32,000 bases of DNA, from positions 1-32,000 of the forward strand of contig BPGA01000001.1 in assembly GCA_026002795.1 (NCBI GenBank), in the 5' to 3' direction. Shown in pieces: positions 1-32,000 of the stretch. Both the position numbers and the translations under genes were made by a program. The notes beneath the pieces are model-generated. The model was not told the origin of the DNA. It worked only from the letters and a program-made list of their open reading frames with translations, and made no database searches. Source of the stretch: Candidatus Saccharimonadota bacterium (GTDB taxonomy: Archaea > Nanobdellota > Nanobdellia > Pacearchaeales > GW2011-AR1). The first letter of the stretch is position 1. Every line of letters begins with the position of its first letter.

Positions 1-130
1 TTAATGTTGTGTTGATTTGTTTTTTGTAGTGTTTATTGTTATGTTGAGGTGTTTTTTAATTTGTTGTTTGTTTGGTTTTTAGGGTTGTGTTTATAATTTT
101 TAAGTGATGTTGTGTTTTATGTTGTGTTTG

Positions 131-1186
131 TTAAGCTGTTGTTGTATTTGTTGTGTTGGTTAGTGTTTCGTTTGTTTGGTTTGAAGGTATTTCGGTTGTT
201 TCATTTCCAAGAGTCTCATTAGTTTCATTAGCTGTTTGCTCTGTTGTTTGCTCTGTTTGTTGTTCTTCTTGAACTTGATTTGAGTCCTCTCCAAAAACTA
301 AGAATGCCCACCATGGTTTGCTTTCTCCTAGAAACTCTCCTGTTTCAGCATCAAGTTGGCCAGCAACTTTCATTTTTAATTTAAAGATTCCTAAAAATCT
401 ACCTGTTTTGTTTGTTTCAAGATGATAAACAACTTTAGGAACATTTTTATGTTTAACTTCTCTTAACTCTACTGTAAAGTTTAATGCTTTAAGTCTTTCA
501 ATTGCAATTTCTGATGCTCTATCAGGCATAACTTTTATTGCTGCTTTTCTTCCGTTTGATAATACAGCTTTAAGGTCTGTTTCATTACCTTCAAATTCAT
601 CTTCAAGTTCAAGTTCTGTTTCAACAGTTACATTTTTTCTTTCACCCTCAACCTTTATCTCTCTTGTTCCATTTTCCTCTCTTATTTCTATTTTTATTTC
701 TCTTTCATTTCCTTGCTCGTCAATTATTTTCCTTTCAATTTTAATTCTGACATTTCCTTCTTCATCAACCTCAACTTTTCTTTCAATCTCAATTCTTCTT
801 CCTTCAGGAGTTACTACCTCTTTTTTAAATTCTCTTCTAAACTCTCCTTCTTTTGAAACCTCACGAAGCCTTTCTCTTACTCTTACCTCTCTTTCTTCTT
901 TTGAACTATCTAAAGAACTATCATTTAAACTTTTATCTTCATTTGTATCTTCATTTGTAGTAACTTTTGCTTCATCATTTGTTTCTGAGTTCATTGAACT
1001 TCCTGAATTTGAATCAGAATTTGTTGAACTGCTTGTTAACGCAGAATCATCAGAACCTGGCCCAGAATTTGTTCCTGAATCAGAATTTGATGATGTGTAT
1101 GAATGATAATAAGCAAAAACAGCTGGAAGAGTAAAAACTAACAAAAATACTTGGAATATAAAGAAAAACCTTAATACACTCTTCAT
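131..1186 (-). CDS. Secreted/envelope low-complexity protein with tandem charged repeats and a PepSY-like C-terminal region
   Basis: 351-aa ORF with an N-terminal hydrophobic signal/anchor (FFFIFQVFLLVFTLPAVFA) and an S/T/N/D-rich linker. Four ~15-aa repeats: PEGRRIEIERKVEVD, EEGNVRIKIERKIID, EQGNEREIKIEIRE, ENGTREIKVEGERKN. The C-terminal part (VVYHLETNKTGRF...KVAGQLDAETGEFL) resembles PepSY by pattern only. Confidence 0.6.
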   Translation of the reverse strand: MKSVLRFFFIFQVFLLVFTLPAVFAYYHSYTSSNSDSGTNSGPGSDDSALTSSSTNSDSNSGSSMNSETNDEAKVTTNEDTNEDKSLNDSSLDSSKEEREVRVRERLREVSKEGEFRREFKKEVVTPEGRRIEIERKVEVDEEGNVRIKIERKIIDEQGNEREIKIEIREENGTREIKVEGERKNVTVETELELEDEFEGNETDLKAVLSNGRKAAIKVMPDRASEIAIERLKALNFTVELREVKHKNVPKVVYHLETNKTGRFLGIFKLKMKVAGQLDAETGEFLGESKPWWAFLVFGEDSNQVQEEQQTEQTTEQTANETNETLGNETTEIPSNQTNETLTNTTNTTTA

Positions 1187-1207
1187 TTTTTTAAAAAGAT
1201 AAAAGGG

Positions 1208-1219
1208 TTTTTAAATTTT
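1208..1219 (-). promoter_or_regulatory. TATA-like box (coding-strand AAAATTTAAAAA), proximal edge 22 nt upstream of the ATG at 1186
   Basis: The same 12-mer (TTTTTAAATTTT on the + strand) recurs at identical spacing before two other minus-strand genes (3340-3351 and 3836-3847). This fits archaeal TATA boxes driving leaderless or near-leaderless mRNAs. Confidence 0.5.
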
Positions 1220-1251
1220 CCTTTATTTTGAGTTTCTCTCTAATTAAAAAA

Positions 1252-2439
1252 CTAAAGAATTTCGCCATAACCGATTAATCTCCAATGCTTGTCTATATTT
1301 CTTGCTATACTTACAGACTCTCCTTTTATAGCAACAACAGGAATATTTAAAGAAATTTCAATTATATTGCCCTGTATTTTTTCTACAATTCCTACAGTTA
1401 TTTTTGTATTAACACTTAACATCAAAAATTCTTTTATTTTTATAGGCTCAATTTTTTTTGTTTCTTTAATGTCATAATATTCTTTAAAAAGAACTGATGA
1501 AATTTTAATTTTGTTGCTTATTTCAGGAAGCTTTCCTTCTAAAGAAACAACATTACCTACTAAAGCATCTGATTTTGTTAGTGAAGGATCTAAATTTGTT
1601 TCAATAGAAGCACTTACTCCAGGTGTTAATTTATCTACTTTTTTTGTTCCTTTGTATAACGAGAGAATTTTTGTTTTGATTGTTTTGTATTCTACTTTTC
1701 CGTGTGGTTTTTTTATGTCAAGTCCTGGTTTTATTTCAATAACATCACCAACTTTAAGAGTTCCTTTTTTTAAAACACCACCAAGAACACCACCTTTAAG
1801 ATCTTTTATGTTTGTTCCAGGCTTGTTAACATCAAAGCTCCTCGCAACAAAAAAAAGAGGATCTGAATCTAGATCTCTTTTTGGAATTTCTACTTCTGCT
1901 AAAAATTCTATTATTTTATCAAGATTAACTTCTTGAAGAGCAGAAACAGGTATTATTGGTGCGTTTTCTGCAAAAGTTCCTTTAACAAACTCTTTTATTT
2001 CTTTATAATTTTCAAAAGCTTGCTCTTTACTTACTAAATCTATTTTGTTTTGTATTATTACTAGTTTCTTAATTTTTTTTGCTTGCAACGCCATAAAATG
2101 CTCTCTTGTTTGTGGTTTTATTCCTTCATTTGCTGCAATAACAAGCATAGCGACGTCAATTAAAGCTGTACCAGAAAGCATGGTTGCCATCAACATTTCA
2201 TGGCCGGGATTATCAATAAAACTTACATACCTCACTGGTTTTCCTTTTCCTTTATTGTTGTAGCTGTTTTCATCTTTGTATATTGTCATCTCTGTATAGC
2301 CAAGTTTTATAGTTATACCTCTCTTCAGTTCTTCAGAGTGTGTGTCAGTAAATTTTCCAGTAAGTTTGCTAAGTAAAGTTGTTTTTCCGTGATCAATATG
2401 GCCTATAACACCCACATTAATTTCTGGTAACTCTTCCAT
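1252..2439 (-). CDS. eif2g: Translation initiation factor aIF2 gamma subunit
   Basis: 395 aa. GTPase motifs GHIDHGKTTL, DNPGHE and NKID. THSEELKRGITIKLGY is typical of e/aIF2-gamma, and the beta-barrel domains II/III have the expected length. The protein contains no cysteine at all. Confidence 0.9.
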   Translation of the reverse strand: MEELPEINVGVIGHIDHGKTTLLSKLTGKFTDTHSEELKRGITIKLGYTEMTIYKDENSYNNKGKGKPVRYVSFIDNPGHEMLMATMLSGTALIDVAMLVIAANEGIKPQTREHFMALQAKKIKKLVIIQNKIDLVSKEQAFENYKEIKEFVKGTFAENAPIIPVSALQEVNLDKIIEFLAEVEIPKRDLDSDPLFFVARSFDVNKPGTNIKDLKGGVLGGVLKKGTLKVGDVIEIKPGLDIKKPHGKVEYKTIKTKILSLYKGTKKVDKLTPGVSASIETNLDPSLTKSDALVGNVVSLEGKLPEISNKIKISSVLFKEYYDIKETKKIEPIKIKEFLMLSVNTKITVGIVEKIQGNIIEISLNIPVVAIKGESVSIARNIDKHWRLIGYGEIL

Positions 2440-2507
2440 GAATTAACTATTGAAAAAGTATTTAAAAATATGATGATTTAAAATGACCTAGAGATTATTT
2501 TTGAAAT

Positions 2508-2969
2508 TTGAACATGCCAAAAATTTCTGCAGGTCTTTTAATGTATAGAACAAAAAAAACTCTCGAAGTTTTTTTAGTACATCCAGGAGGCCCATTTTGG
2601 AAAAACAAAGATGAAGGAGCTTGGAGTATACCCAAAGGAGAGGTTGAAAAGAATGAAAGTTTTTTAGAGGCTGCAAAAAGAGAGTTTTTTGAAGAAACAG
2701 GAATAAAACCAAAAGAACCTTTTTTAGAGTTAGGAAGCATAAAACAAAAATCAGGAAAAGTTGTTTATGCGTGTGCTTTCAAAGGAGATTTCTCTGGATT
2801 CTTAACAAGACAAAACATGATAGAAATTGAATATCCACCTAAATCAGGAAAAAAAATTAAAATTCCTGAGGTAGACAAAGCAAGTTTTTTCACATTAGAA
2901 GAGGCAAAGAAAAAAATAATTCCCTCTCAAGTTTTATTTTTAGATAGGCTTAGAGAAGTATTAAGTTAG
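2508..2969 (+). CDS. NUDIX hydrolase
   Basis: 153 aa with a Nudix box: GEVEKNESFLEAAKREFFEETG (GX5EX7REUXEEXGU pattern). Confidence 0.85.
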   Translation: MNMPKISAGLLMYRTKKTLEVFLVHPGGPFWKNKDEGAWSIPKGEVEKNESFLEAAKREFFEETGIKPKEPFLELGSIKQKSGKVVYACAFKGDFSGFLTRQNMIEIEYPPKSGKKIKIPEVDKASFFTLEEAKKKIIPSQVLFLDRLREVLS

Positions 2970-2997
2970 TGTTTATATTAAATAAAATAATTAATTT

Positions 2998-3318
2998 TTA
3001 TGAGGAGTTTGTTTCTTCTTTTCCTTTACATTCATCAGCATCAATAATTCTTTCATTACCATAACCAAAGAAATATCTTTTTATTGTTGGATTATAATAA
3101 GAACCTATCTTAATTTCTTTGAAATTAAAATTTCTTTTAGGTTCATTTGCAAATTCATAAGTTTTTTTATCAAAAACTAAAAAAACAGAGCCATCAGACA
3201 TAACTCTATAACCTTTGTATTGCATACATCCTGTTTCATAACTAGGCCCAACAAAAAGCCCACCAATTCCTGCTATTGTTCCTAGAGTAATTGCTAGTTT
3301 TTTTATTAATTTGCTCAT
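2998..3318 (-). CDS. Hypothetical small membrane-anchored protein
   Basis: 106-aa ORF with an N-terminal hydrophobic helix (LAITLGTIAGIGGLFVG). It has its own TATA-like 12-mer 22 nt upstream. No recognisable domain. Confidence 0.5.
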   Translation of the reverse strand: MSKLIKKLAITLGTIAGIGGLFVGPSYETGCMQYKGYRVMSDGSVFLVFDKKTYEFANEPKRNFNFKEIKIGSYYNPTIKRYFFGYGNERIIDADECKGKEETNSS

Positions 3319-3339
3319 TGAAATTTAATTTTTTTAGAG

Positions 3340-3351
3340 TTTTTAAATTTT
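3340..3351 (-). promoter_or_regulatory. TATA-like box, identical 12-mer 22 nt upstream of the ATG at 3318
   Basis: + strand TTTTTAAATTTT, with the same sequence and spacing as 1208-1219 and 3836-3847. Confidence 0.5.
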
Positions 3352-3385
3352 ACTATTTTAAACTACCAAAAAGAGGTAACAAAAA

Positions 3386-3814
3386 TTAGCCTTGTTTATT
3401 TTCTTCAGTTTTTGAAAAAATTTCTGAAAGTTTTTTTTGGCCTTCTTTTAAAACCTTTAAGTTTATTTGCACAATGTCGGAAGAAATAACTTTTCCTCTA
3501 ACTGTTTTTCTTAAGCGTAAACCTTTTGGTTTCATATTTGGTCTTTTCTTTTTTCCTTCTTTTCTTGGTCTTTTGTGCATTCCTTTTCCATAACTTAGAA
3601 GAACCCTTTTTAGTCCAGTGCCCTCAACTATTTCTAAAGAAGGAAATCCTGCTTTATCGCTTGCTCCAGTAATTTCAAATTCATAACCATAAAAATCAGG
3701 ACCAATTTCTTCTCCTAAAACTTTATCATGCAAAGATTTACCAATTAGAGATTCTGATTCTGTTTCAATCTTATATGTTTTACCAGACTTATCAGAGATA
3801 TTTATCTTAAACAT
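3386..3814 (-). CDS. rps6e: 30S ribosomal protein S6e
   Basis: 142 aa. The N-terminus (MFKINISDKSGKTYKIE) and the motifs GYEFEITGASDKAGFP and KGMHKRPRKEGKKKR are typical of archaeal S6e. Confidence 0.85.
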   Translation of the reverse strand: MFKINISDKSGKTYKIETESESLIGKSLHDKVLGEEIGPDFYGYEFEITGASDKAGFPSLEIVEGTGLKRVLLSYGKGMHKRPRKEGKKKRPNMKPKGLRLRKTVRGKVISSDIVQINLKVLKEGQKKLSEIFSKTEENKQG

Positions 3815-3835
3815 ATACTTTATTATTTTAAACGC

Positions 3836-3847
3836 TTTTTAAATTTT
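3836..3847 (-). promoter_or_regulatory. TATA-like box, identical 12-mer 22 nt upstream of the rps6e ATG at 3814
   Basis: + strand TTTTTAAATTTT; third copy at the same spacing. Confidence 0.5.
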
Positions 3848-3909
3848 TATAAAATTATATTTTCAAATACAATTAATTTTAAATCTTTCAAATTTTCATA
3901 AAGAAAAAA

Positions 3910-4308
3910 ATGGTGAAAAAGAATTTTTATTTAGGTCTGATGATTTTATCATTTTACTTGCAATCATGTTCCACCAAAAAAACTTTTTTTGAAGATTTTT
4001 ATGCAAAAGAGACTCCAACTGTTTATGTTGAAAATAACTTATGGGAAAATATATGGATAAGAACACCAACAAAAATATTAGGAGAAGTTAAAGCAAAAGA
4101 GACAGCCTGTTTTTTAATTAATGAAAAAGGAAGAACAACATTAAGTTTTGATTATGCAGGAAGGACTTATACAACACCACCATTTAATCCACAATATCAT
4201 TTTAAAGGATGGAAGCTTTCTATAGGCCAAAATATTTTAGATGACATAATGATGATAGAACCTTTTTTTAGATGCTCTTATGAAAATTTAAAATTTGATA
4301 ATACTTAA
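3910..4308 (+). CDS. Hypothetical secreted, lipoprotein-like protein
   Basis: 132-aa ORF with an N-terminal signal-like helix ending in a lipobox-like LQSCS. Its stop overlaps the convergent stop of infB. No known domain recognised. Confidence 0.5.
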   Translation: MVKKNFYLGLMILSFYLQSCSTKKTFFEDFYAKETPTVYVENNLWENIWIRTPTKILGEVKAKETACFLINEKGRTTLSFDYAGRTYTTPPFNPQYHFKGWKLSIGQNILDDIMMIEPFFRCSYENLKFDNT

Positions 4309-6059
4309 GAGGTTTTTTCTTTTATATTGATAATTTCTTGCAAAGATTTAATTTCAGATTCTGAAAGAACATCTTTGTTTTTCATTAAATTTTTAATTTG
4401 CTCATTTGAAAGATTTGAATACAAAAAGTTTTCTTTTGAAAGTTTTCTCTCAAAATTAACTCCTGGAACAGATATAGCAACTTCTTGAGTTTCTATAGCT
4501 TCGTTAACTTGCTTTCCTTCTGACTGAATTGCCTTTATCTTTCCAATTTTTTCATTTTTTTCATTTATTAGCTCTAATCCAGGAATTATTTTTCCAGATT
4601 CTATTTTAACACCAAAAATAGCAGGGTTTGAATTTCTAAAAACAAACTGATGCAAAATTTTAAGTTTTGCTATAGGAGATAAAGACAAAAGCCTTCTTTT
4701 TTCTATCTCTCTTGCTTTTTCTTTTCTAAACTCCTTAAGTTTTTCAATTACTCTATAAATCACTTCATCAGTTAATATAGTTATATTACCTTTTGTTTCT
4801 AATACATCTTGATCAATATTAACATTAAAACCTAAAATTACAGCATTAAGTTCATTTATTTTTAAATTTGCTTTTGCCATAACAACATCAGATTTATTTA
4901 TATTTCCTATTCCTGCCTTTAAAATTTTAAAATTTTCTTGATGAAGAATTGAGATTAATGCTTCTAAACTTCCTAAAGAATCTGCTTTAACAATTATTCC
5001 TTCTTTATCTGTTTTTATAGCTTCTGAGATCTGTTTTTTAAATAGGTTTTTTATTTCTTCTTTATTGTTGTTGTATTTTAAAAAAGGCATTCCTGGTAGG
5101 ATCTCTTCTTTTTCAACCAATTGCATTCTTATTCCAGTTGCAGCATTAACTTTTTCTCTTGGAATAAATTTAAATGATAAAGGAAGAATTTCTTCTAAAA
5201 CACGTATCTTAGTTATTATTGGTTCTCCGTAAATGTTAGATATTGCAATCTCATCTTCTTTAGAGAGAGTTCCGTCGTAAATTATTGCTTCAACATAGTT
5301 TGTTTGCTCTTTTTTTATTTCAAGAATAACTCCTTTTGCATCTTTTCCTAATTTTAATCTCTCTTTTAAATATTTTTGACTTAACCCACATAATATCAAT
5401 AAAAGTTCTTGTATGCCTTCTCCTGTTTTTGCAGAACAAGGAACAAGAGAAATTTTTTTTGTGAAATCAGTTACATTATAAAATAAATCTGAATCAAAAC
5501 CATGGGCTTGCAAAGAACCCACAATCGTAAGGTATTTTTCATTAAAATCATTTAAAGTATTTTTTGGTTGAGAAGAAATTCTGTCTTTTAAAGGAATTTC
5601 ATCTTTTCCTTTTTTCCAACCATGAATTTTATCTATTTTATTTAAGGCAACGACAAAAGGAACTTTATTTGTTTTTAAAATTTGTATTGTTTCAGAAGTT
5701 TGTGGTTTTATTCCTTCATTTATATCTATAACAAGAATTGCTATATCAGCAAGAGATCCGCCTCTTTTCCTAAGATTTGTAAATGCTGCATGTCCTGGAG
5801 TATCTATAAATAAAAACCCAGGTATTTCTAGATTAATATTATTTTTCTCAATTAGAGGACATGCTTTTTTTAGTTGATTAGAAGGATAAACAGTAAAAGA
5901 AATTTTTTGAGTTATACCTCCTGCTTCTTTTTCATGAATAGAGCTGCCTCTAAAATTATCAAGTAAAGAGGTTTTTCCGTGATCAACATGTCCGCATACA
6001 GTAACTATCGGCTGTCTTATCTTTAATTTTTCTTTTTCAGTCATTTTTTCATTTTTCAT
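4305..6059 (-). CDS. infB: Translation initiation factor aIF5B (IF-2 family GTPase)
   Basis: 584 aa. Motifs RQPIVTVCGHVDHGKTSLLD, DTPGHAAF and NKID. The four-domain length is typical of archaeal aIF5B. Confidence 0.9.
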   Translation of the reverse strand: MKNEKMTEKEKLKIRQPIVTVCGHVDHGKTSLLDNFRGSSIHEKEAGGITQKISFTVYPSNQLKKACPLIEKNNINLEIPGFLFIDTPGHAAFTNLRKRGGSLADIAILVIDINEGIKPQTSETIQILKTNKVPFVVALNKIDKIHGWKKGKDEIPLKDRISSQPKNTLNDFNEKYLTIVGSLQAHGFDSDLFYNVTDFTKKISLVPCSAKTGEGIQELLLILCGLSQKYLKERLKLGKDAKGVILEIKKEQTNYVEAIIYDGTLSKEDEIAISNIYGEPIITKIRVLEEILPLSFKFIPREKVNAATGIRMQLVEKEEILPGMPFLKYNNNKEEIKNLFKKQISEAIKTDKEGIIVKADSLGSLEALISILHQENFKILKAGIGNINKSDVVMAKANLKINELNAVILGFNVNIDQDVLETKGNITILTDEVIYRVIEKLKEFRKEKAREIEKRRLLSLSPIAKLKILHQFVFRNSNPAIFGVKIESGKIIPGLELINEKNEKIGKIKAIQSEGKQVNEAIETQEVAISVPGVNFERKLSKENFLYSNLSNEQIKNLMKNKDVLSESEIKSLQEIINIKEKTS

Positions 6060-6322
6060 AATGAACTATGAATTTTAATCTTTTCAACTTTACTCTGTAC
6101 TAACAAAATACAAAAATAACTCTTTTAATAATTATCATTTAAATGTCATTTCTTTATACCCTTTCTTTATATCTGTTTTCTTTACTTATAAACATTTTAA
6201 TCATGAATATATGCCTTTATTAAGTCTAGTTTAACGGGTTTAAAAATAGATAATAATTTTTTAATTTAGGATTCTTAAGATACAATAAAAAGGTGTTTAT
6301 CTTAAATTACTTTTTAAGTTAA

Positions 6323-6928
6323 TTACCTTTTAGCTTTTAAGAAGTTTTCATTTACAACTTTCCAATTTATAACATTCCAAAAAGCATTTACATATTCTGA
6401 TCTTCTGTTTTGATATTTTAAGTAATATGCATGTTCCCACAAATCAATTCCCAAAATTGGTTTTTTTCCAAGCATAATAGGAGAATCTTGATTTGGTGTT
6501 GTAATTACTTCAAGTTTCTTATCTTTATTTAAAACAAGCCAGCACCAACCGCTTCCGAATAAATTAACTGATTTTGTGTTAAACTCTTCTTGAAACTTCT
6601 CAAAAGAGCCAAAAGTTCTTTTTATAGCTTCAATAATCTCTCCTTCTGGCTTTATTCCTTTTTTAAGGATTAACCAAAAAAAACTATGATTTATATGGCC
6701 ACCAGCATTATTTCTTACTGCTGTTCTTATATCTTCTGGTATAGACTCTAAATTTTTGATAAGTTCTTCTGCACTCTTTTTTTGAAGCTCTGGATATTTT
6801 TCAAGAGCTTTGTTTAGTTTGTCTATGTAAGCTTGGTGGTGTTTAGTGTGATGAATCTCCATTGTTTTAGCATCTATAAAAGGTTCTAGTGCAGAGTAAA
6901 CATACGGAAGATTCGGAAGAGTAAACAT
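6323..6928 (-). CDS. sod: Fe/Mn superoxide dismutase
   Basis: 201 aa. Motifs LPYVYSALEPFIDAKTMEIHHTKHHQAY, GSGWCWL and DLWEHAYYL. A TATA-like TTTATAAAA lies at 6950-6958, 22-30 nt upstream of the ATG. Confidence 0.92.
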   Translation of the reverse strand: MFTLPNLPYVYSALEPFIDAKTMEIHHTKHHQAYIDKLNKALEKYPELQKKSAEELIKNLESIPEDIRTAVRNNAGGHINHSFFWLILKKGIKPEGEIIEAIKRTFGSFEKFQEEFNTKSVNLFGSGWCWLVLNKDKKLEVITTPNQDSPIMLGKKPILGIDLWEHAYYLKYQNRRSEYVNAFWNVINWKVVNENFLKAKR

Positions 6929-7014
6929 AAAAATTAAAACACAACCTTTTTTATAAAATTTTTGTTTATGGCAATAGTTTAGAATTAATATTTGAAAATT
7001 CTAATAAATAAATC

Positions 7015-7023
7015 TATAAATAA
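7015..7023 (+). promoter_or_regulatory. TATA box for tRNA-Ser
   Basis: TATAAATAA lies 24-32 nt upstream of the tRNA 5' end at 7047. Confidence 0.4.
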
Positions 7024-7046
7024 TTGCTTATATTAAATTAAATTAA

Positions 7047-7127
7047 GCCGACGTGCCAGAGTGGTAATGGAACGGTCTCGAAAACCGTGCCCTTTTGGGC
7101 TCCTAGGTTCGAATCCTAGCGTCGGCG
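7047..7127 (+). tRNA. tRNA-Ser (anticodon CGA), class II with a long variable arm; no encoded CCA
   Basis: Hand-folded. Acceptor GCCGACG/CGTCGGC. Anticodon stem ACGGT/ACCGT with loop CTCGAAA, giving anticodon CGA. Variable arm GCCC-TTTT-GGGC. T arm CTAGG-TTCGAAT-CCTAG. Discriminator G. Followed by TTTTT at 7128-7132. Confidence 0.9.
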
Positions 7128-7156
7128 TTTTTCATTTCAATAAAATATTTTTAAAA

Positions 7157-7777
7157 ATGAAAGAAAGAAAAATTAGACTGACAAAAAAAGAAAGGGATAT
7201 AATAAAAAAATTAAATACACCAAGGAAAATTCAAGATTATATAAACAACAACATAAAATATGATTTTGATAATGATTCTATTGTTAGATCTTTTAGAATG
7301 GTTCTTAAAGATAGAAGAGCAAATTGTTTAGACGGAGCTATTTTTTCAGCCTCTGTACTTTATTTTTATGGTAAAAAACCTTTGATTGTATGTATGGAAG
7401 CTAGAGATATGGATCATAATATTGCCGTTTATAAAGAAAATGGAAAATGGGGGAGCATTGCACAATCTAGAGATCAAAACTTAAAAGAAAGAGAACCTAG
7501 ATTTAATTCAATAAAAGATTTGGTTATGTCCTACTATCCTTATTATTGGGATTGCTTTTCAGATCCAGAAGATATAACAAATTTAACTTTAAGAGGTTAT
7601 TCTTTAGTTAATTTAGAAAGATTCATGCCAGAATTTATTGTTTCAGAAGAAAGCCTTAATCATATAGAAGATTTTTTATGGCAAACTAGATACAGATTTT
7701 TATTTCCAAGACATGATATGAAAAAATTTTACAGAATTGACAAAAAAACAGAAAAATTGTTTTTTGAGGAACATTAA
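7157..7777 (+). CDS. Hypothetical protein, possibly a transglutaminase-like/papain-fold Cys-His-Asp enzyme
   Basis: The track ORF starts at 7061, but its first 32 codons run through the tRNA, so the start was moved to the in-frame ATG at 7157 (206 aa). RRANCLDGAIFSASVLYF...DHNIAVYKENGKWGSIAQSRD resembles a transglutaminase core (C...H...D) by pattern only. Confidence 0.45.
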   Translation: MKERKIRLTKKERDIIKKLNTPRKIQDYINNNIKYDFDNDSIVRSFRMVLKDRRANCLDGAIFSASVLYFYGKKPLIVCMEARDMDHNIAVYKENGKWGSIAQSRDQNLKEREPRFNSIKDLVMSYYPYYWDCFSDPEDITNLTLRGYSLVNLERFMPEFIVSEESLNHIEDFLWQTRYRFLFPRHDMKKFYRIDKKTEKLFFEEH

Positions 7778-7840
7778 TTTTTTTAAAACTAAAAAGATAA
7801 AATTAAAAAGATTTATATAATATACAAAATTATTTGATGA

Positions 7841-8131
7841 ATGGAAAAAGATATAGGAAGGATAAAGAAAAACGAATTTTCTGATATTGTTGTTAGAATT
7901 GACGATTTTGGAGGAAAAAAAGGGCTGACAATTAGAGAGTTTGTAACTGGTCAAAGATATACAGGATTTACAAAATCAGGTGTTAAAATTCCTTTAGCCG
8001 ATTTCGAAAAGTTCAAAGAAATTATCAATTCAATAAACATAGATGATTTTAATTCAGAAGGAGACAACTCAGAAGAATCAAGTCAAGATACATCAGAGAC
8101 ATCAGAAAAAGAAGAAATTGAAGATTACTAA
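7841..8131 (+). CDS. PC4/YdbC-like putative ssDNA-binding protein with an acidic C-terminal tail
   Basis: 96 aa. VVRIDDFGGKKGLTIREFV...YTGFTKSGVKIPLADFEKF matches the PC4-fold pattern (F-G-x-x-x-hydrophobic-IRE-F ... KxG-hydrophobic-x-hydrophobic). The tail EGDNSEESSQDTSETSEKEEIEDY is strongly acidic. Confidence 0.5.
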   Translation: MEKDIGRIKKNEFSDIVVRIDDFGGKKGLTIREFVTGQRYTGFTKSGVKIPLADFEKFKEIINSINIDDFNSEGDNSEESSQDTSETSEKEEIEDY

Positions 8132-8148
8132 TAATTTGTCGGTTTAAA

Positions 8149-8301
8149 ATGGCTTGGTATGATCCTATTCTTTTGATTTTTTTTATTGTAGGAATTATTT
8201 TAATTTTATTTAGTCATTATCACGGAAAAATGTGGGTTTATGGTTTTGTTCTTGTTTTTGCTTCAGCAATTATAAAGATTTTCTTAATTTTCTTTGCATA
8301 A
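8149..8301 (+). CDS. Possible small two-helix membrane protein (50 aa, below the ORF-track cutoff)
   Basis: My translation is MAWYDPILLIFFIVGIILILFSHYHGKMWVYGFVLVFASAIIKIFLIFFA*. It has two hydrophobic segments and starts 17 nt after the preceding stop. Confidence 0.3.
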   Translation: MAWYDPILLIFFIVGIILILFSHYHGKMWVYGFVLVFASAIIKIFLIFFA

Positions 8302-8590
8302 AAAATAAAACCTAAAAATTAATCAAAAAACTAGAAAATTTTAATGAAAATTTTAAATAAAAATAGAGAGGTTTGCTTTTGATAAGTTTGAAGAACTAAA
8401 GCCGTTCAAATTTAATGAAAAAATTTTTAGTGAAAAGATCAGCCTAGTACTGCAGAATTATTAAAAATTTTAAAGAGTTTTTTAGCTATTAACTTTAACT
8501 ATTAACAATACTAGTTTTTTAAAAAAGAGAATCTTTATCAGAACAAATAAAAACATTTAAAAACTTTAAAAAACTTTATTTTATAAGTTG

Positions 8591-8682
8591 GAGGGGCTTA
8601 AGAATTTAGAAAGCAAAGATCTTTGGATCATTTATGCAATTCCTATGTGAATTGCGTGCTTTCTAACTTATGAAGTCCCCTC
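8591..8682. ncRNA. Candidate structured RNA / imperfect long palindrome (unclassified)
   Basis: Locally GC-enriched within a 530-nt AT-rich gap. Outer pairing GAGGGG(8591-8596)/CCCCTC(8677-8682). Perfect 10-bp helix TTAGAAAGCA(8606-8615)/TGCTTTCTAA(8657-8666). Inner 7-bp hairpin GCAATTC-ctatgt-GAATTGC (8636-8655). Weak GATC-tttg-GATC hairpin. Confidence 0.3.
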
Positions 8683-8832
8683 ACTTTCTCCTTTACTCTT
8701 TTAAAAACTTTTTGACTTTTTACTTATTTTTTATTTTGTTTTTCTCTTAATTTATTTAAATTATTTTCAATTTTCATTTAAATAACAAAACATAGTAAAC
8801 AAATTTATAAAAGGTAATTTTGTTAGAGTGTT

Positions 8833-9045
8833 ATGAAAATTACACCAAAAACTCCAATAAACAAAATTATAAAAAGTAAAGAAGAAGCAGTAGAAATTTT
8901 ATTATCTTATGGTCTTCAGTGTGTCGGCTGTCGCTTTTCTGATTCTGATTTGTTGGAAGATATTGTAAAACTTCACGGCCTTTCAGAAGAAGATCTAAAA
9001 AACATAATTAAAGATATTAATTCAGTTATTAATAAAAAGAAGTGA
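8833..9045 (+). CDS. DUF1858-like small redox-disulfide protein (hybrid-cluster-protein-associated type)
   Basis: 70 aa. The pattern ...ILLSYGLQCVGCRFSDSDLLEDIVKLHGLSEEDLKNII matches this family's helix-CxxC-helix layout. Family name is from memory. Confidence 0.65.
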   Translation: MKITPKTPINKIIKSKEEAVEILLSYGLQCVGCRFSDSDLLEDIVKLHGLSEEDLKNIIKDINSVINKKK

Positions 9046-9207
9046 TTTTTAAAAAGCTTAAAATTTATTTAAAAAGTTTAAAATTGATGGTTTTTAATTT
9101 TTTAGAGATAAGCTAAAATTTGTCTTTAAAGATTTTTTTAGGTTTGGTGTTTTTTATTAGAGATTATAAAAGCAAAAATTTTTAAATTAAAGGAATCTTT
9201 TAAAGTC

Positions 9208-9603
9208 ATGGCAGTTCAATTTGTTGATGTTTCATTATTTGTTTTAAGGTTATTTGTAGGAGCAATTTTCTTATTTCACGGACTACCTAAATTTAAAATG
9301 ACAGCTGAAATGGCTGCAGGAATGAAAAAATCAAAAACTTTTGTTGTTTTGTTAGGTTTTGTTGAGATGATTGCAGGATTGGCTCTTATTCTAGGTTTTT
9401 ATACAAAAATTGCAGCTGTTTTGTTAGGTTTGGTAATGATAGGTGCTTTATACCATAAGATTTCTAAATGGAAGGTTCCTTTTTCTACAATGAACGGAAC
9501 AGGATGGGAGTTTGATCTTGTGTTACTAGGCTCAAATTTGGTTTTGGTTGCAATAGGCGGAGGAGCTATTTCTTTAGATGCTTTGCTTGGTATAGCTTTT
9601 TAA
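9208..9603 (+). CDS. DoxX family membrane protein
   Basis: 131 aa with four hydrophobic helices. The N-terminal LRLFVGAIFLFHGLPKF motif is typical of DoxX. Confidence 0.75.
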   Translation: MAVQFVDVSLFVLRLFVGAIFLFHGLPKFKMTAEMAAGMKKSKTFVVLLGFVEMIAGLALILGFYTKIAAVLLGLVMIGALYHKISKWKVPFSTMNGTGWEFDLVLLGSNLVLVAIGGGAISLDALLGIAF

Positions 9604-9714
9604 CAGAATATAAAAAATAAAAATAATTTACTGAATTATACTAAATTTAACAAAATAAAAAGTTAAGTATAATATTAAAAAACTTAAAAAGGTTAAATAA
9701 ATTTGTGTTTAATC

Positions 9715-11118
9715 ATGCAAACAACGAGTTTAAAAATTACTAGAGAGATTTATGATAAACCAGCAGCTGAAAAATTAGCTTTTAAGCCAAAACCAGGGCT
9801 TTCTGAAGAGCTTATAAAATATATCTCTAGAGATAAAGGAGAGCCTGAATGGATGTTAAAGAAAAGGCTTGAAGCATTTAAACTTTTTCAAGAGATGCCA
9901 ATGCCAAATTTTGGTCCTGATCTTTCTGAACTTGATTTTAACAAAATATACTTTTATCTTAAACCAAAAGCAAAGAAAAATTCAAAAAACTGGAAAGAGC
10001 TACCAAAAGAAATAAGGGAAACTTATGAAAAACTTGGAATTCCTAAAGCAGAAAGAGAGGCTCTTGCAGGTGTTGGAGCACAATATGAAAGTGAAGTTGT
10101 TTATCATAAGCTTAAAAAAGAATGGGAAAAACAAGGTGTTATTTTTTTAGATTGTGACGAAGCTCTTAAGCTTTATCCTGAATTATTCAAAAAATACTTT
10201 ATGAGTACATGTATTCAACCTAGTCTTCATAAATTTGCAGCACTTCACGCAGCTGTTTGGTCTGGAGGAACATTTATTTATGTTCCCAAAAATGTAAAAG
10301 TTAAGCAACCATTGCAAGCATACTTTAGAATGAATGCAAAAAGAGCTGGTCAGTTTGAACACACTTTGATTATTGCAGATGAAGGAAGCGAAGTACATTA
10401 TATTGAAGGATGTTCAGCTCCAGTTTATGATGAAAATGCTTTGCATGCAGGATGTGTTGAGATACATGTTTTAAAAGGAGCAAAAGTAAGATATAGTAGT
10501 ATTGAAAATTGGAGTAAAAATACTTATAATTTAAACACCAAACGCGCAATTGTTCATGAGAATGCAGTTATGGATTGGGTTAATGGAAATACTGGAAGTA
10601 AAGTTACAATGCTTTATCCTTGCAGTGTTTTAATTGGCGAAGGTGCAAAAACAAGTTATATTGGAATTGCTTATGCTTCTAGAGGACAAAACCAAGATAC
10701 AGGATGCAAAGTTTATCATCTCGCTCCAAACACAACATCACATATTGTAAGCAAAAGCATTTCAATGAATGGAGGAATTACAAACTATAGAGGTTTAGTT
10801 AAAATAAAAAGAGGTTGTAAAGGAGCTAAATCCAGTGTAAATTGTGAGGGACTCATGCTTGATAATAAAAGTAAAGCTACAACTTTTCCAAGCATGGAAG
10901 TAGAAGAGAACGATGTTGCTGTTTCGCATGAAGCTGCAGTTGGTAAAGTAGGAGAAGAACAAATTTTCTATTTAATGTCTCGCGGATTTTCTGAACAAGA
11001 AGCAACAAAAATTATTGTTTCAGGTTTTATAGAACCTTTAATAAAAGAGCTACCGCTTGAGTATGCAGTTGAGTTGAATAGGCTTCTTGAAATGGAAATT
11101 GAAAATTCTGTTGTTTAG
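9715..11118 (+). CDS. sufB: Fe-S cluster assembly protein SufB
   Basis: The track ORF begins at TTG 9703; the ATG at 9715 (MQTTSLK...) is the more likely start (467 aa). SufB-like along its whole length (FGPDLSELDF, HTLIIADEGSEVHYIEGCSAP, VSHEAAVGKVGEEQIFYLMSRG). Confidence 0.92.
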   Translation: MQTTSLKITREIYDKPAAEKLAFKPKPGLSEELIKYISRDKGEPEWMLKKRLEAFKLFQEMPMPNFGPDLSELDFNKIYFYLKPKAKKNSKNWKELPKEIRETYEKLGIPKAEREALAGVGAQYESEVVYHKLKKEWEKQGVIFLDCDEALKLYPELFKKYFMSTCIQPSLHKFAALHAAVWSGGTFIYVPKNVKVKQPLQAYFRMNAKRAGQFEHTLIIADEGSEVHYIEGCSAPVYDENALHAGCVEIHVLKGAKVRYSSIENWSKNTYNLNTKRAIVHENAVMDWVNGNTGSKVTMLYPCSVLIGEGAKTSYIGIAYASRGQNQDTGCKVYHLAPNTTSHIVSKSISMNGGITNYRGLVKIKRGCKGAKSSVNCEGLMLDNKSKATTFPSMEVEENDVAVSHEAAVGKVGEEQIFYLMSRGFSEQEATKIIVSGFIEPLIKELPLEYAVELNRLLEMEIENSVV

Positions 11119-11194
11119 GAAATTTTAAGAAGTTAATTCAGATTTATGATCAAAAAACCATAACTAATAAAAACACGAATCTCGCTATTTTATT

Positions 11195-12421
11195 ATGAAA
11201 TTAAGTAACAAAACAGTTCACACATTAAAGAAAGATTTTCCTATTTTTAAGAATAATCCAGGGCTAATCTACTTGGATAATGCCGCAACAAGTCAGAAAC
11301 CAAAACAAGTAATAGATGTTTTAAAGAAATTTTATGAAAAAGAGTATGCAAATGTTCATCGCGGTGTGTATAGACTTTCTTCAAATGCAACAGAACTTTA
11401 TCTTAAATCAAAGGAAATTATTGCAGAATTTATTGGCGCAAAACCTGAGGAAATAATTTACACTAGAAATACAACTGAAAGTTTAAACCTACTTTCTTAC
11501 ACATTACCTTCTATAATTAATGCCACTAATAAAAAAAGAGACGAAATTGTTTTGACAGAAATGGAGCATCATTCTAATTTAATACCTTGGCAGCAATTGG
11601 CTAAAAGAGGGGGTTGGAAATTAAAATTCATTAAACTTAAAGGTTATGAGCTTGACATGGAAGATTTTAAAAAGAAAGTAAGCAAAAAAACAGCTGTTGT
11701 AGCTTTATGCCATGTTTCAAATTCATTAGGAACTATAAATCCTGTTCAGGAGATTATAAAAATTGCAAAGGAAAAAGGAGCTTTGACTGTTATTGATGCT
11801 GCACAAAGTGTTCCTCATATGAAAGTTGATGTTTTAAAGGTTGGTGCTGATTTTCTGGCTTTTTCAGGTCATAAAATGATGGCGCCAACGGGAATCGGTG
11901 TTTTGTATGGAAAAAAACAATTACTTGAAAAAATGCAACCATTTATGTTTGGTGGAGAAATGATAAAAAAAGTTACTTTAAATAGTGCAACCTGGGCAGA
12001 TTTACCAGCAAAGTTTGAAGCAGGCACTCCGCATATTGCAGGAGCAATTGGTTTAGGAGAAGCAATTAATTACATTAAAAAAATTGGAATTGAAAATATT
12101 GAAGAGTGGGAGAAAAAATTGCTTGATTATACACTAGAAAAAATTAAAGATATCAAAGGAATTAAAATTTACAATAGTGGAAAAAATAGTTCTGGAATTT
12201 TGTCTTTTAATCTTGAAGGAATACACCCTCATGATGTTGCTAGTTTACTTGATGAGCAAGGAATAGCAATCCGCGCAGGCCACCATTGCAATATGCCTTT
12301 AATGAAAATTTTAGGAGTTCCAGGCACGTGTAGGATAAGTTTTTATCTTTACAACACTTTTGAAGATATTGATGCTTTGATTTCAACTTTAAAAAAAATA
12401 AAAGATAAATTTAAAAAATAA
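11195..12421 (+). CDS. sufS: Cysteine desulfurase SufS (group II)
   Basis: 408 aa. PLP lysine in FSGHKMMAPTGIG; catalytic-Cys loop RAGHHCNMPLM; N-terminal YLDNAATSQKP. Confidence 0.92.
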   Translation: MKLSNKTVHTLKKDFPIFKNNPGLIYLDNAATSQKPKQVIDVLKKFYEKEYANVHRGVYRLSSNATELYLKSKEIIAEFIGAKPEEIIYTRNTTESLNLLSYTLPSIINATNKKRDEIVLTEMEHHSNLIPWQQLAKRGGWKLKFIKLKGYELDMEDFKKKVSKKTAVVALCHVSNSLGTINPVQEIIKIAKEKGALTVIDAAQSVPHMKVDVLKVGADFLAFSGHKMMAPTGIGVLYGKKQLLEKMQPFMFGGEMIKKVTLNSATWADLPAKFEAGTPHIAGAIGLGEAINYIKKIGIENIEEWEKKLLDYTLEKIKDIKGIKIYNSGKNSSGILSFNLEGIHPHDVASLLDEQGIAIRAGHHCNMPLMKILGVPGTCRISFYLYNTFEDIDALISTLKKIKDKFKK

Positions 12422-12432
12422 ATTAAAATGGA
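12417..12432 (+). repeat. Direct repeat copy A (AATAAATTAAAATGGA): sufS stop, spacer and start of the protease ORF
   Basis: Perfect 16-nt identity with 13053-13068. Both copies contain TAA + ATTAAA + ATGGA in the same register. Confidence 0.9.
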
Positions 12433-13057
12433 TAATAGGGTTTGGTTAATTTTAAGACCGCATTACTCACCTTCAGGTGCTCTAGAAAAAGTAGGAATTT
12501 GTGGTAGTGGGTTCTTCATTAATAAAGGCACCTTTGTGACTTCTTATCACATTTTAAATGAATCTTCTTTTATTCCAAATGCTTTTTATTTCAATAAAAA
12601 TATTTTTTTGGTTAATCCAAAAGGGAAAAAAATTGAAATTAATGTTGAGGATGTTTATAAGTTCATCCCAGAATTAGATATAACAATAATAAAAATAGAT
12701 GGTGGAGAGAGATTTTTAATCGAAGAAGATTATAATGAAGGAGACTATGTAAAAAATTTAGGATATCCAGAAAGGTATTCTAAAGAAATATTAGAACCTA
12801 AGGAAATTAGAATAAAAAACCAATTTGAGCAAGAAGGTAAAATTCTAAAAATTTACAATAATTATTCAATGAATGCTAATGACGTAAAAATTTTCAATAA
12901 AGAAGTAATTATCCTTGATTATACTTCTGAATTAGGTTTTAGTGGCGGTCCTTTACTAAAAAATAAAAAAGTTATTGGAGTCATGTCTCACATTTACCCA
13001 CAAAATAAAAATGCTGTTGCAATCTCAATTAAAGAAATAAAAAAACACATTCAATAA
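12428..13057 (+). CDS. Trypsin-like (S1/chymotrypsin-fold) serine peptidase, no signal peptide
   Basis: 209 aa. Ordered His/Asp/Ser triad contexts: GSGFFINKGTFVTSYHIL, LDITIIKID, LGFSGGPLL. It sits between sufS and sufU. Confidence 0.65.
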   Translation: MDNRVWLILRPHYSPSGALEKVGICGSGFFINKGTFVTSYHILNESSFIPNAFYFNKNIFLVNPKGKKIEINVEDVYKFIPELDITIIKIDGGERFLIEEDYNEGDYVKNLGYPERYSKEILEPKEIRIKNQFEQEGKILKIYNNYSMNANDVKIFNKEVIILDYTSELGFSGGPLLKNKKVIGVMSHIYPQNKNAVAISIKEIKKHIQ

Positions 13058-13068
13058 ATTAAAATGGA
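13053..13068 (+). repeat. Direct repeat copy B (AATAAATTAAAATGGA): protease stop, spacer and sufU start
   Basis: Identical to 12417-12432; the offset is 636 bp. Confidence 0.9.
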
Positions 13069-13444
13069 AAAAGGAATTCCTTCAGACATGTACAAAGAAC
13101 ATATACTTGAACTCTATAGAAGTCCAAGTAATTTTGGGATTCTTGAGAAGTCAACGCATGAGGCAACAGAGTACAATTCTGTTTGTGGTGATGAAATTAC
13201 AATTCAAATGATTATTGAAAAAGGAATCATCAAAGATGCAAAGTTTTCCGGCAGTGGATGTGTGATTTCAATTGTCTCTTCATCTTTACTCACCGATAAA
13301 ATTAAAGGAAAAAAAATAGAAGAGATAAAAAATCTTACAAAAAAAGATATTTTAAAATTATTAAAGATAAAAATTACACCAGCAAGAATTAAATGTGCGC
13401 TTTTGCCTTTAGAGGCAGCTAAAAAAGCATTGAAAAATGCTTGA
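13064..13444 (+). CDS. sufU: SufU/IscU-type Fe-S scaffold / sulfur acceptor
   Basis: 126 aa. Motifs LYRSPSNFGIL, VCGDEITIQM, DAKFSGSGCVIS and PARIKCALLPLEA align by eye with Bacillus SufU, though it is shorter. Confidence 0.85.
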   Translation: MEKGIPSDMYKEHILELYRSPSNFGILEKSTHEATEYNSVCGDEITIQMIIEKGIIKDAKFSGSGCVISIVSSSLLTDKIKGKKIEEIKNLTKKDILKLLKIKITPARIKCALLPLEAAKKALKNA

Positions 13445-13454
13445 AATAAAAAAT
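13433..13454 (+). repeat. Direct repeat copy A (AAAAATGCTTGAAATAAAAAAT): sufU 3' end/stop plus a vestigial sufC start
   Basis: Perfect 22-nt identity with 13755-13776. It contains the sufU stop (TGA) and an ATGCTTGAAATAAAAAAT (MLEIKN) that now opens only a 12-codon ORF. Confidence 0.95.
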
Positions 13455-13459
13455 AGAAT

Positions 13460-13756
13460 ATGTCTAAAAAAATAAAAAAAACAATAGATGAAGGAAAAGT
13501 TTATGATTTTTTTACAAATAGAAAAATTGGAAAGGCCCTCTATATTGGGAGAATTTATCATCCAGGATTTTTTGGTGCATATCACACAATAATTCGTAGA
13601 GGTTTAGATGGAAAAATATGTTGTTTTTGTTTTGATAAGTATGTATTAAGAAATAATGAAAGAGTTTACATTCCAAAAAACTCTTTTTTTGAAGTTAAAT
13701 TTACAGAAAGAGAGGAAAGACATTTTAATTGGTTACTTGAAAAACAAGGAATTTAA
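13460..13756 (+). CDS. Hypothetical 98-aa protein inserted between sufU and sufC
   Basis: The ORF fills almost exactly the 300 bp between the 22-bp repeats. No confident domain. It contains KVY-x12-YIG and CCFC. Confidence 0.5.
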   Translation: MSKKIKKTIDEGKVYDFFTNRKIGKALYIGRIYHPGFFGAYHTIIRRGLDGKICCFCFDKYVLRNNERVYIPKNSFFEVKFTEREERHFNWLLEKQGI

Positions 13757-13776
13757 AAATGCTTGAAATAAAAAAT
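13755..13776 (+). repeat. Direct repeat copy B: functional sufC start region
   Basis: Identical 22-mer; here ATGCTTGAAATAAAAAAT is the real sufC start (MLEIKNLYVE...). Confidence 0.95.
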
Positions 13777-14493
13777 CTTTATGTTGAAAGAGAGGGAAAA
13801 GAGATATTAAAAGGAGTTAATTTAAAACTAAAGACTGGAAAAATTTATGCTCTTATGGGTCCAAATGGATCAGGAAAATCAACACTTGCCCATGTTATTA
13901 TAGGTGATCCTAAATATAAAGTTGTCTCAGGAAAAATTTTATTTAAAAAGAAAAATATTTTAAATCTTAAACCAGACGAGAGAGCTAAACTAGGAATCTT
14001 TTTATCTTTTCAGAATCCTGTAGCAATTTCGGGAGTCACAATTTCAAATTTTTTGAGGCAGGCTTACAATAACTTTAATAAGAAAAAAATATCTTTTTTA
14101 GAATTTAAAAGATTGATTGAAAAAAAAGCTAAAGAACTAGAGATTGATACTGATTTTTTATCACGTTACATTAACGAAGGCTTTTCAGGAGGAGAGAAAA
14201 AAAAGACAGAAATTCTTCAACTTCTTGTATTAAATCCAAAAATTGCTATACTTGATGAAACAGATTCAGGTCTTGACATTGATGCTTTAAAAATTGTTGC
14301 AAAAGGAATAAATAAATTTATGTCAAATGATAAAATTATTTTAATAATAACACACTATAAGAGAATTCTTAATTATATAAAACCAGATAAAATCTTTGTG
14401 ATGTTAAATGGTAAGATTGTTGCAGAAGGAAAAAAAGAGGTAATTGAAAAACTTGAAAAAAAAGGATATTCATGGATTAAAAATAAATATTAA
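13759..14493 (+). CDS. sufC: Fe-S cluster assembly ATPase SufC
   Basis: 244 aa. Walker A GPNGSGKST, signature FSGGEKKK, Walker B ILDETDSGLD, H-loop ITHY. Confidence 0.92.
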   Translation: MLEIKNLYVEREGKEILKGVNLKLKTGKIYALMGPNGSGKSTLAHVIIGDPKYKVVSGKILFKKKNILNLKPDERAKLGIFLSFQNPVAISGVTISNFLRQAYNNFNKKKISFLEFKRLIEKKAKELEIDTDFLSRYINEGFSGGEKKKTEILQLLVLNPKIAILDETDSGLDIDALKIVAKGINKFMSNDKIILIITHYKRILNYIKPDKIFVMLNGKIVAEGKKEVIEKLEKKGYSWIKNKY

Positions 14494-14502
14494 AAAATAA
14501 AT

Positions 14503-14721
14503 TTATCTCTTTTGTATCTGTTTTGCAAGCCAAACAATTCCTAAAATAAGAAAGATAACAATAAGTACCCAGATTAAAATCATGAATACCCACATAAAAC
14601 TCAATGAACCCGCCCAATAACCTCCCATCATCCCCCAAGGCATCATTCCTGTGAATCCAGTTAATATGAAAATTACAAGTACAACTACAAGAACAACAAT
14701 CCAAGAATTTTCATTTTTCAT
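14503..14721 (-). CDS. Small Met/Trp/Gly-rich two-TM membrane protein
   Basis: 72 aa containing MMPWGMMGGYWAG between two hydrophobic helices. The C-terminal KQIQKR matches the KQTQKR end of the 15992-16453 product. Preferred over the overlapping frame 14477-14704. Confidence 0.5.
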   Translation of the reverse strand: MKNENSWIVVLVVVLVIFILTGFTGMMPWGMMGGYWAGSLSFMWVFMILIWVLIVIFLILGIVWLAKQIQKR

Positions 14722-14751
14722 TATAAACTAAATTTTTTTAACTTTAAATAT

Positions 14752-14988
14752 TTATTTAAATTTTTTTCCAAGCTTTTCAACCAAAGCTTTTTTGCTTGGA
14801 ACTCCGCTGAAAGCCAGTTTTCCATTAATAATAGTTCCAGGGGCAGTCATCAACTTGTACTTTTTCACAAGCGCTGGCTTTTTTGTGACATCAATTACAG
14901 TATATTTAACGCCGAGCTCATCCAGCATTTTTTCAACTTTTGCGCATCCCGTGCATCCTGGTGTGGTTAAAATCTGAACTCTTACCAT
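14752..14988 (-). CDS. Small thioredoxin/glutaredoxin-fold protein (CTGC active site)
   Basis: 78 aa. The N-terminal beta-strand followed by TTPGCTGCAKV, and the cis-Pro region TAPGTIINGK, fit the archaeal small thioredoxin class. Confidence 0.8.
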   Translation of the reverse strand: MVRVQILTTPGCTGCAKVEKMLDELGVKYTVIDVTKKPALVKKYKLMTAPGTIINGKLAFSGVPSKKALVEKLGKKFK

Positions 14989-15979
14989 TTTTCCATCTTT
15001 TTTTTATTTTAAATTTAGAATAATACCAAATAATTGGTATGACTATTAATGCAATCAAAAGCCACATAGCAGCAGAGTCAGGAATTATATCTCCAACTCC
15101 TTCGTGTTCATGCTCTTCTCCCATTAATTCGGAAGGAAGTCCTGTTGCACTGACAATTTTGTTCCATCCTTTATGAACAATATTTTCTTCATACCACTCA
15201 TGGGCTCCTCCTATTATAAATATTATTGCTCCAAGAATTATTAAAAACCATCCAACTCCTTTTTTAATTTTTTCTTGATGTTTCATAATGGAAGAAGTTG
15301 CATTTACTCCAAGAATGCCGAAAATTGCCAGGAATATCAAAGGAGTGGCTCTTCCTAAGCCATGGACAAAACCCATCCACCAACCAAAAAACACGTTTCC
15401 TTTGATTGCAATATCTCCTAATAAAACATAAAACAAAGGATTCGGACATGCAACTCCTGCATTTCCTAGAAAAAGACCAAGGAAAAATGCTTTACTATAA
15501 TCTTTTCTTTTTTCAATGAATTTTGGCGTTCCCATGTAATGAGGCAGTTCAAATCTCAAAAGCCCTAATTCAGAAAGTCCAAATAAAATTGCAGCTGTAC
15601 CTCCAATCATAAATAAAATTCTGCTAAAAGAGTTTGCTTTTTCTATAGCTTCATCAAGTCCGATTATATTTCCGATGCTAGCAATAAAAATTCCATAAAT
15701 TGAAAGAGTTATTATCAAACCAAAGCTGAAAAGCAAAGCCATTCCCAAACCTTTTTTGTAACCCTTGCCCATTGCCAGAGGAACAATTATTAAAACAAGA
15801 GGAAAAGTGCAAGGCAGTACAATCATTGAAATTCCGGCAAAAAATGAAAATGCAAGGTCAACTGTATTTTTTGACAAACTAAATAAATAAAAAACACTAA
15901 TTATAATTATAACTAAAAGAATTAAACCTAAGAGTGCAAGAAACTTTTTACCAATCTCTTTTTTCATTTCAAAAAACAA
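14933..15979 (-). CDS. ccdA: CcdA/DsbD-family transmembrane thiol:disulfide electron transporter with a C-terminal extension
   Basis: 348 aa and polytopic. Two intramembrane Cys motifs, VLPCTFPLV and GVACPNPLF. An extra His/Glu-rich loop (EEHEHEG) and a final TM helix. The 3' end overlaps the downstream trx start by 56 nt in another frame. Confidence 0.75.
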   Translation of the reverse strand: MFFEMKKEIGKKFLALLGLILLVIIIISVFYLFSLSKNTVDLAFSFFAGISMIVLPCTFPLVLIIVPLAMGKGYKKGLGMALLFSFGLIITLSIYGIFIASIGNIIGLDEAIEKANSFSRILFMIGGTAAILFGLSELGLLRFELPHYMGTPKFIEKRKDYSKAFFLGLFLGNAGVACPNPLFYVLLGDIAIKGNVFFGWWMGFVHGLGRATPLIFLAIFGILGVNATSSIMKHQEKIKKGVGWFLIILGAIIFIIGGAHEWYEENIVHKGWNKIVSATGLPSELMGEEHEHEGVGDIIPDSAAMWLLIALIVIPIIWYYSKFKIKKRWKNGKSSDFNHTRMHGMRKS

Positions 15980-15991
15980 AATTTACTTTAT

Positions 15992-16453
15992 TTATCTTTT
16001 TTGTGTTTGTTTAATTATCAGAATAACTAGCAATACAATTATTAAAACAAATGCTAAAAGCATAATCCAGTTTTGCCAATTATACCCATAGCTTGTATCT
16101 TTGTATCCGGTCATCATCGGCATCATTCTGTAATGCATTCCATACTCAGACATCGTTCTATAATCAATATTCTCGCCACAATAAATTCTTAAAGCCATTG
16201 CAATATGCATAGCTTTTAAGCTTTCACTTCCTTCTCCGCCCATCATTTGATCCATTAGTTTATGAGCTTCTCCAGGATGCATCTGCTCCATGTAATAATC
16301 TCCAATAAGCTCAAGTTGTTCTTCTGTTAGCTTATCACATGAAACTTTCTGTTGAATAAGTGTCTCTGCCTGCGTAAAATTTCTATCATCATGTGCTGAA
16401 ATTACAACTAGGCTAAATAACAAAACTACAAGTACATATATTACTTTTTTCAT
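15992..16453 (-). CDS. Exported Met/His-rich helical protein with a C-terminal TM anchor
   Basis: The start is placed at the ATG at 16453 (MKKVIYVLVV... signal-like), 1 nt after the upstream stop (TAAAATG junction); the track start 16492 would overlap that gene by 38 nt. Contains YYMEQMHPGEAHKLMDQMMGGEGSESLKAMHIAM and RMMPMMTGY, and ends in KQTQKR. Confidence 0.55.
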   Translation of the reverse strand: MKKVIYVLVVLLFSLVVISAHDDRNFTQAETLIQQKVSCDKLTEEQLELIGDYYMEQMHPGEAHKLMDQMMGGEGSESLKAMHIAMALRIYCGENIDYRTMSEYGMHYRMMPMMTGYKDTSYGYNWQNWIMLLAFVLIIVLLVILIIKQTQKR

Positions 16454-16454
16454 T

Positions 16455-16814
16455 TTATTTTCCTCTTTCATTGTCCCCCCATTTATTATCAATATAATCT
16501 GAAATTTCCTGAATTGAATATTTTGGTCTCATTTCCAGGTATGTTTCATATTCTTTCATGCAAAGTCCGCATTCTGTAAGCATTCCTTCCTCATAACAAT
16601 TATATAAGTCAGTATGTTCACAACCACAATAGCATGTAATTTGCCTTAAATCAGATTCATATTGTTTTATATTTTCTAAAATACTACCTTCATAATTTAC
16701 ATATACTTCTTTTTCAGAAAAATTATTTTTTATATTAACTATAACTATGATAGTAAAAGCTAATATTATAGCTAATATAACTAATATTAATAATTTTTTT
16801 CTTTCAAATTTCAT
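16455..16814 (-). CDS. PCYCGC-motif family protein, membrane-anchored
   Basis: 119 aa with an N-terminal TM helix, then ITCYCGCEHTDLYNCYEEGMLTECGLCMKEY...SIQEISDYIDNKWG. The CYCGC core matches the PCYCGC (lipo)protein family as I recall it. Confidence 0.6.
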   Translation of the reverse strand: MKFERKKLLILVILAIILAFTIIVIVNIKNNFSEKEVYVNYEGSILENIKQYESDLRQITCYCGCEHTDLYNCYEEGMLTECGLCMKEYETYLEMRPKYSIQEISDYIDNKWGDNERGK

Positions 16815-16815
16815 T

Positions 16816-16977
16816 TTAACAACCTCCTACCATACCAGCATATGCCTGAGCAGCTTTTCCAGCTTCTGTTGAGAGCGTTGCGCTACCTGTTCCAGAACCC
16901 TTAAAAAATATTGTATAAATAACAGCAATTAGCAAAATTCCAATAATAATCCAAAGTATTATTTTTTCTTTTTCCAT
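16816..16977 (-). CDS. Unannotated 53-aa membrane-anchored peptide ending in GMVGGC
   Basis: My translation is MEKEKIILWIIIGILLIAVIYTIFFKGSGTGSATLSTEAGKAAQAYAGMVGGC*. It fits exactly into the operon: 18 nt after the upstream stop, and its own stop lies 1 nt before the next ATG (TAAAATG). Confidence 0.4.
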   Translation of the reverse strand: MEKEKIILWIIIGILLIAVIYTIFFKGSGTGSATLSTEAGKAAQAYAGMVGGC

Positions 16978-16995
16978 TTTTTAAACTTTTTTAGT

Positions 16996-17646
16996 TTAAC
17001 AAGCACCAACCATACCTCCTTTCACTCCTTGTTCAATCCCTCTATATTTATTTGTTGTAAGATTTATGTAATCAACATTAATTCCATAATTTTCCATTAC
17101 CTGTGCTTTGTTTTCAAGTATGCCTGGAAAGAAAAGAACTTTCCATTTTCCTACTTCTGTAAGAATTTCCTCATCACTCATCTCTGGATGATATTTTATC
17201 AGATATTTTGTAAGTCCACGCATTGCATAACTATGAGCGCAACCACATGCAGGCTGTCCGTTGCTGAAAATTACACTTCTAGCACCACAACAATACTCAC
17301 AAGCAATTCCGTTTTCCATATAATAAAGAATATTAATATACCTTTCAAGTTCAGGTTCAGAAAGAGTTTCAACTCTATCAATATTCCCAAGTAATCTTAT
17401 TGTTGAATCTGCTTTTTTTGGGTCAGTAGGAGAAACATCATCATAAGTTATTCCTAACTCTTCTCCATAGACTTTAGGAACACCTGTTGGAATGATTGAT
17501 GATGCAGGTACTGTTCTAATTTCAGAACCAACACTTTTTGATCCTACTTTTCCTGAGTAGCTATAAATTAAAATTCCAGCAAGTACTATAACAATAATAG
17601 CCTGAATATAAAACTCCCAATCTACTTTCTTATTTTTTAATTTCAT
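16996..17646 (-). CDS. Membrane-anchored Cys-rich ectoprotein, diverged PCYCGC-like domain, ending in GMVGAC
   Basis: 216 aa with an N-terminal TM helix. IACEYCCGARSVIFSNGQPACGCAHSYAMRGLTKYLIKYHPEMSDEEILTEVGKW aligns by eye with the 16455-16814 and 22840-23487 products. Confidence 0.6.
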   Translation of the reverse strand: MKLKNKKVDWEFYIQAIIVIVLAGILIYSYSGKVGSKSVGSEIRTVPASSIIPTGVPKVYGEELGITYDDVSPTDPKKADSTIRLLGNIDRVETLSEPELERYINILYYMENGIACEYCCGARSVIFSNGQPACGCAHSYAMRGLTKYLIKYHPEMSDEEILTEVGKWKVLFFPGILENKAQVMENYGINVDYINLTTNKYRGIEQGVKGGMVGAC

Positions 17647-17683
17647 ATTTTTTTTAAGAAAAAATAAATTATAACTGCTTTGG

Positions 17684-17697
17684 TGAAACTAGTTTCA
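17684..17697. promoter_or_regulatory. Perfect 14-bp palindrome TGAAACTAGTTTCA, candidate operator just upstream of the TATA-like box of the 17646 operon
   Basis: Lies 38-51 nt upstream of the ATG at 17646. On the coding strand it is followed by TTATAATTTATTTT. A near-identical site lies at 24818-24831. Confidence 0.45.
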
Positions 17698-17905
17698 TAG
17701 GTTCTTATAATGTTAGAGATTGATTAAACATACTTGTTTATGATAGAATATAAATAAAATAAAAATAGCTATTAAAATAAAATAAGTTTTACTTTTTTAA
17801 TCCATAAATTAGGCCAACTTTAATTGCACGATATACTATTAATCATAATGAAACAAATATTTTAATTATATCAAGAAAATGTTTTCGAAAAAATATCTCT
17901 ATAAG

Positions 17906-18388
17906 TCAATTTTTTAGTACAACAACATTATTCATTCCGCGACGTTTTCTTTCAATTAATTGTTTAGCCTCAAGCTTATCCAAAAGCCTTGTAAGTCCGA
18001 CTTTTCCTATGTCAAGTCTTTCAAGAAGCTCTGCCTGGAAAATTGTTCCATTTTCTTTTTCAAGAATCTCTATGACCCGCCTTTCTTTTTTGTCAAGCCC
18101 ACTTAAATCCAACTTCTTTTTTCTTTGCCTTATTTTTTTGACAATAATCTTTTCTTTTGGTTTACTAAATATAAGAACTAAACCAAGTACAACTAAAATT
18201 CCGACAATCCCTAAAGAAAGCCAAGTTTGTTGATTAATTCCTTCATTCATTGGGCATGATATAGAATGATTAGGAGCAGTACATGTTGAAGCCACAATTT
18301 CCTTTAAAGCATTTTGAAAAAGAAAAATTATGAAAATTAAAATAATAGCAATTCCTAAAATAAGAAAACCAACATGTCTGTTTTCCAT
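17906..18388 (-). CDS. Membrane-tethered winged-helix (MarR/TrmB-like) transcription regulator with a two-TM hairpin
   Basis: 160 aa. TM1 at about residues 6-24; a 31-aa outer loop with a Cys pair (CTAPNHSISC); TM2 at about 56-74; a basic stretch KPKEKIIVKKIRQRKKK; then wHTH ERRVIEILEKENGTIFQAELLERLDIGKVGLTRLLDKLEAKQLIERKRRG. Confidence 0.7.
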   Translation of the reverse strand: MENRHVGFLILGIAIILIFIIFLFQNALKEIVASTCTAPNHSISCPMNEGINQQTWLSLGIVGILVVLGLVLIFSKPKEKIIVKKIRQRKKKLDLSGLDKKERRVIEILEKENGTIFQAELLERLDIGKVGLTRLLDKLEAKQLIERKRRGMNNVVVLKN

Positions 18389-18393
18389 AAATT

Positions 18394-21201
18394 TTATCTT
18401 ATTTTTCTCTTTTTATTTTTTACTAAAGCTTTTAATAAAGACCTTTTTTTGATAATCTTAATTATAATAAATAATACAACTAAAATAAAAAATAAAATCA
18501 TCAAAATGGAAAAATAAAAAACTTTCTTATCTAAATGTTTTTTAACTTCTTTATTAGAAGATTCAAGTTTATTTTCTTTAGGTTTTCTAACTTCTTTTAA
18601 AGTTAAGTTTATTGTTTTATTGTAAATAGTATTTGCTGTTAAAACCAGTTCTGAAATATCGTTAATTTTCAGATTTAAAGATTCTTTTTCTAAAATGAAA
18701 AGACTTTTATTTTCTTTTCCGAAAAAACTTAAAAATGAACCTTTGCCTTCCAGCAATAAAATTACAATTTCATAACTTTCTATGTTGCCAGTTTCTTCAT
18801 TTTTTATGTAAAAGATTATTCTATCTCCTTCATTAAAAATACCTGTGTATCCTTTAGAAATGTTTTCATAAGAAACAAAATATACTTGTTTTTCTGTTTC
18901 TGTTTTATTTGTTTTTGTTGATGCTTGAGAACTGCCTCCTCCACCACTTCCACCTCCTAAAAATATTACAGGAGTTTCTTCTGAACTATAAACTGAAAAA
19001 TGAGTAACATTAAAAATTAAATTTCCTGAAGAGTAACTTACCTTTTGACAGATTGTTTCAGGGCAGACAGAACCATCTTTTAAAATTCTAGGATTGTTAA
19101 AAGTTAAGTTGTATAAAGTTAATGTTGCAGATTTATTTAGGTTAGGCAATAATGCTGAATTTATCTCTATTCTATTAAACTCTATTTTTACGTTTGAATT
19201 CAAATCTAATAAATTGTCATCAGGAATAGAATCGTTTGTTAAATTTACAACTTCATTAAAAACGATTTTGCCTTTATTTATTTTTTCAAAGGTTAAATTA
19301 GAGATATTTTGGATTTCTTCATAAGAAGAAATTTTTAAATTTGTGGAATCGCCATCAAATCCAGAATAATTTAGATTTAAAATAGAAGAATTAACGTAAA
19401 AACTTACATTTTTTGAAATATTGCCGAATGTGTTATTTGAAAAAACATAAAGAGTATGTTGGCCATCTGAAATGTTGAATGTTGTATTTGTGTTTGTTGT
19501 AAAGTTAGAACCTAAATCAAAATTGTAAACAATTAAATCAGATGCTAAAATTGTAAAATTAAAATTTAAACTTTCGTTTGTTATGTATGTGCTGTTTTTT
19601 GGGCTAATAATTGTTATTATAGGTTTTGTTAAATTTACAAATCTTGTTTCTGTATTAGTTGTCCCACCTAGAGTATCATTTGCAGTTGCATTAAAATAAT
19701 AAATGCCTTCACTGAGGTTAGTATAATTAATAAAAAAAGAGTTTGAAGATGAAATGTTTTTGAATAAAAGAGAAGTTGAATTGTAAAGCCTTATTTCTAA
19801 CATATCAAAATTTAGGTCAAAAGCACTGACATTAATTTGAATGTAATTTCTTCCTAAATAAGAATTATTTATTTCTGTTGGAGAAGAAAAATTTATTGAG
19901 GGAGAATCATCAAGTGTTTTTATTGTAGAAAAAACATCAATTCTTGAATAATTATTTCCTGATGCAGGATCAAAAATAATTTTTCCGCTTTCATTAAAAT
20001 ACTTTTCTAAATCTTTAGGAGTTTTAGTTTGATTTTTTAGAGAAAGGTATTGTTTTAAAAGTGCAACCGCGCCAGAAACATGTGGTGTTGCCATAGAAGT
20101 TCCTGAATTTATTTCATAACTGCCAGAGATGCTTGTTGAGTTGATGTTGTCTCCCGGAGCAAGGAGCATGTCAAGAGGCCATCTATTTGAAAAACTTGAT
20201 ATTGAATCTGTTTTATTGCTTGAGCCAACTCTTGTAGCATTTTGAATGCATGCTGGAGAAGAGATATGTGTGGTATTGTAGTTGTTTCCAGTTGCAATAA
20301 CAACTGAAATATTTTTTGAAATTGCAGAATTTATTGCAGATGCAACAGAAGGAAAATCATTTTGACAAGAATTAAAATTATTATAACAAGAAGTAGGATC
20401 AATTTGACAATCGGTTCCTAGACTCATACTTATTACACTTATGTTAAATTTTGTCGCATTATTAACACACCACTCAATTCCAGCAACCAAGTCGTCAAAG
20501 TTTCCAGCACCAGTTGCATTAATAACTTTAATTGAAACAATTTTAGAATCAGGAGCAACTCCCTTTATAGAACCATTAGCTGAAACAATCCCAGAAACAT
20601 GCGTTCCATGCCCGTGATCATCCATAGGATCAGAGTCTAAATTTATGAAGTCATAGCCACCAAGAACTTTACAAGAAGAATTTTCATCATTACTGCCGAA
20701 ACAACCACCCAAGTCAGGATGCGTATAATTTACACCACTATCAATTACACATACAGTCTGACCTTTTCCAGTTAAATTTGTATTTTGAAACTTTAAATTC
20801 CAAACCTGTGTTGCATTAATTAAAGGTACAGAATCTTGTAAAGAGACATAAATTGGATAATTATAAGTTATTCTTTTAATTTTAAAATTTCTTTCTAACT
20901 CTTCTATTTCTTCTTTTGTAAGTTCAGCTGAAAATCCGTTAAAAGAACTAAACCTGTGTTTAATTTTTCCTTTTAGAAATGATTTATTATAGTTATCTAG
21001 AGTTTGGTTTTCATCTAAACTAACTATAACACTAACTTTCTTTTTTCCAGATTCAAATTCAGAATTAACCTTTAAATCAGTCTTTGAATTTAACTCTTTT
21101 TTTAAATCTTTTTTTTGGTTTTCTTTGATAGGCAAAACAATTGCAGTTAACATTAACATAAACAAACACAAAAATAAAACAATAAACCTCTTTTTTTTCA
21201 T
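18394..21201 (-). CDS. Subtilisin-like (S8) serine protease: signal peptide, I9-like propeptide, repeat-rich stalk, C-terminal TM anchor
   Basis: 935 aa. Catalytic contexts VCVIDSGV (Asp), HGHGTHVSG (His) and GTSMATPHVSG (Ser). About 45 N-x-S/T sequons by eye, a GGGSGGGGSS linker, and a C-terminal helix FYFSILMILFFILVVLFIIIKII followed by a basic tail. Confidence 0.9.
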   Translation of the reverse strand: MKKKRFIVLFLCLFMLMLTAIVLPIKENQKKDLKKELNSKTDLKVNSEFESGKKKVSVIVSLDENQTLDNYNKSFLKGKIKHRFSSFNGFSAELTKEEIEELERNFKIKRITYNYPIYVSLQDSVPLINATQVWNLKFQNTNLTGKGQTVCVIDSGVNYTHPDLGGCFGSNDENSSCKVLGGYDFINLDSDPMDDHGHGTHVSGIVSANGSIKGVAPDSKIVSIKVINATGAGNFDDLVAGIEWCVNNATKFNISVISMSLGTDCQIDPTSCYNNFNSCQNDFPSVASAINSAISKNISVVIATGNNYNTTHISSPACIQNATRVGSSNKTDSISSFSNRWPLDMLLAPGDNINSTSISGSYEINSGTSMATPHVSGAVALLKQYLSLKNQTKTPKDLEKYFNESGKIIFDPASGNNYSRIDVFSTIKTLDDSPSINFSSPTEINNSYLGRNYIQINVSAFDLNFDMLEIRLYNSTSLLFKNISSSNSFFINYTNLSEGIYYFNATANDTLGGTTNTETRFVNLTKPIITIISPKNSTYITNESLNFNFTILASDLIVYNFDLGSNFTTNTNTTFNISDGQHTLYVFSNNTFGNISKNVSFYVNSSILNLNYSGFDGDSTNLKISSYEEIQNISNLTFEKINKGKIVFNEVVNLTNDSIPDDNLLDLNSNVKIEFNRIEINSALLPNLNKSATLTLYNLTFNNPRILKDGSVCPETICQKVSYSSGNLIFNVTHFSVYSSEETPVIFLGGGSGGGGSSQASTKTNKTETEKQVYFVSYENISKGYTGIFNEGDRIIFYIKNEETGNIESYEIVILLLEGKGSFLSFFGKENKSLFILEKESLNLKINDISELVLTANTIYNKTINLTLKEVRKPKENKLESSNKEVKKHLDKKVFYFSILMILFFILVVLFIIIKIIKKRSLLKALVKNKKRKIR

Positions 21202-21329
21202 CTATATAAAAACTAGAAAAGCTTTATATTTTTTATTTTCTCTTTTGTCTCTTTTTTGTTTTTATTAATTTAAAACAAAAATGTAAAAATCTAGAGTATT
21301 TTAGGCCTTTTTGTTTAACAAATTTTAAT

Positions 21330-21908
21330 TTAAACAAAAAAACTCGAGATAAAAAGTCCTGCACTTAAGGCGAGAGCTATCCAATAAATTCTTTTATTCC
21401 AGGCAAAAACTTTTGCTCCATCAAAAGGCATAAGAGGAATCATATTAAATACAGCTAGCAAGGAGTTAATTGTCAAACCAAAACTAAAAAACGCTTGTAA
21501 TGTTTTTCCTGTATTTAGTATTAAAAGCAAAATAAAAAATAAAATAGCAAGAACAATGTTTGTCATAGGTCCTGCTAAGGAAATTTTTCCATTTTTCTCT
21601 CGTGTAATGTATCCATGAATGTAAACAGCTCCTGGTGCTGCAATTATAAATCCGAAGAAAGAAAATAAAACTGCCAGAAAAATCATCCCATAATTTGCTC
21701 TAAATTCTGCAAAAAGTCTGTATCGCTGAGCAATATACTTATGCATTAGTTCATGAAACAAAAATCCGATTCCGGCTGTAAAAAACGCAATGATAAAAAT
21801 AGAAAATTTAAGATTTAGAATGCTGCCTGATAAAAGTATAGCAAATGCTAAAGATATAAATATACCTGCAAAAATCAAATCTTTAATTTCTTTTTCATTA
21901 AACCTCAT
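21330..21908 (-). CDS. M50 family site-2 protease (minimal, no PDZ domain)
   Basis: 192 aa and polytopic. HELMH in a TM helix and FNMIPLMPFDGAKV (NxxPxxxxDG-type motif). Confidence 0.8.
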   Translation of the reverse strand: MRFNEKEIKDLIFAGIFISLAFAILLSGSILNLKFSIFIIAFFTAGIGFLFHELMHKYIAQRYRLFAEFRANYGMIFLAVLFSFFGFIIAAPGAVYIHGYITREKNGKISLAGPMTNIVLAILFFILLLILNTGKTLQAFFSFGLTINSLLAVFNMIPLMPFDGAKVFAWNKRIYWIALALSAGLFISSFFV

Positions 21909-21988
21909 AAGATTCCAAAACTATCGATGCTTTTTAATTTTTTTGAAATGTAACAATAAAATAATTTATGCTTAGAAAATTTATTAAA

Positions 21989-22147
21989 TTAAACTCTGAT
22001 AGCATGTTTTGTTATTTCAACACTACAGCTTTTGTTTTTTCTACAGAAATTTTCACATTTTTCAGCCAGGTTTTTTGTTTTATAATAGAATCCGCATTCT
22101 TCACACTGAAATAACTTAATTTTATTTTTTGTTGTTTGTTTTACCAT
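21989..22147 (-). CDS. Small Cys-rich zinc-ribbon-like protein
   Basis: Contains CEECGFYYKTKNLAEKCENFCRKNKSC. The start is uncertain: the track start 22198 overlaps the upstream gene by 77 nt, while M18 (22147) reduces the overlap to 26 nt. Confidence 0.4.
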   Translation of the reverse strand: MVKQTTKNKIKLFQCEECGFYYKTKNLAEKCENFCRKNKSCSVEITKHAIRV

Positions 22148-22796
22148 TCTCATTAACTGAGTTAGTTTTACTTTGAACATTAAAAGAATTGTACTCAATG
22201 ATTATGATATCACCATCTTTCATAAAATAATTTTCAAATTCAAAATTTTCTTTTCCATTTACTATCATTGTTAGATTACCTTTGTCTGTACAATAATTAA
22301 AAATACAACTTGAATTAAAATTTTTTTCCCACACTTGAAAAAACTCTCCTATTGTAAAATCTCTTTTATAAGGCGCTTCAATGTGTATCTCTCCAGATGC
22401 ATCGTGTGTGTGTAAGGGCCTCATTACTCCTTGAGAAATTCCTATGTTTGGGGGGATTAGCTGTTCAGTATCATCAATTAAGATTTTTAGTTTTGAGTGT
22501 ATATGTAATGCTGCATTTTGATGACCTATTATGTTCATTTTTGTTACATCTTCATTTTTAGAGCTCGAACTAAACAAAGCCACAGCCCCAAAAATTAAAA
22601 ATCCAATAACAACAATAAAAATAAACAAGTTTCTTATTTTTTTAGTAAATAAACGATGTTCCTTTCTACTCTTGTTTTCTTCTGTTTTTTTGTCTTTTGT
22701 TAAAGAATGCTTTGCCTTGTTATGCATATCCAAAGCTTCTTGACTACCAAAAACACGGATACATTGTTCACATTTAAATTTTTGTTCTTCTGGCAT
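22122..22796 (-). CDS. Bitopic protein: cytoplasmic C2H2 zinc finger, TM helix, His-rich ectodomain
   Basis: 224 aa. FKCEQCIRVFGSQEALDMHNKAKH fits C-x2-C-x12-H-x4-H. TM helix LFIFIVVIGFLIFGAVALF. The ectodomain contains HIHSKL, LHTHDASGEIHIE and TIGEFFQVWE. Confidence 0.6.
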   Translation of the reverse strand: MPEEQKFKCEQCIRVFGSQEALDMHNKAKHSLTKDKKTEENKSRKEHRLFTKKIRNLFIFIVVIGFLIFGAVALFSSSSKNEDVTKMNIIGHQNAALHIHSKLKILIDDTEQLIPPNIGISQGVMRPLHTHDASGEIHIEAPYKRDFTIGEFFQVWEKNFNSSCIFNYCTDKGNLTMIVNGKENFEFENYFMKDGDIIIIEYNSFNVQSKTNSVNENGKTNNKK

Positions 22797-22839
22797 TTTT
22801 TACTTTATTCTTTTAAATTATTTATTAAAATTTTTTTTA

Positions 22840-23487
22840 TTAATGTTCGCCAATCCCTTCAACGTGCATGTGCCCGCTTCCACCACAGCCATCTTCCAAA
22901 TCCCAAAGTTCTGCAATTTGCTCAGATGTAAAACCATAATCTCTAATCAATTTTTTTGCTTGACCTTCAAAAGCATACCATCTCCAACATTTACAACAGC
23001 AAGGCCCGCCCTCATGGCTTAACTTCATAGCCTCTTCATAAATTTTCTGTTGTTCTTGACTTAACTGAATTGTTTTTTGATATTGTAAAAGCTTATCAGC
23101 AAGCTCTCTTGAGATATCATAAGGATCATCTGGAATTAATTCTAGATCTCTGCCAATATAAGAATTTTTTTCTTTAATATTAGCTAAGCCTTCAATTTGT
23201 TCTTTATATCTATGAAAGTCCATTGCAGAACAGCAAGAGCCCTGAAGTTTTTCAGTATCAACTCTATCAAAAACATCAGGACCAACACAAAAATTTGTTC
23301 TAGCCTCACTTAAAACTTTAAACTTTGCTTCAAGATTGAAACCAGATATGTCAGAAGAAGCTTGATTTTTAACAGAAATACCTGGCTGAAACAAATAAAT
23401 CCATAAAATTATTAGTGTTGGCAAAGTTACAATTAAAGCTAAAAGTAAAATAAAACTCTTCTTTTTTATTTTAATCTCATTAACCAT
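22840..23487 (-). CDS. Membrane-anchored Cys-rich ectoprotein, diverged PCYCGC-like domain
   Basis: 215 aa with an N-terminal TM helix. Contains GSCCSAMDFH, GGPCCCKCWRWYAFEGQAKKLIRDYGFTSEQIAELWDLEDGCGGSGHMHVEG. Confidence 0.6.
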   Translation of the reverse strand: MVNEIKIKKKSFILLLALIVTLPTLIILWIYLFQPGISVKNQASSDISGFNLEAKFKVLSEARTNFCVGPDVFDRVDTEKLQGSCCSAMDFHRYKEQIEGLANIKEKNSYIGRDLELIPDDPYDISRELADKLLQYQKTIQLSQEQQKIYEEAMKLSHEGGPCCCKCWRWYAFEGQAKKLIRDYGFTSEQIAELWDLEDGCGGSGHMHVEGIGEH

Positions 23488-23505
23488 TTGTTTTTTACTT
23501 TTTAA

Positions 23506-23985
23506 TTAAACTTTACAGATAACATCTCTTGTTAAGAGGTTTATCGCAACTAATAACAATAAAGTGGAAGCAGCCTGAATTTCTAAACCATAAAAAGGAA
23601 GAATGCTTAATGTTGCTGTCAAACCAAATAAACCTAAAAAAGCAGGAAACAATCCAACAAAACATCCAGGGCATGCTCCTCCGAGAATTCCGCCAAATGC
23701 TCCTAAACCAATTATTCCTGTATGTTTACCAACTCCAGCTTCTTTAAACCTCAAAATTGAAAGGTTGATTGTTAAAGCTACAAGTGATGGTACGATTAAA
23801 AAATTAAAAAGTAAGAAAGGAATTCTGAACCACAAAACAAATGAATTAAAAACATAAAAATTTACATACAGCTTATTTATTATTAAATTTATAGCAATAT
23901 AAATTATAAAAATTCCTATAAAGGAAAAAACATATGGCCTTTCAAAAATAGCTTTTTTTATTCTTTCAATTCTACTTTTTTTCAT
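23506..23985 (-). CDS. Polytopic membrane protein with an intramembrane CPGC motif
   Basis: 159 aa with about 4-5 hydrophobic helices. GGILGGACPGCFVGLFPAFLGLFG, plus one more Cys near the C-terminus. I could not assign a family. Confidence 0.55.
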   Translation of the reverse strand: MKKSRIERIKKAIFERPYVFSFIGIFIIYIAINLIINKLYVNFYVFNSFVLWFRIPFLLFNFLIVPSLVALTINLSILRFKEAGVGKHTGIIGLGAFGGILGGACPGCFVGLFPAFLGLFGLTATLSILPFYGLEIQAASTLLLLVAINLLTRDVICKV

Positions 23986-24033
23986 ATTATTCTACTTCTT
24001 TTTAATATTAAATAAAATTATAAAAAAGCAAAA

Positions 24034-24765
24034 TTATAAAATAGATTGTATAGCACCCTCAAGGTTCTGCCATGGAACAGCGCCTGAAACAGGTATAGCT
24101 CTATTTGATTCTTTGTTTACAATTATAAAGTAAGGGGTTCCTTGACCTCCAGAAGAAGTTGCTTGAGAAAATTCTTTTGTGACTTCAGATCTGTACTTGT
24201 TGCTATCTAAACAATTATTAAATTCTTGTGTATTCAAACCGAGTTGCTGTGCATAAGATTTAAGACTTTGGGTGTCAAGCGCGTTTTGGTTTTCAAAGAG
24301 CATATCATGATACTCCCAAAATTTTCCTTGATCATAAGCACACATAGATGCTTCAGCTGCTTTTTGTGCAAAAGGATGTATTGAACTTAAAGGAAAGTGT
24401 TTGTACACAAGATTAACCTGACCATTTTTGAAATAATCACTCTGTTTAAACTCTGCTAATGCACCAAAATGAGCTTGAGCACAAAAAGGACACTGAAAAT
24501 CTGAAAATTCAATAATTGAAACAGGAGCATTTTTATCTCCTAAAACAGGATCATTATCCTCAATTAAAGAGCTAACTTTTATTGAAGGTTGTTCTGTTGG
24601 TTGTGTTTCAGATCCTGTATTTACAACGTTCCCGCTACTTTTACCTCCTCTTAAAACAAAAAACCCGCCAATTACAATAATAGCAAGCAAAATAAAAGTT
24701 GAGTATTTCCACAAATCTTGCTTCTTTATTGTTATTGTTCCACTTTCTTTTTTTTCTTCAGCCAT
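24034..24765 (-). CDS. Membrane-anchored DsbA-like thiol:disulfide oxidoreductase
   Basis: 243 aa. N-terminal TM helix (STFILLAIIVIGGFFVL), active site FSDFQCPFCAQ, and a cis-Pro region GTPYFII. Confidence 0.85.
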   Translation of the reverse strand: MAEEKKESGTITIKKQDLWKYSTFILLAIIVIGGFFVLRGGKSSGNVVNTGSETQPTEQPSIKVSSLIEDNDPVLGDKNAPVSIIEFSDFQCPFCAQAHFGALAEFKQSDYFKNGQVNLVYKHFPLSSIHPFAQKAAEASMCAYDQGKFWEYHDMLFENQNALDTQSLKSYAQQLGLNTQEFNNCLDSNKYRSEVTKEFSQATSSGGQGTPYFIIVNKESNRAIPVSGAVPWQNLEGAIQSIL

Positions 24766-24817
24766 TTTTGTTAATTATTACAAAAAATTCAGTAAAAGAC
24801 CCTTTATAAATTTATCG

Positions 24818-24831
24818 TGGAACCAGTTTCA
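24818..24831. promoter_or_regulatory. Imperfect palindrome TGGAACCAGTTTCA, second copy of the candidate operator, adjacent to the TATA box TTTATAAATTT (24803-24813)
   Basis: With one flanking base each side, GTGGAACCAGTTTCAC shares 13 of 16 positions with GTGAAACTAGTTTCAT at 17683-17698. It lies 53-66 nt upstream of the DsbA ATG. Confidence 0.4.
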
Positions 24832-24949
24832 CAATAAAATTTAGGGAGAAAATAACTTCGTTGATTTTCAAATTTTGAATTTCTACTTATTTGCTACATA
24901 GAAATCAAAAATACTTTCTAGTTCTTTTAATAATCTTTTTGACCTATAT

Positions 24950-25192
24950 TCAGTCTAACCTTATCTCTTCAGGGTTATTTGTTTGAGGTATGTAGTGTAA
25001 ATGCTTTTTAATTGCAACAATTCTTTTTGTTTTTGTGTCTAGAGCTTTATAGATAATAGAGTGTGCTCCAACTTTGTACCTTTCTAGAATTTCATATCTT
25101 TCTGGATCAACCTCTCCTTCAAAAACATCACGAGAGGAATTAGGATTTTCTAATCCATATTGTGTTCTTTTTAAAGGCAAAGGAGTTATCAT
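24950..25192 (-). CDS. 80-aa ORF resembling the N-lobe start of a Ser/Thr protein kinase (fragment or pseudogene remnant)
   Basis: YEILERYKVGAHSIIYKALDTKTKRIVAIKK follows the kinase subdomain I-II pattern (degenerate G-loop and VAIK), but the ORF stops 15 residues later. Its start overlaps the upstream stop (ATGA). Confidence 0.35.
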   Translation of the reverse strand: MITPLPLKRTQYGLENPNSSRDVFEGEVDPERYEILERYKVGAHSIIYKALDTKTKRIVAIKKHLHYIPQTNNPEEIRLD

Positions 25193-25815
25193 CTTTTTTG
25201 TTCTCCTTCTTTTGGCTTATATTTTTCAAGAATCTCTTTTCCTGCTTCATTCAAATCAGCAAAATAACCTGAAGAAGCTACTTTTAATGAAACAGCCCTG
25301 TTATATGCTTCTCTTAAAATATTGAAAGCATTTAAAGCATCTTTTTCTTGTTCAGTTCTGTTTTCTTCTGGTTTGCTTAATATAGATTCTGCTGTATAAG
25401 ATGCTAGTTCTGTAGGAACACTAAACTCAAAACCATTAGATAATCCTCTAACAATTCTTTCTAAATCAGCTAAGCTAACAACCATTTTGCTTTCTTCTAG
25501 TATCTTAGCAATCTTTAAAGAGATTTCATAATTTGTTGGATATGAGGGTTCACCAAAAACACCAAAAGCTTTTCCTTCTTTTAATCTAGAAAGATACTCT
25601 TCTTTTCTTTTTCTTTCAATTTCTTCAGAAAACATTAACTCAGTATATTTTTGTTCTGCTCCAAAAAGACCAAGCTGACCATACAATAAAGGATTATTTC
25701 TTACTTGATTTGATCCAAACACTCCTTGATATAATTCATACTCTAAATTAGATATTGCATTCTCTCTTCTTTTTCTCATTAAATCTTCAATCTCTTTTTG
25801 ATTTGTTTCTGCCAT
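25189..25815 (-). CDS. Hypothetical, predicted helical cytoplasmic protein
   Basis: The track start 25836 abuts the TATA-like TTTATAAAT (25838-25846). The in-frame ATG at 25815 (MAETNQ...) sits 23 nt from that box, matching the spacing seen elsewhere. No domain recognised. Confidence 0.5.
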   Translation of the reverse strand: MAETNQKEIEDLMRKRRENAISNLEYELYQGVFGSNQVRNNPLLYGQLGLFGAEQKYTELMFSEEIERKRKEEYLSRLKEGKAFGVFGEPSYPTNYEISLKIAKILEESKMVVSLADLERIVRGLSNGFEFSVPTELASYTAESILSKPEENRTEQEKDALNAFNILREAYNRAVSLKVASSGYFADLNEAGKEILEKYKPKEGEQKR

Positions 25816-25837
25816 GTTTTTTTCAAAGAAAAGCATA

Positions 25838-25846
25838 TTTATAAAT
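25838..25846 (-). promoter_or_regulatory. TATA-like box for the 25815 gene
   Basis: Coding-strand ATTTATAAA, 23 nt upstream of the ATG at 25815. Confidence 0.4.
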
Positions 25847-25989
25847 CTTTCGGTTTTATTATCACTCTACAGTTACTACTCTTAATCTTTATTTTGATTG
25901 TTATTTTGGTTGTTGTGTTTTTTATGGCTTATTTCGCTTTTTAAAGAAATAATGTCTTCTACACCCAGAGTTTTTTAGATTTTTAATAG

Positions 25990-26005
25990 GTTAGAATTTT
26001 ATTTT
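25990..26005 (-). repeat. Direct repeat copy (+ strand GTTAGAATTTTATTTT) just past the stop of the 136-aa ORF
   Basis: Perfect 16-mer also present at 26505-26520, inside the last codons of trxB. The 8 adjacent bases match at 6 of 8 (TTTAATAG versus TTTAACAT). Confidence 0.7.
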
Positions 26006-26014
26006 ATTGAAGTG

Positions 26015-26425
26015 TTAAGAGAAAATCTTTTTTAATTCTTCTTTAAGATCATCAATAGAAGATTTGTTTGTTTTTATTGATTGAATTAGATTTCCATAAG
26101 CATCTCTTGAAAAAGGATAATATCCAAAAACCCTGTCTCTTGACTTTAGTGTTATTTTAGTGTAGTTTAATGCACTATCTATTTCTATTCTTAAAGGAAC
26201 CCCTTTGTTTGGATGAACATATTCGAAGACGACCTTAACAATTTTTCCTCTTTCTGATGCTTCTAAATCAAAAACAAATAAATGTCTGTATCTTCCAACA
26301 ACGTCCAAACGAGTTGATGCCATTTTCTCTAAATCAGATAAAGAATTTATTTTTTCTCTATCAATTAAAACATAAGTAAATTTAGAAATTTCTTTAATTT
26401 CATCTAATGAAATCTGTCTGTCCAT
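26015..26425 (-). CDS. Hypothetical 136-aa protein
   Basis: Clean ORF with its own TATA-like box (TATTTAAATTTT at 26446-26457, 21 nt upstream). No domain recognised. Confidence 0.55.
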   Translation of the reverse strand: MDRQISLDEIKEISKFTYVLIDREKINSLSDLEKMASTRLDVVGRYRHLFVFDLEASERGKIVKVVFEYVHPNKGVPLRIEIDSALNYTKITLKSRDRVFGYYPFSRDAYGNLIQSIKTNKSSIDDLKEELKKIFS

Positions 26426-26497
26426 AAAAAAAGAATTTCTTTAAATATTTAAATTTTATAGAAAAAGAATTTATAGAAAATCAAAATAACTTTTTGT

Positions 26498-27490
26498 TTA
26501 ACATGTTAGAATTTTATTTTTTGTGATGTACTGATAAGCAGAGTAAGCAGCAGTACAACCATCTGCCACGCCCGTAATAAGCTGTTTGAATGGTTTATCT
26601 GTTACATCTCCAGCAGCATAAACTCCAGGAATATTTGTTTCAGAAGTTGCATGATTAATCTCTATTTCTCCTTTTTCATTAAGTTTAACACCTAAATTTT
26701 TTGCGAGATCAGAGATAGGAATATGACCTATTGCAACAAAAACACCCTGAACCTTCAACTCTTTTTTTCCTTTATATGGTTTATCTAAAACAACACTCTC
26801 AACAGAATTCTTACCTTTTATTTCAATAACATTTGTATTGTTTATAATTTCTATTTTTTTATTTTTTTTAATGCGTTCCATGTTTATTGGCTCTGGGTGA
26901 ATTTGTTCTCCTCGATAGATAATGTAAACTTTTTTTGTATACTCTGAAAGAAGTAATGCATCTTTTGCAGCGCTATCACTTCCTCCTATAACTGCAACAA
27001 CTTTTCCTTTAAATAAAGGTCCATCACATAAAGCGCAATAACTAACCCCTTTATTTTCAAATTCTCGAGAACCTTTTACAGAATCAGGAAGTTTTCTCCA
27101 TTTTGTTCCAGTAGCAAACAAAATTGTTTTTCCAACATAATTTCTTTTATTCTCGGTTGAAACTAAAAAACAATTTCCGTTCTTTTTTATTTCGCTAACT
27201 TTTTCATTTTTTATTGTAACTTCTTTATAAGATTTAGCATGCTCTTCAAGTTTTTTCGCTAGCTCTACTCCAGACAATCTTATGAATCCAGGATAGTTTT
27301 CAACAATATGTGTTGTTGTGATCACCCCACCAATTGGAAGCTCTGTCCCATAAGTGCTTCCTAAAACAAGTGTTTTTAATCCAAGTCTTGCAGCATACAT
27401 TGCAGCAGCTAATGCTGTTCCGCCAGCACCTATTATTATAAAATCATACTGGTTTATTTTTTGTTTTAAATCTTTTATTTTCTTTTTCAT
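26498..27490 (-). CDS. trxB: Thioredoxin reductase (low-Mr FAD/NAD(P)H type)
   Basis: 330 aa. FAD site DFIIIGAGGTALAAAMYAAR, redox-active CALCDG, NADPH site VIGGSDSAAKDAL, and C-terminal GVYAAGDV. Confidence 0.9.
   Translation of the reverse strand: MKKKIKDLKQKINQYDFIIIGAGGTALAAAMYAARLGLKTLVLGSTYGTELPIGGVITTTHIVENYPGFIRLSGVELAKKLEEHAKSYKEVTIKNEKVSEIKKNGNCFLVSTENKRNYVGKTILFATGTKWRKLPDSVKGSREFENKGVSYCALCDGPLFKGKVVAVIGGSDSAAKDALLLSEYTKKVYIIYRGEQIHPEPINMERIKKNKKIEIINNTNVIEIKGKNSVESVVLDKPYKGKKELKVQGVFVAIGHIPISDLAKNLGVKLNEKGEIEINHATSETNIPGVYAAGDVTDKPFKQLITGVADGCTAAYSAYQYITKNKILTC
26505..26520 (-). repeat. Direct repeat copy within the trxB 3' end (codons for ...KNKIL)
   Basis: Identical 16-mer to 25990-26005; the offset is 515 bp. 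Confidence 0.7.
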
Positions 27491-27532
27491 TTTATAAACA
27501 AACTCTAATTTTCTTTAACAATCTTTATTTTT

Positions 27533-28681
27533 TTAATTTATTCTTTTTCCGTTTTCATAAACAAACATTTTTCTTTTTGCTAACTCATTGAAAAAAAGTT
27601 TTTGAGGAACAACTGCCTCTGGAGCATAAACTCCTTTATCTTTTATTTGACCTTTTTTTATCATTTCTGAAATTAAAGCAATTGTTCTCCCCGTATCAAT
27701 ATTGCTTCCTGCATCTTCCCATCCTTTTAATGTTCTTACAAGACAATTCATTTTTACTAATTTATCTTTTCCATTTTTTGTTCCATAAATCTCAGCCCAA
27801 ATATTTTCAACCTCACGATAATTTTTTGGCTGTTTTATTTTTTTAAGAACTTTGTTTGTAAAATCGACAATTTTAATTTTATTTCCCGAAACTTCTATTT
27901 CTTCTTCAGAGTTAAAACCAAGATCAATAAGTGTTTGTATAACTTTAAATGAATGTTCTGGAAAACCAGCCATATAATGTATATTCTTAAGCCCTTTATT
28001 TCTAAAGTATTTAGAAAAAGTATAAACCTCTGAATGAACAATACAATAAACTTTTTGTTTTCCTATCTCTTTAAAATTAACCTCTCCAACACATCTTGCT
28101 CTTTTTTCTCTTACAAATTTTCCGTTATGAAAAGTCACCGGGTCTTCTGTAAATTCGTGAAAAATGCTAGGCATAGAATAAGGAATAACAAATTTTTTTA
28201 TGTTAGAATTCCATGCAAAACCCAATTTTATTGTTTCTACACTATCTAATTTATCAACAGCATAAGCTGTCATGACATTTACAATTCCTGGAGTTGAACC
28301 ACAACCCGTTAAACACAAAATTTCTTTTTCCTGAAATTTTTTATGAAATTTAAATTGCTGTTCAGTTATTTTTTGCAAGCCCCCAAGATCTGTAACTGGT
28401 TTTTTTGTTTCTAAACACGCTTTCATTATCTGAACATTAAAAACTAATTCAGCACAATTGATAACAACATCAGGATTTGATTTCTTTATTGCAGAAACAA
28501 TTTCTTTATAGTTTGTTAAATCAACTTTCATAAAAGACGCGTTTTTATTTTTTAGAATATTAGAAATTGAACTTTTATCTCTTCCTACTAAAAGTATCTT
28601 ATAATTATTTTCAAGTAAATCTCTTGCACAAATACTTCCTTGAAAACCAGTTCCTCCAAAAATTATAAAATCATATTTCAT
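27533..28681 (-). CDS. Saccharopine dehydrogenase family NAD(P)-binding protein, paralog 2
   Basis: 382 aa. N-terminal Rossmann motif FIIFGGTGFQGS; mid motif GCGSTPGIVNV; C-terminal GVYAPEAVV. The length and layout fit the saccharopine/carboxy(nor)spermidine dehydrogenase family. Confidence 0.8.
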   Translation of the reverse strand: MKYDFIIFGGTGFQGSICARDLLENNYKILLVGRDKSSISNILKNKNASFMKVDLTNYKEIVSAIKKSNPDVVINCAELVFNVQIMKACLETKKPVTDLGGLQKITEQQFKFHKKFQEKEILCLTGCGSTPGIVNVMTAYAVDKLDSVETIKLGFAWNSNIKKFVIPYSMPSIFHEFTEDPVTFHNGKFVREKRARCVGEVNFKEIGKQKVYCIVHSEVYTFSKYFRNKGLKNIHYMAGFPEHSFKVIQTLIDLGFNSEEEIEVSGNKIKIVDFTNKVLKKIKQPKNYREVENIWAEIYGTKNGKDKLVKMNCLVRTLKGWEDAGSNIDTGRTIALISEMIKKGQIKDKGVYAPEAVVPQKLFFNELAKRKMFVYENGKRIN

Positions 28682-28698
28682 TTTTACGGTTTATTAAG

Positions 28699-29850
28699 TT
28701 AGTTAACTCTCTTTTTATTTTTTAAAATGATTATTCCTCTTTTTTTCAACTCACTAAAAAATTCTTTTGGATTTATAATGCTTTCTGGAGCATAGACCCC
28801 TGATTTTTTTAAAAGTCCTTTATTTTCTGAAATCATCTGTGTGATGATCGAACAAGGAACTCCTGTGTTATAGCTTCCGGCAGAAATGTTTCTTGTTGTT
28901 TTAGTTATAGCATCTAAAAATAAAGATCCTTTATTAAAAATTACTCTTAAAATTTCTTTGTCTTTTATTTTTGTTTTCTGGTTAACTATGAATTTTTCCA
29001 TTAGATTTGAGGTCACATCGATAATTTTTAATTTTTGTCCACTTAAATTTAAATTTTCTTTTGAAGTAAAACCATTTTCAATCAAAATCTTAATTTTTTC
29101 TATGAAATCATCATCAAAAGTTACTCTAAATTCAATATCTTTTATTCCTTTATCTTTTAAAAAAGAAGGAAGAGTTGCTAGTTCTGAATGTAAAGTTAAA
29201 AAAGCTCTTTTTTTTCCAAATCCATCAATGTAATATATTTTTTCTCCAGACATCGGCTTTACAAATCTAATTTTTCCTTTTTTTAAAACCGCTGGTTTAA
29301 GAGTAAATTCATCTACAAGAGTTTTAAAACTGTAAGGAAGAACAAATTTTTGTTCGTATTTTGTTTCGTCTTTATCTGCAAAAAAAATTTCAATTTCATT
29401 TATTTTTTTAAGTAATTTTGAGCCATAAGCAACTAAAACATTAGTTATTCCTGGAGAAGATCCACAACCTAGAATTGCTAGTTTTTTAATTTTTTTAAAA
29501 TAACGATGAAGTTTAAGTTGTTTTTTTGTTAAATGATACAAACCTCCTAAGTCAACATAATTTGTTTTTGCTTTTAAGCAAGCTTTCATAATCTCAAAAT
29601 TAAAATAATACTGAACACAATTAACAACAACATCAGAACCCTTTATTAAAGAAACAAGTTCTTTTTTATTTTGAATGTTGGTTTTTTTTGCTTTAACTCT
29701 TGGAGAATTAAAAGAATTTGCATATTCTTCTGCTTTTTCTAGGTTTCTTCCTACCACAAAAATTTCACAATTTTTATTGGTTTTGAATAAATCATAAACC
29801 ACGATTTTTCCAATTATACCATAACCACCCAAAACAACAATTCTTTTCAT
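28699..29850 (-). CDS. Saccharopine dehydrogenase family NAD(P)-binding protein, paralog 1
   Basis: 383 aa with VVLGGYGIIGK, GCGSSPGITNV and GVYAPESII. Colinear with the neighbouring paralog, so this is a tandem duplication. Confidence 0.8.
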   Translation of the reverse strand: MKRIVVLGGYGIIGKIVVYDLFKTNKNCEIFVVGRNLEKAEEYANSFNSPRVKAKKTNIQNKKELVSLIKGSDVVVNCVQYYFNFEIMKACLKAKTNYVDLGGLYHLTKKQLKLHRYFKKIKKLAILGCGSSPGITNVLVAYGSKLLKKINEIEIFFADKDETKYEQKFVLPYSFKTLVDEFTLKPAVLKKGKIRFVKPMSGEKIYYIDGFGKKRAFLTLHSELATLPSFLKDKGIKDIEFRVTFDDDFIEKIKILIENGFTSKENLNLSGQKLKIIDVTSNLMEKFIVNQKTKIKDKEILRVIFNKGSLFLDAITKTTRNISAGSYNTGVPCSIITQMISENKGLLKKSGVYAPESIINPKEFFSELKKRGIIILKNKKRVN

Positions 29851-29952
29851 TTTTTATAAGATTTTAATTTAAAAATTAATTAATATACTAACCTCTTTCT
29901 AAATCATGATAAATTTTACTTTTTTCAAATTTTAACTTTTTAACTTAATAAA

Positions 29953-30021
29953 TTAACACCTGCAAGGAGATTTTCCGCAATCAGGGCATACTTTTGCTTT
30001 TTTTCTTTTTTTCTTTGCCAT
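29953..30021 (-). CDS. Possible 22-aa basic, four-Cys micro-protein coupled to the aldehyde dehydrogenase gene
   Basis: My translation is MAKKKRKKAKVCPDCGKSPCRC*. Its ATG lies 1 nt after the ALDH stop, at the same TAAAATG junction seen twice in the 14503-17646 operon. Confidence 0.25.
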   Translation of the reverse strand: MAKKKRKKAKVCPDCGKSPCRC

Positions 30022-30022
30022 T

Positions 30023-31468
30023 TTAATTGAATCCTACATAGATATGTTTAAGGTAAGTATAATCTTGAAGAGAATAAATTGAAAGATCTGAACCATAACC
30101 ACTTTGTTTTATTCCTCCATGAGGCATTTCTGAAACAAGAGGAAGATGATCGTTAATCCAAACTTCACCAAACCTTAAAGAGTTTGCTACTAAAAAAGCT
30201 TTTTCTATGTTTTTTGTCCAGATGCTTGATGCTAAACCATAATCTACATCATTTGCTTTTTCAATTGCTTCTTCAGTTGTTTTGAATTTAGCGATAGCAA
30301 TAATTGGACCGAAAACTTCTAATTTGCAAAGGTTTCCTTTTTGAGAAAAATTTTTGATGATTGTTATTGGAAAGAAATAGCCTTTTTTTGGAACTTTCGA
30401 TTGCCAAACAATTTTCTCATCTTTTTCTAAATTTTTTAAAAACCAAGAGACTCTTTCGGTTTGATTTTTTGATATAAGCGGGCCTAAAACAGTAGAATCT
30501 TTTGAAGGATCACCTATAGAAATTTTTTCTGCATAGCTTTTTACCATACTTATAAATTTTTCATAAACTTTTTCTTGAACATAAATTCTAGAGGCTGCTG
30601 TGCAATCTTGACCAGAATTTATAATTGATGAGTCAACTGCATACTTTGCTGCTTTTTCAAGATCAGCATCTTCAAAAACAATAAATGGTGCTTTTCCTCC
30701 TAATTCAAGATGAACTCTTTTTAAATTAGAGGAGGCGAGCCTCATAATTTCTTTTCCTGTTTCAGTGTTTCCAGTCAGAGAAATCATGTTTATTTCAGGA
30801 TGAGAAGCAAGAATTCTACCAACATTTTCTCCTGAACCTAGAATAATATTAATAACTCCTGATGGAAAACCTGCTTTTTCTGAAAACTCAGCTAGTTTTA
30901 ATGCTGTTAGTGGAGTTAAAGAAGATGGTTTTAAGATTATTGTATTGCCAGCGGCAACTGCAGCAAGTTTCCAACATGCAATCATGAAAGGATAATTCCA
31001 AGGAACAATAGAAGCAACAACACCTACAGGCTCTCTTACAAGTATTGAGGTTCCTAAAGCTTTGTGTTTTTTTCTGAAGTGCTTGTCAATATATGTTCCA
31101 GGCATAACAACCTGAAAATTTCTAACAGCTGATGCAAAAAATTTTAAATTATCTATTGCAAATTCAAAATCAAGTCTTGCAAGAGAAATTGGTTTTCCTT
31201 GATTTTTTGATTCTAGTCTTGATAATTCTTCTTTGTTATTTTCAATTAACTCAGCAAGTTTAAAAAAAAGTTCTGATCTTTCTTTTGGTGTTGTGTTTTT
31301 CCAATTTCTGAACGCATTTTTTGCTGCTTTAACAGCTTCATTAACATCTTTCTCATTTGAATCTACAATTTTTGCGATTTCTTTTTCTGTATAAGGACTT
31401 ATAACACTTATTGTTTTTGTAGAGAAAGAAATGTATTTACCATTGATATAGTTCTTAAATATTTGCAT
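30023..31468 (-). CDS. NAD(P)-dependent aldehyde dehydrogenase
   Basis: 481 aa. Glu motif LELGGKAP, catalytic Cys GQDCTAASR, VPWNYP, and EVFGPI. Confidence 0.92.
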   Translation of the reverse strand: MQIFKNYINGKYISFSTKTISVISPYTEKEIAKIVDSNEKDVNEAVKAAKNAFRNWKNTTPKERSELFFKLAELIENNKEELSRLESKNQGKPISLARLDFEFAIDNLKFFASAVRNFQVVMPGTYIDKHFRKKHKALGTSILVREPVGVVASIVPWNYPFMIACWKLAAVAAGNTIILKPSSLTPLTALKLAEFSEKAGFPSGVINIILGSGENVGRILASHPEINMISLTGNTETGKEIMRLASSNLKRVHLELGGKAPFIVFEDADLEKAAKYAVDSSIINSGQDCTAASRIYVQEKVYEKFISMVKSYAEKISIGDPSKDSTVLGPLISKNQTERVSWFLKNLEKDEKIVWQSKVPKKGYFFPITIIKNFSQKGNLCKLEVFGPIIAIAKFKTTEEAIEKANDVDYGLASSIWTKNIEKAFLVANSLRFGEVWINDHLPLVSEMPHGGIKQSGYGSDLSIYSLQDYTYLKHIYVGFN

Positions 31469-31480
31469 GTTTCCTCTTTT

Positions 31481-31711
31481 TTATTTTTTTAAGAGTTTTT
31501 TAAGTTCAGTTTCGTTGTAACCAACAATAATTTTTCCGTTGACGTCAATTACAGGAACTCCCATTTGACCTGATTTCTTAAACATTTCTTGAAGAGCTTT
31601 TTTGTTAGAGCTTACATCAATATCTTTATACTTTATTTTATTTTTTTTAAAAAATTCTCGTGTTTTTGCGCACCATGGGCAGGTTGGAGTTGAATAAAGA
31701 TTTATTGCCAT
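31481..31711 (-). CDS. Glutaredoxin-like protein (CPWC)
   Basis: 76 aa with YSTPTCPWCAKTREFF and GVPVIDVNGKIIVGY. The TATA-like AATTTATAAATT lies at 31731-31742, 20-31 nt upstream. Confidence 0.85.
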   Translation of the reverse strand: MAINLYSTPTCPWCAKTREFFKKNKIKYKDIDVSSNKKALQEMFKKSGQMGVPVIDVNGKIIVGYNETELKKLLKK

Positions 31712-31808
31712 TTTTTTAAAAAGGAAAACAAATTTATAAATTATTCGTTAACGTTGTTAAGGTTAACTTTATATAAGCTTTTTTCTTTTTTGAATAAAAG
31801 AGGAAAAA

Positions 31809-32000
31809 ATGGCTTTTTACTTACCAATTTTAGGTGCCGGCGCTTTAGCAGCTGGAACAATTCTTGAAAGAGCTGTTTTAGTAAAAAGGAAAATCGATAT
31901 TAAAACTTATCAAATTGTATCTTTTTTAGCAATAGTCTTATCAATGTTTCCTTTGTTATTGTTTTTCTGGAAAGTCGATGCTGAAGCTTTTGAAATTAAG
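31809..32000 (+). CDS. Partial membrane protein (5' end only), tentatively DMT/EamA-like
   Basis: Open to the window edge: MAFYLPILGAGALAAGTILERAVLVKRKIDIKTYQIVSFLAIVLSMFPLLLFFW... A GAGG lies 7 nt upstream of the ATG. The family call is weak. Confidence 0.4.
   Translation, partial: MAFYLPILGAGALAAGTILERAVLVKRKIDIKTYQIVSFLAIVLSMFPLLLFFWKVDAEAFEIK

Follow-up and report, generated by a model that had tools for sequence, protein, structure and literature searches.

The genomes of DPANN archaea are tiny and tightly packed, and the routes by which these archaea gain genes are little understood. In prokaryotes, integration hot spots arise where the same intervals between core genes collect different accessory genes in different lineages. 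In homology-facilitated illegitimate recombination and in displacement arrays, e.g., the type VI secretion system effector-immunity arrays of Vibrio cholerae, genes enter a fixed slot beside a conserved anchor, relics of old gene ends remain and an integrase is not needed (PMC5361080). In the PeSLs of T4-type phages, short direct repeats flank single, often orphan ORFs, and hyperplastic regions acquire, lose and exchange such ORFs; one promoter-plus-terminator motif is repeated genome-wide, and circles arising by recombination between flanking repeats have been proposed as vectors (PMC2839356, PMC4122927).

Here, we analyzed a 32,000-nucleotide stretch of DNA (the window, G+C content about 29%) from Candidatus Pacearchaeota, a DPANN archaeon, in which a suf operon with the gene order sufB-sufS-protease-sufU-X-sufC carries direct repeats at its internal junctions. 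The locus shares with displacement arrays the fixed slot, the conserved anchor and the relics of gene ends, but here the slots are part of a housekeeping operon for Fe-S assembly whose genes abut or overlap, the anchor would comprise about 20 nt, and single genes rather than modules are concerned. The proposed PeSL mini-circles resemble the small circle invoked by the original prediction for this DNA (PMC2839356, PMC4122927); here, however, each repeat belongs to its own junction and is absent elsewhere in the window, and the host is a cellular genome. Direct target repeats flanking an inserted segment are also typical of transposons and casposons, whereas this locus has neither transposase nor casposase, lacks terminal inverted repeats and shows duplications of variable length (16, 22 and 24 nt). 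Compared with classical integration hot spots, the sites are stop/start junctions of one translationally coupled operon that usually take up exactly one short ORF and scarcely any non-coding DNA. Ectopic (non-allelic) gene conversion or template switching between short dispersed repeats resembles the locus in several respects, i.e., a perfect tract with decayed flanks, donor and derived copies that can be told apart with the help of relatives, and the absence of mobility genes. It differs in that the tracts are only 16-22 nt long, with very short flanking similarity, and in that both copies are translation junctions belonging to a single operon, with 320-640 nt between them. In the literature collection searched, no paper mentions both DPANN archaea and the suf operon, nor is there a relevant one on overlapping genes and junction duplication.

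Results

A perfect 22-nt repeat brackets a single gene between sufU and sufC

The features of the locus are as follows:

sufB, 9703..11118, plus strand: Pfam SUFBD_core, E = 4.8e-84
sufS, 11195..12421, plus strand: class-V aminotransferase/cysteine desulfurase (Pfam Aminotran_5, E = 1.3e-151)
16-nt repeat AATAAATTAAAATGGA, upstream copy, 12417..12432, plus strand: sufS stop, 6-nt spacer, ORF209 start
ORF209, 12428..13057, plus strand: trypsin-like serine protease in the slot between sufS and sufU (Pfam Trypsin_2 and Trypsin)
16-nt repeat AATAAATTAAAATGGA, downstream copy, 13053..13068, plus strand: ORF209 stop, 6-nt spacer, sufU start
sufU, 13064..13444, plus strand: 126 aa, C-terminus ...ALKNA-stop (Pfam NifU_N, E = 2.9e-27)
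22-nt repeat, left copy, 13433..13454, plus strand: last sufU codons and stop (AAA AAT GCT TGA) with an overlapping ATG at 13437
mini-ORF MLEIKNRICLKK-stop, 13437..13475, plus strand: 12 codons, opened by the ATG at 13437, out of frame with ORF98
ORF98 (X), 13460..13756, plus strand: divergent member of the X family in the slot between sufU and sufC
22-nt repeat, right copy, 13755..13776, plus strand: native sufC translation-start region and first six codons (MLEIKN)
sufC, 13759..14493, plus strand: ABC ATPase, 244 aa (Pfam ABC_tran), 81% identical to SufC of the relative L094
Third locus, upstream copy, 26497..26520, minus strand: true 3' end (NKILTC-stop) of a thioredoxin-reductase-like gene (26498-27490, minus strand)
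Third locus, downstream copy, 25982..26005, minus strand: 22/24 match, non-coding relic of that 3' end, reading NKILTY-stop

The original prediction had described a perfect 22-bp duplication that brackets a single-gene insertion. The duplication is real: AAAAATGCTTGAAATAAAAAAT occurs at just two sites, 13433-13454 and 13755-13776, when the window is searched with up to three mismatches tolerated. Two matches were found in none of 100 dinucleotide shuffles, and among 200 windows simulated under an order-3 Markov null not one contained an exact repeat of at least 22 nt within 3 kb (the longest measured 21 nt). The similarity can be extended to 25 matches in 26 nt, and the 12 nt directly upstream of the 22-nt core agree between the copies at 8/12 positions. 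The Logan assembly of run DRR290133, which we assume to derive from the same source sample, is identical over 8.6 kb, both copies included. The probability of a chance match in AT-rich DNA or of an assembly artefact is therefore close to negligible. The low G+C content speaks for chance, as does the expected number of exact 16-mers within 3 kb (0.49 per window), but the 22-mer is absent from all shuffles and simulations, both copies sit exactly on gene boundaries and a second assembler arrived at the same sequence. A mis-join is not expected either, because the repeat is shorter than assembly k-mers.

The geometry is also as predicted. The repeat spans the sufU stop (TGA, 13442-13444) and a sufC-type start, the ATG at 13437, which overlap inside ATGCTTGA. 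ORF98 begins 5 nt after the left repeat, i.e., 15 nt after the sufU stop, and only 2 nt separate its stop from the start of sufC. When one copy is removed together with the insert, an 8-nt overlapping sufU/sufC junction results. Exactly this empty junction, with SufU ending in ...KNA-stop, is present in the relatives L068 and L069.

Two further loci with flanking repeats

Two more loci had been reported to share this geometry, and both were recovered: The 16-nt pair flanks ORF209, and the 22/24 repeat flanks a 136-aa ORF (ORF136; 26015-26425, minus strand) that has no match in Pfam, NCBIfam or PADLOC and whose stop lies 9 nt before the relic. The similarity of the ORF209 flanks has P = 0.002 per gene under a within-window null. 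Exact 16-mers alone are moderately unusual (0.49 expected per window under the Markov null within 3 kb versus four observed, two of them away from junctions). In all four relatives compared (L084, L086, L093 and L094) the sufS/protease spacer reads TAA-A-ATG, while the window has TAA-ATTAAA-ATG, the ATTAA being specific to it. Since this junction is unlike that of the four relatives and equal to the window's own downstream junction, the upstream 16-nt copy appears to be the derived one.

ORF209 matches the protease domain of RT-Protease_XI (PADLOC, 1e-15). Its homologs, 58-73% identical, occupy the same slot between sufS and sufU in five other lineages, L084, L086, L093 and L094 among them, and occur in unrelated contexts in L088, L090, L091 and L092. 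In our phylogenies, which are rough neighbour-joining trees, the suf-located proteases were monophyletic in 0 of 100 bootstraps. An apparently uniform divergence of the sufS-protease-sufU block was dropped as a proof of vertical descent: The protease is about 69% identical at the nucleotide level even to homologs from unrelated contexts, which points to saturation and renders the divergence of the block uninformative.

In agreement with the original prediction, neither integrase nor transposase was detected. When the inserted ORFs and their neighbours were analyzed with Pfam, Trypsin_2 was the one domain recovered from the inserts, in ORF209, while ORF98 and ORF136 stayed below threshold; NCBIfam and PADLOC produced no relevant match, and the inserted ORFs contain no LAGLIDADG, GIY-YIG, HNH or similar nuclease domain that would indicate a homing endonuclease. 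Between 12380 and 13820, no terminal inverted repeats were found at 13455/13754 or 12433/13052, only imperfect A/T-rich pairs. The gaps of 5 and 2 nt around ORF98 leave no space for the attC site of an integron cassette, and there is no integrase among the Pfam-scanned ORFs. A genome motif of the PeSL type is likewise absent: In the window, TAAATTAAAATG has exact matches at its own two junctions only, and the 22-mer occurs twice. Across all loci, duplications range from 8 to 26 nt in length, so that a fixed, element-specific length is not apparent. It is thus very unlikely that the repeats mark a new self-mobile single-gene element, whose remotely encoded nuclease or recombinase would make long staggered cuts at operon junctions. 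Three flanked single genes in 32 kb and repeats that are long but variable (16, 22 and 24 nt) would fit such an element. On the other hand, the inserts lack terminal inverted repeats, neither they nor their neighbours contain a domain of a recombinase, transposase or nuclease, the flanks are junction-specific, neither a conserved end sequence nor an associated enzyme was seen at the loci examined, and the inserts are mutually unrelated, both suf-slot inserts being common to distant, repeat-free relatives in the same slots.

X is a family of small proteins encoded between sufU and sufC

Word-indexed and exhaustive phmmer searches returned only ORF98 itself, but its resulting classification as an orphan was overturned by gene order, pairwise comparison and profile search. 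BLASTP comparison with syntenic ORFs gave pairwise E values of 2e-6 (L004), 2e-4 (L006), 4e-5 (L084) and 9e-5 (L094), and a profile search found eight proteins. In total, 27 distinct X sequences from 22 loci were assembled. In this set the residues G12, Y15, Y28, F58, Y61, E85 and L93 are conserved, and ORF98 has all of them. In each of the 22 distinct relatives found to possess X, the gene is located in the slot between sufU and sufC; a search for further copies of ORF98, as had been suggested, yielded homologs in this slot but no second copy. We conclude that X is an uncharacterised, fast-evolving protein family of Nanoarchaeia, with small, beta-rich members whose genes occupy the slot between sufU and sufC.

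The AlphaFold model of ORF98 (mean pLDDT 83.6) has a beta-rich fold with a C-terminal helix. Foldseek retrieved no matching fold from the PDB (best E = 0.17, TM about 0.3), and attempts to derive a function from the fold were dropped for this reason. ORF98 matches no Pfam or NCBIfam family above threshold, and neither homology nor fold similarity to known components of the Suf, Isc or Nif systems was found with Pfam, NCBIfam, hhalign against SufC, SufU and SufS profiles (probabilities of at most about 3%) or Foldseek against the PDB. It is gene order that suggests a role for X in Fe-S assembly. Three further ideas were abandoned. A chimeric origin, in which a junction-spanning tandem duplication fused the 5' part of sufC with the 3' part of sufU to give X, is contradicted by hhalign probabilities of 3.2% (SufC) and 0.1% (SufU), not above the SufS control. 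A function as a sulfur-relay protein had been considered because of an invariant cysteine, which holds for the first nine sequences only and not for all 27. Finally, divergence has no power as a test for foreign origin: X of the window and of L094 are 26% identical, in a family that ranges from 22 to 57% at that SufC distance and from 16 to 69% at 75-80% SufC identity, and are therefore no outlier.

The suf junctions gain and lose single genes

Junctions were surveyed in distinct loci among 77 related loci with part of a suf operon. Each suf junction proved either empty (-20 to +7 nt, with three exceptions of 49-76 nt) or occupied by single genes from many unrelated families. A slot can be filled in one lineage and empty in another even where their sufU genes are 90-94% identical (L076/L077, L057/L074, L018/L025 and L028/L036). 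The accessory families are distributed patchily over the core tree, and the Ser_hydrolase family is found in two different slots. These findings establish all three suf junctions of these archaea as hot spots for the gain and loss of unrelated single genes, which is new. The search for empty sufU-sufC junctions and for other ORFs with duplicated junctions, recommended along with the original prediction, was thus successful on both counts: L068 and L069 exemplify the former, and flanking duplications were found in 4 of 75 distinct occupied junctions. The remaining 71 share only the stop-start motif TAAAATG. These observations support in part the claim of a recurrent mechanism that drops single ORFs into junctions while duplicating them.

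The duplications measure 22, 16 and 24 nt in the window, 19-26 nt in L023, about 25 nt in L074 and 8 nt in L077. In L023, a perfect 19-mer (24/26) surrounds X, while its nearest relative L016 (SufC 83%) possesses a partial KKAL relic only; a relic sufU end is present in both. At the sufB/sufS junction of L074 the corresponding gene ends read EDSII-stop and EASII-stop. Other lineages show fainter similarity between their two junctions, with 10-12 nt shared in L043, L026 and L039, and X proteins with N-termini that resemble the MLEIK of SufC are found in L026 (MEIK), L053 (MQEIEEN) and L094 (MPEEI). A recent donor was found in none of the relatives: Nucleotide identity in the operon is 63-77% over gene-length alignments, and higher values are limited to matches of 30-90 nt, among them the conserved start segment of sufC.

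In an updated form of the original prediction, X and, separately, the protease would have arrived or returned recently at an empty junction, creating the 22-nt duplication de novo. X would have been lost, leaving the 8-nt overlapping sufU/sufC junction, and would have returned from a relative or sister chromosome by Campbell-type integration of a small circle at the 22-nt sufC start, by a mis-registered crossover between the sufU end and the sufC start, or through a staggered break with fill-in. We consider this possible but doubtful. It would account for the perfection of the repeat and for a left copy that represents a complete, functional-looking empty junction as seen in L068, L069, L047 and L063, and the 22-mer, which is identical over many lineages, could serve as a shared crossover site. 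The gain and loss of slot contents between lineages with 90-94% identical sufU, the patchy accessory families, the protease homologs in unrelated contexts together with the failure of the suf-located ones to form a clade, and the relic gene ends at the third locus, in L023 and in L074, which fit insertion with target duplication, also speak in its favour. However, two adjacent genes would have to be lost and regained although the nearest relatives all have both in the same slots without repeats. Neither relatives nor sequence searches revealed donor-like DNA, an empty-site allele or a second copy, TAAAATG is all that the great majority of occupied junctions share, and L076/L077, the cleanest before/after pair, shows a duplication of just 8 nt. 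A further objection comes from the start codon of X in the nearest relative.

The nearest relative and a proposed local copying between junctions

The nearest relative found, L094 (SufC 81%, SufU 75% identical), has the same gene order sufS-protease-sufU-X-sufC and lacks the junction repeats. Its SufU ends in KENA-stop, and sufU overlaps the start of X within ATGCCTGA, at the position equivalent to ATGCTTGA in the window; the left copy of the window is the positional orthologue of this sufU/X overlap, GAAAATGCCTGA. The sufU/X junction of L094, GAAAATGCCTGAAGAAATTGAC, differs from the left copy, as does that of L084. X of L094 (MPEEIDFM...) begins at the ATG equivalent to 13437, and the start of X in the window corresponds to Met8 of L094, shifted by +2 nt. 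The ATG in the left copy had been taken for a vestigial sufC start, which is not supported, since its equivalent in L094 is the start of X itself. The mini-ORF at 13437..13475 is instead probably the former 5' end of the X gene, since overwritten by sufC-start sequence. In L094 the 5' end of X agrees with that lineage's own sufC start at 12 of 18 positions.

The right copy, in turn, belongs to sufC. Its 21-22 nt recur at the sufC start of L024, L039, L042, L043, L051, L053, L062, L063, L074 and L081, and even lineages that share no more than 65-70% of their SufC residues have retained the nucleotide sequence of the sufC start region, synonymous sites included. Because the right copy is the start of sufC conserved throughout the clade, it would be the donor and the left copy, which equals the sufC start of many other lineages over 21-22 nt, the derived one. 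The same conservation makes the 22/22 identity less telling with regard to recency than it looks, and the timing of the event is not bracketed, as SufC of the closest relative is only 81% identical.

The explanation we favour, tentatively and with a probability of about 0.42, is that short-tract ectopic gene conversion or a template switch during replication replaced the upstream junction with a copy of the downstream one, on top of an older, partly decayed junction duplication. Long ago, in the ancestor of a large clade, X probably entered the overlapping sufU/sufC junction, which would have been duplicated on entry, as needed to leave both flanking genes intact. Such an old duplication would explain the sufC-like beginning of X genes in several lineages, and also the remnant of the 3' end of sufU with which some of them terminate. 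Later, in the lineage of the window, the two partly similar junction copies would have been re-homogenised: About 22 nt of the conserved sufC start region may have overwritten the sufU/X junction, preserving a valid sufU stop (...KNA-stop) and throwing the old first codons of X out of frame, so that X would now start at an ATG 23 nt downstream. Similar copying from downstream to upstream would have rendered the junctions flanking the protease identical over 16 nt. As expected for conversion, the acceptor copies differ from the orthologous positions of relatives, while the right, donor copy matches the conserved sufC start. The perfect 19-mer around X in L023 provides a second, independent case that supports copying.

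Since both X and the protease reside in the same slots in relatives, and L094 has the same gene order without repeats, both are probably old residents and not newcomers, and the perfect repeats are specific to the lineage of the window. Of the single-gene cassette insertion proposed originally, the duplication and the presence of single unrelated genes in the slots therefore stand, whereas a recent arrival sits uneasily with the constant slot of X in the 22 distinct relatives that carry it and with a repeat-free nearest relative. Several points argue against copying. Gene conversion based on about 5-14 nt of flanking similarity is unusual, at least two events within 1.4 kb are required, and the left copy is also exactly the intact empty overlapping junction of L068 and L069, which re-insertion predicts. 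Nor is the third locus naturally explained, where the relic of a 3' end lies beyond the ORF without evident prior homology.

Alternatively, the duplication could be as old as the insertion of X, its copies being held identical by purifying selection, e.g., for an optimal AT-rich re-initiation site that couples X to sufU. The conservation of the sufC start down to synonymous sites would agree with this, as would the agreement of only 8/12 nt upstream of the repeat, as though the core had been protected while the flank decayed. We regard this as improbable, because X does not start in the left copy in the window, where the ATG opens a dead-end ORF of 12 codons, and because this sequence is absent from the left junction of L094, L084 and the majority of other relatives with X.

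Discussion

The repeat, the membership of ORF98 in a family, the conserved gene order, the relatives without repeats and the orthology of the ATG are direct observations, from which we infer the ancient duplication as well as the direction and mechanism of copying. They concern an essential Fe-S assembly operon in which nearly every lineage has its own set of single extra genes at the three internal junctions, a number of these genes being bracketed by duplicated junctions. From this a concrete and testable model emerges for the entry of new genes between neighbours that abut or overlap, with both neighbours left intact: Insertion either duplicates the junction or only duplicating events survive.

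A more far-reaching possibility is that the suf stop/start junctions of DPANN archaea are attachment-like sites for a host-driven exchange of cassettes. Recombination at short, ultra-conserved segments around translation starts would excise and re-integrate single ORFs without promoters, such as X, proteases and hydrolases, both within a lineage and from one lineage to another. Each event would duplicate the junction and thereby preserve the two neighbouring genes, and the repeats of the window would be fresh integration scars. We consider this unlikely; if true, the smallest cellular genomes would possess a counterpart of integron or PeSL shuffling that is embedded in an operon and works without an integrase.

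Two proteins merit experiments, i.e., the widespread and very fast-evolving X with its confidently predicted fold that matches no solved structure, and a protease akin to those of defence systems inside a suf operon. Should the repeats be active recombination sites, they would reveal a new route by which genes are exchanged without an integrase; otherwise, they would represent a tidy case of short-tract sequence homogenisation.

Duplicated junctions in the suf operon

In the AT-rich window (G+C about 29%), the suf operon contains two additional open reading frames, one of 98 aa (ORF98) between sufU and sufC and a trypsin-like one of 209 aa (ORF209) between sufS and sufU.

Genes of the suf operon in the window
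9703-11118, +, sufB
11195-12421, +, sufS
12428-13057, +, ORF209, trypsin-like, 209 aa
13064-13444, +, sufU
13460-13756, +, ORF98, 98 aa
13759-14493, +, sufC

The 22-mer AAAAATGCTTGAAATAAAAAAT occurs at 13433-13454 and 13755-13776 and nowhere else in the window, even with up to three mismatches allowed. Two copies were seen in 0 of 100 shuffles, and none of 200 order-3 Markov simulations yielded an exact repeat of at least 22 nt within 3 kb, which confirms the duplication around ORF98 reported in the original prediction. In the left (upstream) copy, an ATG overlaps the sufU stop within ATGCTTGA and opens a 12-codon reading frame. The two further loci named at the time are also real: ORF209 is flanked by a 16/16 repeat, and at 25990-26520 a 22/24 repeat flanks an ORF of 136 aa that follows a thioredoxin-reductase-like gene. 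The downstream copy of this second repeat does not code and is a remnant of the final codons of the thioredoxin-reductase-like gene. When the start region of each gene was compared with its own end region, scores matching the 16-mer of ORF209 arose at P = 0.002 per gene, and the two suf-operon ORFs ranked top two among 40 genes. A Logan assembly is identical to the window over 8.6 kb.

Elsewhere in the window, a 53-aa membrane ORF (16816-16977, -) and its upstream neighbour of 216 aa (16996-17646, -) both end in GMVG[G/A]C before the stop. These ends are identical in 19 of 22 nt (P = 0.035 per gene, not significant alone) and represent either a further duplicated relic of a 3' end or a common C-terminal motif. 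Tandem paralogous genes for 382 and 383 aa (27533-28681 and 28699-29850, both -) appear as repeat families D1 and D2 with a spacing of 1163 nt. The mechanically listed ORF 7061-7777 begins inside tRNA-Ser(CGA) (7047-7127), its real start probably lying further downstream.

The X family and the protease gene

Direct sequence searches with ORF98 gave no match besides ORF98 itself. Among loci retrieved via SufU, many relatives carry an ORF of 89-127 aa in the sufU-sufC slot; ORF98 matches those of the related loci L004 (E = 2e-6), L006 (2e-4) and L084 (4e-5), and a three-sequence profile search yielded seven further proteins of this family, here termed X. These homologs rule out ORF98 as an orphan. 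The X gene lies between sufU and sufC in all contexts examined, and in four loci (L030, L042, L053, L072) one gap holds a tandem pair of X genes that have diverged strongly. The core common to 27 distinct members is hydrophobic and aromatic, with ORF98 differing by one conservative L-to-V change. The AlphaFold model of ORF98 is confident (mean pLDDT 83.6) and comprises seven strands and a C-terminal helix; no solved structural relative of the model was found, and the X profile does not resemble those of SufC, SufU or SufS. X identity is nearly uncoupled from that of SufC (16-69% at SufC 75-80%, 33-90% at SufC 85-90%), reflecting either extreme rate variation or frequent X allele replacement between lineages, and X evolution is too erratic for clock use.

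Homologs of ORF209 (58-73% identity) occupy the sufS-sufU slot in L084, L093, L094 and L086/L087, and such a gene resides inside the suf operon in six lineages, the window included; L085 and L084 are identical in sequence at the two junctions. Others lie in unrelated places (L088/L089, L090, L091, L092), two of them next to restriction or defence genes. The homologs in L091 and L092 adjoin hsdR, GmrSD and methylase genes. In PADLOC, ORF209 scores best against the protease domain of RT-Protease_XI (1e-15), which is defence-associated.

Origin of the repeats

It had been proposed that single-gene cassettes were inserted at operon junctions, duplicating the junction each time. While the observation holds, the cassette interpretation is only partly supported: X and the protease gene are found in the same slots of relatives without repeats, and the recent arrival of a mobile cassette of a novel kind is unlikely.

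Of the relatives found, L094 is the nearest (SufC 81%, SufU 75% identical); it shares the gene order sufS-protease-sufU-X-sufC with the window and is devoid of junction repeats. Its sufU ends in KENA before the stop and overlaps X's own start (ATGCCTGA) at the position of ATGCTTGA in the window. X of L094 begins MPEEIDFM, with 12 of its first 18 nt identical to the sufC start of the same locus, and the window X start aligns with Met8 of this protein with a 2-nt shift. Therefore, the supposed vestigial sufC start in the upstream copy is, by position, the former start of X. In at least ten other lineages, sufC begins with the same 21-22 nt that make up the right (downstream) copy. As SufC of L039, L043, L051 and L053, which share these nucleotides, is only 65-70% identical to that of the window, the right copy is strongly constrained, and of the two it is therefore the left one that is derived. 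At the sufS-protease junction, the four relatives compared (L084, L086, L093, L094) have TAA-A-ATG. The window alone has TAA-ATTAAA-ATG, identical to the junction downstream of its protease gene. All DNA comparisons with relatives were saturated (63-77% identity), and the collections searched held no relative closer than SufC 81%.

Most simply, both inserted genes have long resided in their slots; the window's perfect repeats are peculiar to its lineage. We tentatively attribute the repeats to the copying of a short tract from the downstream to the upstream junction (probability roughly 0.42). Such copying would have proceeded by ectopic gene conversion or template switch and would have acted on junction sequences that were partly alike beforehand. 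This older likeness plausibly goes back to the time when X first entered an overlapping junction, which was duplicated in the process; because the genes abut or overlap, any insertion without duplication would presumably destroy a neighbouring gene. X starts resembling MLEIK of SufC occur in several lineages (MEIK in L026, MQEIEEN in L053, MPEEI in L094), and relic sufU ends are also found at X loci.

Turnover at suf junctions

Core genes were located in 77 related loci carrying part of the suf operon. Gaps at sufB-sufS, sufS-sufU and sufU-sufC are bimodal, measuring either -20 to +7 nt, with three exceptions of 49-76 nt, or about 170-2400 nt. Where a gap is occupied, it contains one or a few ORFs; these come from many unrelated families, including HAD-like, Ser_hydrolase, AlaX-like and DUF59-like proteins, several families of unknown function and others. 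The Ser_hydrolase family appears in two slots, sufB-sufS (L004/L008 group) and sufS-sufU (L035/L041). Clear junction duplications are present at 4 of 75 distinct occupied junctions; the others have the TAAAATG stop-start motif in common and nothing more.

Clear junction duplications
Window, sufU-sufC: 22/22
L023, sufU-sufC: 19/19, or 24/26; relic sufU end at right copy
Window, sufS-sufU: 16/16
L074, sufB-sufS: 21/25; insert ends EASII-stop, cf. SufB EDSII-stop

The pattern of the window recurs in L023, which has a perfect 19-mer where its nearest relative, L016, has a partial relic only. L062, a relative of L074, shows a weaker version of the sufB-sufS duplication (EASRI-stop).

Slots clearly turn over: occupancy differs between lineages 90-94% identical in sufU, and in the cleanest pair L076 is empty and L077 has a 628-nt gap, the duplicated part being AAAATGAA only, which includes the overlapping ATGA. 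This turnover would also fit a recent re-insertion into an emptied junction, as would the left copy, which perfectly matches the 'empty' junctions of L068 and L069, the patchiness of accessory families on the core tree and the third locus, which resembles an insertion with target duplication. We consider re-insertion a plausible, if less probable, alternative to short-tract copying.

The sufU 3' end (GCN TTG AAA TAA AA) resembles the sufC 5' end (ATGC TTG AAA TAA AA) in a shifted frame, and 'empty' TAA-A-ATG junctions therefore resemble a near-tandem repeat of 14 nt, possibly a scar left when a gene was inserted and later lost. In L063 (about 4335-4355), both ends are the same nucleotides (13-nt overlap; SufU ends KKCLK-stop). 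A second sufU paralog follows sufU with a 4-nt overlap in L005, L018, L025, L027-L029 and L036, and with one of 23 nt in L086/L087. The downstream DNA of these loci, about 0.4-5 kb, showed no sufC. Slot genes identified by eye only (L077 4404-5374, L079/L080 2281-2649, L056 4467-5060) comprise a HEPN-like protein after a DNA-binding-like or nucleotidyltransferase-like partner ORF, a DUF559-type (Vsr-like) ORF and an NYN-like ORF. SufB, uninterrupted in the window, is split by about 1.2 kb between the equivalents of window residues 298/299 in L006 (2030-3236), L020/L021 (about 187-1394) and L051 (588-1795), probably by an intein. SufB of L056 (upstream of 862) matches from residue 299 onward only, and an interruption there is a guess.

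Relation to known processes

No marks of a transposon, integron cassette, homing endonuclease gene or PeSL-type motif were found at the window's inserts. Three described processes come nearest: ectopic gene conversion; homology-facilitated illegitimate recombination, in which remnants of gene ends stay behind (PMC5361080); and PeSL-mediated shuffling, known with mini-circles in T4-type phages (PMC2839356). A literature search found no paper treating DPANN and the suf operon together. What is new is the setting: a housekeeping operon of DPANN archaea with single promoter-less ORFs inserted at its stop/start junctions. Both the X family and the junction plasticity of the suf operon are real and deserve follow-up.

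Follow-up and report, generated by a model that had tools for sequence, protein, structure and literature searches.

What does a membrane-anchored transcription regulator do when the genes next to it encode two proteases? In the window, by which we mean the whole 32,000-nucleotide stretch analyzed here, three adjacent minus-strand ORFs encode a minimal M50 protease, an S8 subtilase and a small regulator, which we call REG (Table 1). A first-pass annotation had predicted all three, and all were present. It read them as an SREBP-like cascade, in which S8 cuts the outer loop of REG (site 1), M50 then cleaves inside the lipid bilayer (site 2), and the winged helix is freed to the nucleoid, as in SREBP and anti-sigma pathways. 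The adjacency of M50, S8 and REG is a single-genome observation and carries no statistical weight alone. We favor another answer, at a probability of roughly 65%: REG is likely a one-component transmembrane regulator whose extracellular input is copper or thiol stress and which controls adjacent promoters from the membrane.

Table 1. Features of the REG island in the window
Feature	Position	Strand	Description
CcdA/DsbD-type transporter	14933-15979	minus	Thiol-disulfide transporter (DsbD_TM); last gene of p216 array, 12 nt after g166
g166	15992-16492	minus	Protein without assigned function, same array as p216; near REG in 7/80 loci
p119	16455-16814	minus	CYCXC/PCYCGC-type Cys-rich membrane protein; NF041379 at 7.6e-9, below its cutoff
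p216	16996-17646	minus	Predicted primary target; bitopic Cys-rich envelope protein; CEYCCGA..ACGCAHS, C-terminal GGMVGAC
p216 core promoter (putative)	17665-17683	minus	BRE-like CCAAAGCAG, then TATA-like TTATAATTTA; ATG ~18 nt further on
Candidate operator 1	17684-17697	not assigned	Exact palindrome TGAAAC-TA-GTTTCA = TGAAACTAGTTTCA; ends 37-38 nt upstream of p216 start codon
REG	17906-18388	minus	160 aa; candidate transmembrane transcription regulator; 2-TM helical hairpin and C-terminal winged helix
S8	18394-21201	minus	935 aa; membrane-anchored subtilase; Peptidase_S8 2.5e-47 and Inhibitor_I9 propeptide
M50	21330-21908	minus	192 aa; minimal site-2-type metalloprotease; Pfam Peptidase_M50 36.2 bits (cutoff 27.2)
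C2H2-finger protein	22122-22796	minus	1-TM island member; type II: finger inside, ~150-aa domain outside
p215	22840-23487	minus	Bitopic Cys-rich protein (CC..., CCCKC...); no family match
p159	23506-23985	minus	Multi-TM membrane protein with CPGC motif; island member
DsbA-like protein	24034-24765	minus	Membrane-anchored, thioredoxin fold; Thioredoxin_4 3e-28, DSBA 1e-20
Candidate operator 2	24818-24831		TGGAACCAGTTTCA, one mismatch (minus strand TGAAAC-TG-GTTCCA); 52 nt upstream of dsbA ATG

Sequence and hydrophobicity analysis placed the TM segments of REG at residues 6-24 and 57-75, with CTAPNHSISC in the loop between them (residues 25-56), followed by a basic, disordered linker (residues 75-99) and the winged helix (residues ~97-158). 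Because 11 K/R residues stand directly C-terminal of TM2, the positive-inside rule puts the C-terminus in the cytoplasm, and the hairpin topology of the first-pass annotation holds. Residues 97-158 matched DUF7343 (38.5 bits, cutoff 27.6) and, as in the MarR family, a winged helix-turn-helix was recognized by MarR_2 (32.3 bits, cutoff 27). MarR proteins such as B. subtilis YusO (1s3j) are soluble and have N- and C-terminal dimerization helices, whereas REG is membrane-anchored and its domain, just ~60 residues after the linker, lacks them. A domain search found no TRASH domain in REG. Homologues numbered 2061, and the top 120 shared 63-78% identity at 158-165 aa; in the homologue alignment the recognition helix and wing were invariant (TR.LDKLE.KQ..ERKRRGMNN), and the Gly-rich TM hairpins were highly conserved. 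The family is confined to DPANN archaea, where it is conserved in the Pacearchaeota/Woesearchaeota/Nanoarchaeota group, and is hitherto uncharacterized; a literature search found no paper mentioning either DUF7343 or the TGAAAC-NN-GTTTCA motif described below.

The genomic context of REG was analyzed in the best 80 of 213 matches, which come from species-level genomes related by descent, so that the counts are not independent events. Unlike the protease linkage, a context of SUF Fe-S, Dsb/thioredoxin and copper genes was conserved. SufS occurred in 32 and SufU in 29 of the 80 loci, often immediately ahead of REG in the same orientation, DsbA in 22 and TrxR in 12. A Cu-type P-type ATPase (34/80), an HMA (CopZ-like) protein (32/80) and a cupredoxin-like protein (34/80) lay overwhelmingly downstream on REG's strand, and DUF411 was also among the conserved copper genes. 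Of the 38 loci with ≥8 kb of sequence downstream, 24 had the ATPase and 28 had one or more copper genes. The REG-linked ATPase passed the NCBIfam TIGR01511 copper-ATPase cutoff (597 versus 397 bits).

In the window itself, the array that terminates in REG opens with dsbA. Homologues of p216, which had no family match in domain-library searches, were present in 25/80 REG loci, mostly as the next gene after REG and preceded by the operator; judging from gene spacing, p119 probably belongs to the p216 operon. By motif inspection only, p215 seems distantly similar to p216. The p159 gene recurred in 11/80 REG loci and 7/80 loci anchored on M50. The gene proposed to encode a second bitopic protein with a C2H2 finger was present together with its C-x2-C-x12-H-x5-H motif, although its zf-C2H2_6 score (22.4 bits) fell below the cutoff of 25. 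No Cu-ATPase was found in the 32-kb window; the operator-linked genes visible there are thiol-related or Cys-rich and fit redox as well as copper sensing.

Both palindromes reported by the first-pass annotation proved to be real, one exact and one with a single mismatch. At ≤1 mismatch the window contained 2 matches against 0.21 expected, and 2/100 shuffles reached 2. Operator 2 has the same geometry as operator 1, with the palindrome followed by 9 nt and then TATA (cgataaatt TATAAA), and the cross-genome operator/promoter consensus was TGAAACTAGTTTCA-CCAAAGCGg-TTATAa. If the BRE/TATA assignment at p216 is right, the closeness of the ATG would imply a leaderless or near-leaderless transcript. 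Across the REG loci (1.086 Mb), TGAAAC-NN-GTTTCA occurred in 26 exact copies versus 0.0 expected and, at ≤1 mismatch, in 65 copies versus 7.6 expected; 57 of the 65 were intergenic, versus 9.7% of bases. The motif at ≤1 mismatch was present in 61/80 REG loci and absent from 19/80. The palindrome abuts the putative BRE/TATA element of the gene following REG, and 34 sites in other genomes share the spacing of operator 1, exactly 38-39 nt before an ATG. It lay ≤150 nt after REG in 27/79 loci, and in several loci the TGA stop codon of REG is itself the start of the palindrome. REG-less DPANN loci searched as a control (537 kb) contained 0 exact palindromes and 2 with one mismatch, a background level. 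This fixed position before metal/thiol genes is consistent with the earlier suggestion that the palindromes mark the output of the regulator.

The candidate input lies outside the cell. The outer turn of REG, C36..H41..C45-P-M47, follows the family pattern C-x(2-5)-H-G-x-x-C-x-M, and its residues were conserved in 80/80 (C36), 73/81 (H41), 80/80 (C45) and 80/81 (M47) sequences, in keeping with the earlier idea of a metal or redox input through the Cys pair. The AF2 model, of moderate confidence (pLDDT 68), puts the two Cys at helix ends on either side of a 10-residue turn. In ToxR, TcpP and CadC, Cys residues outside the cytoplasm matter for function. The architecture and operator of REG could likewise serve a different signal, the envelope thiol-disulfide state, with C36-C45 oxidized or reduced by Dsb/CcdA in the manner of the periplasmic disulfide switches of these proteins. 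The operator-linked dsbA, CcdA and Cys-rich genes of the window and its missing Cu-ATPase would suit such a switch, as would the recurrence of DsbA and TrxR near REG, and a disulfide across the short turn is geometrically plausible in the model. However, a disulfide switch has no need of the invariant Met47 and near-invariant His41, which are typical Cu ligands, and the dominant conserved downstream genes (TIGR01511 ATPase, CopZ-like HMA, cupredoxin-like and DUF411) are copper-specific. The predicted operator-linked targets include Met-rich and Cys-rich proteins, which also suggest metal handling. We consider a thiol-disulfide signal possible, though on the unlikely side; since thiols are oxidized by copper too, one input does not exclude the other.

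That REG is the protein binding the palindrome is suggested by their association. The palindrome tracks REG, falls to background density in REG-less DPANN DNA, and directly follows the REG stop in many genomes; moreover, a near-invariant recognition helix and wing parallel a near-invariant operator in proteins that are 47-78% identical overall. A different regulator might bind the site and leave the winged helix of REG for another task, e.g. protein-protein contact or chromosome-membrane anchoring, and the modest scores of this domain (DUF7343 1e-9; best PDB sequence match YusO/MarR, weak at E = 0.0055) and the 19 REG loci without a strict site would be compatible with this. An ArsR-type HTH gene recurs upstream of REG in ~8 loci and is a possible binder there, but any other DNA-binding gene was limited to a small minority of the REG loci. 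We therefore regard another binder as improbable.

The proteases themselves carry the features that the first-pass annotation had ascribed to them. M50 has HELMH at residue 52, PFDG at 161 within NMIPLMPFDG, and ~6 hydrophobic segments. S8 combines an N-terminal hydrophobic signal, triad motifs for D, H and S (DSG at 154, HGTH at 198, GTSMATP at 367), 51 N-x-S/T sequons, and a C-terminal TM segment (899-917) with a K/R-rich tail; its stop codon is separated from the REG ATG by 5 nt (AAATT), as claimed. M50 was found near REG in 5/80 loci, within 1.6 kb and all in one clade, and directly upstream in 4/80. S8 occurred within ±10 kb of REG in 1/80 genomes, 5.1 kb away and not adjacent; relaxing phmmer to E≤1 and searching with just the catalytic domain left this unchanged. 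Neither protease gene flanks the nearest relatives of REG (75-77% identity). S8 was found in 0/80 M50-anchored loci, and neither a DUF7343 protein nor M50 was a neighbor in the contexts of full-length S8 homologues (0/3). The two proteases are thus chance or clade-local neighbors of REG.

M50 might still act in the window's clade without S8, degrading or inactivating REG or another island protein, e.g. the C2H2 protein, and so tuning the response. There is precedent in TcpP and ToxR, which are inactivated through RseP-dependent proteolysis (PMC10202637). REG was present in 10/80 M50-anchored loci, all with M50s of ≥59% identity that sit in the same Cu/thiol island with DsbA, C2H2, p159 and TrxR, and the C2H2 protein, which has the N-in topology cut by S2Ps, often adjoins M50 in REG and M50 loci. 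Nevertheless, the association was limited to 6/15 tips of one clade in the 81-tip REG tree, gene order and spacing varied with other genes intervening (window, L019, L097, L114-116), and M50 orthologues of <55% identity occupied housekeeping contexts without island genes. A shared island is a weak sign of enzyme-substrate pairing, and the orientation of REG TM2 disfavors S2P cleavage. M50 appears to be a clade-restricted resident of the island whose action on REG is putative, and we think such proteolysis doubtful.

The full cascade is hardly credible: the first-pass annotation had set conservation of the gene linkage beforehand as its comparative check, and this refutes it, since S8 linkage was not conserved beyond this genome and M50 linkage largely not. 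The cascade drew on three adjacent genes on one strand, intact catalytic motifs with an outward-facing S8 triad, and a hairpin whose outer segment of ~31 residues is formally SREBP-like; archaeal S2P substrates are not known (PMC9263693), which leaves the niche free. The 5-nt spacing is not specific to S8 because REG follows many different genes, with gaps of ≤10 nt in 30 loci and SufS, SufU, p159, FTR1 and CopA among the neighbors. The best S8 match covered 38% of the query at 49% identity, i.e. no close orthologue, versus best identities of up to 78% for REG and 71% for M50. Loci L002, L014, L022 and L073 have M50 immediately next to REG (gaps of -20 to 45 nt), indicating that S8 was inserted between them; we judge S8 to be a lineage-specific insertion, probably an unrelated surface protease outside the regulatory system. 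In the model the outer segment consists of helix extensions that leave just 8-10 residues of turn stapled by the two Cys. The helices that S2Ps cut in known substrates run N-in/C-out, and SREBP releases an N-terminal domain from such a helix, whereas REG would have to release a C-terminal domain from a helix running out-to-in. The likeness to SREBP, S1P (S8), S2P (M50) and anti-sigma proteolysis, namely a hairpin with a short outer loop and both proteases nearby in one genome, thus stands against a protease linkage that is not conserved and a cleavage of REG that is hypothetical.

Closer parallels act from the membrane. Transmembrane transcription regulators (TTRs) are common in archaea (PMC10269533), e.g. 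ArnR/ArnR1 (PMC6396743), and like REG they (ToxR, TcpP and CadC included) join a membrane anchor and a DNA-binding domain in one polypeptide; as proposed for REG, they read an extracellular or intramembrane signal and control transcription from the membrane. The DNA-binding domain is N-terminal in ToxR, TcpP, CadC and ArnR but C-terminal behind a 2-TM hairpin in REG. Further, REG has a ~10-residue turn in place of a folded periplasmic sensor, a DUF7343/MarR-type rather than OmpR-type winged helix, and an operator that abuts its own stop codon. Pyrococcus furiosus CopR (PF0739) activates cop genes and binds a semi-palindrome that immediately precedes BRE (PMC7830388). CopR (Lrp-type HTH and TRASH), like REG, is encoded beside copA/copZ-type genes, and the proposed REG system would share with it a (semi-)palindrome directly upstream of BRE, copper-induced promoters and Cys-based metal sensing. 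However, CopR is a soluble octamer whose HTH is N-terminal and whose TRASH sensor is cytoplasmic, while REG is embedded in the membrane, places its Cys/His/Met turn outside the cytoplasm, and shows no sequence kinship with CopR past the generic winged helix.

For a regulator acting from the membrane, we propose the following scheme. The palindromic operator implies a dimer, and two REG molecules would pair, probably through their TM hairpins, although dimerization through the hairpin is an assumption. Their winged helices would bind TGAAAC-NN-GTTTCA, flush against the BRE/TATA element of the gene immediately downstream of REG, which in the window would be the p216 array (p119, g166, CcdA), and the slightly degenerate second palindrome would place dsbA under the same control. 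The turn between the helices would read the input outside the cell, most likely Cu(I) or another thiophilic metal, with oxidation of the Cys pair as the alternative. With the operator immediately ahead of BRE, activation is slightly favored over repression. In the DPANN archaea that carry REG, the output would be transcription of envelope thiol- and metal-handling genes, which in most relatives include the cupredoxin/CopZ/Cu-ATPase/DUF411 cluster.

The three minus-strand ORFs that the first-pass annotation had joined into a regulated intramembrane proteolysis (RIP) cascade resembling the SREBP pathway were found where it had placed them in the window (GC about 29%). The 192-aa site-2-type protease (M50) matched PF02163 in Pfam (36.2 bits, cutoff 27.2) and contained HELMH at residue 52 and NMIPLMPFDG at residue 155, and the hallmarks of site-2 proteases (S2P), HExxH and NxxPxxxxDG/LDG in membrane helices, were present. 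The 935-aa subtilase (S8) matched PF00082 at 2.5e-47 along with an I9 propeptide and had a complete Asp/His/Ser triad (DSG at 154, HGTH at 198 and GTSMATP at 367), a signal-like helix at its N-terminus and a C-terminal TM segment (899-917) followed by a basic tail. Five nucleotides separate its stop codon from the start of the 160-aa regulator (REG), which has TM helices at 6-24 and 57-75, an outer segment (25-56) containing CTAPNHSISC, 11 K/R residues directly after TM2 and a winged helix-turn-helix (wHTH) of the DUF7343 family at residues 100-158 (PF24034, 38.5 bits against 27.6). DUF7343 was also precomputed for all of the top 120 REG homologues. The MarR_2 model scored above its cutoff (32.3 bits against 27) and MarR PF01047 just under it (24.4 against 24.6). 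ORFs, motifs and Pfam therefore bore out every sequence feature on which the cascade had been built, and the two palindromes named with it are real.

The linkage of S8, M50 and REG, whose conservation the annotation had made the test of its proposal, did not hold up across genomes. REG had 2061 homologues, and the top 120 were 63-78% identical and of the same length. With an alignment of 28 of them (A1), we collected 80 loci from species-representative genomes with flanks of up to ±10 kb, all from Pacearchaeota, Woesearchaeota or Nanoarchaeota-type MAGs, and searched each window protein against every ORF in them, using plain longest-ORF calls. These loci, the best 80 of 213 matches, are related by phylogeny; this skew toward close relatives should, if anything, make conserved synteny with the window easier to find. 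S8 was near REG in one of the 80 (L022), 5.1 kb away and non-adjacent, and a search for divergent copies with the catalytic domain alone (phmmer, E<=1) left this count unchanged. M50 was near REG in 5/80 loci; a relaxed search combined with a scan for HExxH in membrane proteins added only three unrelated HExxH membrane proteins. In four loci (L002, L014, L022 and L073) M50 lay directly upstream of REG with gaps of -20 to 45 nt, so that the S8 gene of the window looks like an insertion between the two. The M50-linked loci all fell within a single 15-tip clade when 81 REG sequences were placed in an NJ tree, and the closest relatives of REG (77% and 75% identity; L081-L086) had neither protease nearby.

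The reciprocal search gave the same picture. Among 80 metagenomic loci anchored on M50 orthologues (alignment A2), none contained S8 and 10 contained REG. All ten had an M50 identity of at least 59%, and their M50 genes sat inside the same island as DsbA, the C2H2-finger protein, p159, thioredoxin reductase (TrxR) and cop genes; orthologues further from the M50 of the window were found in housekeeping contexts. S8 itself had no close orthologue: its best non-self match was 49% identical over 38% of the query, its family comprises more than 5900 diversified DPANN surface subtilases, and neither DUF7343 nor M50 neighboured full-length S8 homologues in the three contexts retrieved. REG started within 60 nt of a co-directional upstream gene in 51 loci and within 10 nt in 30, and the genes just upstream included SufS, SufU, p159, DsbA, C2H2, FTR1, FNR-like and CopA, among others. 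Because so many families precede REG at short gaps, the 5-nt spacing between S8 and REG is not specific. M50 apart, no protease occurred among the genes directly 5′ of REG; the unannotated direct neighbours that we checked for proteases were FTR1 permeases, FNR-like reductases, a P-type ATPase, a PALP enzyme and others.

REG thus has no conserved protease partner, and functional coupling in a two-step module, read as conserved gene linkage, was not observed. The predicted topology is also the reverse of that in known S2P substrates: from hydropathy and charge, TM2 is predicted to run out-to-in with the wHTH attached after it. To our knowledge, all known S2P substrates carry the released domain on a type II (N-in/C-out) TM helix. 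As part of a conserved system, S8 can effectively be dismissed. Within the clade of the window, action of M50 on REG has a low probability; it rests on co-residency in the island, and the data do not support it, although such a link in archaea, if true, would be interesting. S2P action on the transmembrane transcription regulators (TTRs) TcpP and ToxR results in inactivation, not release (PMC10202637), and archaeal S2P substrates are still unknown (PMC9263693). By its N-in topology, the C2H2-finger protein would be a better candidate substrate than REG. This predicted type II protein, with one TM helix between an inward-facing finger and an outer domain of some 150 aa that carries HxH..LHTHD..IH motifs, repeatedly adjoins minimal M50 genes (window, L014, L019, L088, L090, L095, L107, L113 and L154). 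Our result removes a tempting but unsupported claim of an archaeal SREBP-like protease cascade at this locus.

What accompanied REG consistently was a set of copper, thiol and Fe-S genes. Upstream of REG in the 80 loci, SufS was present in 32 and SufU in 29, often immediately 5′ and on the same strand, with DsbA in 22, a TrxR-like reductase in 12, and DUF1858 and ArsR-type genes in smaller numbers. Downstream and on the REG strand were cupredoxin-like genes (34 loci), HMA or CopZ-like genes (32), the p216/p223 family (25), the Met-rich membrane protein p227 (20) and DUF411 (17). A P-type ATPase, identified as a copper-ATPase by NCBIfam TIGR01511 (597 bits, cutoff 397), was found in 34 loci; 31 of its 36 hits lay downstream in the same direction as REG. 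When at least 8 kb of downstream sequence was available (n = 38), 24 loci had the ATPase and 28 had one or more copper genes. Of this island, the window contains the thiol and Fe-S portion, and no Cu-ATPase occurs within its 32 kb. SOD, DoxX and a TrxR-like gene lie on the flanks, so that roughly 20 kb of the window serves redox, metal and Fe-S homeostasis. Neither NCBIfam nor Pfam had a family for p216/p223, p227, p215 or p159, and Rfam and tRNA scans of the window returned only an unrelated tRNA-Ser. For an Fe-S assembly operon, the trypsin-like protease gene in the suf cluster (Trypsin_2, 1.9e-8) is unusual; a homologue also adjoins suf genes in L073. The genes immediately 5′ of REG in some genomes encode FTR1-type iron permeases and ferredoxin-reductase-like (FAD/NAD-binding) proteins, a hint that iron uptake or reduction may belong to the island as well. 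Two to three REG paralogues occurred within 10 kb in seven loci (L003, L010, L014, L018, L022, L026 and L090), the second copy often followed by dsbA; in L022 this copy has its own operator directly after the stop codon.

Features of the window and of homologous loci (L-numbers) with their positions
Feature	Locus	Position	Strand	Remark
SOD, DoxX, sufBD-sufS-(trypsin-like)-sufU-x-sufC	window			sufBD to sufC on plus strand
CcdA, g166, CYCXC, p216, REG, S8, M50, C2H2, p215, p159, dsbA	window		-	
Fe/Mn superoxide dismutase (SOD)	window	6323-6928	-	flanks island
tRNA-Ser	window	7047-7127		
DoxX	window	9208-9603	+	flanks island
Trypsin-like serine protease	window	12428-13057	+	between sufS and sufU
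p216	window	16996-17646	-	C-terminal tail GGMVGAC
REG-p216 spacer	window	17647-17905		
Operator	window	17684-17697		exact; before p216 at canonical 38 nt
REG	window	17906-18388	-	
C2H2-finger/1-TM protein	window	22122-22796	-	
Operator	window	24818-24831		one mismatch; before dsbA
TrxR-like	window	26498-27490	-	flanks island
FTR1/ferredoxin-reductase-like	L031	9013-9852		
FTR1/ferredoxin-reductase-like	L058	7465-8310		
FTR1/ferredoxin-reductase-like	L007	9280-9966		
FTR1/ferredoxin-reductase-like	L054	7940-8632		
Gene with shared C-terminal tail	L081	3020-3184		
Gene with shared C-terminal tail	L086	835-1506		
Gene with shared C-terminal tail	L086	1549-1899		
Mini-protein	L016	774-983		
Mini-protein	L034	2447-2656		
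Mini-protein	L043	5893-6123		
Mini-protein	L046	10549-10758		
Mini-protein	L051	10578-10787		
Mini-protein	L030	10636-10875		

The strongest signal in the data is the operator palindrome, TGAAAC-NN-GTTTCA, with which REG is tightly associated. In the 1.086 Mb of the 80 REG loci, 26 exact copies and 65 copies with at most one mismatch were found, against 0.0 and 7.6 expected from a first-order Markov model. Sixty-one of the 80 loci contained it, and 57 of the 65 copies were intergenic, compared with 9.7% of bases. As a control, 537 kb of DPANN DNA from M50-anchored loci that do not contain REG yielded no exact and two one-mismatch copies, equal to background. Thirty-four sites ended exactly 38-39 nt before a start codon, and the aligned context reads TGAAACTAGTTTCA-CCAAAGCGg-TTATAa, then about 22 nt, then ATG; the operator is flush against a BRE-like element and the TATA box of a gene with a seemingly leaderless transcript. 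An RNA hairpin or terminator was rejected, since 6-bp arms with a 2-nt spacer leave no possible loop, the position is fixed relative to BRE/TATA and no T-run follows; the palindrome is therefore a predicted protein-binding DNA site.

The genes behind the operator belonged to p216/p223 (18 sites), p227 (10), cupredoxin-like proteins (9) and DsbA (1), and also included small secreted Cys-rich proteins (69-79 aa) and MerTP-like proteins. The earlier proposal that the palindromes mark the regulatory output was thereby strengthened: they belong to a motif found across most REG loci before copper, thiol and Cys-rich genes. The operator lay within 150 nt after REG in 27/79 loci, and in several genomes the palindrome begins with the TGA stop codon of REG. 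The degenerate window copy, before dsbA, keeps the geometry of palindrome, 9 nt and TATA element, but with a leader 14 nt longer. No operator-like site (at most three mismatches, intergenic) preceded the suf, M50 or S8 genes of the window. The window spacer between REG and p216 is 259 nt, compared with about 48 nt in many relatives; a 54-aa ORF that lies between the operator and the p216 homologue in the closest relatives is absent from it, with all frames closed.

Several envelope proteins linked to the operator share the C-terminal tail G-(A/E/T)-M-V-G-G-C although they differ widely in length (54, 116 and 216-234 aa); the tail may bind metal or act as a modification signal. The operator of Woesearchaeota-type loci precedes secreted mini-proteins of 69-79 aa that are packed with CxxC/CGC and resemble metallothioneins. 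Their genes have a conserved leadered transcript (TTAATTAAAT..GGAGG), in contrast to the leaderless targets of the p216 type.

The first-pass annotation had also read the Cys pair in the outer loop as a redox or metal input, and conservation favours this. C36 and C45 were each present in 80/80 sequences, together with H41 (73/81), M47 (80/81) and Q54 (81/81), giving the consensus C-x(2-5)-H-G-x-x-C-x-M. Cu(I) is typically ligated by Cys, His and Met in combination, and the operator-linked target proteins are Cys-rich, Met-rich or recognised copper proteins. In an AlphaFold2 model of moderate confidence (pLDDT 68), helices 2-35 and 46-74 enclose a 10-residue turn bounded by both Cys, and a disordered basic linker (75-99) leads to a three-helix wHTH (100-111, 118-125 and 129-149). 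An N-terminal MENKxVG motif and both TM helices, including a Gly-rich TM2, are unusually conserved, suggesting that the hairpin does more than anchor REG; it may transmit the signal or form a dimer interface. When the model was compared with PDB folds, nothing matched at E<=0.001 and the hits obtained were generic helical hairpins (such as ATP-synthase c subunits and Esx proteins); a sequence search with the wHTH gave weak MarR/Lrp matches only (best E = 0.0055).

With DUF7343 and MarR_2 above their cutoffs and two TM segments, REG fits the definition of a TTR as a protein combining a predicted DNA-binding domain with at least one predicted TM region (Demey et al. 2023, PMC10269533), and we propose that it is one. 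It differs from other TTRs in its reversed order, with the DNA-binding domain C-terminal behind a 2-TM hairpin, in a putative sensor consisting of a minimal metal-ligand turn, and in an operator and promoter that are defined and extremely conserved. Its wHTH fits MarR models, but canonical MarR proteins are soluble, of about 140-150 aa, with flanking N- and C-terminal dimer helices that REG does not have; only residues ~97-160 of REG form a folded cytoplasmic part, and its N-terminal half consists of TM helices. Archaeal CopR combines an Lrp/AsnC-type HTH with a C-terminal TRASH domain, and by Pfam and NCBIfam REG has neither, a different architecture. The REG family is confined to DPANN archaea. 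Searching the literature for DUF7343 or the operator sequence gave no results, and a search on DPANN, copper and regulator gave none of relevance.

In the mechanism that we propose, REG dimers would bind the palindrome in response to a signal that is probably copper, with thiol oxidation as the alternative. The operator lies just upstream of the BRE, which would favour activation; the CopR site of P. furiosus, a semi-palindromic sequence, is likewise directly upstream of the BRE (PMC7830388). REG would act while membrane-bound, as TTRs do as a class (PMC10269533); ArnR/ArnR1 are archaeal examples (PMC6396743). An operator placed at the stop codon of REG itself would stay close to the membrane while the protein is inserted co-translationally, and its position next to the REG gene in many genomes lends indirect support to membrane-resident regulation. 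Taken as a whole, REG may be the first TTR in archaea to sense metal outside the cytoplasm, a tentative reading to which we assign a probability of roughly 0.3: Cu(I) would be bound externally by a Cys/His/Cys/Met turn some 10 residues long, the signal would cross the hairpin to a minimal wHTH acting in cis at a promoter abutting its own stop codon, coupled transcription, translation and insertion would hold the operator at the membrane, and in the clade of the window an island-encoded M50 might in addition turn over REG or the C2H2 protein, as with TcpP.

DPANN archaea are mostly uncultivated, with tiny genomes and almost no characterised regulators. REG would provide them with a complete, testable regulatory unit kept in hundreds of species, comprising a sensor-regulator, a 14-bp operator with its promoter geometry and, as targets, copper, thiol and Cys-rich envelope genes. 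Because the target promoter begins at the stop codon of REG itself, this unit would also offer a natural and minimal setting in which to study how transcription factors bound to the membrane gain access to DNA.
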